From a virus, in the IMG/VR virus record IMGVR_UViG_3300020421_002453, positions 9,097 through 73,096 of that record: a stretch of 64,000 bases of DNA, one strand, 5' to 3'. This document shows positions 1 through 64,000 of this stretch, one piece after another (positions within the stretch are counted from its first letter, which is position 1; each line of letters begins with the position of its first letter). The notes under the pieces are model-generated. The model was not told the origin of the DNA. It worked only from the letters and a program-made list of their open reading frames with translations, and made no database searches. The position numbers and the translations under genes are program-made.

Positions 1-28
1 TGATGGGATATTCAGAGGTGGATTAGCA

Positions 29-1519
29 TTGAATGTAGTTAGAGCGGCTGAAGATGTTACAAGATTGGCCAAATGGACTCTAACATCTAAAGGAGTTCTT
101 TTTAATCTAAAACAATTTGCACTACAGGCTCAAAATCCAATAGGTGAAAATAGAATATTTAATCCAGGTGGTATATTTGGTTCTGCCATACCTGGTATAC
201 ATTTACCACGACACACTAACGGAACCTTTCTTGATTTCCAAGACCCACCAAAGTATCAAACTGATAAAGATGGTAACAATAGAAAGATGCCTGAAACTGA
301 TGAGGATGCAGGAATATTTGGAGCTATAGGTGGAGCATTAGGAATAGGTGGTGCGAGAAAAACAAATAGATTACTTCAATTATATGATTCAAGGATGATA
401 AAGGGTGAGGGTTCAGCTGGTAGAAATCCAGTTATTGGTGCACTTGGATTAGGTAACCAAGAATTTGAAGACCCTAAACGAGTAGTTGATAGTACATTAG
501 GGCCTTATGGTGGGCCTTTAGAGGAAGAAACCAATCAATTTGGTTTCAGAAATGATACTCATGATGAATTAAGAGATTTTAATGGAAGTGCTATAACTGA
601 TGGTAGAGGACAAAGTAATATTCCACAAGGTAGTTTAATTGACGCAATAAAGAATGGATATGAAACACAGGCAAATGCTGAAGTTGTAGGATTTCAAGGT
701 CAGAACGATGATGAAACTGCTCAAAATGCAGAAGATTATAATCTTGGTAAAGGAAAGGTTGCTTATCGAGGTGGTTTATATTCAGTAGGAGTATCAAATC
801 AATTACAAGTTCCTTATGGTGGTAAGTTTGATAATATTGGATTTGCAAATACCGTAAATAACAAATTACCAAAAGATTTTATTAAGTTTAGAATTAGAGA
901 TGCTGTGAATGGTAAGTGGATAGTATTTCCTGCTCATCTTGGAACAATCACAGATACAATTACTCCTGAATGGAGTACAGAAAGATATATCGGTAGACCT
1001 GATTCAGTACACTTGTATAGTGGTGCTTCTCGTAGTGTAAGTTTTGATTTTAAAGTTGCTGCTTTTAGTAAACAAGAAATACCAATCATTCAAGAAAAGA
1101 TGAATGCTTTAGTTGGATTGGCTTATCCAACATTTAAGAAGATACTTAGTGGGGATGATGAAGAAAGACCAGTAGCACCATATGTTTATTTAACTATTGG
1201 TGATTTATTTAATAACACACCAGGTTACTTTAATAGTATCACAGTAACTATGGAAGAAAATTCTAATTGGGAAATTGATGAGGGATTACAAATACCACAT
1301 TACTTCTCTGTATCAGTAGAGTTTGTTCATGTAGGTAAATACTTACCGAACACATTAGGTAAACACTATGATGTTCCACACCTAAAAGATTTTGGAGTGG
1401 GTAATGGAAACAATGGTGTATTTGGAAAGAATGACCCAAGAGATGGAACTACAAGTAGACCTGATATGCAAAAAGCTACAGACCCTAAACATTGGAGTAA
1501 GGGAGTTTATACAGACTAA
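29..1519 (+). CDS. Baseplate/tail-tube initiator-like protein (T4 gp48/gp54-like C-terminal domain), 5'-truncated by the window
   Basis: The frame stays open upstream of nt 29 (DGIFRGGLAL). The C-terminal DFIKFRI...ITDTITPEW...YIGR...Y.G..RSVSFDFKV...P...LTIGD pattern is typical of tube-initiator proteins, and a LysM gene follows. Confidence 0.6.
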   Translation: MNVVRAAEDVTRLAKWTLTSKGVLFNLKQFALQAQNPIGENRIFNPGGIFGSAIPGIHLPRHTNGTFLDFQDPPKYQTDKDGNNRKMPETDEDAGIFGAIGGALGIGGARKTNRLLQLYDSRMIKGEGSAGRNPVIGALGLGNQEFEDPKRVVDSTLGPYGGPLEEETNQFGFRNDTHDELRDFNGSAITDGRGQSNIPQGSLIDAIKNGYETQANAEVVGFQGQNDDETAQNAEDYNLGKGKVAYRGGLYSVGVSNQLQVPYGGKFDNIGFANTVNNKLPKDFIKFRIRDAVNGKWIVFPAHLGTITDTITPEWSTERYIGRPDSVHLYSGASRSVSFDFKVAAFSKQEIPIIQEKMNALVGLAYPTFKKILSGDDEERPVAPYVYLTIGDLFNNTPGYFNSITVTMEENSNWEIDEGLQIPHYFSVSVEFVHVGKYLPNTLGKHYDVPHLKDFGVGNGNNGVFGKNDPRDGTTSRPDMQKATDPKHWSKGVYTD

Positions 1520-1821
1520 TGAGTAGATATAAATACACAGAAATACAGAACGATAAAGTTAATAAGAAAAAAGTATTAACTACAACACTATATCCTGATA
1601 TCGAAAGTAAAGATAGTGATGTAATCTACTATGCAAAATTTGATGATTCGTTGATGACTTTGGCAAATAAATTTTATGGAGACCAAACTTTATGGTGGAT
1701 TATTGCAAGAGCAAATAACTTTCAAGGTAGAACTAAGTTCACAGTCGGACAGAAATTAGTTATACCGATGGATATTGGTGATGTAGTAAAACAATTAAAT
1801 AAACTTAATACCAATGTTTGA
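1519..1821 (+). CDS. LysM-domain baseplate protein (gp53/gpX-like)
   Basis: DSLMTLANKFYGDQTLWWIIARAN...GQKLVIP LysM-like signature; baseplate context. Confidence 0.8.
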   Translation: MSRYKYTEIQNDKVNKKKVLTTTLYPDIESKDSDVIYYAKFDDSLMTLANKFYGDQTLWWIIARANNFQGRTKFTVGQKLVIPMDIGDVVKQLNKLNTNV

Positions 1822-4360
1822 ATTTAAACAAATAGATAAATTCGTTCAAAGGAGTTTATATAACCGAATAGATGCATTGAATCGGAGTGGTGAATTTACA
1901 CCATTAGAACCTATGAGTGATGGTTTTAATGCAATGGATTTCCTAACAAACGCCTGTTGGGCTAGAGTAACATCAGCTATACATGGAGTTGATGGTGATG
2001 GTAAAAAGAAATCAGAATTATTTAGGTTATCAAGTGCATTTAAAGATGGACAACCACTTAATAAACCATTAGCCTCTCAAGATAGTTTATACACAAATAA
2101 TCCTGATACAACATTTAGACCACATAGTGGTATCCAATCTATTAATACTACATATAAAAGTAATTATGGTATACAAGAAACTACTATTACTTGGAAGTTT
2201 TGGGATATAAATAAATTTCAAGAATATGAATCTGCTTTACTAAAACATGGTAGGACTGTGTTTGTAGAATTTGGTTGGTCAAACAATAAAGAAGTAGATA
2301 TAAAACCAGATGTTATTAATGATGAGGAAGAGTTTTTAAAATCATTTAAATCAACAAATTTAAAAATAAAAAGAGCTGGTGGTGATTATTATTGTACCAT
2401 TGGTAAGATTACAAATTTTGATTACAAGATAAATCCAAATGGTGGATTTGATTGTACCACTACAATAGTTTCTATTGGTGCGGATTTATTTAAAAGTACT
2501 ATTGATGAGAACTTAAATAGTAAAGTAACTGAGATACAAGATTCTAATTTAAAAAAACTTGAAGATGCTTATGCTAACTCTAATTTTTATTTTGAGAAGT
2601 TCATGGAAAATCTTGATAGTAATATTAAACTGGCAGTTAAGAATGGTGATGCAGGAGTGTATCATAATGGAGAAAAGGGTTATTGTAATTGGGCTTGGTT
2701 CGAAGATATCGTATTGAGTTCTTTCTTTGGATTTAAAACAGAAAAATTTATAGTAACTGAAGACCCATCTAATCCTAATAAAAATGTAAAGACGGATGCT
2801 GGTGAATTATCAACACAAATATTAAGTAGAAATTTAAAATATAGAGTAGATGGTGATGGTAAAATAGTTGGTACAGATGTAGAAAATTCACTTTGTAGAT
2901 ATGGTAAGTATACATTTACAATTAATAAAGATGTTATATTACCAGGTCGTATACCAGGTAGGATTAAAGTTAATGGTAATAATGCACTAAGAGGTGATAT
3001 TGGTAGATTGATGAAGAAGAAACTTGGTGGAACAGATGCTTTCAAAGATTATATACATTTGTTTGAAGATTTTGAAAAAATAAATCAAAGATTTCCAAAA
3101 TTTAAACATCCTGATAAAGATAAAGGTATTATACGAAACATGGTGTTTAGTTCAGATTATCTAAAACACTTTTTTAGTTCTGTTAATAACCTTGAAAATG
3201 CTATGAATAGTTTTTGGGGTGCTGTGGCTTCATTGTACGGAGGATATTGGAACTTTGAGATGGTTGTTGATGTAAATAATACTGGTAAAATTGGTATGGT
3301 GGATAGATTTGAAACTGAGGGTAGGGTTGCTGATAACAATCCTGAAGTTCGTGAAGATTATACAAGAGATAAGGCAAAGGCAAAAGCATTCTCTAATGAT
3401 GATGAGGGTGCCGTAGATACTTTTATGTTCTCTAATTATGGGAAACATTCTTTATTTAAAGATTTTAGTGTAAATGTAAATCTATCATCTGAGATGGCAA
3501 CTATGGCATTATATCATAGTAATAAAAAACTATCTACTAATCCAAATAGTACTACAAACAAACCAGAAGATAAAGGTGCTAAAATACTTGGTGAACTACA
3601 AAACGAGGCAATACGAGCTACTCAAGATGGTTCAGATATAACACCATTCGAAGATATATTAGTGCATGATGTTTCTAATCCTTTTATGAAAGGTGAGATG
3701 CAAAAGTATAAAACTAAAGTTAGTAATAATCCATCAGCCAAAGATGTTCTTGATGCACAATCTGGTGATACTAAATTAGAAAAAGTAAAACCATCACAAA
3801 AAGTAAATTTTGGTGATAAAAATAAATCTGAATTAGATGAAGAACTTAATAACTTAAGAGCAGATGAAGAAACAGCAAATGAAACAAGTGAACCATTTGA
3901 TGGGTTAACATCCTTTGATGTTGATAATCCAGATAAGAATGGATTGATATGGAATTCAAATGGTACTATGATTGCATCTTATGAAAGAACTTTACTTTAC
4001 TTTATGAATAAAACACTACTATCTGATATGGAAGTAGACCCAATAGTACCCGTTGAAGTTTCATTCAGTATGCCAGGTATTGGTGGTTTAGATTTATTTG
4101 ATATGTTTGCAGTGGATTATTTACCTGAAACATATAGGAAATATGCTTTGTTCCAAATTAAATCACAAGAACATACTATTGATACTACAGGATGGACAAC
4201 CAATATTACAGGTATCATGAGAGTAGATATGCAAAAATTAGTAAAACAAAAAGGAAAGATTACGGAACCTGAGTTCAAAGAAGTTTCTGGTGAAGAACAA
4301 GTAGATTTTGTACAATTCACCATTGATTCAGAAAAAGACCGAGATGCCGAAGAAAATTAG
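1814..4360 (+). CDS. Putative baseplate hub / tail-associated structural protein
   Basis: 848-aa ORF after the LysM gene; the motifs RPHSGIQSI, VFVEFGW and a C-terminal VPVEVSFSMPGIGG...YLP...FQI...H.I...GWTT.I resemble hub proteins. Assigned mainly from context. Confidence 0.5.
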   Translation: MFEFKQIDKFVQRSLYNRIDALNRSGEFTPLEPMSDGFNAMDFLTNACWARVTSAIHGVDGDGKKKSELFRLSSAFKDGQPLNKPLASQDSLYTNNPDTTFRPHSGIQSINTTYKSNYGIQETTITWKFWDINKFQEYESALLKHGRTVFVEFGWSNNKEVDIKPDVINDEEEFLKSFKSTNLKIKRAGGDYYCTIGKITNFDYKINPNGGFDCTTTIVSIGADLFKSTIDENLNSKVTEIQDSNLKKLEDAYANSNFYFEKFMENLDSNIKLAVKNGDAGVYHNGEKGYCNWAWFEDIVLSSFFGFKTEKFIVTEDPSNPNKNVKTDAGELSTQILSRNLKYRVDGDGKIVGTDVENSLCRYGKYTFTINKDVILPGRIPGRIKVNGNNALRGDIGRLMKKKLGGTDAFKDYIHLFEDFEKINQRFPKFKHPDKDKGIIRNMVFSSDYLKHFFSSVNNLENAMNSFWGAVASLYGGYWNFEMVVDVNNTGKIGMVDRFETEGRVADNNPEVREDYTRDKAKAKAFSNDDEGAVDTFMFSNYGKHSLFKDFSVNVNLSSEMATMALYHSNKKLSTNPNSTTNKPEDKGAKILGELQNEAIRATQDGSDITPFEDILVHDVSNPFMKGEMQKYKTKVSNNPSAKDVLDAQSGDTKLEKVKPSQKVNFGDKNKSELDEELNNLRADEETANETSEPFDGLTSFDVDNPDKNGLIWNSNGTMIASYERTLLYFMNKTLLSDMEVDPIVPVEVSFSMPGIGGLDLFDMFAVDYLPETYRKYALFQIKSQEHTIDTTGWTTNITGIMRVDMQKLVKQKGKITEPEFKEVSGEEQVDFVQFTIDSEKDRDAEEN

Positions 4361-4393
4361 TATTTTGAGGATTTAATTTAATATATATTATAA

Positions 4394-4546
4394 ATGGTTA
4401 TAAATTTTCTAAAGAGTATAGTTCAATCTTTGTATTTAAAAATATGGTTAAGAACCACAAGTGGAAAAGAGTACGCTAAGAAATACAAACGAAGAAGAAA
4501 AATGGAACTTGCACAAATATTAAAAGGAGAAAAAAATGAAAATTGA
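4394..4546 (+). CDS. Small basic hypothetical protein (50 aa, not in ORF track)
   Basis: ATG at 4394 just after an AT-rich promoter-like stretch; MVINFLKSIVQSLYLKIWLRTTSGKEYAKKYKRRRKMELAQILKGEKNEN; overlaps the thyX start. Confidence 0.45.
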   Translation: MVINFLKSIVQSLYLKIWLRTTSGKEYAKKYKRRRKMELAQILKGEKNEN

Positions 4547-5228
4547 TGTATTAGATAAAGGATATATAGAATTAGTAGATACACTTGGTGATGATTTAAC
4601 ACCTGTAAATGCTGCTCGTGTATCATTTGGTGGTAGGAGTGATAAATTTGAAAATAAAGATAGAAAATTATCTAAGTTTTTAATTAAACACAAACACTTT
4701 TCACCATTTAGACATCAACATGGTATGTTCATTATTAAAGCACCTGAGTTTGTGATGAGACAATGGTACAAACATGTCGTTGGTATTGAAACTACATCAT
4801 CTCATGTAACAAAAGACCATGCTTGGAATGAGATTAGTGGTAGGTATGTTCCATATGATGAATTTTATGAACCAACAGAGTTCAGAAAACAAAGTGATGA
4901 TAACAAACAGGCGAGTGATGGGTTAGTTGATAATCAAAAAGAGATGAAACAATTATGGACTATCTCTCAAATGAATTCCATTTCTGCCTATAAAGAAATG
5001 TTAAAGAGTGGTATGGCCAAAGAACAAGCTCGTAGTATATTACCACTTACAGTTTATACAAAGGTATGGTGGACGGCATCATTTCAAAGTGTTATGAATT
5101 TCATTGAGTTAAGAGATGAACCAACATCACAAGTAGAAATTCAAGAATATGCTAAGGCATTGAAAGAAATTATGTTAGAGAAGTTTCCTGAAACAACAAA
5201 ACTATGGAGTGAAATATACTTAGATTGA
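4536..5228 (+). CDS. thyX: Flavin-dependent thymidylate synthase
   Basis: VNAARVSF, HFSPF, RQWYKH...WNEISGRY and EQARSILP ThyX motifs; AGGAG RBS. Confidence 0.95.
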   Translation: MKIDVLDKGYIELVDTLGDDLTPVNAARVSFGGRSDKFENKDRKLSKFLIKHKHFSPFRHQHGMFIIKAPEFVMRQWYKHVVGIETTSSHVTKDHAWNEISGRYVPYDEFYEPTEFRKQSDDNKQASDGLVDNQKEMKQLWTISQMNSISAYKEMLKSGMAKEQARSILPLTVYTKVWWTASFQSVMNFIELRDEPTSQVEIQEYAKALKEIMLEKFPETTKLWSEIYLD

Positions 5229-6115
5229 TGACAGGTTGGATACTATATAAAAGAGATATTAAGGAATCATACGAAACTCAGAGATTAGTTGAAGAGTTTG
5301 AAAAACAAGATATAAAAGTTCGTGTGGTTAATCCACAAGATGTAGATATCTATGTGGATAGGGATGATAGAAAAAGTATTCGTGTTGATGGTAAGGCGAG
5401 AGCATTACCTGATTTTGTAATACCAAGAACTGGTAGTGGAACAACCTATTTTATAAAGGCAATTATTCGTCATTTAGAGAGGTTGGGAGTGATACTTATT
5501 AATGGTAGTGAATCTATTGATGCAGTTAAAGATAAGTTATACTCACAACAAATACTTGGACAATCAAATCTACCTGTACCTAAAACACTATTGGTGAAAC
5601 ATCCAATCGATGTTGAGTTTATTGAAAGTAGTTTAAACTATCCAATTATTGTTAAAACATTAAGTGGTTCATTTGGTGCTGGTGTATTCTTAGTTGAGAA
5701 CAGAAAACAATTAAAACAATTGATGAGAATGGCCGAGATAACTAAACCAAGTTATAACATTATTATTCAAGAGTTTATTGAAGATTCATATGGAAAAGAT
5801 TTAAGAGTATTTGTTTTGAATGGTAAAGTAGTGGGTTGTATGATGAGACAATCTACAGATGATGATTTTAGAGCAAACATCACAAGAGGTGGTGAGGGTA
5901 TTCCTTATCAAATTACAGAAGAGATTGAGTTCTTAAGTGGTGAGTGTGCAAGATTATTAAACTTGGATATAGCAGGTGTTGACCTACTATTTAATGATGG
6001 TGGTTATAGTATCTGTGAAGTAAATTCATCACCTGGTTTTGAGGGGATGGATAAGTTCTGTAAAACAAACATTGCAGAACAAATAGTTACTTATGTAAAA
6101 TACAAATTGGGTTAA
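5225..6115 (+). CDS. rimK: RimK-family ATP-grasp alpha-L-glutamate ligase
   Basis: DKL, PIIVK..GS.G.GV, IIQEFI, DLRVFV, FRANITRGG, GVDLL and EVNSSPG motifs. Confidence 0.9.
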   Translation: MMTGWILYKRDIKESYETQRLVEEFEKQDIKVRVVNPQDVDIYVDRDDRKSIRVDGKARALPDFVIPRTGSGTTYFIKAIIRHLERLGVILINGSESIDAVKDKLYSQQILGQSNLPVPKTLLVKHPIDVEFIESSLNYPIIVKTLSGSFGAGVFLVENRKQLKQLMRMAEITKPSYNIIIQEFIEDSYGKDLRVFVLNGKVVGCMMRQSTDDDFRANITRGGEGIPYQITEEIEFLSGECARLLNLDIAGVDLLFNDGGYSICEVNSSPGFEGMDKFCKTNIAEQIVTYVKYKLG

Positions 6116-7399
6116 ATGGTTATAGTAAATTCTAAAGAGAAGTGGGTTTCATTACAAAAAAGAATGAAAACTCAACACTTCGTTTATCTACAGATATTAT
6201 CGGATGCAAACAAACATCCTAAACAGAATCGTGTGTCTTGTTTTCTTATCGTAACACCATTTGAAAAGTATATTGTTCCTGTAAATCATAATGAGAAGTG
6301 GGGAACTATAGAAAAGTTTGATGTAGATGATAGTAAAGTATGTGTGGGTGATATGAAATCATTTAAACATAATTCAATGATTGAGTGTGATGATATATTT
6401 GGATTAATAGATTTGAATTGGTGCCATTATATGAAAACAAATGAACCATATGATTTTGATAAACATCTAACAAATGCACATCATCATAATTACAGAGTAC
6501 ACTTTGAAAAGGATAATGTGAATGATATTATTCCTTTGGTAAAACATGGTGAGTATCTTTCAAATGTTGCAGATGAATTGATGGGTTATGTTGAAGATTG
6601 TGATTACTATGACCAAAGTATCTTAGAAGTTTTATCTGATGTAGAGAGTAATGGAATACAAACTACAGATGGTATTGTGTATTCAGAATATAATCCATAC
6701 ACAAGTACAGGTAGACCATCAAACAGATTTGGTGGTATGAACTTTGCAGCTTTGAATAAAAAAGATGGTAGTAGAAAGAAGTTTATTAGTAGATTCGATA
6801 ATGGTGTATTGGTTGAATTTGATTATGATGCATATCATCCAAGATTGATTGGTGAGAAAATAAACTATGAATTTCCTAAAGGTAATGTACATCAACACCT
6901 TGCAGATACTTATGGTTTAAGTTACGAAGATGGTAAAAAATTAACATTTAAGTACTTATATGGTGGAATATCTCAAGAAATTAAAGATAATCCTTTCTTT
7001 AGTGAGGTAGATGTGTATATAAAGGACTTGTGGAGTAAGTGGAAAGCTAATAAAATCATCAAATCTGATATTTATAATAGAGTGATAAGTAAAGAGAATT
7101 TACCTGATATGAATCCTAATAAGTTATTTAACTATATGATTCAGTTGATGGAGACAGAACATAATATTAATATATTAGATGAGTTTTTCTTTTATATGCA
7201 AAAGGAAACTTTTAAGAGTAAACTAATTCTCTACAATTATGATGCTTTTTTGTTTGATTTTGATTACAAAACTGATGGGTTAGAATATCTCAAGAAAGTA
7301 AAGAATATTATAGAGTGTGATGGTAAGTATCCTACAAGAGTTTATATGGGAGATAATTATCATACTATGAATGAGATAACGGAGAAACTACTTGTATAA
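6116..7399 (+). CDS. Short family-A DNA polymerase-like protein
   Basis: TSTGRPSN; motif A VEFDYDAYHPRL; motif B GKKLTFKYLYG; NY.IQ..ET; motif C variant YNYDAFLFD. Only 427 aa. Confidence 0.8.
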   Translation: MVIVNSKEKWVSLQKRMKTQHFVYLQILSDANKHPKQNRVSCFLIVTPFEKYIVPVNHNEKWGTIEKFDVDDSKVCVGDMKSFKHNSMIECDDIFGLIDLNWCHYMKTNEPYDFDKHLTNAHHHNYRVHFEKDNVNDIIPLVKHGEYLSNVADELMGYVEDCDYYDQSILEVLSDVESNGIQTTDGIVYSEYNPYTSTGRPSNRFGGMNFAALNKKDGSRKKFISRFDNGVLVEFDYDAYHPRLIGEKINYEFPKGNVHQHLADTYGLSYEDGKKLTFKYLYGGISQEIKDNPFFSEVDVYIKDLWSKWKANKIIKSDIYNRVISKENLPDMNPNKLFNYMIQLMETEHNINILDEFFFYMQKETFKSKLILYNYDAFLFDFDYKTDGLEYLKKVKNIIECDGKYPTRVYMGDNYHTMNEITEKLLV

Positions 7400-8237
7400 T
7401 TTGAAAGATATTTTATATGAATCTTTAAAGAGCTATCGACATATGAGACCATATATGCAATCTGAACTTGACCAAGAAGTTGATGAGTATCTTGATAATG
7501 AACATACTAAAAGAAAACTTCCAAAGTTTTGGAAAGATAAAGATGATGGTTATTCAGATATCAAAACTGCTTTATATGAATTTCCAAGTGAAGAAGAGAT
7601 TCGTTCATTAGAAAACTCTGATGCTGGTGAAATATTAGATTTAGCTCCAGAGGATAGAATGAAAGAAGCTATCTCAAGAGCTAAGAAATATGGTAAGGAT
7701 TACAAGAGGATTATTCAAGGGTTAAAAACTCAAGAGAAGATTCCAGCACCTATAGTTGTGAGGGATAAATCAAAAAGATTATATTTATTAGGGGGAAATA
7801 GTAGATTGATGTTAGGAATAGCATTAGGATTAAATTTACCTATAAAGATTATTGATTGGAAAAAAGAAATCCAAGAAAATATTTTAGAAATAAGTTCAGG
7901 ACATATCTCAACAGCAGATGAGGGAGAACCAGATACAGGTTTTTCACCTGCAGGACAAACGAGAGTGTTGGGTGTGGATGATAGTAAACCAGAGCCTTGG
8001 TATAATAAAGGTGGTTACTCTCAATTACATTATCCAAAAGCTGATGACCCATATGGTGGAAAGAAAGATAAAAAAACAATACAAGTACAAGTGATTAAAA
8101 AAATTAAAAACACTGGTGAGAAGTACGAGGGATTCCAAGATGCAGTTGGTAGTTGGGATAAGTATGGTAGTACAGATTATTCTAATGATTTCGATTATGG
8201 GGATTTAGTTGATATGTACACAGGAGATTCTAAATGA
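7392..8237 (+). CDS. Hypothetical protein with ParB/Srx-like domain
   Basis: PAPIVVRD...YLLGGNSRL...L.LPIKII resembles the ParB-N core; acidic low-complexity C-terminus. Confidence 0.5.
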   Translation: MYNLKDILYESLKSYRHMRPYMQSELDQEVDEYLDNEHTKRKLPKFWKDKDDGYSDIKTALYEFPSEEEIRSLENSDAGEILDLAPEDRMKEAISRAKKYGKDYKRIIQGLKTQEKIPAPIVVRDKSKRLYLLGGNSRLMLGIALGLNLPIKIIDWKKEIQENILEISSGHISTADEGEPDTGFSPAGQTRVLGVDDSKPEPWYNKGGYSQLHYPKADDPYGGKKDKKTIQVQVIKKIKNTGEKYEGFQDAVGSWDKYGSTDYSNDFDYGDLVDMYTGDSK

Positions 8238-9583
8238 ATTGGGATAAAATATTAAACGAATTAAGTTACATTATTAAAGATGGAAGTCCAGACTTGACTA
8301 ATGAACAACATCTTATTAAATTATGGGATATTTTAAAAGAACATAATTGGAGTGTTGAGGCAAGAGTGGAATTATTAAATAACTTATCAGGTACTAAAAT
8401 AGAAGAACCGATAGTGGAAGCTAAAGGTGATACATCTGCAACTACATTTTATCACGAAGTAATGACTGGTATATTAGTTGGTGGTGGTAATAGTTCGTTT
8501 AAAGATGGTGAAGAGGTTGGAAAGTTTTTTAAGAATGGAACTATAAAGGCGGTAAATGCTGGATTAGGAACAGTCAAACCAGATGGTTCGGCTTGGGAAA
8601 GATTCTTACAAAAAGACTCAATACCAAAATCAGCATTAGTTTCAGATGCAAAAAACTTATCTACAAGAGTTAAAAAAGAGTTGGGTAAGGGTAAGAATAT
8701 GATGTGGACTGGCCCAACAAATGATGGTTCTAAATTTGGAGCTGCTGATATTGCTGGTAACTTTAGTGGTTATGGTGATGTTGGTATATCATTAAAGGCT
8801 GGAGTTGGACAATTAAAGAATTTAACATTAGGTACTTTTACAAAAATATTAGGAATGCCTGAGTTAAAAGGTGCTGAATTTATAAAGAAATATAATAAAA
8901 ACTTTAACTCAATGACCAAAGATTGGATGAAGTTAGTAGAGAAGTTATTTAATTCATTAACAAAAGATAAAGAAGCACAGAAGATATTTAAAAGACATTC
9001 AAAATCATCTTGGGATGCATATCAAAAAGAAATATTAAAAGAAGATGAATTGAATATATTATCAGAGGCAGTTGGATTTCCTAAACAAAAGTATTCTGCA
9101 AAAACAAAAAAGTTTAAATACTTCTGTAGAAAACTTCAAGAAAAACATCATCCACAATGGAAAGATTGGCAGGTAAAAAGAGGTAAACATTTCAACGATA
9201 TATTTTCAGAATTGTTTTCTAAAGAAGAAAATAATATTAGAATGAACTTGAGTACTCTATTTAAAAGACAATTAAGTGTAGGAGATACAAGTTTATTTTA
9301 TGCCGCTAAAGGTGGTAAAACATTTTGGTTTATACCAAGTGAGAAACTCTATGATAAACAAATGGGGCCAGATAAGTTTATTGCCGATTATGAACTACAA
9401 GAATCACAGGCTGGATACAAATTTTTATTAGATGTTGGTACACAAGAGATGGGTGGTATCGGTACTATTATTATTGAGATTAGATTTTCTACAGGACAAA
9501 TGGATGGAGCACCATCAGTAAAATCAAGTTACAAATTAGTAACCAAAGATTGGTCTGGATTATTGGGGGCCTTTAGGAGATAA
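8234..9583 (+). CDS. Hypothetical protein, possible PD-(D/E)xK restriction-endonuclease-like domain
   Basis: TFYHE...ADIAG...GISLK spacing fits the E...D...SxK nuclease variant; a separate ~60-aa N-terminal segment ends in IVEA. Confidence 0.4.
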   Translation: MNWDKILNELSYIIKDGSPDLTNEQHLIKLWDILKEHNWSVEARVELLNNLSGTKIEEPIVEAKGDTSATTFYHEVMTGILVGGGNSSFKDGEEVGKFFKNGTIKAVNAGLGTVKPDGSAWERFLQKDSIPKSALVSDAKNLSTRVKKELGKGKNMMWTGPTNDGSKFGAADIAGNFSGYGDVGISLKAGVGQLKNLTLGTFTKILGMPELKGAEFIKKYNKNFNSMTKDWMKLVEKLFNSLTKDKEAQKIFKRHSKSSWDAYQKEILKEDELNILSEAVGFPKQKYSAKTKKFKYFCRKLQEKHHPQWKDWQVKRGKHFNDIFSELFSKEENNIRMNLSTLFKRQLSVGDTSLFYAAKGGKTFWFIPSEKLYDKQMGPDKFIADYELQESQAGYKFLLDVGTQEMGGIGTIIIEIRFSTGQMDGAPSVKSSYKLVTKDWSGLLGAFRR

Positions 9584-9584
9584 C

Positions 9585-9998
9585 ATGAGAACACAATTAC
9601 TATGTACATTCACAAGGGTTCCAAAATTAAATGAAATAATAGATGTTATTGTATCATGCAATGATATTCTATTTGATAAGATATATGTTTTTAGTAACCA
9701 AAATGACCCAACACAATTAATGTGTACTTACAATGTTGAGTTTATGGATAACTTTGAAGAGAACATTGAGAACACTATATCGTTACACAGAAAGAAACAA
9801 TCAAATACACTCTATACAATCAACGCATTGAATGAAGTTATCAGAGAAAAGAACGGTGGAGTTCTTGATAAATCATTTCAAGTAGATTGGTCAGAGTTTC
9901 AAAACACATTGATATTAACTGCTGAAAGTGGATTGAATATCATACCTACAAAAATACATCAAATTGTCGATGTAAACGACTGGCAAAAGAAAATTTAA
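9585..9998 (+). CDS. Hypothetical phage protein
   Basis: 137-aa ORF with AGGAG RBS; no function recognised. Confidence 0.7.
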   Translation: MRTQLLCTFTRVPKLNEIIDVIVSCNDILFDKIYVFSNQNDPTQLMCTYNVEFMDNFEENIENTISLHRKKQSNTLYTINALNEVIREKNGGVLDKSFQVDWSEFQNTLILTAESGLNIIPTKIHQIVDVNDWQKKI

Positions 9999-10030
9999 AA
10001 AAAAATTAACTTTTTGCAAAATAAATGCTA

Positions 10031-10078
10031 TTTTGAGAATTTATATACATATATATTTATGTATCTAAAATGAGATAC
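10031..10078 (+). promoter_or_regulatory. Putative phage promoter (TTTTGAG...TATTTAT) followed by 5' hairpin GTATCT-N6-AGATAC
   Basis: TATTTAT at 10054-10060 recurs in several intergenic gaps; hairpin 10061-10078; the same promoter-plus-hairpin layout recurs at 10627-10656. Confidence 0.5.
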
Positions 10079-10093
10079 AAAGTTTTTTGAAAA

Positions 10094-10502
10094 TTGAGAA
10101 ATCGGAAAGTACTGAGAGTAATTAACTCGGTATGGGATTGGCTGAATAATGAGTATACTTCGGAAGCTCATAAGGCAATCACAGATTAGTTCGTGGTGAA
10201 CCTACTTAGGTGTAAATCATTTCGGTAGTTGAGACATCAATAATCAGAAGTACTTGAAGAAAAAAACAGAAACGATTCTGTTGACCTTGTTGTGGGTAAG
10301 GGTAATACTGAAATCCCACTTAATGACTGAATAAACTAAACTCTGAGAGTTAAAGTAATGGCATAGAGGTTGTACTCGATTCAATGAGATTAACCATCTT
10401 GAGAATCACTTTCATAACTGAAAGATGTTAGGTACAAGGTATAAAAAATCAGAGCTTCAAGTTGTAAGTAATCGTTAACCTTACATCCCCTAAGATTTCC
10501 AA
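10094..10502 (+). ncRNA. Putative large structured non-coding RNA (~410 nt), family not recognised
   Basis: No ORF-track call in the 700-nt gap. Many stems: 10098-103/10494-99, 10110-16/10126-32, 10136-40/10176-80, 10149-53/10167-71, 10184-88/10241-45, 10252-59/10455-62, 10265-71/10276-82, 10284-90/10434-40, 10292-96/10315-19, 10409-14/10419-24, 10463-68/10480-85. Bounded by a promoter-like motif and a terminator-like hairpin. Confidence 0.7.
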
Positions 10503-10514
10503 TTAAAAATTTAT

Positions 10515-10587
10515 AAAAAAAAGGTTCAACCGTATTTTTAGTTTCCACTATATTAAAACTTTAAAAAACAACCGAACCTTTTTTTTT
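10515..10587. terminator. Long imperfect hairpin with A/T tracts; probable bidirectional intrinsic terminator
   Basis: AAAAAAAAGGTTC (10515-27) pairs with GAACCTTTTTTTT (10574-86); inner AGTTT/AAACT stem. Confidence 0.55.
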
Positions 10588-10626
10588 GCAAAAGGCAAGA
10601 AAAAATTGATTTTAATCAATCAAGGT

Positions 10627-10656
10627 TATATTTATTAATGTATCGATAAATGATAC
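10627..10656 (+). promoter_or_regulatory. Putative promoter (TATATTTAT) with GTATC-N7-GATAC hairpin upstream of the SSB gene
   Basis: Same layout as 10052-10078. Confidence 0.45.
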
Positions 10657-10701
10657 GAATGATAAATGAATAATAAAACTAAACAAATAGGAGAATGAAT
10701 A

Positions 10702-11466
10702 ATGGATTTAAATGCAATTAAAAAGCGACTTAATCAGTTACAAACCACAAACAATCGTACTTCCAGTCTTTGGAAACCACAACCAGGTAAAACACAAATT
10801 CGAATAGTACCTTATGCTTTCAATAAAGATAATCCTTTTATTGAATTATTCTTCCATTACAATCTGAACAATCGTTCATATCTTTCACCAATTTCTTTTG
10901 GTAGACCAGACCCAATCGAGGAGTTTGCTCAAAAACTAAAAGGAAGTGGTTCTAAGGAAGATTATCAATTAGCTCGTAAGTTAGAAGCTAAGATGAGAAC
11001 TTTTGCACCAGTCATTGTAAGAGGAGAAGAAAAACAAGGTGTTAAATTTTGGGGATTTGGAAAGACAGTTTATCAAGAACTTCTTTCAATAATCGCTGAC
11101 CCTGATTATGGTGATATCACAGATGCAGTAAATGGTCGTGATGTAGTTGTTGAGTTCTTATCAGCAGAAGAGACGGGAGCATCGTTTCCTACAACAAAAA
11201 TCCGAGTAAAACCTAATCAAACACCGATTTCAGATGAACCTGAAACTCTTGAATTGGTTAAAACCCAACAAGATATTAAGGAAATCTATCAAGAGTTATC
11301 TTATGATGACCTTACAGATATTCTGAATGAGTGGTTGAATCCAAGTGATGATAACACAGATGGTGAAACTACTACTTCTAAAGAAGAAGTTTCTAAAACT
11401 GAACTATCAAATGCTAAAGTGAAGAGTAATACTTCAGATGCCTTTGATGAATTGTTTAATTCATAA
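10702..11466 (+). CDS. gp32: Single-stranded DNA-binding protein (T4 gp32-like)
   Basis: WKP..G...IRIVP, GVKFWGFGKTVY, DYGDITD...GRD; acidic C-terminal tail DAFDELFNS; upstream of uvsX. Confidence 0.85.
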   Translation: MDLNAIKKRLNQLQTTNNRTSSLWKPQPGKTQIRIVPYAFNKDNPFIELFFHYNLNNRSYLSPISFGRPDPIEEFAQKLKGSGSKEDYQLARKLEAKMRTFAPVIVRGEEKQGVKFWGFGKTVYQELLSIIADPDYGDITDAVNGRDVVVEFLSAEETGASFPTTKIRVKPNQTPISDEPETLELVKTQQDIKEIYQELSYDDLTDILNEWLNPSDDNTDGETTTSKEEVSKTELSNAKVKSNTSDAFDELFNS

Positions 11467-11479
11467 ATAATAACAATAT

Positions 11480-11545
11480 ATAGTGTGTGGCAACATACAA
11501 GAAAAGTAGAGATGGGTGTTATTGTATTCCCTAACTACACACTAT
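11480..11545 (+). other. Intergenic structured RNA element
   Basis: ATAGTGTGTGG/CTACACACTAT 11-bp closing stem (one G-U) encloses an ATACAA/TTGTAT stem; no U-tract. Confidence 0.5.
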
Positions 11546-11566
11546 TATTAACTTAAGGAGATTAGG

Positions 11567-12667
11567 ATGGCATCAGTAAATGATGTATTGGCCTCAAATT
11601 TGGCCGATAGTTTAAATAAAAAATTCAAAGATAACAAGGTAGCATACTTTTTAGATGGTACTGATAACACACCTACTGATATAAAAGATTTTATATCCAC
11701 AGGTAGTTCTATGTTAGATTTGGCTATATCAAATAAACCTGATGGTGGTATCGCCGTAGGTAGAATCACAGAAATCAACGGATTAGAATCAAGTGGTAAA
11801 TCACTACTTGGGGCTCATATGTTGGCAGAAACTCAAAAGAAAGGTGGAATCGCAGTATATATAGATACTGAAACTTCAGTTTCTCAAGAGTTCATGGATG
11901 TGATTGGAATTGATATGAGTAAGATGTTATATCTACATTTAGAAACTGTAGAAGATATCTTTGAAGCGATTGAAGAAATCGTAACCAAAGTAAGAGAATC
12001 AGATAAAGATAGATTAGTTACTATATTAGTTGATTCACTTGCAGCCGCTACTACTAAAGTAGAGTTAGAAGCAGATTTTGATAAAGATGGTTGGGCAACA
12101 GCCAAGGCCATTATTATATCTAAAGCTATGAGAAAGATTACTCAGATGATTGGTAGACAGAAAATAGCCTTAGTATTTACAAATCAGTTAAGACAAAAAT
12201 TAGGTGTAATGTTTGGAGACCCCTGGACTACAAGTGGTGGAAAGGCATTACCATTCCATGCTTCAACAAGAATTAGATTGAAGAACATGGGACAAATCAA
12301 AGATACGGCAAAGAATGTTCTTGGTATGAAGTGTAGAGCACAGATTGTTAAGAATAGATTAGGGCCACCTTTACGACATGCAGATTATGATATGTACTTT
12401 GATAGAGGTATAGATAATTATGGTGCATGGTTGACTGTGTTGAAAGAACACAAGTTAGTTAAATCAGGTGGTGCATGGTACACTCTTACAGACCAAGATG
12501 GTAAAGACCATAAGTTCCTATCGAAAGATTGGGAAGAGTTAATTACCAAAAATGATGAGTTGAGAGAGTATGTATACAAAATCATTTGTGATAAAGTTAT
12601 ATTGAAATACAAAGAGAAACTTGGTATTGATGATGTAGAATTCACAGATGAGGTTATCGGTGATTAA
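11567..12667 (+). CDS. uvsX: RecA/UvsX recombinase
   Basis: ISTGS..LD, GRITEING.ESSGKS Walker A, YIDTE, VDSLAA, NQLR.K.GVMFGDP.TTSGG.AL.F.A. Confidence 0.95.
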   Translation: MASVNDVLASNLADSLNKKFKDNKVAYFLDGTDNTPTDIKDFISTGSSMLDLAISNKPDGGIAVGRITEINGLESSGKSLLGAHMLAETQKKGGIAVYIDTETSVSQEFMDVIGIDMSKMLYLHLETVEDIFEAIEEIVTKVRESDKDRLVTILVDSLAAATTKVELEADFDKDGWATAKAIIISKAMRKITQMIGRQKIALVFTNQLRQKLGVMFGDPWTTSGGKALPFHASTRIRLKNMGQIKDTAKNVLGMKCRAQIVKNRLGPPLRHADYDMYFDRGIDNYGAWLTVLKEHKLVKSGGAWYTLTDQDGKDHKFLSKDWEELITKNDELREYVYKIICDKVILKYKEKLGIDDVEFTDEVIGD

Positions 12668-13715
12668 TAAGAGACACTTATCGATACTCGAAGAGATTAA
12701 AAAATCTGGCGGTAAAGTAGATAGTGGTGAACCAAATGACTCGGTTTTACTTATTGACGGATTGAACACATTCATACGAGTGTTTTCAGCCATACCTACT
12801 ACTAATGAGGATGGAATTCACATTGGTGGAATAGTAGGTTTTTTAAGGTCAATTGGTTACACAATCAACATGGTTAGACCTACACGAACTATCATAGTAT
12901 TTGATGGTAAAGGTGGGTCTAACCGCCGAAGAAAACTTTTTCCTGAATATAAAGCAGGAAGAAAAATGTCAGTTAGATTGAATCGACACTTAGATGTTTC
13001 ACTTACAAGAGAAGATGAACACAAGATGATGATTCGTCAATTGAATCGAGTAATAGAATACCTTGAATGTTTACCATTAACATTAATGAACATTGAAAAT
13101 GTAGAAGCAGATGATGTTATTGGTTATGCAGCTAAGCATGTATTTAATGATAAGGTTACAATTATGTCAACCGATAAAGACTTTCTTCAGTTGGTGGATG
13201 ATAGAATACAAGTTTATTCACCAACGAAAAAGTTGATGTATGATGAAGAAAGAATTGTGAATGAATATGGAATTAATTCAAAGAATTTCTTATTGTTCAG
13301 AGCTATAGATGGTGATAAATCAGATGGGATACCAGGTATAAAAGGTGCTGGATTAAAAACACTACTGAAAGTATTTCCATTCCTTGAATCACCACACGAA
13401 TATTCTATAGAAGATATTATGAAGAGTTCAAAAGCGAACCAAAAAAAATACAAAATATGTGAAACTATTGTAAATAATGAAGACCAATTACTTTTAAATA
13501 AAAAACTAATGGACTTAACCGATAGTGTTATGGGTGGTAGTAGTAGACAAAAAACTCAACACATAACAGGAGAACCAATTCAGAGATTAGTTAAACACAA
13601 ATTTCAAAGGATGTTCTTAGAGGATAAATTATACACTGCCTTACCAAACTTAGATAGTTGGTTACATTCAACATTCAATAGGTTGAATCACATGGCGGAG
13701 AAGAGTCATGGGTAG
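12648..13715 (+). CDS. rnh: 5'-3' exonuclease / flap endonuclease (T4 RNase H-like)
   Basis: LLIDG.N, VFDG, RRKLFPEYKAGR, EADDVIG, STDKDFLQL, GDKSDGIPGIKG.G.K. Confidence 0.92.
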   Translation: MRLSVINKRHLSILEEIKKSGGKVDSGEPNDSVLLIDGLNTFIRVFSAIPTTNEDGIHIGGIVGFLRSIGYTINMVRPTRTIIVFDGKGGSNRRRKLFPEYKAGRKMSVRLNRHLDVSLTREDEHKMMIRQLNRVIEYLECLPLTLMNIENVEADDVIGYAAKHVFNDKVTIMSTDKDFLQLVDDRIQVYSPTKKLMYDEERIVNEYGINSKNFLLFRAIDGDKSDGIPGIKGAGLKTLLKVFPFLESPHEYSIEDIMKSSKANQKKYKICETIVNNEDQLLLNKKLMDLTDSVMGGSSRQKTQHITGEPIQRLVKHKFQRMFLEDKLYTALPNLDSWLHSTFNRLNHMAEKSHG

Positions 13716-13893
13716 AAAAAGAAAATACCATAGTGAAAAAGAAAAACGAGAAGCCCAAAGAAAGTGGCAGATGGAACATTATAAAAGAAATGCTGAGGAA
13801 ATAAAAGCCAAGGCAAGACAGAAGTATCGTGAAAAAAAGAAAAAAGATTTTTACGATAAAAAAGTACAAGATTTATATGGAAACTTAGGATGA
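13708..13893 (+). CDS. Small basic hypothetical protein
   Basis: 61 aa, K/R-rich; overlaps both neighbours in operon fashion. Confidence 0.6.
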   Translation: MGRKRKYHSEKEKREAQRKWQMEHYKRNAEEIKAKARQKYREKKKKDFYDKKVQDLYGNLG

Positions 13894-15095
13894 TAATTTC
13901 AGATTACTTTAAAAAGTTTTATGATATGAAACCATACATCTTTATTGATGAAGAAGAATGGAGATATATTATTACTACTTATGAAAAAGAAGAAGTAATT
14001 GAAGAGTTATCAAAAGTTTTACATACATATAGGCCACCGATACCAGTTATATCGGAACGACAAACACTTGATAGTTTAAACAAGCTCAAAAGCGTAAGGT
14101 GGCCAGAATTATTAGTAGAGAATAGTTGGTTTCCAAGAAATGAACAAGAATCGAAGTATTATTTAAAGAGTTGTTACTTCAGGAGGGATAATTCTGGTAA
14201 TAATGCTTCGAATCCCTTTCATATAGAAACAAGATGGAAAGTAGATTGGACGAGAACACCGAGTGGTTGGAAAACATGGCAGACTGTAAAGGGAATAAAA
14301 ACTATTGTAAGAGCGTTCTATACCTTAGACCAAGTATTAACAAAGGTAGATGAACAATCAATTAGGATGGCAACCACATTGAGAAAGTATGTTGCTTCTC
14401 AATTCAAACCAAGTATAGCAAAGGCATTTTATGATTATTATGGAAGTACTAATGTACTCGATTTTAGTGCTGGTTGGGGTGATAGGTTGGCTGGGTTTTA
14501 TTGTGGAGAAAGTACAAAATCATTCGTTGGTATTGACCCAAACACCACCAATCATCCAAACTATAAAAAACAAATTGAGTTCTATGAGAAACACAGAACA
14601 ATGTTCGAACAAGAAAAGAAAGTTGAGTTAATTTGTTCACCTGCTGAAGATGTAGATTATACAAAGTATGAAAATCACTTTGATACAATCTTTACTTCAC
14701 CACCTTATTTCAATGTAGAAAAATATTCAGATGAGGATACACAAAGTTACATTCGATATAAAGATATTGATAGTTGGAATAAAAACTTTTTACACAAAAC
14801 ACTTGAAAAATTAATCCCTACCTTAAAAAAAGGTGGGATACTTGCAATTAATATTGCAGATGTATACAATCCAAAAGATAAAGGTTATTATGAAATCTGT
14901 AATCCAATGAATGATTTTCTATCAAAAAAAGGGTTACATTATGATGGATGTATTGGAATGGAAATGACAAAGAGATTCAATAGTGGTGGGGCTGGTAATG
15001 CCAAGAGTGAATACTTTGATGATAAATTAAAAGAACAAACACAAAAAACTCAAAATACAGCATTTGGAGAGCCAATTTGGATTTGGAGAAAATAA
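13890..15095 (+). CDS. DNA amino-methyltransferase (m4C/m6A), orphan
   Basis: Motif I VLDFSAGWGDR, then motif IV FTSPPYF. Confidence 0.85.
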   Translation: MIISDYFKKFYDMKPYIFIDEEEWRYIITTYEKEEVIEELSKVLHTYRPPIPVISERQTLDSLNKLKSVRWPELLVENSWFPRNEQESKYYLKSCYFRRDNSGNNASNPFHIETRWKVDWTRTPSGWKTWQTVKGIKTIVRAFYTLDQVLTKVDEQSIRMATTLRKYVASQFKPSIAKAFYDYYGSTNVLDFSAGWGDRLAGFYCGESTKSFVGIDPNTTNHPNYKKQIEFYEKHRTMFEQEKKVELICSPAEDVDYTKYENHFDTIFTSPPYFNVEKYSDEDTQSYIRYKDIDSWNKNFLHKTLEKLIPTLKKGGILAINIADVYNPKDKGYYEICNPMNDFLSKKGLHYDGCIGMEMTKRFNSGGAGNAKSEYFDDKLKEQTQKTQNTAFGEPIWIWRK

Positions 15096-15131
15096 ATTGT
15101 ATTCTGAGAAAAAAAGGAACTAATTATATAT

Positions 15132-16493
15132 ATGAGTGAATCATTAATAAAATATGGTACTGGTTTTCAAAGTAAAATAATTACATCACTTCTTGTAGAT
15201 AACAAGTTTATCAAACAAGTTGTTGATATTTTAGAGATTAGTTATTTTGATTCTGATAGTAATAAATTCTTGATTAATTCTATCAAGGATTATTTTTCCA
15301 AATACAAAACAAATCCAACAATGGAAGCAATCAAAGTTCTGATTGATGATGTAGAGAATGATGTATTAAAAACAGCTATTGTAGATAGTTTAAGAAATGC
15401 ATGGCAACATCGTGAGAGTAATGATTTAGAATTTGTTCAAGAAAAAACATTAGAGTTTTGTAAGAATCAAGTTGTTAAGAATGCTATTATGGATTCAGTA
15501 GAATTATTAGAATCTCAAAGGTATGATGAAATAAAAACCATTATAGATAAAGCCATGACCGCTGGTATGGAAAGAGATATCGGACACGAATACATTACAG
15601 GTTTTGAAGAAAGAATGACACAACAAGCAAGAGTAACACAACCAACACAATGGGATAGTGTTAATGATTTGATGGATGGTGGATTAGCTGGTGGTGAACT
15701 TGGAGTTGTAGTTGCTCCTGCTGGTATTGGTAAGAGTTGGACACTTCAGGCTATTGGAGCTCATGCAGTTGCAAAAGGATTGAATGTAATTCATTATACA
15801 TTAGAGTTAAATGCTCAGTATGTAGGGTTAAGATATGATACAATAGTAAGTGGACAACCAACAGGTAACTTACAATACTATAAAGATGATGTATTAAAGG
15901 CTATAAATAAATTAAAGGGTAATTTAATTATTAAATATTATCCAACAAGAACTGCAAGTGTAAACACTTTAACAGCACATTTACAACAATGTGTATTACA
16001 AGGTATTAAACCTGATATGATTATTGTGGATTATGCTGATATTATGAAATCTACACAACACTTCAATGAAAAAAGACATCAAATAGGTCATGTTTATGAA
16101 GAGTTAAGGGGAATGGCTGGTGAGTTTGATGTTCCATTATGGACAGCTTCACAGGCTAATCGTTCATCATTAGAGGAAGATGTGATTGGGGCTGATAAAG
16201 TTTCAGAGGATTATTCTAAAGTGATGACTGCTGATTTTGTAATGAGTATGAGTAGGAAAGTAGAAGATAAGATTGCAAACACAGGTAGATTTCATGTAAT
16301 TAAAAACAGATTTGGACCCGATGGGATAACCTTTCCTGCTTCTATCAATACAAATACAGGTAACATACAAATATATGAGACCAGTACACAAGGTGGCCGT
16401 GAGGCACAAGGAAAAATGAACAATGCGGATGAGTATGTTCGTAAAACATTGGCACAGAAGAAGAAAGATTTTGATGCTGGTGGATTCGAATAG
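15132..16493 (+). CDS. gp41: Replicative DnaB-like helicase (T4 gp41-like)
   Basis: Walker A APAGIGKS, YTLEL, IIVDYAD, WTASQANR, KNRFG. Confidence 0.93.
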   Translation: MSESLIKYGTGFQSKIITSLLVDNKFIKQVVDILEISYFDSDSNKFLINSIKDYFSKYKTNPTMEAIKVLIDDVENDVLKTAIVDSLRNAWQHRESNDLEFVQEKTLEFCKNQVVKNAIMDSVELLESQRYDEIKTIIDKAMTAGMERDIGHEYITGFEERMTQQARVTQPTQWDSVNDLMDGGLAGGELGVVVAPAGIGKSWTLQAIGAHAVAKGLNVIHYTLELNAQYVGLRYDTIVSGQPTGNLQYYKDDVLKAINKLKGNLIIKYYPTRTASVNTLTAHLQQCVLQGIKPDMIIVDYADIMKSTQHFNEKRHQIGHVYEELRGMAGEFDVPLWTASQANRSSLEEDVIGADKVSEDYSKVMTADFVMSMSRKVEDKIANTGRFHVIKNRFGPDGITFPASINTNTGNIQIYETSTQGGREAQGKMNNADEYVRKTLAQKKKDFDAGGFE

Positions 16494-16616
16494 AACTTCT
16501 AAGAAATTCTTTTTAAAACTTCTAAAAAAATGAGAAATATTGGAATATTCCGCTTTATATACTATACTTAGTTATGGTGAAAAAATATAAACAGAAAACA
16601 CAGGAGTTAGTTTCAA

Positions 16617-18632
16617 ATGGTAGAAAACAAATTTAAGTTATCGGAAAATTTTGTTGCAAAATATAAGAGAAAAAAGGCACCTTTCGGGTTCAACGGATTA
16701 GGTGAATTAGTTTATATGAGAACATATTCTCGTATAAAAGAAGATGGTAAAAACGAAAGATGGTGGGAAACCGTTCAAAGAGTTGTAGAGGGAACTTATT
16801 CAATGCAGTTGAATCACATTGATTCACATCAGTTAGGTTGGAATCCTTGGCAGGCACAGAAATCAGCACAAGAAATGTATGATAGAATTTTTAATATGAA
16901 GTTCTTACCACCTGGTCGTGGTTTATGGGCTATGGGAACTGCAATCACAGAAGAAAAGAATTTATATGCCGCACTAAACAATTGTGCATTTGTATCAACA
17001 TCAACAATCAAAGATGATTATTCTAAACCATTTTGTTTCTTAATGGATGCAAGTATGTTAGGAGTTGGTGTAGGTTTTGATACCAAAGGAGCGGGGGAAA
17101 TACTTGTTAAGGGTGTAGAAAAAGATAGAGAAGAACAAGTATTTGTAATACCTGATACTCGTGAGGGTTGGGTAGAATCTCTAAGGTTATTATTGGAAAG
17201 TTATTTTCATGGACAAGCACCAGTCAAATTTGATTATAGTTTAATTAGATTAGCAGGTGAACCAATTAAAGGATTTGGTGGAGTTAGTTCAGGACCAGAC
17301 CCATTAGAAGAAGTTCATGAAAGTATTACAGAAGTATTAGAGGGTAATGCGGGTAATCCAATCACAATCACAACAATCGTAGATATAATGAATCTGATTG
17401 GTAAATGTGTTGTAGCAGGTAATGTTAGAAGAACTGCTGAGATAGTTTTTGGTGACCCTGATTCGGAAGAATACTTAGATTTAAAAAATTATAAAGTAAA
17501 TCCACATAGAGACCAATATGGTTGGACATCAAACAATAGTATATTTGCTGAGTTAGGTATGGATTATACAGAAGTATCAAAGAGAATCGTAGATAATGGA
17601 GAACCAGGTTTGGCTTGGTTGGATAACATGAAAAAGTATTCTCGTATGAAAAATGGTGGTGATGATAAAGACCACAGAGTAATGGGTGGTAATCCTTGTT
17701 TGGAACAATCATTAGAATCATATGAGTTATGTTGTTTAGTAGAAACATTTCCAGATAACCACGATTCATTTGAAGATTATGCCAAAACATTAAAATATGC
17801 TTACTTATATGCAAAGACTGTAACATTGGGTAGAACACATTGGAGTGATACCAACAGAGTTATGTTGAGAAACAGACGAATTGGTTGTTCAGTTAGTGGT
17901 GTTGCTCAGTTTATCACACATAGAGGTTTAGATGAATTAAAAACTTGGTTAAATGGTGGATACGATGTTATACAAAAATGGGATGATGTGTATTCAGATT
18001 GGTTTGCTATTCCAAAATCAATTAAAACCACTTCAGTAAAACCAAGTGGAACTGTATCATTATTGGCTGGTAGTACTCCAGGTTTACATTATCCTGAATC
18101 AAGATTTTATATTCGTAGAATACGATTATCAATCAATTCTGAACTCGTTGAACCACTAACAAAGGCTGGGTACAAAATAGAACCTGCTTTTGGTTCAGAG
18201 GATTCTACATTAGTAGTAGAAGTTCCTGTGGATGTTGGTGAGGGTATAAGAACTGCTGCTGATTTAAGTATATGGGAACAATTCTCATTGGCAGCATTCC
18301 TACAAAGACATTGGGCGGACAATCAAGTAAGTTGTACTGTAACCTTTGACCCCGAAAAAGAGGGTGATGAGATTCCAAATGTATTGAATTATTATCAGTA
18401 TCATTTGAAAGGTATCAGTTTACTACCAAGACATGATTGGGGGGCATATCCACAGATGCCTTATGAAGCTATTGATGAGAAAGAGTATAATAAACAAGTT
18501 AAGAAACTTGGAAAACTATCATTCGGTGTAATTAAACACGAAGAAGCAGAGATAGATAAGTTCTGTAATAATGATAGTTGTGAAGTTCCACCTTTAACAG
18601 GTGACAACGATGACCAAGATTATGCGAATTAA
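16617..18632 (+). CDS. nrdJ: Class II (adenosylcobalamin-dependent) ribonucleotide reductase
   Basis: RTYSR, PPGRGLW, NNCAF, VVAGNVRRTAEI, GNPCLEQ, TSVKPSGTVS, DNQVSCT; C-terminal FCNNDSC redox pair. Confidence 0.95.
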   Translation: MVENKFKLSENFVAKYKRKKAPFGFNGLGELVYMRTYSRIKEDGKNERWWETVQRVVEGTYSMQLNHIDSHQLGWNPWQAQKSAQEMYDRIFNMKFLPPGRGLWAMGTAITEEKNLYAALNNCAFVSTSTIKDDYSKPFCFLMDASMLGVGVGFDTKGAGEILVKGVEKDREEQVFVIPDTREGWVESLRLLLESYFHGQAPVKFDYSLIRLAGEPIKGFGGVSSGPDPLEEVHESITEVLEGNAGNPITITTIVDIMNLIGKCVVAGNVRRTAEIVFGDPDSEEYLDLKNYKVNPHRDQYGWTSNNSIFAELGMDYTEVSKRIVDNGEPGLAWLDNMKKYSRMKNGGDDKDHRVMGGNPCLEQSLESYELCCLVETFPDNHDSFEDYAKTLKYAYLYAKTVTLGRTHWSDTNRVMLRNRRIGCSVSGVAQFITHRGLDELKTWLNGGYDVIQKWDDVYSDWFAIPKSIKTTSVKPSGTVSLLAGSTPGLHYPESRFYIRRIRLSINSELVEPLTKAGYKIEPAFGSEDSTLVVEVPVDVGEGIRTAADLSIWEQFSLAAFLQRHWADNQVSCTVTFDPEKEGDEIPNVLNYYQYHLKGISLLPRHDWGAYPQMPYEAIDEKEYNKQVKKLGKLSFGVIKHEEAEIDKFCNNDSCEVPPLTGDNDDQDYAN

Positions 18633-18645
18633 TATTTTCACATAC

Positions 18646-18679
18646 CCTGGCAGGCGACACACCAGGATAAAAATGTGTC
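18646..18679 (+). promoter_or_regulatory. H-type RNA pseudoknot in the leader of the TonB-dependent receptor gene
   Basis: Stem 1 CCTGG(18646-50)/CCAGG(18662-66); stem 2 GACACA(18656-61)/TGTGTC(18674-79); loop 3 ATAAAAA. GC-rich patch in an AT-rich genome. Confidence 0.6.
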
Positions 18680-18707
18680 ATTCACAAGTAACAACAAGGA
18701 GATGATT

Positions 18708-21437
18708 ATGAATAAATATCGTAATCTGTTATCATCAGTGCTTATGATGACTGGACTGTTCGCACAGTCAATAGTCGGAGTAATAACTGATGTGGACTCA
18801 AATCCACTTGGAGGAGCTAACATTGTAGTTAACGGAACAGACTTAGGAGGAGTATCAGATAATACTGGTGCCTTTTCTATCAAAGTTGATTCTGGAACAT
18901 ATGATGTAACAGCTTCTTACATTGGTTTCTCATCAATAACTAAATCAGTTGTTGTTGAGAAAAGTGCTACACTCGACTTCGTTTTAGAAGTTAGTTTTGT
19001 AGGACTATCAGATGTTGAGGTGTTAGCATCTCGTGCATCTGAAACTACACCTGTTGCTTACACTAATGTTAGTAAAGAAGAAATGGAAGTGAGATTAGGT
19101 TCTCAAGATATTCCAATGATTCTTAACACAACACCAAGTGTATATGCAACTCAACAAGGTGGTGGTGCGGGTGATGCTCGTATCAACATTCGTGGTTTCA
19201 ATCAAAGAAATGTTGCAGTGATGATTAATGGTGTTCCCCAAAATGATATGGAGAACGGATGGGTTTATTGGTCTAATTGGGATGGTGTAGGTGATGCTAC
19301 ATCTTCAATTCAGGTTCAAAGAGGTCTATCAGCTGTTAATCTTGCTACACCTTCTATTGGTGGAACAATGAATATTATTACCGACCCTACATCTTTTGAA
19401 AAGGGTGGAAAGTTCAAACAAGAAGCTGGTGATGGTGGTTTTCTAAAAACTACTTTTAACTACAATACTGGTCTTATTTTAAATGACAAGTTAGCTTTAA
19501 GTGGAACTATTGTTCGTAAAACTGGTGATGGAATAATCGATGGAACTTGGACTGATGCTTGGGCATACTACTTCGGTGGTTCATATGCTGTAAGTAATAA
19601 ACAAAGGTTCGAGTTATATGCAATCGGTGCTCCACAACGACATGGACAAAATCTATACAAACAGAATATCGCTACTTACTCACAAGAGTTGGCTGGTGAT
19701 GTAGACGGATATGATACTGATGCTTTTGCAGAAGGTAACAAATTCGAAACTGAAGCTGGTAGATTTTTCAATCAGAATGTCGCACCTATTGACCCATCTT
19801 ATACAGGTAAACAATATTGGTATATGTATGGTGCAAGAACAACAGATAGATTCAACAAGAACTTCTTGAACGAAAGAGAAAACTTCTTCCATAAACCATT
19901 AGTGAACTTAAATCACTTCTTAGAAATAAACGATAAGATGGGTATCTCATCTATTGCTTATTGGAGTGGTGGTTCAGGTGGTGGAACTGGTACATATGGT
20001 AGTGTATCAAGAACACCAGCGGTTGAGGGAGAAAGATGGTATGCAAGTTCACCGTGGGCTTGGGATTGGAATGCTGAGATTGCTCAAAATTCTGATAACA
20101 TCGATGAAAACTTCTCTGTAGATGAAAATCGTTCAACAGGAATTCTTAGAAACTCTATCAATCGACAAGATACCTATGGATTAATTTCTAAATTAAATTA
20201 TTCAGTTAATGATAACTTAGAAATACAAACAGGTATTGATTGGAGAACTGCTCGTATCGAACATGCTCGTGAAGTTAGAGATTTGTTAGGTGGAGATTAC
20301 TATGTTGATTATGCTGATGACAATTTCGAGGACGGAAAAGTAGTTGGACTCGGAGATATAATCGCTTATCATAACGAAACAACTGTAGACTGGATTGGTG
20401 GTTTCTTACAAGGTAACTATACATCAGAAAAACTAAACCTATATGGTATGGGTGGAGTTTCTTCTATTAAATATAGTTATCAAGACCACTTCACAGTAGC
20501 AGATGAAGTAATTACAGCTGACCCTATTTCTACTTATCAAGTAAAGGGTGGTGCATTATATAATGTAAATGAGAATCTTGGAGTATTCATTAATAGTGGA
20601 TATGTTCAAAAGGCTCCTATCTTAGATAATGTAATCTACTACGATGGTGTAGTAGCTACCGACCCCGATAATGAGAAATTCTTACACAATGAACTTGGTG
20701 CCAACTTTGGTACTGAGAAATTTGGTGTTAGAGTTAGTGCATACAACACAGATTGGAAAGATAGAAACTTGACTAAATCAGTACAGACTGGTCAAGGTGA
20801 TTCAGGTGATACTGATATTATCTTCCTAAAAGGTGTTAACCAAAACCATAAAGGACTTGAAATCGAAACTAAAGTAAAACCAAATGATATGGTTGAACTT
20901 GATTTCATTTATTCTTATGGTGATTGGAAGTTCGATGGTGATGCCGATGGTACTTACCAAGAACAAGAGTACAATGATGAGAACCAAGTAATTGGTATTC
21001 AGACCACAGATTACTCTTATGCACTTGATGGATTATATGTTGGTGATATGCCACAAACATCTTATATTTTAGGTGTTACACTTAAACCTGTTAAAGGATT
21101 AAGACTTCAGGCGTTATACAAAACATATGATAGAAATTATGCTGACTGGTCACCTGATTCTCGTGAGATTGAGGGTGATGCGGACAGAGCTCAAGTTTGG
21201 GAAGCTCCTGGCTATTCAAAACTTGATTTACATGCATCTTATAAACTTCCTATCAAGGGATATGACATTTCTTTAAATGCTCATCTATTCAATGCTCTTG
21301 ATGAAGTATTCGTACAAGATGCGGTTGACAACTCGAAATATAATGGGTGGGGTGATAAAGTTCATGCCGCACATAATGCTGAGGTATTCTTAGGAACACC
21401 AAGATATGCAAATATTGGAGTTTCTGTTAACTTCTAA
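18708..21437 (+). CDS. TonB-dependent outer-membrane receptor with N-terminal carboxypeptidase-regulatory-like domain
   Basis: Signal peptide ending LFAQ; G.ITD....PL.GANI.V.GT..G..SD..G.F; plug IRGF...NVAVMINGVP, IQVQRG...GGT.NIIT; C-terminal GVSVNF. Start moved to ATG 18708, after AAGGAG. Confidence 0.93.
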   Translation: MNKYRNLLSSVLMMTGLFAQSIVGVITDVDSNPLGGANIVVNGTDLGGVSDNTGAFSIKVDSGTYDVTASYIGFSSITKSVVVEKSATLDFVLEVSFVGLSDVEVLASRASETTPVAYTNVSKEEMEVRLGSQDIPMILNTTPSVYATQQGGGAGDARINIRGFNQRNVAVMINGVPQNDMENGWVYWSNWDGVGDATSSIQVQRGLSAVNLATPSIGGTMNIITDPTSFEKGGKFKQEAGDGGFLKTTFNYNTGLILNDKLALSGTIVRKTGDGIIDGTWTDAWAYYFGGSYAVSNKQRFELYAIGAPQRHGQNLYKQNIATYSQELAGDVDGYDTDAFAEGNKFETEAGRFFNQNVAPIDPSYTGKQYWYMYGARTTDRFNKNFLNERENFFHKPLVNLNHFLEINDKMGISSIAYWSGGSGGGTGTYGSVSRTPAVEGERWYASSPWAWDWNAEIAQNSDNIDENFSVDENRSTGILRNSINRQDTYGLISKLNYSVNDNLEIQTGIDWRTARIEHAREVRDLLGGDYYVDYADDNFEDGKVVGLGDIIAYHNETTVDWIGGFLQGNYTSEKLNLYGMGGVSSIKYSYQDHFTVADEVITADPISTYQVKGGALYNVNENLGVFINSGYVQKAPILDNVIYYDGVVATDPDNEKFLHNELGANFGTEKFGVRVSAYNTDWKDRNLTKSVQTGQGDSGDTDIIFLKGVNQNHKGLEIETKVKPNDMVELDFIYSYGDWKFDGDADGTYQEQEYNDENQVIGIQTTDYSYALDGLYVGDMPQTSYILGVTLKPVKGLRLQALYKTYDRNYADWSPDSREIEGDADRAQVWEAPGYSKLDLHASYKLPIKGYDISLNAHLFNALDEVFVQDAVDNSKYNGWGDKVHAAHNAEVFLGTPRYANIGVSVNF

Positions 21438-21447
21438 TGGTAAAATT

Positions 21448-21474
21448 AGGGGGATTGAAATATATCCCCCTTTT
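21448..21474 (+). terminator. Rho-independent terminator
   Basis: AGGGGGAT-N8-ATCCCCCT followed by TTT, just after the receptor stop codon. Confidence 0.8.
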
Positions 21475-21533
21475 ATCAAAAATAAATTACACTTTCAGAT
21501 TATTTTAATCTATTTATATTAAAGAGGTTTTAA

Positions 21534-24044
21534 TTGTACCAAGCAATACATTACGAAAAAAGAAGAAACAAAATTCACTTATGGGATGATAAAAAAGGTC
21601 ATCTCGAAATACCATTTAAAAAATACGCTTATACAAAAAGTCCAACAGGTCTACATTTCACATTGGATGGTGATAAGGTAAAAAAGATTTATGAGTGGGA
21701 TGGTGATACACCTAACTTATTTGAAAGTGATGTACCTGTATTAACAAGATTTTTAGTAGACCAATATACTGATTCCGATGAGGTAAGTGAGGGAATCAGA
21801 ACTTTATTTTTTGATATTGAGGTAGAAGTTGTAGATGGTTTTCCTGATGTAATGAAGGCCAATGAGAGAATAACTTCTATTGCATTCTATGATGAATACT
21901 TAGAAAAGTATTTTTGTTATACCTTAGATGAAAAAAGAAAACTTGAAAATTGGGAAAATGAACACGAGATAGTTGAATTATTCCAAACAGAATATGAACT
22001 ACTTACAAAATTTTACCAAAAATATCTCGAAATACAACCACACATTCTAAGTGGTTGGAACTCTGAGTTCTTTGATATCCCTTATCTATATAATCGTAGT
22101 GTAAATGTATTAGGTAAATCAGTTGCCGATATGTTATCACCTATTCGTAATGTGATGTACTCAGAGTATAAAAAGAAACATTCGATTGCTGGTGTTTCAT
22201 CATTAGATTATCTAACTCTATATCGTAAATTCTCAGTTAACCAACAATCAAGTTATCGTTTAGATTATATTGGTGAGTTAGAAGTTGGTATGAAAAAGAT
22301 TGAGTATCAAGGAACACTTAATGACTTATATGAAAATGATTTAGATAAGTTTATTGAATATAACATTCGAGATGTAAAAATCTTAGTTGAATTAGATAAG
22401 AAATTAGATTTCATTGGTATTGCTCGTGGTATAGCCCATCTTGGTCATGTTCCTTATGAAGATGTGATGATGAGTTCAAGATATCTTGAGGGTGCTATTT
22501 TAGTATATCTAAAAAAGATTGGAGTAGTTGCACCTAACAAACCACCAAGACCAAAGAAGTTTGATAGTGAAGAGAAGTTTGCAGGTGCTTATGTTCAACC
22601 ACCACAAAAAGGTAGACATGATTGGGTATACGATTTAGATATCACAAGTATGTATCCAAGTGTTATTCGTTCACTAAACATCTCACCTGAAACCAAAGTT
22701 GGTAAGATAGAGGGTTGGGATGCTGAACAACATTTAAAACAAGATTTGAAAAAAGAATATACATTATGTAATCGTAGTGGTAAAGAGATAGGTACAATAC
22801 CAAATACAGAACTAACTGATTACTTAGAAACTGCTGGGTTAAGTATTGCAAGTAATGGTGTTATGTATCGTACAGATAAACAAGGATTGATTCCTGCACT
22901 TCTAACCAAATGGTTCAATGAACGAGTTGAGATGAGAAAACTCGTGAAGAAGTTTAATGAAGAGGGTGATAAAGAAAAAGAAGAATACTTTGATAGAAGA
23001 CAATACCTACAGAAGATTTTGTTAAACTCATTGTATGGTGTATTGGGATTACCTGTATTTAGATTTTATGATTTAGACAATGCAGAGGCGACGACCCTTA
23101 CTGGTCAAGCCTTAATTAAGTTCAGTAAAAAGATAACTAATCACTTTTATAATCGAGAGCTTGGTACTAACGATGATTATGTTATATACATAGATACTGA
23201 TTCTATTTTCGCCTCTGCAGTTCCTTTAATTAAAAAAAGATATCCAAATGAAAAGTTATCAGAAGTTATGATGACACAAAGAATTATGGAAATATGTGCA
23301 GAGGTACAAGATTATCTTAATCAGAGTTACAATTACTTTGCCAAGAAGTTTCTGAATGTAGAAGTAGATAAGCATGTATTTGATATTAAACAAGAGGTGG
23401 TTGCAACTACAGGTTTATTCATCACAAAGAAAAGATATGGTTTACATATTATTAATGATGCTGGTAGAAAAGTAAACACGATTCATGTTAAAGGATTGGA
23501 TACAGTCAGAAGTAATTTTGCTGTGGCTATGAAAGATTTGTTGGGTAAAGTATTAGGTGATGTACTTGCCAAGGTTCCAAAAGAAAAGATTGATGAACGA
23601 ATCAGTATATTTAAACGAAACATGAATGAACTTCATTATGATGTTATGGCAAATCCAATCGGTGTAAAAGGAATTGGAAAGTATGAAGTGAAAGATGAAG
23701 AATCATCATTCAGTACTTATAAGAAAGGAGCACCAGTTCATGTTAAGGCCGCTATCAATTATAATTCATTACTACAACATTGGTACGAGGGTAGGAAATA
23801 TGAAAAGATTGGTAATGGGAATAAGATTAAGTGGGTGTATTTAAAAGATAATGAGTTTGGTTTTGATACAATTGCTTACAAAGGTTATGAAGACCCACCA
23901 CAGATTTTAGATTTAATTAAAAATAAGATAGATAGTAATAGAATGTTTGAACAGGCCATGAGTAAAAAGATAGGAATGTTTTATGAGGCCATGAGTTGGG
24001 AAGCAGTAGTTGATAAAACTCAAAGTATTGAAAGATTTTTTTGA
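21534..24044 (+). CDS. gp43: Family B DNA polymerase (T4 gp43-like)
   Basis: Exo FDIEV and GWNSEFFDIPY; YDLDITSMYPS; KILLNSLYG; YIDTDS; KKRY. No intein seen. Confidence 0.96.
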   Translation: MYQAIHYEKRRNKIHLWDDKKGHLEIPFKKYAYTKSPTGLHFTLDGDKVKKIYEWDGDTPNLFESDVPVLTRFLVDQYTDSDEVSEGIRTLFFDIEVEVVDGFPDVMKANERITSIAFYDEYLEKYFCYTLDEKRKLENWENEHEIVELFQTEYELLTKFYQKYLEIQPHILSGWNSEFFDIPYLYNRSVNVLGKSVADMLSPIRNVMYSEYKKKHSIAGVSSLDYLTLYRKFSVNQQSSYRLDYIGELEVGMKKIEYQGTLNDLYENDLDKFIEYNIRDVKILVELDKKLDFIGIARGIAHLGHVPYEDVMMSSRYLEGAILVYLKKIGVVAPNKPPRPKKFDSEEKFAGAYVQPPQKGRHDWVYDLDITSMYPSVIRSLNISPETKVGKIEGWDAEQHLKQDLKKEYTLCNRSGKEIGTIPNTELTDYLETAGLSIASNGVMYRTDKQGLIPALLTKWFNERVEMRKLVKKFNEEGDKEKEEYFDRRQYLQKILLNSLYGVLGLPVFRFYDLDNAEATTLTGQALIKFSKKITNHFYNRELGTNDDYVIYIDTDSIFASAVPLIKKRYPNEKLSEVMMTQRIMEICAEVQDYLNQSYNYFAKKFLNVEVDKHVFDIKQEVVATTGLFITKKRYGLHIINDAGRKVNTIHVKGLDTVRSNFAVAMKDLLGKVLGDVLAKVPKEKIDERISIFKRNMNELHYDVMANPIGVKGIGKYEVKDEESSFSTYKKGAPVHVKAAINYNSLLQHWYEGRKYEKIGNGNKIKWVYLKDNEFGFDTIAYKGYEDPPQILDLIKNKIDSNRMFEQAMSKKIGMFYEAMSWEAVVDKTQSIERFF

Positions 24045-24103
24045 TTTTGAACAATCTCGTATATATGTATATATAGAGAAAATAATAATAGGAGAAAAAG
24101 GTT

Positions 24104-24835
24104 ATGAGTAAAACTAAACTAAAGAGATTCATCGATAAGTATTCACTTGGAGGTGAAATCAAATCAGTTAAGTGGACGAGTAATGGTAACAAGTTATCAA
24201 CAAGGTTTATCTCAGGTGATAAATCAGTTGTTGGTCATGTGGTATTGGATAAGTTTGATGGAATAGACCCATCAGATTTAGGTATCTATAATACACCACA
24301 ATTCTCAGCTTTACTTGGCATTATGGGTGATGATGTTGATTTTAAATTAACTTCATCTGGTGATAAATTTATTAGTGTTGATATGGAAGATACTAAATTT
24401 AAAACTAAAGCTAAATATATGTTAAGTGATTTGAGTGTTATCCCTACACCACCTGAACTGAAAAACTTACCAAGTGAATTTGATTTGGATATTAAAGTTG
24501 ATGCAAACTTTATAAACACATTCATTGCTGGTAAAGGTGCTTTGGCAGATACAGAATCATTCACTATCGTTACTAAAAATGATAGAGTTGATTTAGTTAT
24601 TGGTTTTAGTAATGTTGCAAGTAATCGTGTTACTATTCCTGTAGAAGTAGAAAACTATGTGGAGTTAGAACCGATATCATTTAATGCAAATATATTTGCA
24701 AACATACTAAGTGCTAACAAAGAATGTCAAACAGCATCCTTGAAGATTAGTAAAGATGGATTGAGTAAGATTAATTTTAATATTGATGATTACTCTTCAG
24801 AATACTACTTGGTTGCTTCACAACAAGTGAATTAA
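24104..24835 (+). CDS. gp45: Sliding clamp (T4 gp45-like)
   Basis: 243 aa between the polymerase and clamp loader; GIY...F...L and C-terminal ISKDGL..I.F......YYLV pattern. Confidence 0.75.
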   Translation: MSKTKLKRFIDKYSLGGEIKSVKWTSNGNKLSTRFISGDKSVVGHVVLDKFDGIDPSDLGIYNTPQFSALLGIMGDDVDFKLTSSGDKFISVDMEDTKFKTKAKYMLSDLSVIPTPPELKNLPSEFDLDIKVDANFINTFIAGKGALADTESFTIVTKNDRVDLVIGFSNVASNRVTIPVEVENYVELEPISFNANIFANILSANKECQTASLKISKDGLSKINFNIDDYSSEYYLVASQQVN

Positions 24836-26073
24836 TGTATTTAGAATACTTCGATAAATTCCTAAACATGGAACCATATCTTTCTATAGATGAGAAAGAG
24901 TGGGAATATATTAAGGAAACATTTGATAAAGATGATGTTAAAGAATCTCTCGCCAAAGTGGCCATGACTTATGATATACCTTATGCCGAGATTTCAGAGA
25001 AAGATGCTTACAAGGAACTAATGAACCTTAAAGGTATGAGACACAATGAAATCTTGGTAGAGGGTGATTGGTTTGCTCGTGAGGGAACGGAGTATAGATA
25101 TGGGTTAGAGTTTGAGGGTAAACAACAATACTTCAGACGAATCAATACAGGAAATAAAGCTAGTAATTATTTCCAACAAGAGAATCGTTGGAGTGTGGAT
25201 GGAACAATTGCACCTGGCCCAAAAAGAACTTGGGAAAGTGAAAAGTTTATGACCAGTTTAATGGGAGCAGCTTATACATTAAAGTTACCAAGTTTAAATC
25301 GTAGTTCTTTTAGAACAATGATAGGATTGAGAAAGTATATTTGTTCTCAGTTCAAACCTAATGTTGCAAAAGTATTGTATGATAAATTAGATAGTAAAAG
25401 TATCTTAGATTTCTCAGCAGGTTGGGGAGATAGATTGGCTGGATTCTATGGTAGTGAAACAGGTGAGTTCTATATTGGGATAGACCCAAGAAAAGAAAAT
25501 CATCCTATCTATCATAAACAGGCAGAGTTTTATGATAAACATAGAACGATGTTTGAAGTTCCTAAAAAAAGTATGTTTGTAGAATCACCAGCAGAGGATT
25601 TTGAATACAAAGAAAATATGTATGATACCGTATTTACATCACCACCTTATTTTGGTGTTGAGAGATATAGTTATGATGATACTCAGAGTTGGGTTAGATA
25701 TAAAACTATTGAAGAGTGGAACGAGAAGTTCTTACATAAAACTTTAGAAAAAATATGGCCATCTATTAAAAGTGGTGGATATTTATTAGTGAACATTAGT
25801 GATGTATATGCTAGTAGTGGTGCTAAACAGAAGAGATTAAATTCTGGTGGGAAACATTGGTTAGAGATTTGTAATCCAATGAATGATTTCCTAAGTACAT
25901 TTAGTGATTCAGAGTATAAAGGTTGTATTGGAATGGAAATGGCCAAACGACCTAATAGTGGTGGAGCAGGAACTGCTTCAGATGAAAGGTTCACCGAAGA
26001 ATCATTGAAACTTGCAGAAGAAACTAAAGAGAAAACATTTTGTGAACCAATTTGGATATGGAGAAAATTGTAA
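24835..26073 (+). CDS. DNA amino-methyltransferase (m4C/m6A), orphan; paralog of 13890..15095
   Basis: ILDFSAGWGDRLAGF, FTSPPYF; shares EICNPMNDFLS, GCIGMEM.KR.NSGGAG and EPIWIWRK with the first copy. Confidence 0.85.
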   Translation: MYLEYFDKFLNMEPYLSIDEKEWEYIKETFDKDDVKESLAKVAMTYDIPYAEISEKDAYKELMNLKGMRHNEILVEGDWFAREGTEYRYGLEFEGKQQYFRRINTGNKASNYFQQENRWSVDGTIAPGPKRTWESEKFMTSLMGAAYTLKLPSLNRSSFRTMIGLRKYICSQFKPNVAKVLYDKLDSKSILDFSAGWGDRLAGFYGSETGEFYIGIDPRKENHPIYHKQAEFYDKHRTMFEVPKKSMFVESPAEDFEYKENMYDTVFTSPPYFGVERYSYDDTQSWVRYKTIEEWNEKFLHKTLEKIWPSIKSGGYLLVNISDVYASSGAKQKRLNSGGKHWLEICNPMNDFLSTFSDSEYKGCIGMEMAKRPNSGGAGTASDERFTEESLKLAEETKEKTFCEPIWIWRKL

Positions 26074-26997
26074 ATGGATGAAATTAAAAATACCTTATGG
26101 GTAGAAAAGTATCGGCCTTCAAACCTTGACACTTACATAGGTAATGAACACCTAAAAAGTAAAGTTAAGGTCTATTTGGAGAGTGGAGACTTACCACATC
26201 TTCTATTGTATGGAAGGGCTGGTACGGGTAAGACCACTCTCGCTAAATTACTCGTTAATAATATAGATTGTGATTATCTATATATTAATGCTTCTGATGA
26301 GAATAGTGTAGATGTAGTTCGTGAGAAAGTAAAGAACTTTGCCTCAACACTTGGATTCCAAGAGATGAAAGTTATTATCTTGGATGAGTGTGATTACATT
26401 ACACCAAATGCTCAGGCAGCTTTAAGAAACCTAATGGAAACATTCTCAAAACATTGTAGGTTTATCTTAACTTGTAATTTTGTAGAGAGAATCATTGACC
26501 CAATCCAATCAAGATGTCAATCATTTCAGATTATACCACCAGATAGAAAACAAGTTGCAATTCATGTATCTGATATTTTACAAAAAGAAAATGTAGATGC
26601 AAAGGTAGATGATATTGTAACCATAGTTAATGGTGGGTTTCCTGATTTGAGAAGAGTAATCAATGGTGCTCAACGACAAGTTGTAAATGGTAAGTTAATT
26701 ATTGATGAGGGAATGAGTATCCAAAATGATTATAAGAACCAAGTATTAGAAATCTTGAAAACACAAGATAAAAAGAATTCATTTAAGAATATAAGACAAC
26801 TATTGGCCGATTCAAAGGTAACAGATTTCTCTGATTTATTCAGATTAATGTTTGATACTGTAGATGATTGGGGTAAGGGTTATGTGGCAGAATGTATTTT
26901 AGTTCTGGCCGAGTATCAACAATCAGATGCTGTAGTTGTGGATAAAGAGATAAATATTATGGCAATGTTCATAGAATTAATAGGGAAAATAAAATGA
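26074..26997 (+). CDS. gp44: Clamp loader AAA+ subunit (T4 gp44/RFC-like)
   Basis: LWVEKYRP, GRAGTGKTT, INASDE, IILDECD, AQAALRN.ME, IQSRC. Confidence 0.95.
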   Translation: MDEIKNTLWVEKYRPSNLDTYIGNEHLKSKVKVYLESGDLPHLLLYGRAGTGKTTLAKLLVNNIDCDYLYINASDENSVDVVREKVKNFASTLGFQEMKVIILDECDYITPNAQAALRNLMETFSKHCRFILTCNFVERIIDPIQSRCQSFQIIPPDRKQVAIHVSDILQKENVDAKVDDIVTIVNGGFPDLRRVINGAQRQVVNGKLIIDEGMSIQNDYKNQVLEILKTQDKKNSFKNIRQLLADSKVTDFSDLFRLMFDTVDDWGKGYVAECILVLAEYQQSDAVVVDKEINIMAMFIELIGKIK

Positions 26998-27254
26998 GTG
27001 ATAAAAGAAAATTCGTAGGTCAACAAGACCAACAAACACCACCACCACAAATAGATTTGGGTGATGCTGAAACAATAACTTGTGAAGAATGTAATAATGC
27101 ATCTTTCATACAATCGTTCTTCTTAAAAAGAATATCACCTTTGGTATCACCAACAGGTCAAGAAGCTATTGTACCAATTCAAGTATTCAGTTGTGGAAGT
27201 TGTGGTTCAATACCAAAGAAAATGATGAGTACTGCTTTGCAACAAGGAGAGTAA
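26994..27254 (+). CDS. Small zinc-ribbon protein
   Basis: CEEC...CGSC pairs. Confidence 0.7.
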   Translation: MSDKRKFVGQQDQQTPPPQIDLGDAETITCEECNNASFIQSFFLKRISPLVSPTGQEAIVPIQVFSCGSCGSIPKKMMSTALQQGE

Positions 27255-27695
27255 ATGTATTACAAGATAGATTTAAGTAATTACGAACCACGAGAAACTC
27301 GTACTTATTTAGAGTTTGATGAGTATAAATTTAGTCCTTGTCAATTAGAATCTATTGAAAAAGAATTAAATAACTTCCAAGATTCATTTGGAAGACCTTG
27401 GACAGAGTGGGATATGTCTGATTTACAAGATAGATTAGAAAAAAATTGGACATTTTACTTAGTTAATGGTGGTTGGTGCTTTATAGATTGGGATAGAAAA
27501 TATCCTTATTTATGTAATCGTTATGTGTTTCCAGAACATAGAGGTAAGGGGTTAGGAAAAGATTTAGTTTGGTTAAGGTGTAATGAAATCAAAAAACGAG
27601 GATTAAATACTGCCTCAATTAAATTAGATTGGTGGAACACACCAGCATTATCGGTTATAGAAGAAGATATTTTCACCGAAATTGATGATATTTGA
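27255..27695 (+). CDS. GNAT-family N-acetyltransferase
   Basis: YVFPEHRGKGLG acetyl-CoA-binding motif A; N.PAL motif B. Confidence 0.8.
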   Translation: MYYKIDLSNYEPRETRTYLEFDEYKFSPCQLESIEKELNNFQDSFGRPWTEWDMSDLQDRLEKNWTFYLVNGGWCFIDWDRKYPYLCNRYVFPEHRGKGLGKDLVWLRCNEIKKRGLNTASIKLDWWNTPALSVIEEDIFTEIDDI

Positions 27696-27736
27696 TATTT
27701 ATATATGAAAAGTTTTATAGGAATTAAGGAAACAAT

Positions 27737-30001
27737 ATGTCAACGCAGATAACAAGAACAAAAGAATTTATAAATTATATTACAGGTAGTGCTGGTGGAT
27801 GGCCATCATTATCAAATGCTGGAATTCTTGGTAATATAGACTATGTCATAGAAAGTGGTTCCAACGAAGTAAAATTTATAGAAATGAATACCAACATTGG
27901 AATTATTGGTAGTGCAGCAATACAAACAGGTAGTTACTTCGATGTAATATCAGATTATGCAAATGAAAAAGGATATACGACTACTTATGTTTACGGAGTT
28001 AATCAGAATGGTAAAAAAAATCCATCAACACTTCAACAACCATTAATTAGTGAGAGTTTTGCACGACATGATATACCGACCAATTTTGAATACAACAATA
28101 ATACATCACACACTTATTTTTCACAAACAGGTCAAGCACAATATTCAGGTAGTTTCCACTTATTTATACAAACGCCTTGGTATGGTGATGATAATTTAAA
28201 AAGTATAGTTAGTGGTTCATTTAATAAAACTACATTTAGAACATTCTTGGGTAATTCACCATTTAGTTCTTCTTTGATATCATTATTTGATAAGGATAAT
28301 TATACACCAAATAATAATTATCCAGATTATGTAGTTAAAACTGCAACTCAAGATTCGAGTATTCAAACTAATAAAATTGGTTTTTACACATACAATTCAA
28401 CAAGTTCAAGTTATCAAAACGGAGTTGATAGTGGTTCTTTGATAGAAGAATATATTGTTCATAGTGGAAGTTATAAAGAGGGGCAATCATTCTTGGGTGT
28501 AGGTAAAATAGATTTTATGTTGACACCAGAAAAGGTTGTTGTGTTTGGTGATAGAGATGCTGGTAAAGATATTAAACTAAAACCGACAAAAACAGATAGT
28601 TGGGATTATATATCACGAAGAGCAAAAACATCTGCAAGTGGTAGTTTAATTAAAATGTATGATGGTTCAACAAAACAAGTTCAAGATGTTGAAGTTGGAG
28701 ATGTTGTTTTAAGTTATCAACCATATGGAATGCCAGATGAAACAAAAGATTATTTATCTTATACCACAACAGATTTAAGTGGTTCCACAACACAAGGTTC
28801 TATTGTTGTAGAAGCAATGAACACAAAAAATTATGGATATTATTTAATCAATGATAGTATTAAAGCACCTTATAATTTACAACAGGCAAGTAGTGATGTT
28901 AGATATTTTGTAAAACAAGGAGATACTTGGGAATGGATAACAACAGATGTTATTAGTACTGGAGATTATCTTTTAGACCCAAGTGGTAATGAAGTAGAAG
29001 TTGTATCAAAGACAGAACATGATGGTGATGAACTTTGGTATTCATTAGATGTTGAGGATATTGATACTTACTTCCAATCAAATATATTGGTTCATAATAT
29101 TCCACCGAAATGTTTTGTAGCAGGAACACCAATCACTATGGGTGATGGAACTACAAAAGTTATTGAAAGAGTTGAAATTGGTGATGAAGTTATGAATTAT
29201 AATTTCAAAGATGAAGAAGTTCAGACAGGTAAAGTTACCACGATTGATATGCCAATTCATGCTGATATTATAGAAATAAGTTTTAATAGTAAAACTACTA
29301 AAAATACCTTTGACCATCCTTATTGGGTTGTTGGAAAGGGTTGGAGTTCATATAAACCAGAGTGGACTAAAAAACGATATGATATAGAATCAAACCAATT
29401 AGAAGTTGGTGATAAGTGTTTAGAACTTCGTGATGGTAAATTAGTGGAAAGAGAAATTACTAATATTGTTGAAGATATAAATCCAGTCCAAACTTATTCA
29501 TTAGAAATAACAACAAACCATAACTATTTTGCAAATGATGTATTAGTTCATAACAAATTCTGTTTAATGGAAGACCAAGTAATTAATATGGGAGATGGTG
29601 TTTATAAAAGAATTGATGAGGTAGAATTAGGTGAAAGTATTTTACAATACGATGAAGAAACTGAAGAGTTTAAAGAGGGTAAAGTAAATGTTATAAGAAA
29701 GAAACTACATGATAATTGTTATGGAATCAAAGTTGAAAGTGGACAAACAATTAAAGCAACTGATAACCATCCATTTTTATTGAGAGATAAAGGTTGGTCT
29801 ACAATTGGTGAAAACAATCCAACATTTTTACAAGATGGTGGTGGTATTATAAAAGTTGGTGATTATGTTAGAGATATAGATGGATGGGTAGAAATTGTAG
29901 AAATCAATAAAATTGAGGGAGAATATACAACATATAACTTGTTAGAACAAGATTATGGAACTATTATTGCTCATGATATTGTAACTCACAATTCACCTTA
30001 A
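27737..30001 (+). CDS. Permuted ATP-grasp-like domain fused to three tandem Hint (intein-like) domains
   Basis: The N-domain has NIDY...KFIEMNTN before PDYVVK and LIEEYI. Hint1 28628-29098 (T..SGSLIKMYDG...LVHN), linker IPPK; Hint2 29111-29554 (CFVAGT...TFDHP...LVHN), linker KF; Hint3 29561-29992 (CLMED...TDNHP...VTHN), tail SP. Confidence 0.85.
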   Translation: MSTQITRTKEFINYITGSAGGWPSLSNAGILGNIDYVIESGSNEVKFIEMNTNIGIIGSAAIQTGSYFDVISDYANEKGYTTTYVYGVNQNGKKNPSTLQQPLISESFARHDIPTNFEYNNNTSHTYFSQTGQAQYSGSFHLFIQTPWYGDDNLKSIVSGSFNKTTFRTFLGNSPFSSSLISLFDKDNYTPNNNYPDYVVKTATQDSSIQTNKIGFYTYNSTSSSYQNGVDSGSLIEEYIVHSGSYKEGQSFLGVGKIDFMLTPEKVVVFGDRDAGKDIKLKPTKTDSWDYISRRAKTSASGSLIKMYDGSTKQVQDVEVGDVVLSYQPYGMPDETKDYLSYTTTDLSGSTTQGSIVVEAMNTKNYGYYLINDSIKAPYNLQQASSDVRYFVKQGDTWEWITTDVISTGDYLLDPSGNEVEVVSKTEHDGDELWYSLDVEDIDTYFQSNILVHNIPPKCFVAGTPITMGDGTTKVIERVEIGDEVMNYNFKDEEVQTGKVTTIDMPIHADIIEISFNSKTTKNTFDHPYWVVGKGWSSYKPEWTKKRYDIESNQLEVGDKCLELRDGKLVEREITNIVEDINPVQTYSLEITTNHNYFANDVLVHNKFCLMEDQVINMGDGVYKRIDEVELGESILQYDEETEEFKEGKVNVIRKKLHDNCYGIKVESGQTIKATDNHPFLLRDKGWSTIGENNPTFLQDGGGIIKVGDYVRDIDGWVEIVEINKIEGEYTTYNLLEQDYGTIIAHDIVTHNSP

Positions 30002-30022
30002 TAAAAACTAAAAAGGTTGTAA

Positions 30023-30643
30023 ATGAAACTAAACGATGATTTCAAATACTCAATACAAATACCTACATTTTTATCACACGAAAAGTGTGATGAATTAATA
30101 GAACAAATAACCACAACAGAAGAAGTTGTAACAGGTGGAGTTGGTGGTGAGTGTGGTGAAGCAGCAATCATACCAGAGATACGAGTTACAGAGGAGTGGT
30201 ATTTATTTGACCAACCAGATAATAGATTAAGACCTGATAAATGTAATAATGATTGGAAATGGTTACAAGATAAAATATATCAAGTTGTAAAAATGGTTAA
30301 TCAAGGTGTTTTTAAGTTTGATATTGAAGGTGCTGATGATGAATTGAAACTCATAAAATATCACGAGGGTGGATTTTATGGTTGGCATACAGATTTCAAT
30401 GCAGGTAGTTGTTCCAATAGAAAACTTGTGGCAATCGTTCAATTGACAGACCCAAGTGAATACGAGGGTGGTGAAGTTCAATTTGGTATCCAAGATAAAC
30501 ATACAAAAGAGTGGTATACAATGAACCAATTAAAAGGTTCTCTAACAATATTTCCTACATTCTTATCTCATAATGTTACACCAGTCACTAAAGGAACAAG
30601 ATATGTTTTACAAGAATTATTCATCGGAGACCACTTCAGATGA
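30023..30643 (+). CDS. 2OG-Fe(II) oxygenase (prolyl-4-hydroxylase/PKHD-like)
   Basis: Y..GGFYGWHTD, RKL...VQL..PSEYEGG, FP.FLSHNVTPVTKGTRY. Confidence 0.9.
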   Translation: MKLNDDFKYSIQIPTFLSHEKCDELIEQITTTEEVVTGGVGGECGEAAIIPEIRVTEEWYLFDQPDNRLRPDKCNNDWKWLQDKIYQVVKMVNQGVFKFDIEGADDELKLIKYHEGGFYGWHTDFNAGSCSNRKLVAIVQLTDPSEYEGGEVQFGIQDKHTKEWYTMNQLKGSLTIFPTFLSHNVTPVTKGTRYVLQELFIGDHFR

Positions 30644-31254
30644 TAGAGAATATAACACAAAAGAAAAACTTTAAGTTTGTAGTTCACAAAGATAACTTTT
30701 TAACTGAACAAAGATGTGATGAACTAATCAAAATGTTTGATAATTCAGAACAATATAAAGCGACGGTAGCAGGAACTTATACAGGAAGTGGTGCTGATGT
30801 AGTAAATGAAAGTGTTCGTAAAGTTCAAGAGGTTAGATTTAAGGACGATGTGATACTATCAGGTGGATTCAATCTAAACAAAAATATAAATATGGCTTGT
30901 GAAATGGCAAATTTATTATTCTTTAACTTCGATGTATCAAATCAATTATCCAATATTCGTATGTTAAGATACGAGGATACAGGTAAATACGATTGGCATT
31001 TAGATATAGGAAACGAAGAAACATCAGTTCGTAAAATCACTGCAATTGTTCAGTTGTCTGATGGAAATGATTATGAGGGTGGAAATTTTGAATTTAGTAT
31101 GACTGATGAAACAGGAGAGAATTTAGCAGTAGGTAGTAGAAAAAAAGGAAGTATTATATTGTTTCCATCTTACTTAGGACATAGAGTATCACCATTAACG
31201 AGTGGTGTTAGATATTCAGTATTGACTTGGATGTTGGGAAATGCATTTAAATAA
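30640..31254 (+). CDS. 2OG-Fe(II) oxygenase (prolyl-4-hydroxylase/PKHD-like)
   Basis: YDWHLD, RKIT..VQLS...DYEGG, FPSYLGHRVSPLTSGVRYS...W. Confidence 0.9.
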   Translation: MIENITQKKNFKFVVHKDNFLTEQRCDELIKMFDNSEQYKATVAGTYTGSGADVVNESVRKVQEVRFKDDVILSGGFNLNKNINMACEMANLLFFNFDVSNQLSNIRMLRYEDTGKYDWHLDIGNEETSVRKITAIVQLSDGNDYEGGNFEFSMTDETGENLAVGSRKKGSIILFPSYLGHRVSPLTSGVRYSVLTWMLGNAFK

Positions 31255-31882
31255 AGTATTAGTATTAGGTTGTAGTCGTAGTGGTACAACAGAGTTTTGT
31301 AAAACACTACAAGAAGTTTCATCAAAGAAATTTGTATGGGAGTTTGGGTTTGATGACAATCTCAATAAATTAGTTAGTGGTTTAGGTATTACAGAATTTT
31401 TAGATAGAATATACAAAGATAAAAATACTCTTGGAATCAAGTATGGTGTTTATCCACAGAAAAAAATACATTTAGATTTGATAGATTCTCATGATATTGT
31501 TTTTTTCTTATCAAGAAGAAATGTATTTGAACAGGCAATTTCATTGAACTTAGCAAAAAGAACGGATAAGTGGAGACCAATAGATTTTGGAGTTGAAACA
31601 TTTTCACAAAAAGAAAAAGATGAATACAACAAGTTAAAAATTGAAAAGATTGAGGTTGAAGATATAAAAAAAGATATACAAGGTATTAAAGAAGCATCAA
31701 TCAAGGTTATTGATTATTTAAAAAATCACAAGAGTTCAAGGATATTATTTTATGAAGATTTATTTGGATTCTTTTCAGGTGTGAAATTAAATACACAAAC
31801 GAATTATGAAAATATTGAGAACTGGCAAGAACTGAAAACTTTTTATGAAGAGAATAAAGATTTTTGTTATTTTGACTTATAA
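31241..31882 (+). CDS. PAPS-dependent sulfotransferase (Stf0-like)
   Basis: 5'-PSB loop GCSRSGTT; 3'-PB motif LSRRNVFEQAIS; YEDL. Confidence 0.8.
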   Translation: MHLNKVLVLGCSRSGTTEFCKTLQEVSSKKFVWEFGFDDNLNKLVSGLGITEFLDRIYKDKNTLGIKYGVYPQKKIHLDLIDSHDIVFFLSRRNVFEQAISLNLAKRTDKWRPIDFGVETFSQKEKDEYNKLKIEKIEVEDIKKDIQGIKEASIKVIDYLKNHKSSRILFYEDLFGFFSGVKLNTQTNYENIENWQELKTFYEENKDFCYFDL

Positions 31883-31914
31883 GTTCTATATTTATTTATA
31901 TCTAAAAGGTTATT

Positions 31915-32346
31915 ATGAAAACAAAATCGTTATTCGACCATATTAAACAAATAACAAATGTACAAAACACATTGTATTGGGATTCACTCAATGATGGTGA
32001 TAAGAAAAGCTGGAGCAACTATATGGTTCATCGTTTTCTTAGTATGAAATCAGAGTGGATTCAGGTTGTAAATGAAATACAAAAGTATTGGGAATTGAAT
32101 CCTAAGAATGTGTATCAATTTTACATAGATATGTTACCACGAGGTAGAACATTCTTAAAGTATACGAAATCTAAAAAGAAATCAAAAGTTGAGAAGTGGG
32201 CTATGGAACATTTAGTAGATTACTTTCAATGTAGTACACGAGAAGTAGAACAGCACTTAGATATTTTGACTAAAGAACAAGTTATCAGTATCATAATGAG
32301 ATATGGAGTAGATGATAAACAATTAAAAAAGATATGGACGAAGTAG
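31915..32346 (+). CDS. gp62: Clamp loader small subunit (T4 gp62-like)
   Basis: LFDHI..I...YMVHRFLSM...VNEIQ...YQFY...LP.G..F.KY.K pattern; near gp44/gp45. Confidence 0.7.
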   Translation: MKTKSLFDHIKQITNVQNTLYWDSLNDGDKKSWSNYMVHRFLSMKSEWIQVVNEIQKYWELNPKNVYQFYIDMLPRGRTFLKYTKSKKKSKVEKWAMEHLVDYFQCSTREVEQHLDILTKEQVISIIMRYGVDDKQLKKIWTK

Positions 32347-33134
32347 TGGAGAATATTTATTGGACTGGTGGATTTGATTCTACATTCTTAGTTTGTAAAA
32401 GGTTAATTATAGAAAAGAAACCAATTGAAACATACTATTTGAATTTTCCATGTGATGGTTATCAACATAATTACAATAGATTTGATTCAAGTAATTTTCA
32501 TAATTGTATGATTGATAATGAATTGAATGCTGTTGATAATGACCCATATGGTAGAAAAAGTTATGGTAGATATAGTAGATTAGTAGAAGTAGAAGTAATG
32601 AATAAATTAAGAGAAATGATTATCGATAAATTCCCATACACCAAAGAGTTGTTTCCTAAAGTGAATTTGGTTAAAGAATTTGAAATTGATTCTGAAGTCT
32701 TAAATGATTCAAAAGTTATTTGTGATGAGTATAATTCAAGACCTGATAGACCAGACCAAAGTTTGTATATGATACAATTTTCTTTAAATTTAGATAAAGA
32801 TATATCTGTTGCGTGGGAAGCAGATAAGGATGGAGAAGATTATTGTTTATCAACACGATTGGTACGAAAGCATTTAAATAAAAAGTTTAAGGTACATAGT
32901 GATTCGATAAAAGAATTATGGTTGTATAAGAATTGGGTATTACCATTGGTAGAAACTTATAGAGAAGAGATGGTCAACATGGCACAATCTTTTAATTTCA
33001 TAGATATCTTGAAACATACTTGGTCTTGTAGGTTTCCAAAGAAAAACGGAGATGTTTGTGATGATTGTACATTAGATACTAAAGAACTGAAAAGAGTTGA
33101 TAACTACAAGGATATATTATGTATGACTATTTAA
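32334..33134 (+). CDS. QueC-like PP-loop (adenine nucleotide alpha-hydrolase) protein
   Basis: WTGGFDST PP-loop; C-terminal TWSC..P.....CDDC Zn motif. Confidence 0.7.
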   Translation: MDEVVENIYWTGGFDSTFLVCKRLIIEKKPIETYYLNFPCDGYQHNYNRFDSSNFHNCMIDNELNAVDNDPYGRKSYGRYSRLVEVEVMNKLREMIIDKFPYTKELFPKVNLVKEFEIDSEVLNDSKVICDEYNSRPDRPDQSLYMIQFSLNLDKDISVAWEADKDGEDYCLSTRLVRKHLNKKFKVHSDSIKELWLYKNWVLPLVETYREEMVNMAQSFNFIDILKHTWSCRFPKKNGDVCDDCTLDTKELKRVDNYKDILCMTI

Positions 33135-34360
33135 GGGAAATTCCTTTATCATATAGGGAAGAATATAATAATTTAGTTGTCAATGATAATACTATACATC
33201 ATAAAGTTAAGTATCAACTTGTTATATTGGCCTACAAGGAAGAAAATTATATCGGTGATTGTTTAGATTCATTAATCAATCAAACAATATCACCAGATGA
33301 ATTCGAAGTATTGATTATAAATAATTGTCCAAAGGAACAAGAGTTTGATAATACTGAAGATATAGTAAAAGAAAAATTAGATAGATACAAACATAATAAT
33401 ATACATTTAATAAATGTAAAGTTTCCTAAAGAAATTGCAAGTGCAGCCTTGGCAGCAAAATATGGTATGGATTATTCACTATATAGATGGAGTGATTATG
33501 AGGATTTTAATGATGGAATAGTTGCATTTTTTGGAGCGGATAATATTTTTGAAAATCATTATGTTGAGGAAGTAATAAAAACATTTAAGAATCCATCAAA
33601 ATATGAAAACCCACTTCAATTGAATCCGATAGAAGAAGGTGAGGATAGATTAGATATATTGATAACGAATTGTGATAATTATAATTTCTCAAGTTTCGAA
33701 AGAGTAATTGATATTTCAGTACTGAAACCTTATCTAAATAAATTAGAAAGTATGAATGATTTATTGGGAAAGTGGTACTTTAAAAATTTTGATATAAATT
33801 GGGGAGTAAAAAAAGGAACTAAAGAAACCTTAGATGATAATTTATTGTATAGGGTGGATGATGGAAGTTCAGTATGGCCAAAAACATTTAGAGCATCAAT
33901 ATATAATGATTTAGGTGGAGTTGCAATACAACCACAAGAAGAACAGGCTATAATCATAAAGGCCGTATTAAATAATTGTGTTATCAAATATAATGATATG
34001 ACAAAGTTTACTCATGTACATAGGTTAGAAAAACCAAGAGTTCCTGATGGTAGTGCATCACAATGGCATTATGATAGTGCTCAAGCTTATATTAATAAGT
34101 CTGAATTAAAGGCCCACTCTCTTGATTATTGGACTATGAGAAATAACATTGAAAAGTATTTTTACGAAAAAAAATTCTATAGTGGTTGGAGACCAAAGTT
34201 TTTTTTAGAAAAAGATTTAGATAAAATTAAGATAGAATCTGGTGATTCATATTTATATTTTAGAAATAAGTTTATTCACCAATATCAAAGTGAGATAAAT
34301 AAGATTTACAAAAAACAAAACATCAATAAAGTTATTGATGACATAAAGAAAAACCTATAA
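33119..34360 (+). CDS. Glycosyltransferase, GT-A / family 2-like
   Basis: VILAYKEE..I..CL.SL..Q...FEVLIINN...DNT; GAD in place of DxD. Confidence 0.7.
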   Translation: MYDYLREIPLSYREEYNNLVVNDNTIHHKVKYQLVILAYKEENYIGDCLDSLINQTISPDEFEVLIINNCPKEQEFDNTEDIVKEKLDRYKHNNIHLINVKFPKEIASAALAAKYGMDYSLYRWSDYEDFNDGIVAFFGADNIFENHYVEEVIKTFKNPSKYENPLQLNPIEEGEDRLDILITNCDNYNFSSFERVIDISVLKPYLNKLESMNDLLGKWYFKNFDINWGVKKGTKETLDDNLLYRVDDGSSVWPKTFRASIYNDLGGVAIQPQEEQAIIIKAVLNNCVIKYNDMTKFTHVHRLEKPRVPDGSASQWHYDSAQAYINKSELKAHSLDYWTMRNNIEKYFYEKKFYSGWRPKFFLEKDLDKIKIESGDSYLYFRNKFIHQYQSEINKIYKKQNINKVIDDIKKNL

Positions 34361-34377
34361 ATGAAATGGAGTAAGTA

Positions 34378-34938
34378 ATGGGAAGTAATTATAGAAATGA
34401 AGAATCTTTCTACATGAAAGAAATGGAATGGGGTGTAAACTCTAAAACAAATACCACTTATATGAATTATGAGTTTGATATAGATTCATTATATTCCACA
34501 ATGGTTAAGTGTGATTATTTAGTTCGAGTAAATCCTAACACACCAATCAATCTAAAGATTGCATCATATGGCGGAGATGTTTATGCCATGTTAGGTTTGG
34601 TTGATTATGTTAAAGGATTATCCGTACCAGTAAATACTCATTGTGTTGGTGCTTGTATGAGTGCTGCTTCAGTATTATTGGCAAGTGGTACAGGTACAAG
34701 AACAATGACAAAACACTCAACCGTAATGGTTCACGAGGGTTCAGCATTTGAGGCAGGTAAAACTACAGATGTTATGAAAGGTGTTGACCACTTAAAAACA
34801 CTACAAGGTGAAATTAATAAACTGATGGGTGAAATAACTACTCAGGATGCAAGGTTTTGGGAACTTACACAAAGAAATGATACATACTTAGATGCCAAAC
34901 AATGTTTAGATTATGGAATCATTGATGAGATTATTTAA
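34378..34938 (+). CDS. clpP: ClpP-like protease subunit
   Basis: I.L.I.S.GGDV, G.CMSAAS (catalytic Ser), VMVH, DTYLDA.QCLDYGIIDEI. Confidence 0.85.
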   Translation: MGSNYRNEESFYMKEMEWGVNSKTNTTYMNYEFDIDSLYSTMVKCDYLVRVNPNTPINLKIASYGGDVYAMLGLVDYVKGLSVPVNTHCVGACMSAASVLLASGTGTRTMTKHSTVMVHEGSAFEAGKTTDVMKGVDHLKTLQGEINKLMGEITTQDARFWELTQRNDTYLDAKQCLDYGIIDEII

Positions 34939-34946
34939 AAAAAGAC

Positions 34947-34976
34947 TTGACTTATATAGTAAAAATGTGTTATATT
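34947..34976 (+). promoter_or_regulatory. sigma70-like phage promoter TTGACT-N18-TATATT
   Basis: Identical boxes and spacing at 57488, 61306 and 62340. Confidence 0.75.
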
Positions 34977-34989
34977 AACACATACTTAA

Positions 34990-35382
34990 TTGGAGAATAA
35001 AATGGTAAAGGTTATCAAAGATACACCTAAAGGTAAAACTAAGGTGGATGTTATCGATTATATGGAACAAAAATATCCAGAGATGACATCAGAATTCAAA
35101 AGGATTCAACGAGAACAATATGAATTGTTCTTACACAAACAACATGACTATGGCCCACAGAATATTGCAGTTGGAACTGCATTAGTTAATGATGAAGATA
35201 AGAGATTATCTCTGATGGGAATTTGGTTTAGGATTAATGACAAAGTAGAAAGAATTAAAACCATACTACTTAGAGGTGATGATGGTTCACTAAAGGGTGA
35301 GGGTTTGGTAGATAGTTATTCAGATATATCAAACTATGGAGTTATGGCACAAGTAGTAGCGAGTGGTAAATGGGCAAAATAA
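34990..35382 (+). CDS. Nucleotide-modification-associated domain 1 (DUF1599-like, MazG-related) protein
   Basis: KQHDYG..NI...G...RINDK..R...E...DS..DI.NY motif. Confidence 0.7.
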   Translation: MENKMVKVIKDTPKGKTKVDVIDYMEQKYPEMTSEFKRIQREQYELFLHKQHDYGPQNIAVGTALVNDEDKRLSLMGIWFRINDKVERIKTILLRGDDGSLKGEGLVDSYSDISNYGVMAQVVASGKWAK

Positions 35383-36203
35383 GTTATTCACAATTTGCCA
35401 AGTGGGATAAGTGTCCTTATACTTGGAAACTCGATTATGTAGATAAAGAACAAACCTTTAAAGGTAATATCTACACACTATTTGGTACTGCCATTCATGA
35501 AACCATCCAAGCATATTTAGTATGTTATTATGAAAGAACCATCAAAGAGGCGGATAACTTACCATTGATTGATATATTTAAGTACAGAATGGAAGAGGGT
35601 TACAAGGCCTCTATTGCTCAACATGGTGATGAGTTTCCTGTTACACTTCAAGAGATGAAAGAATTTTACAATGATGGTATTAACATTATTGAAGAGTTCA
35701 AGAAAAGAAAATCAAGCCACTTCCCTAAAAAGAATACTGAAATGTTAGGTATTGAGATTGGGTTGGGTTATGAATTACCTAAGAATCTAAAGTTCGTTGG
35801 TTACATGGATGTGGTATTACATAACAAAGTTACAGGTCGTGTAAAGATTATTGATATCAAAACTGCTACAATGGGTTGGAATAAATACCAAAAGGCAGAT
35901 AAGAACAAAACCAATCAGTTATTATTGTACAAACAATTCTTCTCAAAGGAACGAGATATTCCTATGGATAAGATTGATGTAGAATACTTTATTCTAAAAC
36001 GAAGATTGTATGAGAATATGGACTTCCCACAAAAGAGGATACAAGTATTTACACCAGCAAGTGGAACACCAAGTGTTAACCGAGTTATGAAGAGGTTACA
36101 AGAGTTTATGGATGAGTGTTATGATGATGATGGTGTTATTATTGCAAACGATTATGAGAAGTGTGAGAAGCATAAAAAATGTATTTTATGTAAGGGGTTA
36201 TAG
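35370..36203 (+). CDS. PD-(D/E)xK exonuclease (RecB/Cas4-like)
   Basis: ISYSQ....CP, FGTAIHE, E...GYMD....IIDIKT, QLLLY; C-terminal Cys cluster. Confidence 0.85.
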   Translation: MGKISYSQFAKWDKCPYTWKLDYVDKEQTFKGNIYTLFGTAIHETIQAYLVCYYERTIKEADNLPLIDIFKYRMEEGYKASIAQHGDEFPVTLQEMKEFYNDGINIIEEFKKRKSSHFPKKNTEMLGIEIGLGYELPKNLKFVGYMDVVLHNKVTGRVKIIDIKTATMGWNKYQKADKNKTNQLLLYKQFFSKERDIPMDKIDVEYFILKRRLYENMDFPQKRIQVFTPASGTPSVNRVMKRLQEFMDECYDDDGVIIANDYEKCEKHKKCILCKGL

Positions 36204-36211
36204 TTATTAGT

Positions 36212-36664
36212 ATGAATATTCCAAATGTAACATTAAGAGTTTATATGCCAGATTTCGTGGGTACTTCAAAAGAAGATGAAGTTATCGAGAAGCTATCAGC
36301 TTGTTGCAATAAAGTACCAAATCTAAAGTTATATTTTTGGTATGATAAATCAGATAAAATCAACACAAAAGATTTTATATCCAAATGGGATAGGATACCA
36401 CACCATAATTTTAAAACAATAATTAGACCTCAGTTTTTTGATGCACAAAGAGATTTTATTTGGTATGATATAATACCAGTAAGATTTTATGATAATATAA
36501 CTTATTATAGGTTTGCTTTCAGATACAATACAGGAGTTGATGGAATACTAAATGGTATACAAGACTTCAAGGAAACATTTGATTTCGTAAGTATGGATAA
36601 AGATAAACCTACAAAGAAAAAACAAAAGAGGAATGATGGTGAAGATAGCGATTATAGGGAGTAG
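36212..36664 (+). CDS. Hypothetical protein
   Basis: 150-aa ORF in operon context. Confidence 0.6.
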   Translation: MNIPNVTLRVYMPDFVGTSKEDEVIEKLSACCNKVPNLKLYFWYDKSDKINTKDFISKWDRIPHHNFKTIIRPQFFDAQRDFIWYDIIPVRFYDNITYYRFAFRYNTGVDGILNGIQDFKETFDFVSMDKDKPTKKKQKRNDGEDSDYRE

Positions 36665-37040
36665 AAGCTACACCAATAAACGAAAGGTAAAAGATTTTAT
36701 CTTCAAGTTAAAAGAAAAAGTTGGAGATGATTTAATAATAGTAAGTGGTGGACAAAAAGATGGAGTAGATGGTTATGTTAAGAAGTTTACTTTAGATTTT
36801 GATATGAATTATAGTGAATTTCCACCACAACACTATCCACACAATTTACATTGTGTTAAAGAGAGTTATAATTACGGAAAACCTTATAGGGTATGGAATT
36901 ATCACAAAAGAAACAGAGAAATAGTTGAGTATTGTGATAATATAGTTGCATTTTGTACAAACGGTGAGGTTACAAATGGAACCAAATCGGCTCTCACATA
37001 TTGTGAAAAAATAGAAAAAAAGTATATTATTATTGATTAA
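36633..37040 (+). CDS. SLOG-superfamily (DprA/YspA-like) protein
   Basis: IAIIGSR, IVSGG..DGVD, RNREIV..CD..VAF....GT. Confidence 0.8.
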   Translation: MMVKIAIIGSRSYTNKRKVKDFIFKLKEKVGDDLIIVSGGQKDGVDGYVKKFTLDFDMNYSEFPPQHYPHNLHCVKESYNYGKPYRVWNYHKRNREIVEYCDNIVAFCTNGEVTNGTKSALTYCEKIEKKYIIID

Positions 37041-37087
37041 GTTTATACTTATTATATATACATATATACAACAAGGAAATAGAAATT

Positions 37088-37285
37088 ATGAGTGATAATT
37101 TAAAATTGACTTCGGTGAAGATAATCGATGAGTTATATAAAAAATTCAAGAACGAAACAATAGAGAATGAATTTTCATTGCAGAAGTTAGTAAACAGAAC
37201 ACTTGATAGGTTTGTTTACGATGAAGAATTTAGAAAAGAGATATTAGAACACAAGAATCTACATAAGAGTGGGAGTAGATTCTAA
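37088..37285 (+). CDS. Small putative DNA-binding (ribbon-helix-helix-like) protein
   Basis: LTSVKI..ELY..FK......SLQKLVNR strand-helix-helix pattern. Confidence 0.5.
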   Translation: MSDNLKLTSVKIIDELYKKFKNETIENEFSLQKLVNRTLDRFVYDEEFRKEILEHKNLHKSGSRF

Positions 37286-37304
37286 CAAATTTAAAGGGTT
37301 ATAA

Positions 37305-38744
37305 ATGAGTGTAAAACTACCAAAGTTAAAATCAGTTCAAGTAGAAAACATATTCGCTAAGAAGAAGAAAATCCTATTACTATCAGATGACTTGAGAATG
37401 TCAAGTGGTGTTGGTGTAATGTCAAAAGAGATTGTATTGGGTACACTCGATAAGTACGATTGGGTACAGATTGGTGGTGCTATCAAACATCCTGATGAGG
37501 GTAAAGTTTTTGATATGAATGAACAGATACGAAAAGAGACTGGTATAAAAGATGCTAGTTTAAAAATATATCCTACAAGTGGTTATGGTAATCCAGATAT
37601 GTTGAGAAAGATAATGGAAGTAGAAAAACCAGATGCTATCTTACACTATACAGACCCAAGATTCTGGCAGTGGTTATATCAAATGGAACATGAAATCAGA
37701 CAACACATTCCAATATTCTATTATAACATTTGGGATGATTGGCCAGCTCCACAATATAATGAGAATTATTACGAGAGTTGTGATTTGATTATGAATATTT
37801 CTAAACAAACACATTCAATTGTACAAGATGTATGTAAGAACAAACCAAGAACAGATTGGGATTCAACATATGTACCACATGGAATCAACGAAAAAAATTA
37901 CTATCCAATAACAGATGAAAAAGAATTATTGGAGATGAAAAAGTTCAAACAAGAATTATTGGGTGCTAGACCAAATGATTTTACATTATTATATGTAAAC
38001 AGAAACATCAGAAGAAAGATGGTTGGTGATTGTTTATTGGCATTCCAACAATTCGTAAATCAATTACCTGAAGAAAAAAGAAGTAGAGTTACATATGTAA
38101 TGCATACTCAACCAGTAGATAATAATGGTACAGATTTACCACGATTAATAGAACATCTAATGCCTGAAGTTAATGTAGTATTTTCACATAAAAGATTAGA
38201 TGATAAACAAATGAATTATCTATACAATATTGCAGATGTTACAATGAACATTGCAAGTAACGAGGGATTTGGTTTAGGTACTTGTGAATCACTAATGGCT
38301 GGAACACCAATCATAGTAAATGTTACAGGTGGATTACAAGACCAATGTGGATTCAGAATCAAAGATGAACTTGTAAAGTATCAAGATTATAAAGAAATTA
38401 AATCTCTACATGAGTGGAAGAAATGGGAACATAACGAAGAATTAACTTGGGGTGAGTGGGTGAAACCTGTTTGGCCAAAGACTCGTTCATTAATGGGTTC
38501 AGTTCCAACACCATATATTTTTGATGATAGATGTGATTGGGAAGATGCATCAGTTCAAATCAAGAATTGGTATGAGATGGGTAATGAGGCAAGAAAAGAA
38601 TGTGGTTTCAAAGGCCACGAGTTCGTAACAGGTGATGATTCAATGCAAAGTGCTAGATGGATGTGTAAAAACTTTTCAGACCATATGGAAACCGCTATGG
38701 ATAAATTTACACCAAGACAAAAGATTAATGTATACAAGGTATAA
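37305..38744 (+). CDS. Glycosyltransferase, GT-B / family 4
   Basis: SGVG..S, YVPHGI, NRNIRRK, YNIADV...ASNEGFGL...ESLMAGTPII. Confidence 0.9.
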   Translation: MSVKLPKLKSVQVENIFAKKKKILLLSDDLRMSSGVGVMSKEIVLGTLDKYDWVQIGGAIKHPDEGKVFDMNEQIRKETGIKDASLKIYPTSGYGNPDMLRKIMEVEKPDAILHYTDPRFWQWLYQMEHEIRQHIPIFYYNIWDDWPAPQYNENYYESCDLIMNISKQTHSIVQDVCKNKPRTDWDSTYVPHGINEKNYYPITDEKELLEMKKFKQELLGARPNDFTLLYVNRNIRRKMVGDCLLAFQQFVNQLPEEKRSRVTYVMHTQPVDNNGTDLPRLIEHLMPEVNVVFSHKRLDDKQMNYLYNIADVTMNIASNEGFGLGTCESLMAGTPIIVNVTGGLQDQCGFRIKDELVKYQDYKEIKSLHEWKKWEHNEELTWGEWVKPVWPKTRSLMGSVPTPYIFDDRCDWEDASVQIKNWYEMGNEARKECGFKGHEFVTGDDSMQSARWMCKNFSDHMETAMDKFTPRQKINVYKV

Positions 38745-38755
38745 AGGAGAAAACG

Positions 38756-38923
38756 ATGCCAAGAACTAAAGGAAAACAAAGTAGTAGAAACAAAATGACA
38801 AGTGTGAAACCAAAAAGAAAATACACACGAAGAACAAAGGTTGAGAGAAGACAAGAAGAGAATCCTTTTCTAAGGTCAGTAATCGAGGGATTTAAGAAGT
38901 TCTTAGAATCACCATTTAAGTAG
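38756..38923 (+). CDS. Small basic protein (55 aa, not in ORF track)
   Basis: AGGAG RBS; MPRTKGKQSSRNKMTSVKPKRKYTRRTKVERRQEENPFLRSVIEGFKKFLESPFK fills the gap between two GT genes. Confidence 0.7.
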   Translation: MPRTKGKQSSRNKMTSVKPKRKYTRRTKVERRQEENPFLRSVIEGFKKFLESPFK

Positions 38924-38931
38924 AGGTATAA

Positions 38932-40209
38932 ATGAAACCATTAATATTAGTTACAGCACCAATCACAACAAGAAGTGGGTATGGAAATCATTCAAGAGAT
39001 ATCGTTAGAGCTTTAGTTGATTTAGATTATGATGTAAAGATAAATTCAGTTAGGTGGGGAAGTACACCTACAAACGCATTAGAAGAGGGTAATCCAATTC
39101 ATGATGATATAAAGAAGAGAATATTAGACCAACCACGAATGGATAGGCAACCAGATTTACACATACACTTAGTTGTACCAAATGAGTTTCAACCATTGGG
39201 TAAAAAGAATATTGGTATGACGGCTGGAATAGAAACAACTGTTCCTCCTGTAAAGTGGATTGATGGTATGAATCGTATGGATTTAAATATACTAACTTCT
39301 CATTTCTCAAAGACTGGGTTTGATGAGTCTGTATTTGAACAAAAAAACCAACAAGGTCAAGTTACAGGTGAGGTAAAAGCTAAGAAACCTATGGAAGTTT
39401 TATTTGAGGGTGTTGATACTGAGGTTTATCATTCTACAACAAAAATATCTGATGAAGTTCAAGAAGCATTTAGTGAAATAGATTCAGATTGGAATTATTT
39501 ATTTACAGGTCATTGGTTACAAGGTAATCTTGGTGAAGATAGAAAAGATATCGGTATGATGTTGAAAGTATTTTTAGAAACATTCAAGAATAAACCTAAA
39601 CAACCAGGTTTGATTTTAAAAACAAGTGGTGCTACATTCTCTATTATTGATAGAGAAGAGATATTGAATAAGATACGAACTATCAAAGATGATGTTAAGG
39701 GTGATTTACCACCAATTTATTTAATACATGGTGATTTTACAGATGTACAGATGAATGAATTATATAATCATCCAAAAGTAAAAGCACATATTTCTTTCAC
39801 ACATGGTGAGGGATTTGGAAGACCATTGTTAGAGGCTGCTCAAAGTGGTAAACCTATTATTGCTAGTGGTTGGAGTGGACAAACAGATTTCTTGAATCCA
39901 AACTATAGTGTATTGTTAAATGGCTCATTAACTAAAGTTCCACCAAATGCATTTCCAAAAGAAATATATGTTGAGGGTTCTCAATGGTTCACTGTAAATT
40001 ATCAAGAAGCATCAAGTGCTATAGTTGATGTATTTACAAACTACCAAAACTATTTGGTTAAGGCTAAACAATTAGAGGCCTTCACTAAACAACAATTTAG
40101 TTACGAGAAAATGAGAGATAAGTTAAATAAGATAATTGAACCACTACTTGATTCAGTACCAAAACAAGTAGAGTTAAAATTACCAAAACTTAAGAAGGTG
40201 GAGAAGTAA
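38932..40209 (+). CDS. Glycosyltransferase, GT-B / family 4
   Basis: TRSGYG.HSR, RKDIG, GEGFGRPLLEA..SGKPII.SGWSG..DF. Confidence 0.9.
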   Translation: MKPLILVTAPITTRSGYGNHSRDIVRALVDLDYDVKINSVRWGSTPTNALEEGNPIHDDIKKRILDQPRMDRQPDLHIHLVVPNEFQPLGKKNIGMTAGIETTVPPVKWIDGMNRMDLNILTSHFSKTGFDESVFEQKNQQGQVTGEVKAKKPMEVLFEGVDTEVYHSTTKISDEVQEAFSEIDSDWNYLFTGHWLQGNLGEDRKDIGMMLKVFLETFKNKPKQPGLILKTSGATFSIIDREEILNKIRTIKDDVKGDLPPIYLIHGDFTDVQMNELYNHPKVKAHISFTHGEGFGRPLLEAAQSGKPIIASGWSGQTDFLNPNYSVLLNGSLTKVPPNAFPKEIYVEGSQWFTVNYQEASSAIVDVFTNYQNYLVKAKQLEAFTKQQFSYEKMRDKLNKIIEPLLDSVPKQVELKLPKLKKVEK

Positions 40210-40679
40210 TGGCTGAAAAAGTAATAACTTGTCCTGTATGTTTTAGTGGAGATAGATGTTTCGAAGATGTACAAGAACAGGCAGAAAAAACATTTAGTTC
40301 ATATATGTGTTTTAAATGTGGATACACAAGTAATTCATCATATAAATGGGAATCACAAGAACTCAAACAGGCACAATTGGGTGCTACTCAATTGATGAAT
40401 GATGTATCATTTTATGATGAAGATAGAGAGATAATGTGGTTTCCATCAGTATTAAACATGGGTTCTCTTGGTATGATTTATCCTGAGGGTATTGAAACCA
40501 ATTGGGTATATAAGTTTGCTCAAGTAAGAAAACTTACAGAGTTGGAAAAGAAAGACCCTAAGTATAAAGGTCATGAACAAATGTTAGATGTAGAAGATGC
40601 CAAAGAATACGGTCAGTACGAATTCTTAGATGCTTGTAAAGATATGGGTGTGATAAAGGATTTAGATAGTGGCTCTTAA
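40209..40679 (+). CDS. Hypothetical protein with N-terminal zinc ribbon
   Basis: CPVC...CFKCG. Confidence 0.6.
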   Translation: MAEKVITCPVCFSGDRCFEDVQEQAEKTFSSYMCFKCGYTSNSSYKWESQELKQAQLGATQLMNDVSFYDEDREIMWFPSVLNMGSLGMIYPEGIETNWVYKFAQVRKLTELEKKDPKYKGHEQMLDVEDAKEYGQYEFLDACKDMGVIKDLDSGS

Positions 40680-41175
40680 AAACACAAGTTGGGATAAAGT
40701 TGAATCAGGTCAGATAGTTAACTTCGTTTATAAAAGTAAGAAAGAAAAAAAAGGTACTAAACGAACCGTAATTATTATTAATTCTGATTACAAATATAGA
40801 AAAAAGAGTACTGGTAGAATCAAACGATTTGTAGTTGGGTTACAAATAGATATTGCAGGTCAAAGGCCTGTTCCAAAAAACCAATTGAATCAAATATTTG
40901 AAAGTTTTGGTGGCATGGAAATAGAGGGTGATGCTCTTGCTGTAAAGATGACAGATAGTGTAAACAAAAATAAACTTGCTACTGAAAAAACATATCAGAA
41001 GTTGAGAACCATAGTTAACAGATATGATATGTGGAGAACATTTGATAGAAGAGAATGTGCAAAGAGAAGAGTATATCTTGAAGTAGATTACAACAGAGTA
41101 CCACAAAATATTATAGACAACTTTCAAAAAGAACAATCAACGAAAATAATGGAACAATTAGAATATGAAAATTAG
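40669..41175 (+). CDS. Hypothetical protein
   Basis: 168-aa ORF overlapping its neighbours. Confidence 0.6.
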   Translation: MALKNTSWDKVESGQIVNFVYKSKKEKKGTKRTVIIINSDYKYRKKSTGRIKRFVVGLQIDIAGQRPVPKNQLNQIFESFGGMEIEGDALAVKMTDSVNKNKLATEKTYQKLRTIVNRYDMWRTFDRRECAKRRVYLEVDYNRVPQNIIDNFQKEQSTKIMEQLEYEN

Positions 41176-41812
41176 TTATGGGATTACGGTTTGTAATGAA
41201 CAGGCCGAGTTGGATAATTTATTACATCATTTATCTAAACACATTAGAGAAGAAGATGAAGTGGTGGTTACACAAGATGTGAGTAATGAACATAAGGGTG
41301 TAAGTAAGGTTATTGAAAAGTATGAGTATAGTGATTACTTTAGAAATTTTAATGTAAATACATTTAATTTTAATGGTGATTTTTCTGAACTAAAAAATTA
41401 TACAAAATCAGAATGTAGTGGTGATTATATATTTCACTTAGATGCTGATGAAATACCGAATCCAATTCTGATAGAACAATTACCAGAAATATTATCAATT
41501 AATGATACAGATTTATTATGGGTTCCAAGAATCAATATTGTGGATGGAATAACACCTAAACACATGGAGATGTGGGGGTGGGGTGCTACAGAACAAGGTT
41601 GGATAAACTTTCCTGATTATCAGGCAAGAGTTTTTAGAAATACAGAAGATATTAAATGGAAAAGACCAGTACACGAACATATTTGGGGTTGTACAACATA
41701 CTCACATTTACCACCACATGAAGAATTAACATTAAAGCATGTTAAAGATATTAAAAAACAAGAAAAACAAAACAATTTATATGGCGACATAGTAAGGAGA
41801 AGAAATGGCTAA
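41165..41812 (+). CDS. Glycosyltransferase family 2
   Basis: ISYGITVCNE, DFS..KN, YIFHLDADE, PDYQ.R, W...VHE. Confidence 0.88.
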   Translation: MKISYGITVCNEQAELDNLLHHLSKHIREEDEVVVTQDVSNEHKGVSKVIEKYEYSDYFRNFNVNTFNFNGDFSELKNYTKSECSGDYIFHLDADEIPNPILIEQLPEILSINDTDLLWVPRINIVDGITPKHMEMWGWGATEQGWINFPDYQARVFRNTEDIKWKRPVHEHIWGCTTYSHLPPHEELTLKHVKDIKKQEKQNNLYGDIVRRRNG

Positions 41813-42113
41813 ACAATTAAGACCGTTAGATGCAAGAGTAATTGTAGAAAAGAGAAAAGCAAAAGAACAAACAGAGGGTGGTATTATCTTACCAGATAGT
41901 ATTAATGACCAAAAGCAAACATCACAAGGTGTGGTTCTATCAGTTGGGCCAGGTTCAAGGAATATGAATGATGGTGAACCAATGTCAATGGATATTAAGG
42001 TTGGTGATACTGTGATTTACCAAAAGTTTACAGGTATTGAAATGGAATATGATAATAAAGAAGTTGTTATTGTACCAGAGAGAGATATTATTGCTGTGGA
42101 GGAAGAATGTTAA
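41805..42113 (+). CDS. groES: Co-chaperonin GroES
   Basis: LRPL..RVIV, T.GGIILPD, G.V..VGPG, KVGD.V.Y.KF.G.E, ERDIIA. Confidence 0.95.
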   Translation: MAKQLRPLDARVIVEKRKAKEQTEGGIILPDSINDQKQTSQGVVLSVGPGSRNMNDGEPMSMDIKVGDTVIYQKFTGIEMEYDNKEVVIVPERDIIAVEEEC

Positions 42114-43066
42114 ATATTGAAAACTTAGAACAAGTATTTCACAAAGTAGTTCAGAGTGATGATTGGAAAGAACTACAAGAAAAGTTTAATGATTGTGATG
42201 ATATATATGTACTTGGTCATGGTGGTAATTTGGCAGTTGCAGACCATGCAGCCATTGATATATCGAGGTTGAGTAATGGTACAAAAAATGCTCAATGCCC
42301 TGGTAGTGGAACCGTAGTTACATCACTAATCAATGATACTAACTTTGACCAATGGATGGTTCAATGGTTAAAAATGGTAACATCAAGTAAAACAGAATCC
42401 CAAATGAAGAAATCTTTAATCTTGGGATTTTCTTCTTCAGGTACATCAAGAGATATTGTTAAGGCTTTACAATGGGGGTATTCTAATGATATGCAATTGG
42501 GTTGTATAACAGCCAAACCATTAATTGAAACTGTACCTAAAACATCAGAAGTAAGAATGGGTGTTGATTATTATCACACAGCAGAAGTATTATCATTACT
42601 ACTACAATATGAATTAACACATGGTAGTGGTAAAGTTTGTCCACCAATCGGAGGAAACAGACCAGAAGATATTGCACATTATAATAGTGAGAGAGATGTT
42701 CGTGAAATTGGATTTAAGGATGAAACAAAAAACATTGCTATTGATTTTGATGGTGTAATACATAAAAATTCAAAAGGTTATCACGATGGTACAATTTATG
42801 ATGAACCAATGGAAAACTCTTATCATGCATTAGAGAAGTTATCAATGGATTATGATGTAGTTATTTTTACTTGTAAGGCCAAACCAGATAGAGGATTAGT
42901 GAATGGTAAGACAGGAACTGAATTAGTTTGGGAATGGTTAGTGAAATATGATATGGCACAATTTGTAACCAAAGTTACATCAGAGAAACCAAGAGGTGTT
43001 CAGTATATAGATGATAAAGGATATCAGTTCACTACATGGAATAAATATTGGGATGATAATGCATGA
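42107..43066 (+). CDS. SIS-domain sugar-phosphate isomerase (GmhA-like) fused to HAD phosphatase
   Basis: GHGGNLAVADH, ND, GFSSSGTS..IVKA (SIS); IAIDFDGVIH, T, KP...YIDD (HAD). Confidence 0.8.
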   Translation: MLNIENLEQVFHKVVQSDDWKELQEKFNDCDDIYVLGHGGNLAVADHAAIDISRLSNGTKNAQCPGSGTVVTSLINDTNFDQWMVQWLKMVTSSKTESQMKKSLILGFSSSGTSRDIVKALQWGYSNDMQLGCITAKPLIETVPKTSEVRMGVDYYHTAEVLSLLLQYELTHGSGKVCPPIGGNRPEDIAHYNSERDVREIGFKDETKNIAIDFDGVIHKNSKGYHDGTIYDEPMENSYHALEKLSMDYDVVIFTCKAKPDRGLVNGKTGTELVWEWLVKYDMAQFVTKVTSEKPRGVQYIDDKGYQFTTWNKYWDDNA

Positions 43067-43796
43067 GATAACTGCTGTAGTACCTACAAGAAAGGGTTCT
43101 GAAAGAGTAAAGAGTAAGAACACTCGACCATTTGCTGGTAAGAGTTTGTTGGAAGTTAAACTTGAAACATTACTTTATCTTAAAGATAACACTACGAGAT
43201 TTATAAAAGATATAGTTGTTAATAGTGATTGTGAAGAATCACGAAGAATTGCAGAATCATATGGAGTACCATTTATAGAAAGAGACCCTTACTTGGCATC
43301 ATCAGATGCTCCGATAGTAGATTATTGGAAAGAGGTTTTATTAAATACTAAAACAGAACATTCTATGTTATGTCAATGTACAAGTCCACTAATTAGTTAC
43401 CCAACATACACGAGAGCTATATGTGCTTATAATGGTAAATCTTTAATATGTGTAGATGATGTAAAAGATTATTTATGGTATGACCATGTTACACATGATG
43501 AACCACACAATTACGATTGGCCAAACCATCCAAAAAGTCAAGACCTTGATGGACATTTTTATAAGTTGAATTTTGGGATTGCAATTATTTCAAAAGAAGA
43601 ATTAAAAGAATTTAATAATATTAAAACACCGAATAGTATTCACTATCATTTGAGTGAACATGAGAACTTAGATATAGATAATACTACAGAATTTAAAATA
43701 GCGGAGATGATGTATAAGGAAAAGACTGATATAGAGATGATGTATCAAGAAAAGATGATTGCATTAAAGGAGAACAATGATGGAAATACTGAATAG
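43059..43796 (+). CDS. Acylneuraminate/nonulosonate cytidylyltransferase (NeuA/PseF-like)
   Basis: AVVP.RKGSERVKSKN.RPFAGKSL, QCTSPL, DID...EF..AE; start refined from 43011. Confidence 0.85.
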   Translation: MHEITAVVPTRKGSERVKSKNTRPFAGKSLLEVKLETLLYLKDNTTRFIKDIVVNSDCEESRRIAESYGVPFIERDPYLASSDAPIVDYWKEVLLNTKTEHSMLCQCTSPLISYPTYTRAICAYNGKSLICVDDVKDYLWYDHVTHDEPHNYDWPNHPKSQDLDGHFYKLNFGIAIISKEELKEFNNIKTPNSIHYHLSEHENLDIDNTTEFKIAEMMYKEKTDIEMMYQEKMIALKENNDGNTE

Positions 43797-44523
43797 AAAC
43801 GCAAACGAAGTTACAACACTAAGGTTAGATTCACCTTATCCAGTATGGGTAATAGATAATTTTTTAAATGATATGACACTAAGAATGATACATGATAGAT
43901 GGCCAAAGTTAGATGACCAAAACTGGCATGGTGGACATGAAATGATTGATGGTGAGAAGAACATACTTGAACAAGGTATGATTTCTTATGATACATCAGA
44001 TACGAGAGGAATACTTCACGATTTTATAGAATACATTCATGGTGATGAGTTTACAGAAAGATTAGAAGATATTACTGGTATAGGTGGTTTAGTACCTGAT
44101 TATCATATGAGATGGTCAGGAATAAGAACTATGGTAAAGGATGGATTTCAGGCAGTTCATAGTGATGCCAGAGTTAGTCCTGAAACAGGATTAAGAAAAG
44201 AACTAACTTGTTTAATCTATTTTAATGAGGATTGGAAACCAAAAGATAGTGGGTACTTTGAAGTGTGGAATGATGATATGACAAAATGTACACATTCATT
44301 GGCACCACTTAATAATAGATTAGTTATATTTCAAAATTCAGATAAATCTTATCATGGTGTACCAGAAGTAAATAAGGAAAGAAAATCTATAACATGGAGT
44401 GTTTTAAAAAGCGGTAAAGTTGGTGATAGAAGTAAAGCACTATTTGTTTCACGACCACAAGATGATAAAAAGGTTGGTGAATTAGGAAAAAAACGAGCTC
44501 TTGTAAAAGATGCTCACAAGTAA
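43777..44523 (+). CDS. 2OG-Fe(II) oxygenase
   Basis: PYP.WVIDNFL, HSD, L..LIYFN.DW....G..E.W, NRLVIF.....YHGV, RKS. Confidence 0.85.
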   Translation: MMEILNRNANEVTTLRLDSPYPVWVIDNFLNDMTLRMIHDRWPKLDDQNWHGGHEMIDGEKNILEQGMISYDTSDTRGILHDFIEYIHGDEFTERLEDITGIGGLVPDYHMRWSGIRTMVKDGFQAVHSDARVSPETGLRKELTCLIYFNEDWKPKDSGYFEVWNDDMTKCTHSLAPLNNRLVIFQNSDKSYHGVPEVNKERKSITWSVLKSGKVGDRSKALFVSRPQDDKKVGELGKKRALVKDAHK

Positions 44524-44534
44524 ACGGAGTTAAT

Positions 44535-45665
44535 ATGAAATATCCAATGTTTAAGGTTCACATTGATACAAAGAAGGCATTAGAACAGATAGAACCAGTT
44601 CTAAATAGTGGATTTGTAAATGAGGGTGAACAAGTTACAGAACTAACACAATATTTTAAAGAGTGGTTTAACCATGAAAAAACTATTGCACTTAATAGTT
44701 GTACATCTGCTCTTACCTTGGCATTGAAGTTAAGTGATGTAGGGCCAGGTGATGAAGTTATTGCCACATCAATGACTTGTGTTGCATCAAACACACCAAT
44801 ACATACATTTGGTGCAAAAGTGGTATGGGCTGATATCAATCACAATACTGGTAACATTAATCCTGATGAAATTGAAAAACTAATTACACCAAAAACAAAA
44901 GCATTATTGTGTGTTAATTGGTCAGGTCTTCCATGTGATTTAAAAAAGATATATGATATTTGTGAGAAACATGGTATAAAGTTTATCCAAGATGCAGCTC
45001 ATTCAATAGGAGCACTATATAATAATAGTGAAATACATCATTTTGCACATTACACTTGTTATAGTTTACAGGCCATCAAACACATAACAACAGGTGATGG
45101 TGGATTATTAGTTGTGAATACTGATAAAGAAGATTTCCAAAGAGCCAAAGCTCTAAAGTGGTTTGGTATAGATAGAGATGCAACCAAAGATGAGAAAGGT
45201 GAGTGGAAAGGACAAAGATGGGAAATGGATGTTGTTGAGGCTGGGTTTAAGTTTCATATGAATAACATTACAGCTGCCATTGGATTATCACAAATTCCAC
45301 ACATGGATAGGATTTTAAACAAACACAAATTTAATGGGTTGTTGTATGAACAATTATTTAAAGACCATAAAGATATAAATGGATTACAATATCCTAAAGG
45401 TTCAATACCAACATTTTGGGTGTACACTTTGATACTATCAGAACATTTAGATAGAGATAAGATAATACAAGAGTTGAATGATGAGGGAATAAATGCTGGG
45501 TTGGTTCATACACCTAATCACTACTACACTTGTTTTGATGATAGTATGGTAGATTTACCTGAAACAGATTACTTTCATAAACATCAAATCTCATTACCTT
45601 GTGGTTGGTGGTTAGAGAGTGAAGATATACAAATTATTGCGGAAACATTAATAAGTAAAGTATGA
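44535..45665 (+). CDS. DegT/DnrJ/EryC1/StrS sugar aminotransferase
   Basis: NSCTSAL.LAL, VGPGDEVI, DAAHS.G, SLQAIKHITTGDGG. Confidence 0.93.
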   Translation: MKYPMFKVHIDTKKALEQIEPVLNSGFVNEGEQVTELTQYFKEWFNHEKTIALNSCTSALTLALKLSDVGPGDEVIATSMTCVASNTPIHTFGAKVVWADINHNTGNINPDEIEKLITPKTKALLCVNWSGLPCDLKKIYDICEKHGIKFIQDAAHSIGALYNNSEIHHFAHYTCYSLQAIKHITTGDGGLLVVNTDKEDFQRAKALKWFGIDRDATKDEKGEWKGQRWEMDVVEAGFKFHMNNITAAIGLSQIPHMDRILNKHKFNGLLYEQLFKDHKDINGLQYPKGSIPTFWVYTLILSEHLDRDKIIQELNDEGINAGLVHTPNHYYTCFDDSMVDLPETDYFHKHQISLPCGWWLESEDIQIIAETLISKV

Positions 45666-46372
45666 GAAAGATAGCCATATTAGGAAGTAGAGATATCTCA
45701 GTAAAAATACTTGAGTGGATTATCAAACAGAATGATTGTGAGATAGTTGGGGTTGTTGCACCAACATTCAAAACATGGTGGGATGATAAACTAAAGATTA
45801 GAGCTAAACAATGGGGAATAGATACATTTGATGATATTCAAGATGTAATAGATTTAAAACCTGATGTGATATTCTCTATTAATTATTGGAAGTTAATTAC
45901 AGAAGAACATATCAATGCTATGGGTGGTAATATAATTAATTTACATCATTCATATAAATTAAACTACAGAGGTAGGTATATGTGTAGTTGGGCTATTGTG
46001 AATGGTGAAAGATATCATGGAACAACATTACATTATATTACACCAGAGTTAGATGATGGGCCAATAATAGAAAGTTATAAATGTGATATTAAAGAAGATG
46101 ATACTTCTGAAACACTATTTAATAGAGTGGAAAAGTTGGGTTATAAAATGTTCCAAGATACATATCATAAAATAATGAGTGGTGGGGTTACTAATTTTAT
46201 AGAACCACATCCATATCCAAAACATTATGATATAGATTCTAATAAAAACTTGGAGATAGAATATCCACAACCATTAGAAAAAATTTACGATTTTGTTAGG
46301 GCTTGGAGTTTCAAAGATAGACCAGGACCGTATTTCACACACAATGGAAAAAAGATAAAGTTAAAGATATGA
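45662..46372 (+). CDS. Sugar N-formyltransferase
   Basis: INLHHS....YRG, G.TLH.I..ELDDGPII; follows the aminotransferase. Confidence 0.85.
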   Translation: MRKIAILGSRDISVKILEWIIKQNDCEIVGVVAPTFKTWWDDKLKIRAKQWGIDTFDDIQDVIDLKPDVIFSINYWKLITEEHINAMGGNIINLHHSYKLNYRGRYMCSWAIVNGERYHGTTLHYITPELDDGPIIESYKCDIKEDDTSETLFNRVEKLGYKMFQDTYHKIMSGGVTNFIEPHPYPKHYDIDSNKNLEIEYPQPLEKIYDFVRAWSFKDRPGPYFTHNGKKIKLKI

Positions 46373-47874
46373 AAATTACTTACACAGGCCATGCCGGTCT
46401 ATTGATTGAAACCAATGATGTAAATATATTATGTGACCCTTGGCATAGTGATAATCCAGCATTTTTTAAAACATGGAGTGTTTATCCAGACAATAGAAAT
46501 TTAGATTGGGATAATATTATTTCAAAAACTGATGTACTTTTTATATCTCACATCCATGAAGACCACTTTGATAAAAAGTTTTTAAAACGATTGTATTCAA
46601 AAAACAAAGAAGTAAAAGTATTGATTCCAAATTTTCGTTATGATGTACTAAAAAACAAATTGAAAAAGGTTGGATTCAATAACTTTATAACTAAAGAGTT
46701 AAACATAGGTAACACAACAGCCGTAACATATTGTTCGGAAAAAATAGATAGAGAACGAGAAGATAGTTCTATATGTATTGATGATGGTAATCTTACTTTT
46801 TTAAATTGGAATGATTCAACATTCACTCCTGAGAACAAAGAGGATATAATGAAGAGATTTGAGAAAATAGATTGGGCTACTGGTCAATTCTCTGGTGCTA
46901 CTTGGTGGCCTACTTGTTACAATTATACCGAAGAGAAGAAACAAGGTTTTATATCACAATTCAAAGAAAGAAAAGTAAGTCATTATGAGGGAATGATAGA
47001 GTATTTGGGTGTTAAAAAAATAATTCCATCTGCAGGCCCATCTTGTTTTTTACAAAAAGATATGTATCATCTAAATTACTTCGATGATAATCCAAGTGTA
47101 TTTTTTGATTGTTGGGATATACCTGAGTTTAATGATATGAAAGAAGTTTATAGAGTTATGCCTGGTGATGAATTTACTTATGATACTATTCAAGATAGGA
47201 AGATTAGACCATTTGATAAAAAAGAATATATTTTGGAAAATCAGTATTCAGTAGATTACACTTTAGACCATGATAAACTAAAATTAATTGATGAACTAAT
47301 CATGAAAAAGTTTCCAAGTTTATTAGAGAACAATGGTTGGTTGAAAAAATATATAAAATCTAAGATTTATATTAGTGTTAAAAATTATAAATCTTTTTGT
47401 TTAGATTTCAGAAAACAAACAGTTGAAATAGTTGATGAACCTGTAAGAAAAGGTGCGTGGTATATAATAAACATTGAACAAACAATAATATATACACTAT
47501 TAAGTAAGAACATTGATGATTGGGAAAATGCAGCATTCTTAAGTAATACTTGTGTGTTCGAAAGAAATCCTGATACATTTAATCCCTGGATTGTTTCTTT
47601 TTTTAGAAACTTAGATAATGGTAGACTTCAAAAAATATATGATATAGTACAATCATCTGAGGTTTTAGAGGGTAAAATGGTTGTTGGTGATTATGAAATT
47701 GATAGATATTGTGTACATCAACAATATGATTTATTATACCATGGCGTGTATGATGAAGATGAAAAAACTATGACTTGTTTAGGTCATGGGTGGATATGGG
47801 ATTTAGAATCGTGTGAGGGCATTAATTGTAGTGCCAAAATCGTATGTAAGAAAATAGTAAGACAAAGTGCTTAA
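46369..47874 (+). CDS. NamH/CMAH-like N-acyl hydroxylase: metallo-beta-lactamase fold + C-terminal Rieske domain
   Basis: GHAGLLIET....ILCDPW, SHIHEDHFD, QFSGA.WWP, PSAGP.CFL; Rieske ligands CVH...CLGH. Confidence 0.8.
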   Translation: MKITYTGHAGLLIETNDVNILCDPWHSDNPAFFKTWSVYPDNRNLDWDNIISKTDVLFISHIHEDHFDKKFLKRLYSKNKEVKVLIPNFRYDVLKNKLKKVGFNNFITKELNIGNTTAVTYCSEKIDREREDSSICIDDGNLTFLNWNDSTFTPENKEDIMKRFEKIDWATGQFSGATWWPTCYNYTEEKKQGFISQFKERKVSHYEGMIEYLGVKKIIPSAGPSCFLQKDMYHLNYFDDNPSVFFDCWDIPEFNDMKEVYRVMPGDEFTYDTIQDRKIRPFDKKEYILENQYSVDYTLDHDKLKLIDELIMKKFPSLLENNGWLKKYIKSKIYISVKNYKSFCLDFRKQTVEIVDEPVRKGAWYIINIEQTIIYTLLSKNIDDWENAAFLSNTCVFERNPDTFNPWIVSFFRNLDNGRLQKIYDIVQSSEVLEGKMVVGDYEIDRYCVHQQYDLLYHGVYDEDEKTMTCLGHGWIWDLESCEGINCSAKIVCKKIVRQSA

Positions 47875-47886
47875 GGAGAAATTTAA

Positions 47887-48885
47887 ATGAAAAATAAAAG
47901 AATATTAATATTGGGTGGAACAGGTGCTTTGGGTAGAACTTTACTCGATAGATATCAAGATGATAATCAAATTATGATTTTTTCAAGAGATGAACATAAG
48001 CATGTGAATATGCAAAAAGACAAAAGATACCATGATGATGTTCAATATAAAATTGGTGATGTTAAAGATATAGATTCTATTAGAAATGCTATTGAGGATT
48101 ATAAACCTAATGTGGTAATAAATACAGCCGCATTGAAGCATGTTCCTATTTGTGAAAGTAATACCTTTGAATCTGTAAATGTTAATATTGTTGGACATAG
48201 AAATGTTATCAATTCTGTTAAGAGAAGTAATCATCGAATAGAAACACTAATTTTTATATCAACAGATAAGGCCTGTAAACCAATTAACATTTATGGAATG
48301 TGTAAAGCAATTTCTGAGAAGTTATATATGGATTATGCAACTAAACAAGATGATATAAAAGTTTGTTTGGTTAGATATGGTAATGTATTGGAATCTACTG
48401 GTTCAGTAATTCCATTCTTCAAACATCTTATAGAAGTTGGTGATGGTGATGTATTACCAATTACAGATTTTAGAATGACAAGGTTTTTATTATCATTACC
48501 ACAGGCTACAGATTTGATTCAATGGTCGTATGATAATCCTAATTCTCATGGTAAGATTGCTATACCAAAAGTTAAATCTTTTTTAATCTCAAACATAGCC
48601 AAGTGTTTACAACAACACTATGGTAAAGAGATGAAGATAAAAGAAGTGGGAATAAGACCAGGTGAGAAAATACATGAAGAAATGATTTCATCTGAAGAAT
48701 GGTTAAGAACAGAAAATCATGATGAGAATTATTTAATAACTCAAGAGAATGAATTTTTCCAACCAGGTCAACCATCTACTATAGGAGTTGATGCTCCAAT
48801 AGAAATGTATTCCTATAGTTCAAAAGATGATTTAATGGATTTAGAAGAAACTATGAAATTTTTAAAAGAGACTGGTGTAATATAA
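47887..48885 (+). CDS. UDP-GlcNAc 4,6-dehydratase (PseB/FlaA1/CapD family)
   Basis: GGTGALG, FSRDE.K, GDVKD, AALKHVP.CE, STDKA..P.N.YG..K, RYGNV..S.GSVIP, GIRPGEK.HE. Confidence 0.92.
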   Translation: MKNKRILILGGTGALGRTLLDRYQDDNQIMIFSRDEHKHVNMQKDKRYHDDVQYKIGDVKDIDSIRNAIEDYKPNVVINTAALKHVPICESNTFESVNVNIVGHRNVINSVKRSNHRIETLIFISTDKACKPINIYGMCKAISEKLYMDYATKQDDIKVCLVRYGNVLESTGSVIPFFKHLIEVGDGDVLPITDFRMTRFLLSLPQATDLIQWSYDNPNSHGKIAIPKVKSFLISNIAKCLQQHYGKEMKIKEVGIRPGEKIHEEMISSEEWLRTENHDENYLITQENEFFQPGQPSTIGVDAPIEMYSYSSKDDLMDLEETMKFLKETGVI

Positions 48886-49778
48886 TGTATACAATAAGAG
48901 AAGATACAGAGTTTGGGTTGGATATGGTTAGAGGTTTACCAAGAGTTTGGCATTGTGTAAAAACCGAAACACCACATCAAATATTATGTAAACCTGGTTT
49001 AGTTGAGATGTATAGAGAGTTTACTGATAATGTTGTGGTTAATAAATCTTGGCATCCAAATAATCCTGATGATTTGTATGGTATTGAAAGACCAGAGTGG
49101 ACAATGGATATGTGGAATCCACCACCACTAAAAGAAATGTATAAAGATAAGATTGAGTTTGATAAACCAACGATTGTTATTAATAATAAGTTTATAAGTG
49201 AGTTATCTTTAAATAAAGTAAATGAAACTTTAGGGAAATATCCAAGTATAGATTTAAGTATGGGTGCTATGATTGAAGATGATACATTTTGTTCAATAAA
49301 TCATTATAGTATGGAGTTTATTGATAAATTAGTTAAAAAATATTCTGATAAATTTAAAATAATTTACATTTCACCAATAGTAAGTGATAGTTATTTTAAA
49401 GACCATCAAAAGATGATTAGAGTAAATGATTATGAATATCTTGAAGAAAATCATCCTGAAGTTTATACTATTAAACAACATATGAAAAATAGAAACATTA
49501 GTTATAATATTGCACAATTTGAACTTGAAGCATCATCAGAAAAACATTTAAGTTTACTTGGTGGTAATTGTAAAGTATCTTCATATTTTGGTGGTGATGT
49601 TATTATTTACCTAAGTGATATGTGGAAGTATGGTTCACCAGTTCATCGTGATGGTAAAAAAGGAGAAAGAGGAATATTCAAAACAGGTTCTTGGTTACGA
49701 CACTTATCAGGTGCAAACATTATTCAATGTAATTCATACAAAGATATTTTTAATCATATAGAAACTGAGTGGAAATGA
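48885..49778 (+). CDS. Hypothetical protein in glycan island (possible glycosyltransferase)
   Basis: 297-aa ORF; context only. Confidence 0.5.
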   Translation: MYTIREDTEFGLDMVRGLPRVWHCVKTETPHQILCKPGLVEMYREFTDNVVVNKSWHPNNPDDLYGIERPEWTMDMWNPPPLKEMYKDKIEFDKPTIVINNKFISELSLNKVNETLGKYPSIDLSMGAMIEDDTFCSINHYSMEFIDKLVKKYSDKFKIIYISPIVSDSYFKDHQKMIRVNDYEYLEENHPEVYTIKQHMKNRNISYNIAQFELEASSEKHLSLLGGNCKVSSYFGGDVIIYLSDMWKYGSPVHRDGKKGERGIFKTGSWLRHLSGANIIQCNSYKDIFNHIETEWK

Positions 49779-50449
49779 ACAAGAGTATAACAGAATTAAA
49801 AAACATCCATAAGGGTGAAGATATTTGGATTATAGGTGCTGGTTCATCTATGGATTATGTTGATAAATCATTCTTTGATAATAAGATTTGTATTGGTGTG
49901 AATCAAATGTTTCAGTATTTTCCTTGTGAGTATGTAGTGGGTAGAGATTTACAAGTAAGAGTAAGGTGGGATGAAACCGTAAAAGAATTATCCAATAGAA
50001 AAGATATTAAGTTTTTATATAGTAGATATCATCAAGGATATGGTGGAGAAAATCCAATAATTCCATCAGATAATTTCTATGAATTTGAAAGTGGAATAAA
50101 TGATGATATTAAAGGATTAGAGTGTGTTGGTACAGATAAGATGGTTGCAATCAGAACCACACTAAACACTTGTATAAATATTGCAGGTTACATGGGTGCA
50201 AAAAATATAATGATATGTGGTAAAGATGAGGGTAAGATAAATGGTAATCTTTACTACAAAGGTTATGTAAAAGATAAATGGCCAGATGCTGGTAATTGGA
50301 GTGGGATAGAACATTGGTTGTATCTTACAGAGAAAAACACAATGATGGTTCGTGATAGAGTAAAGGAAGTTTATGATTGTAACATTCATTCATTGAATCC
50401 ATTTATTAATTTTAAATTAGAAGGAAATGAATATGAACCGACTAAGTAA
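49769..50449 (+). CDS. DUF115/Maf-like (sialyltransferase-related) protein
   Basis: LKNIHKGE.IWIIGAGSS, IGVN, A.YMGAKNI.ICG.D pattern. Confidence 0.7.
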   Translation: MEMNKSITELKNIHKGEDIWIIGAGSSMDYVDKSFFDNKICIGVNQMFQYFPCEYVVGRDLQVRVRWDETVKELSNRKDIKFLYSRYHQGYGGENPIIPSDNFYEFESGINDDIKGLECVGTDKMVAIRTTLNTCINIAGYMGAKNIMICGKDEGKINGNLYYKGYVKDKWPDAGNWSGIEHWLYLTEKNTMMVRDRVKEVYDCNIHSLNPFINFKLEGNEYEPTK

Positions 50450-50996
50450 AGATGAAGTGAAAGAATTGGTATTTGATATACCAGATAAGTTCCAATGGCC
50501 TACCACTACATCGTGGAATTTTAAAAATCAATTGATTGATGAATTTTATGGAAGTGATTGTGATGTATTAGAAGTGGGTTGCCATAAAGGACAAACAAGT
50601 AAAATACTATCTTATTTATTTAATAATGTTTTTACTATAAATATAAATCCACCAAGTACTGATTTCCCTACAGAAGAAAATATAATTTATGAACAAATGA
50701 ATTCTTATACTGATAAATGGAAATTTGATAAGTGGAAAAATGTAGATGTAGTTATGATTGATGCTGTTCATCAATATGATGAAGTAAAACAAGATACTGA
50801 AAATGCCTTGAAGTTAAAACCTAAATATATTATTTGGGATGATTATGGTAATGAAGAGTTTTCTGGTGTTAAAAAATATGTGGATGAGTTTGTAAAAGAT
50901 AAATATAAATTAATCCCTATTGGGTTATCAGATGGCGAGTTTTTTAAGGCCAACGAAAAGATAGTTGGTTCAGAAGGAGTTATGATTAAAGTATGA
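50427..50996 (+). CDS. Class I SAM-dependent methyltransferase (Methyltransf_24-like)
   Basis: VLEVGCHKG.TS, D.VMIDA.H.Y..VK.D, I.WDDY. Confidence 0.8.
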   Translation: MNMNRLSKDEVKELVFDIPDKFQWPTTTSWNFKNQLIDEFYGSDCDVLEVGCHKGQTSKILSYLFNNVFTININPPSTDFPTEENIIYEQMNSYTDKWKFDKWKNVDVVMIDAVHQYDEVKQDTENALKLKPKYIIWDDYGNEEFSGVKKYVDEFVKDKYKLIPIGLSDGEFFKANEKIVGSEGVMIKV

Positions 50997-51763
50997 ATGC
51001 AATATACATGGTGGCAATAGACCACAATAAATCTAATTGGAAACATTCTAATTTTTCACAATACTCTACTAAATCTTGGGAGAGATGGTGTGAGAAAAAC
51101 GGAGTGGATTTTCATTGTGTAACAAAACATGATGAACGATATGGGTATCCTATATGGAATAAATTAAATGTAGTAGATGTATGTAAAGATTATGATAAGA
51201 TTGGTATTGTTGATTGTGATACTATGATTAACATTAATGCTCCAAACATTTTTGATGAACTTGAAGATGGAATTAGTGGAGTACATGATGATAGTAATTT
51301 AAAATGGATATATGATAGTATAAATAATTATGGTGTGTATTTTGCAAACGAAATGGATTATGAAAAGTACATAAATGCTGGAGTAGTATTTCTTGATAAC
51401 AAATCATTAGAGGTATACAAACAATTACAAGATTTTTATTTTACATATCAAGAAGAACTTGATAATTGGAATAAGGGTGGTGGAAGAGAACAAACACTAT
51501 TTAATTATCATGTACAAGGTATGGGTTTAAAGGTAAATTTATTATCAGCAAAATGGAATGTTTTAGATATAGGTAGAAGAGAGTTATGGCAATGTAATTG
51601 GCAACAAGAACCACTAACAAATCCAAACAAACCATTTGAGTGGTTGGAGGCTGGTAAGAAACCACATTATGTTAACTATGGTTGTATTTACCACTTTACA
51701 GGATTTCCAATTGAGATGAGAGAACAAGTTATGAGATATACATGGGAGTTAGAAAATGACTAA
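50993..51763 (+). CDS. Glycosyltransferase, GT-A fold (GT8/GT34-like)
   Basis: DCD motif, PNIF, YINAGV, EQTLFNY, WN, YHF.G. Confidence 0.8.
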   Translation: MNAIYMVAIDHNKSNWKHSNFSQYSTKSWERWCEKNGVDFHCVTKHDERYGYPIWNKLNVVDVCKDYDKIGIVDCDTMININAPNIFDELEDGISGVHDDSNLKWIYDSINNYGVYFANEMDYEKYINAGVVFLDNKSLEVYKQLQDFYFTYQEELDNWNKGGGREQTLFNYHVQGMGLKVNLLSAKWNVLDIGRRELWQCNWQQEPLTNPNKPFEWLEAGKKPHYVNYGCIYHFTGFPIEMREQVMRYTWELEND

Positions 51764-52490
51764 TGTAGTATTTTTAGTTGCCATAGGCAATAAAACTGAA
51801 TATGAAGTTTGTAAACAATCTTGGAAAAAGTGGTGTGATAAACATGGTGTAGAATTAGTTGTACTTGACCAAGAGATACGACCAAAAGAAGAAATGTTCT
51901 ATAACTTTCAGAGATATTATATGTTTGAATTACTTGATAATATGGGGATTGATTATGATGGTGTATTGACTGTAGATTGTGATACACTAATTCATCCAAA
52001 CACACCAAACTTTTTTGAAACTACTGATAGAGATAAATTATATATGGTAAAAGATAATGGAAGTTATGATTGGATTATCAGAGGATTAGAGTGGTATAAA
52101 CATTTATTCACTAACGATGGATTTGATATCTTTGAGTATTCTAATAGTGGATTTCAATTGATGGGTAAGAAACATAAAGATTTCTATACAAAGATGTTGG
52201 AGTTATGGGAAGAAAAGGGTGATGAGATAATAGAGATATCTGAAAAATATGGATTGGGTAAAGAACAGGCCATATGGAATTGGATGATTAGAGAACATGA
52301 TATAGAATATGAATTACTACCATACAAATATAACATGACAAACATGGCTACAAAAGAAATATTAAACATCAACATATTCACTAAGTTAGGTTGGATTTAC
52401 CACTTTAATGGACTAGAAGGAAAAGAAGAGGGAAGTGTGAGAAGAGTAATGGAAGAAACTTATAGGTATTTAAATGAAATTGAATTATAA
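51756..52490 (+). CDS. Glycosyltransferase, GT-A fold (paralog of upstream gene)
   Basis: SW..WC.K.GV, VDCDT.I...PN.F, NSG, EQ..WN, YHFNG. Confidence 0.8.
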   Translation: MTNVVFLVAIGNKTEYEVCKQSWKKWCDKHGVELVVLDQEIRPKEEMFYNFQRYYMFELLDNMGIDYDGVLTVDCDTLIHPNTPNFFETTDRDKLYMVKDNGSYDWIIRGLEWYKHLFTNDGFDIFEYSNSGFQLMGKKHKDFYTKMLELWEEKGDEIIEISEKYGLGKEQAIWNWMIREHDIEYELLPYKYNMTNMATKEILNINIFTKLGWIYHFNGLEGKEEGSVRRVMEETYRYLNEIEL

Positions 52491-53514
52491 ATTTGCGATA
52501 GGTTGTTTAGTACAATTCTATGAGATACATATCATCAAGGATTATTTATTAAGTGTAAAGAATTCTTTAGAGAATGTAGAAAATAAAAATAATGTTTTGA
52601 TTGATATATGTTTTAATTTGAATCAAGGATTAGAAAAGGTTGATGATAATAAAACATCGGTTGGTGAACTACGAGATAAGTTCAGAGAAATACTAAAGGA
52701 TGTATTTGGTTATGACCATCATTATGATGATGCACAAAACTACAATATAAAATTAGTGGAACATGATACTAATGGTGGTAGTTCAATAGAACAGATTTAT
52801 ACTATTGCAGATTATAGAAGAGAGTTTAATGAAAAGTATTGTGAACAAGTTGATGTGTTAATGTGGGGAGAGAGTGATTCACTAATCCCAAAACAAACTT
52901 GGGAAATATTACAGAACTTACATTTTGCATCAGAGAATAATGGTGTTCACAAGTATGTTAGTTTCTTTGCTACTTGTAAAATGTGGGATGATACTTGGAA
53001 AGTATTAGAACATCCAGAGTTTACAGATAAACCATTCATAGAAATGGATACTGAGAATTGGTGGAGTTTACGATATAATATGAACCAAGATGAAATGGAT
53101 AAGATTAATGATAGAACTGAAGAATTGGATATACAACAAACAACACAATTAAAGTTTAATGGGTGTGGATTAGTTATATCATCAGATGTAATCAAGAGTG
53201 GTGCAAACATACCAAAGAGTGTATTCTTTGTACATGAAGATACAGCATTTATGAATAATTGTTTGATACATTTCAGAAACCAATTACCACAATATATTAT
53301 TAAGAATATTTTATTGGTACATAACAGAAAGTTACCAAACAAAAGAATGTATATTAAAGGACAAGATATACAAGATGGTGATATGACAGAGATGAGAAAG
53401 AAACAATATTGGTTTCACAATGCTGATAAGATGAGTCAAATGAATGCATTCAATACAACAGAACAAGGATATACATATTCATGGGAAGATGTATTTAGGG
53501 AGTATAATGAATAA
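52474..53514 (+). CDS. Hypothetical protein, possible GT-A glycosyltransferase
   Basis: ESD and HED motifs sit where GT-A DxD/ED motifs would; glycan-island context. Confidence 0.45.
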   Translation: MKLNYKFAIGCLVQFYEIHIIKDYLLSVKNSLENVENKNNVLIDICFNLNQGLEKVDDNKTSVGELRDKFREILKDVFGYDHHYDDAQNYNIKLVEHDTNGGSSIEQIYTIADYRREFNEKYCEQVDVLMWGESDSLIPKQTWEILQNLHFASENNGVHKYVSFFATCKMWDDTWKVLEHPEFTDKPFIEMDTENWWSLRYNMNQDEMDKINDRTEELDIQQTTQLKFNGCGLVISSDVIKSGANIPKSVFFVHEDTAFMNNCLIHFRNQLPQYIIKNILLVHNRKLPNKRMYIKGQDIQDGDMTEMRKKQYWFHNADKMSQMNAFNTTEQGYTYSWEDVFREYNE

Positions 53515-54214
53515 TTTAATAGTAGCAATAGATGATGTACATCCAGAAAAAGGTTGGGGAGTTGAGGGTGATGTTCAAGTACAATACCTTGAAAACCTAC
53601 ATCATAATTTTGGAGTAAAGTTTAACTTATTTGTACCAAGTAATTACCACAATAAGTTTCCAATCACAAAAGAGTTTGTAGATTTTTGGACACAACACGA
53701 TTGGATAGAGTTAAGTAATCATGGACACTTTCATGCTTGTCAAGATAAAGAAATCACAGGTTTAAATAAGAAATCAGGTGAGAAAGTTATTTTGGAACTT
53801 GGTGAGATGGAGTTTATGGAACTACAACATGGTGATGCAGTTCAAAGAATACAAGAGAGTTTGAATTTATGGAATGCTTGTGGATATAGACCAAGAGGAT
53901 TCAGAGCACCAGGTTGGGGAGTGAACCAACAATCAGCAGATGCTATCAGTAGTTATTTTGATTGGACGGCAGGACACAATAAAATAAATTCAGCAATAAA
54001 ATGGGGATGTCAATTCTTTGAAGGTCATGATGGAATAAATGAATCTGATAATATAAATTTATATGGTAATACATTTATGTTTCAATCACATATTAATGGT
54101 ACACATAATGAAAATGTGTGGAATGAAGAAAATTTTTTACATTTTGAGAAAGTTTTAGAATATTTATTATCACAATATAAAATACAATTCAGAACAATAT
54201 CAGAGATAAAATGA
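53507..54214 (+). CDS. Polysaccharide deacetylase (CE4/DUF2334-like)
   Basis: IDDVHP, HGHFH, GFRAPGW; start refined to ATG 53507. Confidence 0.8.
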   Translation: MNNLIVAIDDVHPEKGWGVEGDVQVQYLENLHHNFGVKFNLFVPSNYHNKFPITKEFVDFWTQHDWIELSNHGHFHACQDKEITGLNKKSGEKVILELGEMEFMELQHGDAVQRIQESLNLWNACGYRPRGFRAPGWGVNQQSADAISSYFDWTAGHNKINSAIKWGCQFFEGHDGINESDNINLYGNTFMFQSHINGTHNENVWNEENFLHFEKVLEYLLSQYKIQFRTISEIK

Positions 54215-55146
54215 AAGTTGCATTCTTTTCAGAAATAGGTAATAACCAAAAATATCCAAGAACTTTTCCAAATGCTCGTACAGAGGTGGCATGGTGTTTG
54301 GCACTTGAAGCTCCAATGTGTAGTTTGACTCCATCACAAAAAGAAAGAATAGATGATGATTTTGATTTGGGTATTGTAATTATACCTAAGAATAATCCTG
54401 AACTAATTGATTGGGAATGGGTTAGAAGTAAATGTGATAAAGTGGCAGTAATGCAAGAAGGCCCACATTGGTATTTTCAAGACTATGACATAAACAATCA
54501 GTTTAATTATTATAATGCTTTGATGGAGGCCGATAGGGTGTATTGTCATAACGAATCTGATGTAAGTTATTATCTTGGGTTGGGTTGTAAAGATGTAAGA
54601 GTGATGAGAAGTTTAATGATACCTGCTGGAATATCAAGTAGAGGTGATGATGAAATAGGTAATGGTGGAATAATCTTAGGTGGTAATTTTGTTTCTTGGT
54701 ATGGTGGATTTGATTCTTATATAGTATCAAGAGAATTTGGATTAAAACTATCTGCACCATCAATGGGTAGAAAACAAGAACAAGAAAGTTTGATAGAAGA
54801 TATAAACTATCTGCCATATATGAATTGGAGATTATGGATTACAGGATTAGCACAATATAAGTTTGGTGTACATTTGATGAGAACTCATGCTGCTGGAACA
54901 TTTAGTATGAACTTGGCCTATCATGGAATACCTTGTGTTGGGTATAAGGGATTAGATACTCAAGAAATATTACATCCATTAACTACCGTTGAGATTGGTG
55001 ATTTAGAAAAGGCAAAAGATATAGTAGGTAAACTTACTAACGATAGAGATTTCTATAAGTTATGTAGGAATACCATTCGAAAAAGATTTATTAATAATTA
55101 TTCCGAGAAAGCTTGGAAAGAAAATTGGAAGGAACTACATAGATGA
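54211..55146 (+). CDS. Putative GT-B glycosyltransferase
   Basis: C-terminal GTFSMNLAYHGIPCVG resembles the GT-B donor-binding region; island context. Confidence 0.5.
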   Translation: MKVAFFSEIGNNQKYPRTFPNARTEVAWCLALEAPMCSLTPSQKERIDDDFDLGIVIIPKNNPELIDWEWVRSKCDKVAVMQEGPHWYFQDYDINNQFNYYNALMEADRVYCHNESDVSYYLGLGCKDVRVMRSLMIPAGISSRGDDEIGNGGIILGGNFVSWYGGFDSYIVSREFGLKLSAPSMGRKQEQESLIEDINYLPYMNWRLWITGLAQYKFGVHLMRTHAAGTFSMNLAYHGIPCVGYKGLDTQEILHPLTTVEIGDLEKAKDIVGKLTNDRDFYKLCRNTIRKRFINNYSEKAWKENWKELHR

Positions 55147-56042
55147 AAGTATTAGTAACAGGTGGAGCAGGATTTATAGGAACAAACCTAATAAAGAGAT
55201 TATTAGACGATGGACATAGTGTAATTAGTTTTGATAATTATACTACAGGTAAGAAAGAAAACCATCAAGAGGGTTGTGAGTATGTAGAGGTTGATATAAC
55301 AGATGACTATGATATACAATCAGAATTATTATATGAAGATATTGATTTAATATACCACTTGGCTGCTTTGGCAAGAATACAACCATCATTTAAAAATCCA
55401 ACAAACACTTTTAAAACAAATGTAGTTGGAACTATGAATATAATGAATTGGGCAAAAGAACATAATTGTCCTGTAGTATATGCTGGTTCAAGTTCTAAAC
55501 ATGGTGGTGTATATAAAAATCCATACACTTTTACAAAACATCAAGGTGAAGAAATAGTAGAAATGTACAATAGGGTTTATGGAGTTCCATCGGCCATTTG
55601 TAGATTTTATAATGTGTATGGGCCTCATCAATTAACAGAGGGAAATTATTGTACCGTAGTTGGTATTTTTCAAAGACAATATGAAGAGGGTGTTGAACTA
55701 ACTATTACAGGTGATGGTGAACAGAGAAGAGATTTTACTCATGTGTTTGATATCGTAGATGGGTTTGTAAAATGTGGTAATTCTTTAGTGATTCCAAATG
55801 CATATAATGCCATCGTTGATGGGGAAACTTTTGAATTAGGTAGAGGTGAGAACTATTCAATAAATGTTATTGCAGATTCATTTGATGCTGGATATACATA
55901 CATACCTGAAAGACCAGGTGAAGTTAGAGAAACACTTTGTAAAGATACAAAGGCACATAAACTATTGGGTTGGAAACCTACAATAGATATATTAGATTAC
56001 ATAGAGGGGATTAGAGTTGAAAAACAAATATCAAACAATTAG
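55143..56042 (+). CDS. NAD-dependent nucleotide-sugar epimerase/dehydratase
   Basis: VTGGAGFIG, YHLAA, YTFTK (YxxxK), RFYNVYGP, GDGEQRRDFTHV.D. Confidence 0.93.
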   Translation: MKVLVTGGAGFIGTNLIKRLLDDGHSVISFDNYTTGKKENHQEGCEYVEVDITDDYDIQSELLYEDIDLIYHLAALARIQPSFKNPTNTFKTNVVGTMNIMNWAKEHNCPVVYAGSSSKHGGVYKNPYTFTKHQGEEIVEMYNRVYGVPSAICRFYNVYGPHQLTEGNYCTVVGIFQRQYEEGVELTITGDGEQRRDFTHVFDIVDGFVKCGNSLVIPNAYNAIVDGETFELGRGENYSINVIADSFDAGYTYIPERPGEVRETLCKDTKAHKLLGWKPTIDILDYIEGIRVEKQISNN

Positions 56043-57252
56043 TTTTATTCAACCTTCAAGGAATAATTTAAAGTACTTGAAGTGGAGTTATAACTCGATT
56101 AGAAAGAATCTTGGATACACACATGAAATTTGTATGGCTGATGATTTTTCAGATGATGGAACTTGGGAGTGGATGAAAGAGATATCACAGAAAGATGTTA
56201 ATGTTAAGATACATAGAAACGAAGGCCCTACAAGATTAGGACACACAATTCTATATGATACATTGATTAATGATTATGCCACCAATGATGTTGTGATGAT
56301 ATATCATGCTGATATGTATGCTTGTCCAAGATTTGATGAACAGGTATTAAAACATATTGAACCTGGTGTAGTTGTAAGTGGAACAAGAATAGAACCACCA
56401 CTACATCCTGATGGGCCAGAGAAACTATTAAGAGATTTTGGAATAGAACCTGAAGAGTTCGATGAACATGGATTGATTGAGTTTCTAAACACAGAGGTTA
56501 TGAATCAATATGGTACTGGTATAGTTACAGAGGGAATATTTGCACCGTGGGCTATATTAAAAAGTGATTGGGATTACATAGGTGGACATGACCCTATCTT
56601 TGCACCACAATCAAAAGAAGATTCAGACATATTCAATAGATTTGAATTGGCAGGATTTAAGTTCAAACAAACATGGGGTGGGTTTGTATACCATATGACT
56701 TGTAGAGGTAGTAGATTCAAAGATGGGGCTATGAGAAATCCAGCAGGTCAAGTGTTCATGAAAGGTAGAGAGAGTGATGAGTGGTTGATACAAAATAAAA
56801 AATCTACAAGAGAGTTTATTCGTAAGTGGGGACACTTCGTAAATCATGATGATATGATGAGACCAATAGTACCACCTAAATATGATATTGGTATGGTGGC
56901 TTACAATTGTACTAAAGAACTATTGAGTGAATTAGAGCCATGGTGTAGTAAGATATATTTAGATTTGAGTGATTCAGATTGTATAGGTGAATATAAAAAA
57001 GAAGAACAACCAAAAACATCTACTGATTTGGATGAGAAAATAAAACTCTATGGTAATAGTAAGGTATCAGAGTTACATGATATTTGTATTGAGTTTGATT
57101 GTAATTTATTAAATGCAAATAACTTCCAACACATAGTAAATCTATCAAGTATATTAAAAGATAGTGGACAAGTGGGAGAGTTGGAGTTAGATATATTCAA
57201 ACTGTATATTAGTAAGTTAGATACATATGAAAAGGATTTAATTCAGTTATGA
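56017..57252 (+). CDS. Glycosyltransferase family 2
   Basis: ISFI.PSRN, EI..ADDFSDDGT, HAD, GGHD..F....EDSD. Confidence 0.85.
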   Translation: MKNKYQTISFIQPSRNNLKYLKWSYNSIRKNLGYTHEICMADDFSDDGTWEWMKEISQKDVNVKIHRNEGPTRLGHTILYDTLINDYATNDVVMIYHADMYACPRFDEQVLKHIEPGVVVSGTRIEPPLHPDGPEKLLRDFGIEPEEFDEHGLIEFLNTEVMNQYGTGIVTEGIFAPWAILKSDWDYIGGHDPIFAPQSKEDSDIFNRFELAGFKFKQTWGGFVYHMTCRGSRFKDGAMRNPAGQVFMKGRESDEWLIQNKKSTREFIRKWGHFVNHDDMMRPIVPPKYDIGMVAYNCTKELLSELEPWCSKIYLDLSDSDCIGEYKKEEQPKTSTDLDEKIKLYGNSKVSELHDICIEFDCNLLNANNFQHIVNLSSILKDSGQVGELELDIFKLYISKLDTYEKDLIQL

Positions 57253-57491
57253 CATACTTCATACTAAATAAAAAAGAATCAAAAGAAAATTTAATGTTCA
57301 GTAGTAATCAATTAGGTGAAGAGAGTTTAGGTTCATTTTATCCTGAACAAGGATGGGTGGCACTTATGAATATGATAAACACAAGTCCTGAATCATTAGA
57401 GAACTATACAATATTTGATGAAAAGGGTGGTATGTACACCATCACAGAGTTTCTCGATACAATAGAGAAATTAAAAATAAAAAGAGCTTGA
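57249..57491 (+). CDS. Hypothetical protein
   Basis: 80-aa ORF coupled to the upstream gene. Confidence 0.6.
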   Translation: MTYFILNKKESKENLMFSSNQLGEESLGSFYPEQGWVALMNMINTSPESLENYTIFDEKGGMYTITEFLDTIEKLKIKRA

Positions 57492-57517
57492 CTCGTATAA
57501 TAAAAAATTCGTATATT
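57488..57517 (+). promoter_or_regulatory. sigma70-like phage promoter TTGACT-N18-TATATT
   Basis: Matches the repeated promoter consensus. Confidence 0.75.
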
Positions 57518-57531
57518 AGGAGATATCTAAA

Positions 57532-57693
57532 ATGCCAAAACATAGTTGGGAAGATTGGGAAGAACTCGAAGAAGAAGCCTTCCGAGAAACAGTTCAAACA
57601 AAGAAAAAACCAAAAAGGAAAAAGAAAAGTTATGATGAAATATCTAATAAAGAAAACAAACATTTTAATAAAAAACATCCTACTCGTAGGTAG
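57532..57693 (+). CDS. Small charged protein (53 aa, not in ORF track)
   Basis: AGGAG just upstream; MPKHSWEDWEELEEEAFRETVQTKKKPKRKKKSYDEISNKENKHFNKKHPTRR directly behind the promoter. Confidence 0.6.
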   Translation: MPKHSWEDWEELEEEAFRETVQTKKKPKRKKKSYDEISNKENKHFNKKHPTRR

Positions 57694-58153
57694 TATTTTA
57701 TTTTTAATAGGGTGTGAAGACACTATTACAGAATCCGAACCATTTATAATGAGTTGGGATGCTAGATTACCTATTGATGAAAATGGGTATTATCATTTAA
57801 CAATGAACCGAGATACATGGCAAACAACACATAGAATAAGTGGACAGGCTAGTGGTGAAAATCTTATGGTTAATTGGGAATCAGATTTATATTGGGTGTT
57901 GGGAGATACACTTGGATATATTGTAAAAAGTGGATATACTGATGAGTGGCAATATGTAAGTTACGACACAGTATATGTTACAGGTTTTAGTGGAGAAGAA
58001 GTAAGAACAACGAATTGGACGAGTTATAGTAATTCTAATGGTGAGATAAACAACATGATTGCACCTGTTAAGAGTATGATTGGTGATACTCTAAATGTTG
58101 GAGCCTATCTTGATTACGAATTAGTAGAGGTGTTCAGTATCGTATTAGATTAA
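57632..58153 (+). CDS. Putative lipoprotein
   Basis: From ATG 57632: basic N-region, hydrophobic stretch, then lipobox LIGC. The ORF-track start at 57488 is the promoter -35 box. Confidence 0.65.
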   Translation: MMKYLIKKTNILIKNILLVGSILFLIGCEDTITESEPFIMSWDARLPIDENGYYHLTMNRDTWQTTHRISGQASGENLMVNWESDLYWVLGDTLGYIVKSGYTDEWQYVSYDTVYVTGFSGEEVRTTNWTSYSNSNGEINNMIAPVKSMIGDTLNVGAYLDYELVEVFSIVLD

Positions 58154-58164
58154 GGAGAAGAAAG

Positions 58165-58443
58165 TTGAAATACTACTTAGTAAACAAATTAGATGAGATA
58201 ACTGATAAAGTAGATATGAGTGATGTTGGAGTAAATGGAGCAAAAACATATTTCATAGGTAGAAAACAAATAGATGCTACCGAGTTTGATAAATTATGGA
58301 AAGTGATGAGTAAAGATGAATATGATAAACACTTTAAAAATAATTTACAGAATAGACAAATGGGTAAGATGAAATATAAATGGTGGGAAGAAGAAGAGAC
58401 TTATTTGGATGTAGATGCACCTATAACACAGAGTAAATCATGA
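58165..58443 (+). CDS. Hypothetical protein
   Basis: AAGGAG RBS, TTG start, 92 aa. Confidence 0.65.
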   Translation: MKYYLVNKLDEITDKVDMSDVGVNGAKTYFIGRKQIDATEFDKLWKVMSKDEYDKHFKNNLQNRQMGKMKYKWWEEEETYLDVDAPITQSKS

Positions 58444-58553
58444 TTGAAACAATAATAACAATAGTTTTTGTATATGCATTCTATAGATTGAATGTAAATT
58501 TGGATAGAGATATATTTGAACAATACAGAGATATTGAGAGGGATATAAAATAA
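58440..58553 (+). CDS. Small membrane protein (37 aa, not in ORF track)
   Basis: ATGA overlap with the upstream stop; MIETIITIVFVYAFYRLNVNLDRDIFEQYRDIERDIK. Confidence 0.55.
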   Translation: MIETIITIVFVYAFYRLNVNLDRDIFEQYRDIERDIK

Positions 58554-58666
58554 TGGATACATTAAATGTATGGAATGAATTAACATACTTAGATGGAATA
58601 CTATTCACGATATGGTTAGGAGTACTATATTATGGGAAGTGTTGGATTGATAGTAAATTTAAATAG
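58553..58666 (+). CDS. Small membrane protein (37 aa, not in ORF track)
   Basis: TAATG coupling; MDTLNVWNELTYLDGILFTIWLGVLYYGKCWIDSKFK. Confidence 0.55.
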   Translation: MDTLNVWNELTYLDGILFTIWLGVLYYGKCWIDSKFK

Positions 58667-58675
58667 GAGAATAAG

Positions 58676-58939
58676 ATGGTAGACACAGTATGGATTGCAT
58701 TCGGATGTGGGTTATTGATTGGTTCTATGTTTGGTATTTTATGTTTAGGCTTAGTAAGTATAAACAGAGATAATAAACATAGAGATGAACTTGATATAGC
58801 CAATGGAAGAGTAGCAGATTTGGAACTACAGAGGAAGTTGTTGAAAGGTGAGATTTTTAGATTAACTAAGAATTATAAACCAAGAAAACCACAACCGAGA
58901 AAACGAAGAAATTATAAGAAAAATAATTCGAAAAAATAG
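58676..58939 (+). CDS. Membrane-anchored coiled-coil protein
   Basis: N-terminal TM helix, heptad region, basic tail; AGGAG RBS. Confidence 0.65.
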   Translation: MVDTVWIAFGCGLLIGSMFGILCLGLVSINRDNKHRDELDIANGRVADLELQRKLLKGEIFRLTKNYKPRKPQPRKRRNYKKNNSKK

Positions 58940-59012
58940 TTAAATTTTTTACGAAGTTTTGTATATATACTCTATTTATTAGTGTATTTAAACAAGATAA
59001 CCGAGAAACTAA

Positions 59013-59300
59013 ATGAATCAAAAAGATAGAGCAGAGTTCGAACTAATTCACAACAAAATTGATAATATCACACAATCGATTGATGATTTGAAGGCGGAGA
59101 ATGATAAACAACATGGTGTAGTACATCAAGATATCAAGTTTATCAAAGAAAATCTATTCAATCCACACGAGGGGTTATGGGCAGAAACTAAATTAAACTC
59201 ACAATTCCGAGCTGATACTAAGAAATGGAGATATCCAATAGGAACAGGATTCATTGCATTAGTATTCAAACATATATGGGATATGTTCAAAGGAGTATAA
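59013..59300 (+). CDS. Coiled-coil protein with C-terminal hydrophobic segment (XhlA/holin-like architecture)
   Basis: Heptad N-terminus; C-terminal IGTGFIALVF; preceded by the TATTTAT motif. Confidence 0.45.
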   Translation: MNQKDRAEFELIHNKIDNITQSIDDLKAENDKQHGVVHQDIKFIKENLFNPHEGLWAETKLNSQFRADTKKWRYPIGTGFIALVFKHIWDMFKGV

Positions 59301-59303
59301 AAA

Positions 59304-59344
59304 TGTTACACTAAATAGTGTAACACTTGTAACAAAATTTGACG
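59304..59344. promoter_or_regulatory. Perfect 10-bp inverted repeat plus extra TGTAACA half-site; candidate enhancer (bEBP-binding) site
   Basis: TGTTACACTA-AA-TAGTGTAACA (59304-59325), then TGTAACAAAATTTGACG; ~140-150 bp upstream of a sigma54-like box. Confidence 0.5.
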
Positions 59345-59460
59345 CTAAAGAAACCATCTGAAATATGATGGTTTTTTTACGCCTATTATTTCCTATCCCT
59401 AAATCAAACAATATCAACACATAAAAAATAATTAAAAATAATTCCAAAAAACGGGTAGTT

Positions 59461-59475
59461 TGGTACAGTTATTGT
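59461..59475 (+). promoter_or_regulatory. sigma54 (-24/-12)-like promoter of pilin genes
   Basis: TGGTAC-AGTTA-TTGT versus consensus TGGCAC-N5-TTGC; spacing exact, two mismatches (one in the -12 GC). Confidence 0.5.
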
Positions 59476-59511
59476 AACATATAGGTAACAAGAACATAAA
59501 AGGAGAAAAAA

Positions 59512-60159
59512 ATGTTCAAAAATCTATTAAAAACATTGAAGAGTAGGAGAGGAAACTCACTTGCTGAATTCGCAGTAACAACAGCCATGATGGCTACCTT
59601 GGCAACAACAGCCGCACCTAAGTTTGGACAAGTAGGAGCAGGGGCTAAGGAAAAGAAAACTATGGCCAACATAGATAAGATATTGACTGTTGCTAACAAT
59701 TATTATAACCAAACATTATCTGAAGAGGGAAAAGGTAGATTTCCTGGTCAAGAAAAATATGATATCCAAGTAGGTGGTATCGGTTTATCTGAAGGAACTT
59801 CTACAGATGAAACTCTTGAGGCTTATGTTGAAACTATCCTTGATAATAAAGTATCCTATGATTCAGAGTTAGGTGAGTTCGTATATGTATTCTCACCAAC
59901 AAGTGATGATGATGATGCACTTCAAGGGGATTGGATGAGTTTAGAAACATCAGTTGGATTCGATGGTAATTCAGAAATTGGTGCTCTTGACTTCAAACAA
60001 GACTTTGGTAACAAAGGTATGCAATCACCATTTCAGGATGGTTCATATGCCTATTTAGTAATACCTGGTAGTGGAAGTGGTACATCTGCACAAGCACCAG
60101 TAATCGTAGTAATAGATACTGAAAATCCATCTAAACTACACAAAACTTTAGTACCGTAA
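59512..60159 (+). CDS. Type IV pilin-like protein
   Basis: Class III signal peptide: basic leader, RRG|NSLAEF (E at +5), hydrophobic helix to P22 (AAPKF); strong RBS. Confidence 0.8.
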   Translation: MFKNLLKTLKSRRGNSLAEFAVTTAMMATLATTAAPKFGQVGAGAKEKKTMANIDKILTVANNYYNQTLSEEGKGRFPGQEKYDIQVGGIGLSEGTSTDETLEAYVETILDNKVSYDSELGEFVYVFSPTSDDDDALQGDWMSLETSVGFDGNSEIGALDFKQDFGNKGMQSPFQDGSYAYLVIPGSGSGTSAQAPVIVVIDTENPSKLHKTLVP

Positions 60160-60191
60160 ATCGTAACATAATATCTTGAAAGGATAATAAA

Positions 60192-60632
60192 ATGAAGAAC
60201 ATAATCAAAAACACAAGTAAGGGATTCACATTGATTGAACTTGTAATGGTAACAATCATATTGGGAATCTTGGCAGCTGTGGCAATACCGAGATATCAAG
60301 AGACAGTTGATAATGCTGAAGCAACAGCAGAAAAGGCTTTTGTTGATATGGTGTGGGCAGGTTGTGAACAAGAGGCTAGTGAAAGATTGACTGAGTTTGG
60401 TCTTGAAGCATGGCCTTATAATCCATTAACTACTATTGGTAGAAGTCGTAACATATCAGTTACATTATTCGAGGGAATACCTGATGAAGATAATGAGTGG
60501 CAGTTTCATGTAGATGCAGTTGGGGAACCAGCAATATTTCATCACAGAAGAAATGATGAAATCTATTACTACAAGTACGATTCATTAACATTTGAATTGG
60601 ATGAACTACCTACTCTATATACCAATGAGTAA
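60192..60632 (+). CDS. Type IV pilin / pseudopilin
   Basis: Canonical N-methylation motif KG|FTLIELVMVTIILGILAAVAIPRY. Confidence 0.92.
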   Translation: MKNIIKNTSKGFTLIELVMVTIILGILAAVAIPRYQETVDNAEATAEKAFVDMVWAGCEQEASERLTEFGLEAWPYNPLTTIGRSRNISVTLFEGIPDEDNEWQFHVDAVGEPAIFHHRRNDEIYYYKYDSLTFELDELPTLYTNE

Positions 60633-61047
60633 TTCAATAAACAAGATAGAATTAGGCCTCATCACAGCTATTATAGTTGTGGTGGGGTTTGTTCTCTTTC
60701 AACCTGATACTACATATATTGATGATAAACCAACAATGGAAACATTCTATGATTTTCCACTACAGGCGTGGTTGGATACTGATAGAGGTGGTGATGTTGT
60801 TAAGGTTAGATACTTGGTTGATAGAACAAAAACTAAATTGTACATGATTGATAAGTATGGTAAAATAGTACACAAACAACCAATATCATTAAGTCCATAT
60901 GGAGATAATAGAGATAGAATAGAAACTTATGTATGGAAACTATATCGTACAGAGTGGACAGATAGAATTGGTGCTGGTGAATATGGTATAGTGGTTGGTA
61001 CAGATTACGACCATAGGGGGATATCCATTGAAATCGATATTCCTTAA
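60592..61047 (+). CDS. Membrane-anchored hypothetical protein (possible FlgD-like Ig domain)
   Basis: N-terminal TM helix (likely start ATG 60625); ID.YGKIV...YVW......GEY.IVV pattern. Confidence 0.45.
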   Translation: MNWMNYLLYIPMSNSINKIELGLITAIIVVVGFVLFQPDTTYIDDKPTMETFYDFPLQAWLDTDRGGDVVKVRYLVDRTKTKLYMIDKYGKIVHKQPISLSPYGDNRDRIETYVWKLYRTEWTDRIGAGEYGIVVGTDYDHRGISIEIDIP

Positions 61048-61303
61048 AATATTAAAATACTTTATAATAATATTCTTTTCACTACAGATAATAAGGGGTG
61101 AAGATTCCTTAGATGTTGAACTGAACTTAGATAGTTTGTGGGAAAACTATGAGTGGGAAGAAATCCAAGAAGTTACAGATGTATATGCTGAAGTAGAACA
61201 AATCACAGCAGTTGCAGGAGTTCGTGGTTCAGAAGCCAAGTATGAGATACTCAAATATCTATATTACAGAAAATCAATGAGACCAAAAATAGTTGCAAAA
61301 TAG
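60995..61303 (+). CDS. Hypothetical secreted/membrane protein
   Basis: Hydrophobic N-terminal segment; true start uncertain. Confidence 0.5.
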   Translation: MVQITTIGGYPLKSIFLKILKYFIIIFFSLQIIRGEDSLDVELNLDSLWENYEWEEIQEVTDVYAEVEQITAVAGVRGSEAKYEILKYLYYRKSMRPKIVAK

Positions 61304-61305
61304 AC

Positions 61306-61335
61306 TTGACTCGTATATGATTTATTCACTATATT
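61306..61335 (+). promoter_or_regulatory. sigma70-like early promoter TTGACT-N18-TATATT
   Basis: Repeated consensus. Confidence 0.75.
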
Positions 61336-61361
61336 CACATATGAAAAACAAAGGATATATT

Positions 61362-61697
61362 ATGAATTTAAATGAGACAATTTATTTCAAAGACCATGTT
61401 ATGGGTGTAGAAGAGTTAAGTGCTAACACTCGTGAGATTCCATTTAATCAGTTAATGACAGAATTTTGTGATGACTATGACCCGAATGATAATTGTGAGA
61501 ATTTTGCTGTGGTATGGAAAGAGTATCATGGTGAACTTCAAATAGAACAAATCTATAATCACGATACAGGTGAGATATATTGGGAAGATAATTTTGATGA
61601 TATAGATACACCAAGTGGTAGGGATTGGAATCCAAATGATGAAATACTATATTGTAGTATATTAATGTGGGGTGAATTACAACAAACAATAAATTAA
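61362..61697 (+). CDS. Acidic hypothetical early protein
   Basis: Start refined to ATG 61362 (after AAGGA), downstream of the promoter. Confidence 0.6.
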   Translation: MNLNETIYFKDHVMGVEELSANTREIPFNQLMTEFCDDYDPNDNCENFAVVWKEYHGELQIEQIYNHDTGEIYWEDNFDDIDTPSGRDWNPNDEILYCSILMWGELQQTIN

Positions 61698-61711
61698 TTG
61701 CAAAAAAAGAC

Positions 61712-61740
61712 TTGACATTGGCGTGGATATGTGGTACTTT
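61712..61740 (+). promoter_or_regulatory. sigma70-like early promoter TTGACA-N17-TACTTT
   Basis: Preceded by the same AAAAGAC UP-like tract; TG extended -10. Confidence 0.65.
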
Positions 61741-61778
61741 ATAGTGTAATGATAATGATGATAAGGATGAATTAAGAT

Positions 61779-62003
61779 ATGGATATGGGAACTTTTGCTA
61801 TGGGTTGTATGAATTATGAATTAAATAGAGATACTGGTAATCTACCAGAACACGATATAGAGTTCCAAGCCGAAACAGGTATAGGGCCAACCTATTTAAA
61901 TGGTAGACCACAAACAAGAGAAGAGCAAAGAGAAGCTCTTGAAGAAGATGGAAGAATGACACCACAAGAGATAACAGAGTGGTTAGATTCTTTGGAAATG
62001 TAA
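61779..62003 (+). CDS. Small acidic hypothetical protein
   Basis: 74 aa, AAGGA RBS. Confidence 0.65.
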   Translation: MDMGTFAMGCMNYELNRDTGNLPEHDIEFQAETGIGPTYLNGRPQTREEQREALEEDGRMTPQEITEWLDSLEM

Positions 62004-62015
62004 AGGAGAAAAATT

Positions 62016-62240
62016 ATGGCTAAAGATGCTAAAAGATATTTTGTAAATGTAAGTTTAGAGATTTATGTACCAGACCAAGGTCTTGGGCCTCAATCTACTA
62101 AGAACGAGAACTCAGATGCTGAGTGGTTCGCTAATGAGGTATGTTCACAAATACCAAAGTTGGTAAATGAAGAGTTTAAATACTCAGAAAGACCATACTC
62201 TGTGAATTGGGCTCATAAGGGTGAAGTAGAAAGAGGATAA
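62016..62240 (+). CDS. Hypothetical protein
   Basis: 74 aa, AAGGAG RBS. Confidence 0.7.
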   Translation: MAKDAKRYFVNVSLEIYVPDQGLGPQSTKNENSDAEWFANEVCSQIPKLVNEEFKYSERPYSVNWAHKGEVERG

Positions 62241-62241
62241 T

Positions 62242-62331
62242 ATGGAATTACTACTTAGTTCGATTGTAATTTTATCTCAAGCGATTGCGATAATAATAAT
62301 CTTAGAATTTATAATTAATCAATTATTTTAA
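62242..62331 (+). CDS. Very small hydrophobic peptide (29 aa, not in ORF track)
   Basis: GAGGA RBS; MELLLSSIVILSQAIAIIIILEFIINQLF, a single TM helix. Confidence 0.45.
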   Translation: MELLLSSIVILSQAIAIIIILEFIINQLF

Positions 62332-62339
62332 AAAAAGAC

Positions 62340-62369
62340 TTGACTCATATAGTATTTTATGGGTATATT
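62340..62369 (+). promoter_or_regulatory. sigma70-like early promoter TTGACT-N18-TATATT
   Basis: Repeated consensus. Confidence 0.75.
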
Positions 62370-62374
62370 CATAT

Positions 62375-62587
62375 ATGATAAATAAGGAAAATATTATGAA
62401 GAAAATAAAACCAATACGAAAGAATAAAAAACATACACCAAAGAATGATATCGGTTATGGTACTAAGAAAGAGGCCTTGGCTGAGATTGGTATGGATAAT
62501 ACTGATTTTGATACATTGGATAATATGTTCGGTAATCCTATAGAAGAGTTTGATGATATCTTAGATGGGTTAGACTTACATGGATAA
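62375..62587 (+). CDS. Hypothetical protein (basic N-, acidic C-terminus)
   Basis: ORF behind the promoter; likely start ATG 62396 after AAGGA. Confidence 0.6.
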   Translation: MINKENIMKKIKPIRKNKKHTPKNDIGYGTKKEALAEIGMDNTDFDTLDNMFGNPIEEFDDILDGLDLHG

Positions 62588-62750
62588 TCCATTTAACTCA
62601 AACGACCCACTATGGGAAACATCCAAACATATGAATCCTGATATGATGTTAGTGATTATTGATATGGTAGAAGATTGGGTAGTGAATGAGAAACCAGATA
62701 TCAAAATGATGGATGTGTGTTTTCTAACAAATAACTTTGGGGTGGCGTGA
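62580..62750 (+). CDS. Small hypothetical protein (56 aa, not in ORF track)
   Basis: Overlaps both neighbours (GTGA coupling at the 3' end) and fills the gap. Confidence 0.55.
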   Translation: MDNPFNSNDPLWETSKHMNPDMMLVIIDMVEDWVVNEKPDIKMMDVCFLTNNFGVA

Positions 62751-62962
62751 TGAAAGAAATATTAGAACTAATTAATGAGATAGAATGTGAGTTAGATGAT
62801 TCAGTAAATTCTCTACCTGAGTACTCAAGTACTACAGATAGTAGGAGTTACATAGATGGTGCTCGTAATACACTATATGTGTTGAAAGAAAAAGTAGAGG
62901 AAATTGTAGAGAAAGCAAATGCTTTCGAAAAAGGTTTAGATTTATATAATAGGAATAATTAG
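62747..62962 (+). CDS. Hypothetical helical protein
   Basis: 71-aa ORF. Confidence 0.6.
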   Translation: MMKEILELINEIECELDDSVNSLPEYSSTTDSRSYIDGARNTLYVLKEKVEEIVEKANAFEKGLDLYNRNN

Positions 62963-62964
62963 AT

Positions 62965-63462
62965 ATGAGTTTTGTAGATTATCCAGAAAAACTAAATAAG
63001 ATTCGTAGACAACTGAATCATATACTGAACGACCATAGATACTATCAACCAGATAGTTCACGAGAGTTCACTATCAGTATGTATAATGCTTTCGGTAAAC
63101 GAAAGATAACACCTAAGATGCAAATCTCAATGGATGGAATTATTACTCAATATATTAACTGGCAGAAGAGTGAGAACAAGTTAGATAAGTATGAGAAGTT
63201 AGAACGAATAGAAGACGGAACATATAAGATTAACTTAATCAGAACTCTATTGAGTGGTTGTGGATATCAACCTATGTATGTTGCTCGTAGTGAAGAGTTC
63301 CTAAGTAGTATTGAAAAAGGATTGAAGTTTAATGGTATGTTATCAGTTAAACAAAGAAAAGCACTGAATCAGATGTACAAAAGATTTAAGGCCAAGTGTG
63401 AATCTCGTGGGATACATGATGTTCGTATCGAGATGAAACAAAATAAAGTAAACGCCGATTAA
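62965..63462 (+). CDS. Hypothetical protein with two S.EF..S......L/ITxKQ-like repeats
   Basis: SREFTISM...ITPKM and SEEFLSSI...LSVKQ. Confidence 0.6.
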   Translation: MSFVDYPEKLNKIRRQLNHILNDHRYYQPDSSREFTISMYNAFGKRKITPKMQISMDGIITQYINWQKSENKLDKYEKLERIEDGTYKINLIRTLLSGCGYQPMYVARSEEFLSSIEKGLKFNGMLSVKQRKALNQMYKRFKAKCESRGIHDVRIEMKQNKVNAD

Positions 63463-63600
63463 TTTCAAAGTTTAGAAAAATTTTTGAACAAAGTTAGAAC
63501 TTTTTTTGAGAAGTTATATATGTATATATAGAACTCGGAATAAACCAACAAAGTTTAAACGATTAGAAATTCGGTGATTCACCTGGCGGTGAACACCAAC

Positions 63601-64000
63601 ATGAATCAAAATAAAAGGATAGTTGTAATGACTCGATATAGTAAAATTCACTTAATAGTGATGTTGTTAACTTTTTTATTTGTAAATAAGTTACATGGCC
63701 AAACCGATATAATTCAATCGGAGATTATTCCATATAGATTAGTGCCATCCCAAAATCCAATGTATGGGTGTTGGTTGGAAATTGAGTTAATTGGGTTACC
63801 CGAAAGTGTAGCTCGTGATGAAGAATTAGTGGAATCATTATATCGGCTTGTAGTTCAAAAGGAGACGGGAGAGATTGGATGGAGTGTTGATGAAGTGAAG
63901 TGGAATGGTAGACAGTTCGTGTTGGTTAAAATCCAAGTCCCATCACCTTATATGATTCAACCGAAAAGTGAGATTCATGAAATCGAGGTGATTGAATACG
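63601..64000 (+). CDS. Putative secreted protein, 3'-truncated by the window
   Basis: Open frame from ATG 63601 (or 63628) to the window end; hydrophobic signal-like segment IHLIVMLLTFLFV...LHGQ. Confidence 0.55.
   Translation, partial: MNQNKRIVVMTRYSKIHLIVMLLTFLFVNKLHGQTDIIQSEIIPYRLVPSQNPMYGCWLEIELIGLPESVARDEELVESLYRLVVQKETGEIGWSVDEVKWNGRQFVLVKIQVPSPYMIQPKSEIHEIEVIEY

What the first reader, a model, noticed from the sequence alone, without database searches (positions are those of the whole stretch)
10094..10502. Stand-alone ~410-nt highly structured RNA between a hypothetical gene and the SSB gene
Seen: the largest ORF-free gap in a dense genome, more G/C-rich than other spacers, with its own promoter-like motif and a downstream terminator. 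There is a closing helix (GAAATC 10098-103 / GATTTC 10494-99) and long-range helices ACTTGAAG/CTTCAAGT (10252-59/10455-62) and ACCTTGT/ACAAGGT (10284-90/10434-40). At least seven local stems are present, plus a crossing pair CTCTGA/TCAGAG (10341-46/10449-54) that would form a pseudoknot. It lacks tRNA or tmRNA ends and does not interrupt a gene. Known: large phage-associated ncRNAs of unclear function exist (GOLLD, ROOL). Inference: a multi-domain ncRNA, possibly a new class.
Basis: partly seen in the sequence, partly recalled or inferred. Interest (0 to 1): 0.82.

Follow-up and report, generated by a model that had tools for sequence, protein, structure and literature searches.

The report
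Fused double manA phage RNA gene
The gene-free stretch before this marine phage's DNA-binding-protein gene encodes a real, intricately folded RNA of about 400 bases. It is not a new class: it is two copies of the known "manA" RNA fused into one interlocked chain.

Summary
93.2% of cells pair, against 35-42% in slid controls; 82 of 117 pairs change on both sides. Folding energy alone is not significant (z -1.32).

The RNA is not a new class. Rfam's manA model (RF01745) matches 10291-10489 at 61.2 bits (cut-off 55.2) and 10110-10322 at 39.9 bits.

The architecture is two manA cores in one chain:
- They share one closing helix.
- The strands of their long P8 hairpins are exchanged between the units.
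- A covarying pseudoknot (10341-46/10449-54) and a newly found kissing loop (10272-75/10472-75) tie them together.

The element looks like a cassette of its own. It has a conserved leader hairpin, a boxA-like element, a closing stem and its own terminator with a covarying stem. It lies mostly, but not always, before the gp32-type SSB gene.

My best reading is a stand-alone structural RNA that works through RNA-RNA contacts, like the manA assemblies of a 2026 preprint. A riboswitch is not excluded.

I found no paper describing the double form. This scan has already noted the same architecture on at least six other genomes.

The parts
10030..10060 (+). Promoter-like module: A-rich tract, TTTG(A/G)G, then TATATTTAT at 10052-60
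   Evidence: Conserved block in 19 distinct upstream regions. The same TATATTTAT-plus-hairpin module recurs before the SSB gene. Its function is inferred: the motif is not enriched in the window (6 found, 5.1 expected).
10061..10078 (+). Leader hairpin (GTATC...GATAC), in the position of boxB in an rrn-type leader
   Evidence: This pattern occurs at only two places in the window, here and at 10640-56. Homologs keep a hairpin of changing sequence at this place (by eye).
10082..10094 (+). boxA-like element GTTYTTTGAMAAT directly before the closing stem
   Evidence: Present in 55 of 68 homologs with a full upstream flank. It is also kept where the cassette lies before other genes (L098, L102, L155). 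It resembles the E. coli rrn boxA plus spacer as printed in PMC2724277. No binding was tested.
10092..10103 (+). P0, 5' strand of the closing stem (pairs with 10494-10504, A10097 bulged)
   Evidence: Per-sequence duplex energies: cognate -8.48, non-cognate -6.68, shuffled -3.54 kcal/mol. The window pairing was read from the sequence.
10109..10133 (+). P1 hairpin; its loop carries the 6-nt palindrome TAATTA at 10119-24
   Evidence: 97.3% of cells paired, 3 of 8 pairs changed on both sides. The loop holds a perfect 6-nt palindrome in 55 of 69 sequences, as TAATTA or TTATAA.
10134..10138 (+). P2, 5' strand (GGGAU) of the single manA closing helix, pairing with AUCCC at 10485-89 across both units
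   Evidence: 100% paired. 10 of 69 sequences carry the compensatory G-C to A-U change (helix 3). It aligns to the model's GGGaG/CuCCC helix.
10141..10176 (+). P3a: hairpin with the CUGAAUAA internal loop (unit A)
   Evidence: Outer helix 94.2% paired, 3 of 3 pairs covary. Inner helix 100% paired, 5 of 5 pairs covary. It aligns to the manA motif UGaCUGAAUAA.
10183..10246 (+). P4a multi-stem with hairpins P5a (loop GUGGUG), P6a (variable) and P7a (loop GACA)
   Evidence: Closing helix 95.9% paired, 6 of 6 pairs covary. P5a 98.0% and P7a 96.0% paired. P6a is 75-80% paired, with indels.
10252..10259 (+). P8 outer 5' strand of unit A, pairing with the P8 outer 3' strand of unit B (10455-62)
   Evidence: 96.2% paired, 6 of 8 pairs changed on both sides (helix 11). 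Within each unit the model's P8 outer pairs are flagged as non-pairs.
10266..10281 (+). P8a inner hairpin; its loop L8a (10272-75, ACGA) kisses L9b (10472-75, UCGU)
   Evidence: Found by a covariation scan of unpaired columns. 62 of 69 sequences are perfectly complementary, in five different variants. 99.3% paired, 3 of 4 pairs changed on both sides (helix 13).
10284..10290 (+). P8 outer 3' strand of unit A, pairing with the P8 outer 5' strand of unit B (10434-40)
   Evidence: 95.2% paired, 5 of 7 pairs changed on both sides (helix 14).
10292..10319 (+). P9a hairpin (read as P1 of unit B by cmscan) with a near-invariant 18-nt loop
   Evidence: 100% paired, 2 of 5 pairs covary (helix 15). It aligns to the model's last hairpin when unit A is scanned alone. 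Loop variants are listed.
10326..10356 (+). P3b: second CUGAAUAA hairpin; its loop (10341-46) forms the pseudoknot with 10449-54
   Evidence: Outer and inner helices are 100% paired. The pseudoknot is 100% paired, with 3 of 6 pairs changed on both sides (helices 16-18).
10359..10430 (+). P4b multi-stem with hairpins P5b (loop GUUGUA), P6b (loop UAACCA) and P7b (loop AUAACU)
   Evidence: Closing helix 98.8% paired, 5 of 6 pairs covary. P5b 100%, P6b 82.6% and P7b 99.7% paired (helices 19-22).
10434..10462 (+). 3' strands of the two swapped helices (10434-40, 10455-62) and the pseudoknot partner (10449-54)
   Evidence: See helices 11, 14 and 18.
10464..10489 (+). P9b hairpin (10464-84, loop L9b) and the 3' strand of P2 (10485-89)
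   Evidence: P9b is 100% paired, 3 of 5 pairs changed on both sides (helix 23).
10494..10504 (+). P0, 3' strand of the closing stem
   Evidence: as for 10092-10103.
10516..10587 (+). Terminator-like long hairpin (G/C core 10523-27/10574-78, invariant inner block 10534-48) followed by a run of nine T (10579-87)
   Evidence: Fold -16.5 kcal/mol, z -3.07. The stem shows compensatory changes by eye. The inner block TTTTAGTTTCCAC is within 260 nt in 48 of 67 homologs with room, also before genes other than SSB. The simple scan missed it because its loop exceeds 8 nt.
10606..10656 (+). Second promoter-like module (TATATTTAT at 10627-35) and hairpin (10640-56) in front of the SSB gene
   Evidence: Function inferred.
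10702..11466 (+). Downstream gene: gp32-type single-strand DNA-binding protein (context, not part of the RNA)
   Evidence: Pfam PF08804 gp32, E 5.7e-13.

Best explanation
Window 10092-10504 is an RNA gene of its own. It encodes one chain of about 380-415 nt made of two manA-type cores (unit A about 10109-10319, unit B about 10326-10489).

Shown by covariation:
- The two units share a single closing helix (GGGAU 10134-38 with AUCCC 10485-89).
- The outer strands of their long P8 hairpins pair across the units instead of within them (10252-59 with 10455-62; 10284-90 with 10434-40).
- The units are further tied by a pseudoknot (loop of P3b, 10341-46, with 10449-54) and by a kissing loop (L8a 10272-75 with L9b 10472-75).
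- An outer stem (P0) closes the whole molecule.

Inferred:
- It is transcribed from its own promoter through a leader with a hairpin and a boxA-like element. That layout resembles ribosomal-RNA operons and would protect a long untranslated transcript.
- It ends at its own intrinsic terminator before the SSB gene, which has a promoter-like module of its own.
- It acts as a folded RNA in its own right, through RNA-RNA contacts. These are of the kinds that single manA RNAs use between molecules to build closed oligomers in vitro; here they are partly turned into contacts within one chain.
- It does not act as a switch for the SSB gene.

What the particle does for the phage is not known.
For: Structure:
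- 117 proposed pairs were counted on 69 distinct homologs. 93.2% of cells pair, 82 pairs change on both sides, and the covariation score is 0.489. Slid controls give 0.077-0.099, and 0 of 500 shuffles reach the observed values.

Family:
- manA RF01745 scores 61.2 bits for 10291-10489 and 39.9 bits for 10110-10322.
- Both units carry the CUGAAUAA loop and a three-hairpin junction.

Strand exchange:
- cmscan flags the P8 outer pairs as non-pairs inside each unit, while the cross pairs covary (helices 11 and 14).

Kissing loop:
- 62 of 69 sequences are perfectly complementary, in five variants.
- In the Rfam consensus printed, L8 (aCUGu) and L9 (acAGu) are complementary, as are L5 (GUGGUG) and L7 (ACCA).
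- This fits the L8-L9' and L5-L7' intermolecular kissing loops reported for manA assemblies (preprint 10.64898/2026.07.01.735769, sections 7 and 8 read).

Cassette:
- The boxA-like element is present in 55 of 68 homologs.
- The terminator block is present in 48 of 67 homologs.
- Both travel with the RNA where the next gene is not SSB: L102 has an Hsp20-like ORF, and L155 and L142 have other genes.

RNA libraries:
- Contigs of RNA libraries from four studies hold the RNA.
- Two whole contigs consist of it alone, without a mismatch: 373 nt = 10112-10484 and 384 nt = 10119-10491 plus 11 adaptor-like letters.
- Contigs of relatives show compensatory changes at 10149/10171, 10152/10168 and 10335/10350.
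Against: - No function was tested, and assembly of this RNA was not tested.
- The cage work is in vitro, on single manA RNAs, in a preprint whose figures and supplements I could not see. My mapping of its loop numbers onto the Rfam consensus is therefore an inference.
- manA was proposed as a riboswitch candidate lying in 5' UTRs (PMC2864571, passages read).
- In most loci with room the RNA does lie 150-250 nt before SSB on the same strand.
- In L098 and L172 no terminator follows, and an ORF starts within about 50 nt. That fits a cis role.
- L102's neighbour is an Hsp20/IbpA-like gene, one of the gene classes listed for manA in 2010.
- The promoter and boxA motifs are not enriched in the window.
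- Contigs cannot show transcript ends, strand or level, and an RNA library can hold DNA.
- Folding energy is not better than shuffles.
Confidence: 0.6

Rival explanations
1. Tandem-aptamer riboswitch. The two manA cores bind a metabolite, perhaps cooperatively, and control read-through of the 10516-10587 terminator into the SSB-RecA-exonuclease genes.
For: - manA is listed as a probable riboswitch in potential 5' UTRs of genes for nucleotide synthesis, ibpA chaperones and others (PMC2864571).
- The RNA lies before SSB on the same strand in most loci with room.
- L098 and L172 have no terminator between the RNA and the next ORF.
- L102 has an Hsp20-like gene downstream.
- Many loop and junction nucleotides are invariant.
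Against: - I found no alternative pairing between the RNA and the terminator. The RNA is closed by its own stem P0, about 12 nt before the terminator hairpin.
- The terminator stem, its T run and an invariant inner block travel with the RNA before unrelated genes.
- The SSB gene has its own copy of the promoter-like module and hairpin.
- No ligand for manA was found in the papers I could search.
- Single manA RNAs form defined assemblies without a ligand in vitro.
Confidence: 0.2
2. Protein-binding RNA. It would be a decoy or scaffold that binds a phage or host protein, for example the neighbouring SSB or RecA-type protein, or a host RNA-binding factor, rather than assembling with itself.
For: - Synteny with SSB and RecA is stable.
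- The 18-nt loop of P9a and several junctions are nearly invariant and have no pairing partner, as expected for recognition surfaces.
Against: - Nothing here points to a particular protein.
- The cassette also occurs away from SSB.
- Relatives noted by this scan lie among tRNA genes (unchecked notes).
Confidence: 0.15
3. Not an RNA: a conserved DNA element (origin, packaging or regulatory site) or a small-protein gene.
For: - The element lies at the head of a replication and recombination gene block.
- Folding energy is not significant.
Against: - 82 of 117 pairs show changes on both sides that keep pairing, including G-U pairs, which fit only the + strand RNA.
- The minus strand folds at z -0.05.
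- Only 8 of 69 homologs keep the 31-aa frame, and the longest ORF per homolog has a median of 42 aa.
- The covariance model matches the + strand only.
Confidence: 0.03

Closest known systems
manA RNA motif (Rfam RF01745; Weinberg et al. 2010, PMC2864571; assemblies in the preprint 10.64898/2026.07.01.735769)
   Same: - The covariance model matches above its cut-off.
- Shared parts: the CUGAAUAA internal-loop hairpin, the three-hairpin junction with a GUGGUG-type loop, the GGGAN/NUCCC closing helix, and a last hairpin whose loop is complementary to the loop of the long hairpin.
- Marine phage origin.
   Different: - Two cores sit in one chain of about 400 nt instead of one core of about 190 nt.
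- There is one shared closing helix.
- The P8 outer strands are exchanged between the units.
- The inner P8 hairpin of unit B is replaced by a single strand that forms a pseudoknot with loop L3b.
- There are an extra outer stem P0, a leader and a terminator of its own.
- Unit A alone scores below the family cut-off (39.9 against 55.2 bits).
Tandem glycine riboswitch (two aptamers in one leader that dock on each other); recalled, not tested here
   Same: Two homologous structured domains in one transcript, tied by inter-domain contacts, upstream of a gene.
   Different: - No ligand and no expression platform were found here.
- The two domains exchange helix strands and share a closing helix.
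- A terminator and a second promoter-like module separate the RNA from the gene.
Ribosomal RNA operon leader and processing stem (boxB hairpin, boxA, spacer; PMC2724277, passages read)
   Same: - The order is hairpin, then a U-rich boxA-like element, then an AAUU-type spacer, in front of a long untranslated structured RNA.
- The ends of the RNA pair with each other.
   Different: - Similarity to the E. coli sequence is partial. By my count, 10 of 17 letters match in the window and 13 of 17 in homologs such as L019.
- The host is unknown.
- Binding of Nus factors and processing of P0 were not tested.
GOLLD and ROOL large phage-associated RNAs
   Same: A large, ornate, phage-borne non-coding RNA of unknown function.
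   Different: There is no match to either model at gathering score in the window or at E up to 10 in 9900-10750. This RNA has a clear relative in manA.

Membership tests
manA RNA (RF01745) | Covariance-model score at or above the curated gathering score (55.2 bits) | tested here: met
   10291-10489 scores 61.2 bits over model positions 1-192. Unit A scanned alone (10110-10322) scores 39.9 bits, E 3e-09, below the cut-off.
manA RNA (RF01745) | Hairpin with the conserved internal loop UGaCUGAAUAA ... UAAgG | tested here: met
   Present twice (10139-10176 and 10324-10356). Both are aligned to the model with high posterior probability, and the helices covary (helices 4, 5, 16, 17).
manA RNA (RF01745) | Multi-stem junction with three hairpins, the first with a GUGGUG-type loop | tested here: met
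   Unit A: 10183-10246, loop (C/U)GUGGUG in 62 of 69 sequences. Unit B: 10359-10430, loop GUUGUA. All closing helices covary.
manA RNA (RF01745) | Closing helix GGGaG/CuCCC around each single core | tested here: inconclusive
   There is only one such helix (10134-38/10485-89), and it encloses both cores. It is 100% paired, with 10 compensatory cells. Neither unit has a closing helix of its own.
manA RNA (RF01745) | Long hairpin P8 formed within the unit | tested here: not met
   The outer P8 pairs are flagged as non-pairs inside unit A and unit B. The strands pair across the units instead (helices 11 and 14). This is why I file the RNA as a variant and not as two plain members.
manA RNA (RF01745) | Last hairpin P9, with a loop complementary to the P8 loop | tested here: met
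   L8a 10272-75 and L9b 10472-75 are complementary in 62 of 69 sequences and covary (helix 13). The Rfam consensus loops are complementary too (read).
manA RNA (RF01745) | Self-assembly into closed oligomers (preprint, in vitro) | not testable with these tools
   I read only sections 7, 8 and 13 of the preprint. There is no tool here for RNA complexes.
Riboswitch | Ligand-binding aptamer coupled to an expression platform whose pairing competes with the aptamer | tested here: inconclusive
   No competing pairing was seen by eye between 10092-10504 and the terminator 10516-10587. This was not searched exhaustively, and ligand binding cannot be tested here.
GOLLD / ROOL | Match to the Rfam covariance models | tested here: not met
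   No match at gathering score in the window or at E up to 10 in 9900-10750.

The most novel reading that the evidence does not exclude
The double manA would be a natural covalent dimer in which contacts that single manA RNAs make between molecules have been turned into contacts within one chain. These are the L8-L9 kissing loop, the L3-L8 pairing and the P8 helix itself. The remaining free loops are the palindromic P1 loop, L5/L7 and the invariant P9a loop. They would still join copies into a defined RNA-only particle that the phage makes during infection. That would be a genetically encoded RNA assembly with a biological role, and a living example of quaternary contacts becoming tertiary ones.
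Probability: 0.25. Interest if true: 0.75.

Novelty: new variant of a known kind. Interest (0 to 1): 0.5.

Why it matters
manA has been an orphan 'riboswitch candidate' since 2010, and a 2026 preprint reports that single manA RNAs build RNA-only cages in vitro.

- A conserved natural form shows which contacts selection keeps. In it two cores are fused, exchange helix strands, and make an L8-L9 kissing loop and an L3-L8 pairing. These are the contact types reported between molecules in the cages.
- It also gives a ready-made construct for structural work.
- Its cassette layout (own leader, closing stem, own terminator, occurrence before unrelated genes) argues that at least this branch of the family is a stand-alone RNA. 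That changes how manA hits in phage genomes should be annotated.
- For this genome it is a correct annotation of the largest gene-free gap.

Tried and rejected
- **Folding energy.** The + strand gives z -1.32 and the - strand z -0.05. This is not informative.
- **Phage GenBank collection.** A blastn of 9000-12700 found only a RecA-gene match in Microcystis phage Mel-JY01 and nothing for the RNA.
- **Motif-only loci.** The viral-contig scan with the P9a-loop pattern gave 85 distinct stretches besides the window's own. 68 aligned (64-93% identity). 17 did not, and they are chance matches inside coding sequence. I dropped them before the alignment.
- **Truncated matches.** Nine motif matches lay too near a contig end and were dropped.
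- **SSB loci without the RNA.** 20 of the 47 SSB loci that showed no DNA similarity to the RNA (L012 and L035-L080) were scanned with Rfam at gathering score. None has manA. The other 27 were not scanned.
- **Consensus scans.** 5 promoter-like sites were found where 5.1 are expected, and 0 terminators, because the real hairpin has a long loop. The patterns TATATTTAT, GTTYTTTGAMAAT and GTATC..GATAC are not enriched in the window.
- **Small-protein reading.** Rejected.
- **tRNA or tmRNA.** None.
- **Other loop-loop contacts.**
  - A scan of all loop pairs gave only L8a-L9b and a weak L1-L9b signal.
  - A possible L5a-L6b contact is a hint only. UGGU/ACCA is present in 62 of 69 sequences, and four sequences change both loops together.
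  - The palindromic P1 loop is likewise a hint only. A/T-only hexamers are palindromes one time in eight, and nine sequences replace the loop.
- **Parts without RNA-contig cover.** No laid contig of the four runs covers 9613-10109 or 10536-10606. The listed contig pieces that lie on the RNA start between 10112 and 10144 (X5, X1, X10, X8, table 8). Their 3' ends fall between 10484 and 10491. No DNA run was laid beside them, so this is not evidence of transcript ends, of processing at P0 or of absence of read-through.
- **Contig depths.** RNA 36-160 against SSB 4-43 in X1; higher on the RNA also in X5 and X10, but not in X8. These cannot rank genes, and I do not use them.
- **Supplements I could not see.** The supplements of Weinberg 2010 and of the preprint were not available. 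They may show tandem or enlarged manA forms, so 'not in print' rests only on full-text searches and on 0 occurrences of tandem, fused or nested in the preprint text.
Full report
**The locus.** The window is part of an IMG/VR virus record of 73,096 bases, estimated 34% complete. All ORFs of 150 aa or more lie on the + strand. The flagged stretch lies in a 703-nt gap (9999-10701).
- Upstream is a 137-aa ORF without a Pfam match.
- Downstream is a gp32-type single-strand DNA-binding protein gene (PF08804).
- That gene is followed by a RecA-type recombinase, a 5'-3' exonuclease, a methylase and a DnaB-like helicase.
- The only larger gap by my measure, 61698-62964, is filled with ORFs of 56-74 aa.
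- GC of 10094-10502 is 0.357, against 0.318 for the window.

- A protein-guided scan of viral contigs with the SSB gave 80 loci. L001 is the window's own contig. L003 to L034 (except L012) carry the whole gap at 68-88% identity.
- A DNA pattern from the most conserved loop brought more loci.
- After removing identical copies, nine truncated matches and 17 chance matches in coding sequence, 68 distinct homologs of 64-93% identity remained. They were aligned with the window (A1, 69 rows).
- On this alignment my structure of 117 pairs has 93.2% of cells paired. Shuffles give 77.4% (0 of 500 reach the observed value) and slid controls give 35.0-41.7%.
- 82 pairs change on both sides. The covariation score is 0.489, against 0.077-0.099 for slid controls.
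- The closing helix is misaligned in the A/T-rich ends (47.8%), but it passes a per-sequence test: -8.48 kcal/mol cognate, -6.68 non-cognate, -3.54 shuffled.
- No reading frame is kept: 8 of 69 homologs.

**What it is.** Rfam's manA model matches 10291-10489 at 61.2 bits (cut-off 55.2), over the whole model. The 5' half, scanned alone, also matches the whole model (10110-10322, 39.9 bits, E 3e-09). I number the helices P1 to P9 along the Rfam consensus: first hairpin, closing helix, CUGAAUAA hairpin, junction stem, three junction hairpins, long hairpin, last hairpin.
- Unit A holds P1 (10109-33), the 5' strand of P2, P3a, P4a with P5a-P7a, an inner P8 hairpin (10266-81) and a P9-like hairpin (10292-10319).
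- Unit B holds P3b, P4b with P5b-P7b, P9b (10464-84) and the 3' strand of P2.
- There is one P2 (10134-38 with 10485-89). It spans both units and shows a G-C to A-U change on both sides in 10 of 69 sequences.
- In both cmscan alignments the outer P8 pairs are marked as non-pairs within the unit. The 5' strand of unit A pairs with the 3' strand of unit B (10252-59/10455-62), and the 3' strand of unit A pairs with the 5' strand of unit B (10284-90/10434-40). Both pairings covary.
- As a secondary structure this equals 'one core nested in the long hairpin of the other', which was my first reading (note). The likeness of 10292-10319 to the model's last hairpin makes 'tandem units with exchanged P8 strands' the better description.
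- Unit B has no inner P8 hairpin. The single strand in its place (10449-54) pairs with the loop of P3b (10341-46). This is a true pseudoknot: 100% paired, 3 of 6 pairs changed on both sides.
- A scan of unpaired columns found one more contact: the P8a loop ACGA (10272-75) with UCGU in the P9b loop (10472-75). It is perfectly complementary in 62 of 69 sequences, in five variants, and 99.3% paired.

**Link to what is known.**
- Weinberg et al. 2010 described manA in marine metagenomes, T4-like cyanophages and two gamma-proteobacteria. [quoted passage not shown]
- Rfam corrected its structure in release 14.3 (PMC7779021, passages).
- A preprint of July 2026 reports cryo-EM structures in which single manA RNAs form a 60-mer cage, decamers and octamers. 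These are built through L5-L7', L8-L9' and L3-L8' kissing loops and a GNRA L6-P6' contact between molecules (10.64898/2026.07.01.735769; sections 7, 8 and 13 read).
- I could not see its figures. In the Rfam consensus, however, L8 and L9, and L5 and L7, are complementary, and the middle junction hairpin has a GAAA loop. So my numbering very probably equals theirs.
- If so, the two tertiary contacts found here are of the types L8-L9 and L3-L8. Here they can be made inside one chain.
- The preprint text does not mention tandem, fused or nested forms. Four full-text searches found no paper on a double manA.

**The surroundings.** The 19-sequence alignment of the whole gap shows this order:
1. An A-rich tract and a conserved TTTG(A/G)G ... 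TATAT block.
2. A small hairpin of changing sequence (10061-78 in the window).
3. The element GTTYTTTGAMAAT (10082-94), present in 55 of 68 homologs.
4. The RNA, closed by P0.
5. A long hairpin whose stem changes in a compensatory way, with an invariant inner block and a T run (10516-87). It folds at z -3.07, and the block is present in 48 of 67 homologs.
6. A second A-rich tract, a TATAT block and a hairpin (10606-56).
7. An A-rich leader with GGAG and the SSB start.

The hairpin-then-U-rich-element order, and part of the sequence, resemble the E. coli rrn leader (boxB hairpin, boxA, spacer) as printed in PMC2724277. I checked only the likeness, not the function.

**Synteny.**
- In most loci with room, the SSB gene follows 150-250 nt behind the aligned stretch.
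- In L143, L148, L190 and L192 another ORF lies between.
- In L098, L102, L155 and L172 no SSB follows within 2.7-4.7 kb. L142, with only 1.7 kb of room, also shows none.
- In L102 the next gene is Hsp20-like, by my reading of its sequence.
- In L098 and L172 there is no terminator, and an ORF starts within about 50 nt.
- The upstream neighbour varies widely.
- 20 SSB loci without DNA similarity have no manA.
- The RNA with its leader element and terminator therefore behaves as a cassette that usually, but not always, sits before SSB.

**RNA libraries.** 18 listed RNA runs of 7 studies hold part of the stretch. I laid contigs of four runs from four studies.
- All four hold the RNA.
- One contig of 373 nt equals 10112-10484, and one of 384 nt equals 10119-10491 plus 11 adaptor-like letters. 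Both are without a mismatch.
- Contigs of relatives carry changes on both sides of pairs 10149/10171, 10152/10168 and 10335/10350.
- Contigs cannot show ends, strand or level. The uncovered flanks and the depths are therefore listed only under Tried and rejected.

**How it most likely works.**
- *Shown:* the fold, its family, the strand exchange, the pseudoknot, the kissing loop and the cassette layout.
- *Inferred:* the transcript starts upstream of 10061 and ends at 10587. The RNA is a product in its own right. It acts through RNA-RNA contacts as manA assemblies do, with half of the contacts satisfied within the chain. The remaining conserved loops stay free for contacts between chains or with a partner: the palindromic P1 loop in 55 of 69 sequences, L5/L7 and the invariant P9a loop.
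- I give this reading 0.6, a riboswitch 0.2, a protein-binding RNA 0.15 and a non-RNA element 0.03.

**Novelty.** This is a new variant of a known kind. The same architecture has already been noted by this scan on at least six other genomes.

Noticed in passing
window 10606-10701: The SSB gene has its own copy of the TATATTTAT block plus a GTATC...GATAC hairpin (10640-56), followed by a 45-nt A-rich leader up to GGAG (10690-93). From memory, T4 gene 32 is autoregulated through a structured element plus an A/U-rich leader, so this leader, and not the big RNA, may be the SSB's own operator.
   Followed up: partly
window 10534-10548 (inside the terminator hairpin): The inner part of the terminator hairpin (ATTTTTAGTTTCCAC) is invariant in 19 of 19 aligned sequences, while the outer stem covaries. 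The block TTTTAGTTTCCAC follows the RNA in 48 of 67 homologs, even before other genes. That is more conservation than a terminator needs, and its role is unknown.
   Followed up: partly
window 10119-10124: The P1 loop holds a perfect 6-nt palindrome (TAATTA, or TTATAA in six sequences) in 55 of 69 homologs. The change between the two forms keeps self-complementarity, as in loops that dimerise by kissing. Nine sequences replace the loop with a G/C-rich extension.
   Followed up: partly
L102:2567-3040 and L098:2797-3345: In two relatives the same RNA cassette lies before other genes. L102 has an Hsp20/IbpA-like 157-aa ORF, a gene class listed for manA in 2010. L098 has a 182-aa ORF that starts within about 50 nt of the RNA, with no terminator between.
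   Followed up: partly
window 18675-21437: A 920-aa phage ORF has CarboxypepD_reg and TonB-dependent receptor Plug domains (Pfam). This outer-membrane receptor type is common in Bacteroidota, which may hint at the host. Earlier notes of the scan also flag it.
   Followed up: no
window 61698-62964: A 1.27-kb stretch has only small + strand ORFs (56-74 aa, five in a row). It has no Rfam match at gathering score and no tRNA.
   Followed up: no

Follow-up and report, generated by a model that had tools for sequence, protein, structure and literature searches.

The window, the whole stretch of 64,000 nucleotides which was analysed, possesses an open reading frame at 27737-30001 on the plus strand which encodes a protein of 754 aa, and the host of this gene is an uncultured marine T4-like phage. 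The protein is composed of an N-domain followed by three Hint domains, each with an HN end. The gene and its neighbourhood are organized as follows.

26074 to 26997, plus strand: gp44-like clamp-loader large subunit (phrog_168, E 2.9e-84), left border of the island
27255 to 27695, plus strand: GNAT acetyltransferase gene, directly upstream (Pfam Acetyltransf_1, 28.3 bits against 20.7)
27737 to 28627, plus strand: N-domain, residues 1-297, with an ATP-grasp fold predicted to be circularly permuted as in glutathione synthetase, GspS and YgiC
28628 to 29098, plus strand: Hint1, residues 298-454, degenerate Hint in which position 1 is Thr and block-B TxxH is missing
29099 to 29110, plus strand: tail IPPK, residues 455-458, ancestral C-terminus of the family
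29111 to 29554, plus strand: Hint2 ('type A'), residues 459-606, with Cys1, TFDH, terminal HN and +1 Lys; BIL-like
29555 to 29560, plus strand: linker KF, residues 607-608, between Hint2 and Hint3
29561 to 29992, plus strand: Hint3 ('type B'), residues 609-752, with Cys1, TDNH, terminal HN and +1 Ser
29993 to 30001, plus strand: tail SP and stop codon, end of the reading frame
30023 to 31254, plus strand: two 2OG-Fe(II) oxygenase genes, directly downstream (PF13640, PKHD-type-like; Pfam and PHROG matches)
31915 to 32346, plus strand: gp62-like clamp-loader small subunit (phrog_225, E 1.4e-17; Pfam Phage_clamp_A below threshold), right border of the island

A sequence motif scan located the HN motifs at residues 453-454, 605-606 and 751-752. 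They are followed in turn by IPPK and C459, by KF and C609, and by SP and the stop codon, and the +1 residues are I for Hint1, K for Hint2 and S for Hint3. This anatomy, including the positions of IPPK and KF and the three +1 residues, is as an earlier sequence-only reading of the window had described it, and direct sequence reading bore out the Cys1 and TxxH which it had reported for Hint2 and Hint3. AlphaFold modelled the whole protein at pLDDT 87.1 and pTM 0.85. Hint1 belongs to the Hint superfamily by the Z scores of its model, Hint2 and Hint3 by Pfam Hint-clan models. PT-HINT of Pfam matched all three, Hint1 below threshold (23.2 bits against a cut-off of 27.7, E 8.8e-5). Hint2 exceeded the curated cut-offs of AXH (67.9 bits against 33) and PT-HINT (32.2 against 27.7), and Hint3 that of Intein_splicing (38.4 bits against 35.8).

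The gene is tiled by contigs which match the window without a difference and stem from two DNA runs in two further studies, and homologues at 73-88% identity were found in 15 IMG/VR loci. Because of these identical contigs and homologues, an assembly artefact is ruled out for the gene. Relatives are encoded in at least 215 IMG/VR stretches and near-identical DNA was found in runs from several further studies; the cassette is widespread across marine viromes. A contig of 1841 nt from RNA libraries (runs X15 and X16 of one study) spans 28660-30021 at ~96% identity. Such contigs were not counted as proof of transcription, as RNA libraries can contain DNA.

The N-domain probably has a permuted ATP-grasp fold of the glutathione synthetase (GSS)/GspS type. 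It was modelled alone by AF2 at pLDDT 90.1 and pTM 0.87. In Foldseek, ranks 1-48 for this model were all GspS, YgiC, YjfC, GSS or trypanothione synthetase (best E 1.7e-7). The top 10 matches in VIA were GSS, GspS, YgiC, YjfC, trypanothione synthetase and Cp1B at Z 9.2-12.3, with 213-258 residues aligned starting at model residue 1; the next match followed at Z 7.1. For classical ATP-grasps (ArgX, RimK, Ddl) the alignment begins only at residues 76-81 and runs to 297 (Z ~5-6); this partial alignment fits the expectation for circular permutation. As in GSS, GspS and YgiC-YjfC ligases, the acidic/ExN metal motif is N-terminal and lies ahead of the Lys and Glu motifs. In alignments of 27 and 28 sequences, D35, E49, N51 and E237 never vary and K201 shows a conservation of at least 90%. 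D35, E49 and N51 are the probable metal ligands; 5 of 14 profile matches (E 0.1-2.3, none significant) place them on the metal-binding E...ExN stretch of biotin carboxylase. The motifs pointed out in the sequence-only reading are therefore real and conserved, and the GSP-synthase-like fold which it proposed gains support from AlphaFold, Foldseek and VIA.

The assignment rests on AlphaFold models, because sequence profiles link the N-domain to no ATP-grasp family. Residues 1-297 showed no match in Pfam or PHROGs, and a Pfam scan of all 28 N-domain sequences gave only three weak matches to CPSase_L_D2 (best E 0.018). The N-domain profile found nothing significant among PDB sequences, the best E of 0.089 belonging to an antibody chain, and its hhalign comparison with a YgiC-family alignment (shallow, 77-90% identity) gave a probability of 0.2%. 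PF03738 (GSP_synth) is absent from the virus record at E<=10, and an ESM Atlas feature search produced ATP-grasp leads only at 0.81-0.83, below the reliable range. When the whole protein was compared by tblastn with 50,697 phage records, 18 of them matched in the Hint region only, and no homologue of the N-domain was found, nor any cultured phage with it in this collection. The phage domain thus differs from GSS, GspS and YgiC-YjfC ligases in showing no detectable sequence homology to them, in its smaller size (~295 aa) and in its fusion to a Hint. As judged from the modelled fold, it is probably a carboxylate-amine ligase of the peptide-ligase type.

A different role was considered, in which the N-domain is a non-enzymatic structural or virion-associated protein and the C-terminal Hint its maturation protease. 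Two matches hint at this: phrog_38766, annotated as virion structural protein, matches residues 312-455 (E 4.5e-6), and in phage NCTB a 1304-aa 'large intein domain protein', whose gene adjoins a tail-fibre gene, carries 7 residues of tail after its terminal Hint, a related domain with Cys1, TQQH and HN. The PHROG match, however, covers only the Hint part of the protein. In 145/145 IMG/VR loci examined, moreover, gp44 and gp62 of the replication module enclose the gene, and the fold matches and invariant D/E-x-N residues point to an ATP-grasp enzyme, which makes a virion role highly improbable.

Hint domains are best known as selfish inteins, Hedgehog processors and toxin-releasing modules, and BILs have reportedly been described in secreted bacterial proteins by Amitai et al. 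in 2003. In the AlphaFold model Hint1 has the full Hint fold. Its best structural match is BIL2 of the Tetrahymena BUBL system (6tmm / 6y75; Foldseek E 7e-10; for 6tmm VIA Z 18.6 with 141 residues aligned at rmsd 2.0), with lower values for the C. thermocellum BIL 2lwy (Z 17.2), the NrdJ-1 intein (Z 16.1) and Hedgehog Hog (1at0, Z 15.8); the domain is closer to BILs than to inteins by only 1-3 Z units. In several inteins residue 1 aligns to model residue 298 and the last residue to 454. Direct reading placed Thr298 at position 1 and found no TxxH. Among 187 homologues, position 1 is T in 86, S in 78 and hydrophobic in 23; an N-terminal acyl shift would be formally possible because of Ser/Thr in 164/187. 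Block-F D443, H453 and terminal N454 are conserved, with H453 as the sole conserved His. Hint1 appears to keep only the residues for C-terminal cleavage, which would occur at N454/I455. This agrees with the sequence-only reading, in which Hint1 had been proposed to cut only downstream: block-B TxxH is lost and the position-1 nucleophile is not conserved.

The segment after Hint1 is conserved. [IL]P is found at +1/+2 in 226/228 HN-type proteins and the tail consensus is [IL]-P-x-[KR], short and basic, of 4-5 residues. All 228/228 HN proteins carry a tail, and in 46 of them a tail of 4-9 residues is followed at once by the stop codon. IPPK, which the sequence-only reading took as a linker between Hints, is instead the ancestral C-terminal tail, present in these 46 proteins with no further Hint. 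AlphaFold modelled it at pLDDT <50. Five proteins end exactly at the end of Hint1, with HS in place of HN (...VHS) and the tail absent. The enzyme seems independent of the tail, since this HS clade retains every ATP-grasp residue.

Beyond the tail the family is modular. Among 235 distinct proteins, where H1 is Hint1 and A, B and C are types of extra Hint, the architectures were N-H1 (46), N-H1-C (93), N-H1-A-C (32), N-H1-A-B-C (23), N-H1-A-B (21, the form in the window), N-H1-A-B-A (5), HS type (5), type D (4), N-H1-A (3) and N-H1-B (1), with 2 unparsed. The 600-aa N-H1-C form is the commonest. In a tree of 199 N+H1 sequences the short forms are basal and at least 19 architecture changes are needed. 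These sequences indicate that the ancestral protein was the N-domain with Hint1 and a 4-5 residue tail, and that Hints of types A, B and C, of which 0-3 extra copies occur, entered this tail later. Cys1 is kept in 291/291 extra Hints, whose block B reads TxxH 270 times and VxxH 21 times. Among 89 copies of type A, Cys1 is present in 89/89, and +1 is occupied by K in 84 and by E in 5. Type B (50 copies) has Cys1 and TxxH in 50/50 each and +1 S in 48 or T in 2. The dN/dS values are 0.14-0.31 for type A and 0.08-0.10 for type B, giving 0.08-0.31 for the extra Hints against 0.21-0.36 for the N-domain, which indicates purifying selection on the extra Hints. Together with the Cys1 count these values rule out decaying duplicates.

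The later linkers do not share the conservation of the first. A-to-B linkers (n=49) are KF in 40, KL in 5, KFPFCC in 2, KFI in 1 and KI in 1, and tails from type B to the end (n=22) are SP in 19, SRP in 2 and S in 1. The candidate role of KF and SP as conserved cargo peptides was therefore rejected: each is constant in its first residue only, K following type A and S or T following type B. The earlier expectation that Hint number varies while linkers stay short and conserved held for the number (0-3 extra copies) and for the first linker (3-6 residues, conserved), but in later linkers only the +1 residue is kept. The residue before Cys1 (-1) is variable, being K, F, L, I or none. Occupied and empty sites can be paired, as KF[B]SRF with KFCRF, KF[B]SSF with KSSF, and KF[B]SP with KLSP, the last being the end of the B-less relative P0021. 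The alleles correspond at K[FLI]^[S/C], a site in a short variable tail.

The class-1 intein motif set is complete only in Hint3 (C609, TDNH, H751-N752, S753); Hint2 departs from it at +1 (K607) and Hint1 at block B and +1 (I455). By its motifs Hint3 therefore resembles any ordinary class-1 mini-intein, one which seems to have entered the tail at K[FLI]^[S/C]. Type B shares with such inteins the Cys1, TxxH, HN and +1 Ser/Thr in 50/50, and empty and occupied alleles which differ by exactly the element. As a putative splicing element it differs in sitting within a tiny non-conserved terminal linker rather than at a conserved site of an essential protein. A homing endonuclease is absent from the reading frame, as the sequence-only reading had stated, and the only Hint copies in the 73-kb record (~34% complete) are in the gene itself.

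Such features raise the possibility that types A, B and C are purely selfish add-ons, parasitic mini-inteins or BILs which persist in a tolerant tail by self-removal only, Hint1 being a copy domesticated long ago whose present role is structural. The precise presence or absence at Hint boundaries, the type-specific +1 residue, the repeated gain and loss and the complete motif set of type B all fit this. Hint2 and Hint3 are also 27-30% identical to Hints inside Vibrio-phage genes annotated as DNA helicase, and the HS clade retains Hint1 with nothing left to cleave. The lack of a homing endonuclease and of any other Hint copy in the record speak against it. A C-terminal site needs no precise excision and loss through a premature stop should be easy, yet N-H1-C is the commonest form (93/235), and the extra Hints show dN/dS values equal to or below those of the host domain. 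We consider a purely selfish origin somewhat unlikely.

Hint2 (+1 Lys) and Hint1 (+1 Ile/Leu) possess catalytic ends with no +1 nucleophile, as BIL domains do. They share with BILs the Hint fold, variable regions and variable copy number, and cleavage products would be expected over spliced ones, as BILs of this kind yield mainly cleaved products according to PMC7664689. The differences are the position at the C-terminus of a phage ATP-grasp-like protein rather than in a secreted bacterial protein, and the further lack in Hint1 of the block-B His and a conserved position-1 nucleophile. In ciliate BUBL, as outlined in PMC8616854 and PMC7664689, a BIL domain lies between ubiquitin-like domains, and BIL2 joins the upstream ubiquitin-like domain to lysines by ATP-independent chemistry (PMC8616854). 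The phage protein resembles it in having cargo between a C-cleaving Hint and an N-thioester-forming Hint, and may share its conjugation chemistry. It differs in that this cargo is 2-6 residues (4 and 2 in the window) and not a ubiquitin-like domain, and in that the tail exists also where no Hint lies downstream. The claim of no described equivalent in the sequence-only reading was thus too broad, as BIL domains and BUBL are described and are the top structural matches. For an ATP-grasp-Hint fusion or stacked C-terminal phage Hints, no description was found in the literature searched, a limited collection.

Two other Hint systems were compared. Type C Hints of relatives end ...VLVS-D with the terminal Asn absent and, like Hog, may perform only the N-terminal thioester step; there is no sterol-recognition region, and the Hints of the window all end in HN. 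In polymorphic toxins PT-HINT releases a C-terminal piece. Here the same Pfam model matches, and no toxin domain lies downstream, the C-terminal pieces being 2-4 residues.

The neighbouring genes offer possible partners of the tail. A GNAT gene adjoins upstream in 45/84 HN-type genes with upstream sequence. The two oxygenases resemble prolyl/lysyl hydroxylases; the PDB sequences nearest to them are the PKHD-type hydroxylases PiuC and Sbal_3634, a weak likeness (E 5.8e-5 to 8e-4). In 102/106 HN-type genes the following gene, at most 100 nt away, is a 2OG gene, and in 58 of these it overlaps the gene end by 16-25 nt; a 2OG gene follows in this way in 0/3 tail-less HS-type genes. A strict tail-oxygenase link was given little weight, since this contrast depends on three outgroup loci, one of which (L081) has an AspH-like oxygenase two genes downstream.

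On this arrangement a BUBL- or Hedgehog-like device for transfer of the tail peptide can be drawn, with the conserved [IL]P-x-K/R tail as cargo. Its C-terminus would be activated as acyl-phosphate by the ATP-grasp in short forms, or as thioester by Cys1 of the next Hint in long forms; the acceptor would be an amine or other nucleophile, e.g. polyamine, protein Lys or its own N-terminus; Hint1 would then free the tail by Asn cyclisation; and the 2OG oxygenases and GNAT would tailor Pro/Lys. In its favour, C-cleavage chemistry borders the tail at one end and thioester chemistry at the other, and the tail is conserved in sequence and length. BIL2, the top structural match of Hint1, conjugates in ciliates according to PMC8616854. 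The folds nearest to the N-domain belong to enzymes joining the C-terminal carboxylate of short peptides to amines, YgiC bearing the RefSeq name 'peptide--spermidine ligase'. The presence of a PF13640-type gene next to HN-type but not HS-type genes and the strong selection on extra Hints also agree. The HS clade weakens it, as its ATP-grasp invariants imply a ligase substrate other than the tail. The variable -1 residue ahead of Cys1 is a further objection, the low pLDDT of the tail indicates no docking, and the oxygenase association comes from one syntenic lineage with the outgroup contrast noted above. Taken together, this scheme appears unlikely. A bolder version, in which the tetrapeptide (IPPK) is itself a gene-encoded product or tag, activated by the ATP-grasp in ancestral short forms and by the thioester of an add-on Hint in forms like that of the window, hydroxylated on Pro and Lys by the downstream oxygenases, joined to an amine or cyclised, and then released by Hint1, is very doubtful.

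The explanation we favour, with modest confidence, is that the gene encodes a self-processing ATP-grasp pro-enzyme of an uncultured marine T4-like phage lineage. The analysis showed the folds of the domains, the conservation of their motifs, the modular gain and loss of Hints, purifying selection and synteny, while each cleavage step, the ligase activity and its substrate are inferred. The core would be a permuted ATP-grasp carboxylate-amine ligase packed against degenerate Hint1, which would have lost the attack at its N-terminal junction and retained Asn-cyclisation cleavage at N454|I455. Two mini-Hints, BIL-like type A and type B with class-1 motifs, would sit within the tail. Hint3 would first splice or cleave itself out, leaving KF-SP; Hint2 would then form a thioester at K458-C459, followed by cleavage at both its ends. 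This would regenerate N-domain-Hint1-IPPK, the form which short homologues encode directly, and Hint1 could finally release the tail. On this view the peptides IPPK and KFSP (or KF and SP) would arise as by-products; the extra Hints would not serve to make peptides but would be insertions, selfish or regulatory, which remove themselves. Three observations sit poorly with such a pro-enzyme. If Hint1 sheds all that lies downstream, no selection is left for intact extra Hints, yet they are the best-conserved parts; C-terminal insertions with no homing endonuclease should be easily lost; and the strict conservation of the 4-5 residue [IL]P-x-[KR] exceeds the need for a mere leaving group.

The family suggests a modular self-processing design conserved in a phage lineage, in which a probable peptide-amine ligase contains, as a constant part, a degenerate Hint which can probably cleave only at its C-terminus and bears a conserved four-residue C-extein, and intact Hints are stacked onto the tail and retained under selection. 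If the outcome is the ordinary one, a timed pro-enzyme with parasitic Hints, these would be unusual inteins located in a C-terminal tail with no homing endonuclease. If the tail is a tag, phages would possess a single-turnover, self-sacrificing micro-peptide conjugation system, a miniature analogue of ubiquitin dispensing by ciliate BUBL. The target of the ligase and the reason for its Hint-guarded C-terminus could reveal new phage takeover chemistry, and the same question could reveal a natural ATP-independent activation and release of very short peptides.

The window has a G+C content of about 31% and every long ORF lies on the + strand. The target ORF, which encodes a 754-aa protein with an N-domain (residues 1-297) followed by three Hint domains, is placed within a T4-like replication module. 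The nearest cultured polymerase, from Microcystis phage Mel-JY01, is just 44% identical to that of the window, so the lineage is an uncultured one.

Order of genes in the replication module (window coordinates)
Gene 1: family-B DNA polymerase
Gene 2: gp45-like clamp
Gene 3: 24835-26073, methyltransferase-like protein of 412 aa with weak N6/N4 DNA-methylase similarity
Gene 4: gp44-like clamp loader
Gene 5: 26994-27254, 86-aa zinc-ribbon-like protein with two CxxC pairs
Gene 6: GNAT acetyltransferase
Gene 7: 27737-30001, + strand, target gene
Genes 8-9: two 2OG-Fe(II) oxygenases
Gene 10: weak sulfotransferase match (E 0.0057, below cut-off)
Gene 11: gp62-like clamp-loader small subunit

The 412-aa methylase-like gene is duplicated, or placed after gp62, in some relatives. 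Pfam and PHROG gave no match for the 86-aa protein; a BLAST homologue of it is found after gp44 in most loci reaching that far. Two DNA runs from other studies yielded contigs that are identical to the window and tile the target gene. RNA-library contigs from one study, about 96% identical, run from Hint1 through to the stop codon; they do not prove transcription.

The three Hint domains end in HN at residues 453/454, 605/606 and 751/752, followed by IPPK-Cys, KF-Cys and SP-stop respectively, exactly as described in the sequence-only reading. Hint2 and Hint3 exceed the Pfam curated cut-offs of Hint-clan models and each possesses Cys1 and TxxH, while Hint1 is sub-threshold by sequence. In an AlphaFold model of residues 1-458 (27-sequence alignment, pLDDT 87.1, pTM 0.85), residues 298-454 fold as a complete Hint domain. 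Its best structural match was BIL2 (6tmm), a bacterial intein-like (BIL) domain from a ciliate ubiquitin-like (BUBL) locus of Tetrahymena (Z 18.6, 141 aligned, rmsd 2.0). The C. thermocellum BIL 2lwy scored Z 17.2, and many inteins and Hedgehog were found below the BILs at Z 13-16. Several of these Hint structures have their first and last residues aligned to model residues 298 and 454. H453 is the sole conserved histidine of Hint1; like D443 (block F) and N454, it is either invariant or conserved at 90% or more. Position 1 is threonine in 86, serine in 78 and hydrophobic in 23 of 187 homologues. On the basis of these residues and the position-1 pattern, Hint1 probably keeps solely the C-terminal Asn-cyclisation apparatus. 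Hint2 (29111-29554) was also matched by the Pfam AXH model (Ataxin-1/HBP1 module, PF08517; E 1.4e-18; score 67.9 bits, cut-off 33), which outscores every Hint model; this reflects either shared AXH/Hint ancestry or absorption of Hint-like sequences into the Pfam model.

Pfam and PHROG gave no match for the N-domain. It was modelled alone from 28 sequences (pLDDT 90.1, pTM 0.87), and Foldseek ranks 1-48 were all YgiC, YjfC, glutathione/homoglutathione synthetases (GSS), GspS or trypanothione synthetases, with a best E of 1.7e-7. The top ten of a full-library structural aligner comprised the same group along with the ligase Cp1B (Z 9.2-12.3, 213-258 residues aligned), and the first match below them falls to Z 7.1. 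Classical ATP-grasps (ArgX, RimK, DcsG, Ddl) align to residues 76-297 only, at Z of about 5-6, with the same pattern in both models. Full match to the GSS/GspS/YgiC group combined with partial match to classical members is the signature of a circularly permuted ATP-grasp. The N-domain alignments show no variation at D35, E49, N51 or E237 and almost none at K201. Residues 31-70 were aligned with the biotin-carboxylase E...ExN metal stretch in 5 of 14 profile matches (E 0.1-2.3, none significant), and hhalign against a shallow YgiC-family alignment gave no match (probability 0.2%). As these searches give no significant sequence link, it is the predicted structure that points to a circularly permuted ATP-grasp fold, in agreement with the ATP-grasp N-domain proposed earlier from motifs. 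The RefSeq name for YgiC is peptide--spermidine ligase; the structural neighbours of the N-domain thus join a short-peptide carboxylate to amines. The sequence-only reading knew of no described equivalent of the device that it proposed, but BIL domains and ciliate BUBL loci are known analogues (PMC7664689, PMC8616854). Within the literature searched, no description of an ATP-grasp-Hint fusion was found.

The search with the whole protein gave at least 329 relatives among 8000 candidates scored, while in a set of 1.84 billion proteins the N-domain alone gave just 40 clusters (50% identity). Together, the search relatives and the genes taken from 145 IMG/VR loci represented 235 distinct proteins, and the architecture was parsed in 233. 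The Hints following Hint1 were grouped in types A to D; in the window protein Hint2 is type A and Hint3 type B.

Architectures of the 233 parsed proteins (N, N-domain; H1, Hint1)
N-H1 + tail: 46
N-H1-C: 93
N-H1-A-C: 32
N-H1-A-B-C: 23
N-H1-A-B (window protein): 21
N-H1-A-B-A: 5
N-H1-A: 3
N-H1-B: 1
With a fourth Hint type, D: 4
Ending ...VHS without tail: 5

The two residues directly after the HN of Hint1 are IP in 177 and LP in 49 proteins (226/228), and terminal tails such as LPPK, IPKR, IPPK, IPQK, LPPRK, IPGKD and IPKKE were seen in relatives. IPPK, earlier taken as a spacer between Hints, is therefore the ancestral C-terminus, terminal in short forms. Hint number does vary among homologues, from 0 to 3 add-on Hints, and the first tail stays [IL]P. 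In a FastTree of 199 N-domain plus Hint1 sequences, with the root set by choice on the HS clade (Hint1 ending ...VHS), short forms are basal and multi-Hint forms nested; the tree requires at least 19 architecture changes.

Four loci (L085, L086, L088 and L092; 5834-7381 and 7968-9515) carry two paralogous 515-aa N-domain-Hint1 genes that flank a GNAT gene; the tail is the unusual APGHGGK in one paralogue and LPPKGGGGA in the other. The metagenomic protein P0142 (646 aa) has, after the HN of Hint1, GNRK and then a Gly/Ser/Thr/Tyr/Trp-rich extension of about 190 residues in place of a short tail or further Hints; Hint1 may release larger cargo in some lineages. In Phage NCTB (LT598654.1; L146 548-4462), a 1304-aa 'large intein domain protein' adjoins a tail-fibre gene. 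Its terminal Hint, 37% identical to Hint1 and possessing Cys1, TQQH, HN and a 7-residue tail (APVDQKH), may be an intact relative of Hint1's ancestor.

Cys1 is present in 291/291 add-on Hints, of which 270 carry TxxH at block B and 21 carry VxxH. The residue after type A is K (84/89) or E (5/89) and that after type B is S (48/50) or T (2/50), while type C ends in ...VLVS-D, then ES[DE]T. Linkers from A to C are KFCRF, KICRL or KSSF without type B, and KF[B]SRF, KF[B]SRL or KF[B]SSF in proteins carrying it; similarly, a homologue without type B (P0021) ends in KLSP where the window protein has KF[B]SP. As occupied and empty linkers match, type B seems to act as a precise insertion/deletion before Ser/Cys, a pattern which would resemble that of an intein. 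Pairwise NG86 estimates (40 pairs for three architectures, 15 for N-H1-A-B-C) put dN/dS at 0.21-0.36 in the N-domain and 0.17-0.32 in Hint1; among the add-on Hints it was 0.14-0.31 in type A, 0.08-0.10 in type B and 0.17-0.24 in type C. The low values of the add-on Hints (0.08-0.31) indicate that they are maintained and not decaying.

The target-family gene is situated between gp44 and gp62 in every locus. Of the distinct HN-type genes (Hint1 ending in HN, with tail), 106 have 400 nt or more of sequence downstream; in 102 of these a gene homologous to the window's 2OG oxygenases lies within 100 nt downstream, and in the other 4 such a gene lies further on. In 58 of the 102 (e.g. L009 3073-3089) the first oxygenase gene overlaps the end of the Hint gene by 16-25 nt, suggesting translational coupling; the gap in the window is +22 nt. 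The oxygenases show weak similarity to PKHD-type hydroxylases. In the HS-type loci (n=3) gp62 comes next, or in L081 a sulfotransferase and an AspH-like gene. A GNAT gene is directly upstream in 45 of the 84 HN-type genes with upstream sequence. Since all these loci belong to one syntenic lineage, the gp44-gp62 placement and the oxygenase and GNAT associations are no more than suggestive. The gp44-gp62 island of the tail-less clade (L081 5284-7993, L084 3673-4993) also contains a class-II aminoacyl-tRNA-synthetase-like gene (sub-threshold Pfam match), DUF5020 and a Vut_1 vitamin-uptake-transporter-like gene, with a Clp protease in L084.

A BUBL-like role, in which the tail is transferred or micro-peptides are produced, would fit the conservation of the tail, the strong constraint acting on the add-on Hints and the constant oxygenase neighbours; it is nevertheless improbable, as the tail-less clade retains all ATP-grasp residues and the residue preceding Cys1 is variable. 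What is firm is the modular make-up of a protein with predicted self-processing: a probable ATP-grasp ligase, a Hint predicted to cleave only at its C-terminus, and a short conserved tail that has taken up and kept mini-Hints of BIL-like (A, C) and intein-like (B) types. In the most economical mechanism, the add-on Hints would excise themselves and regenerate the short form, after which Hint1 would be able to shed the tail.
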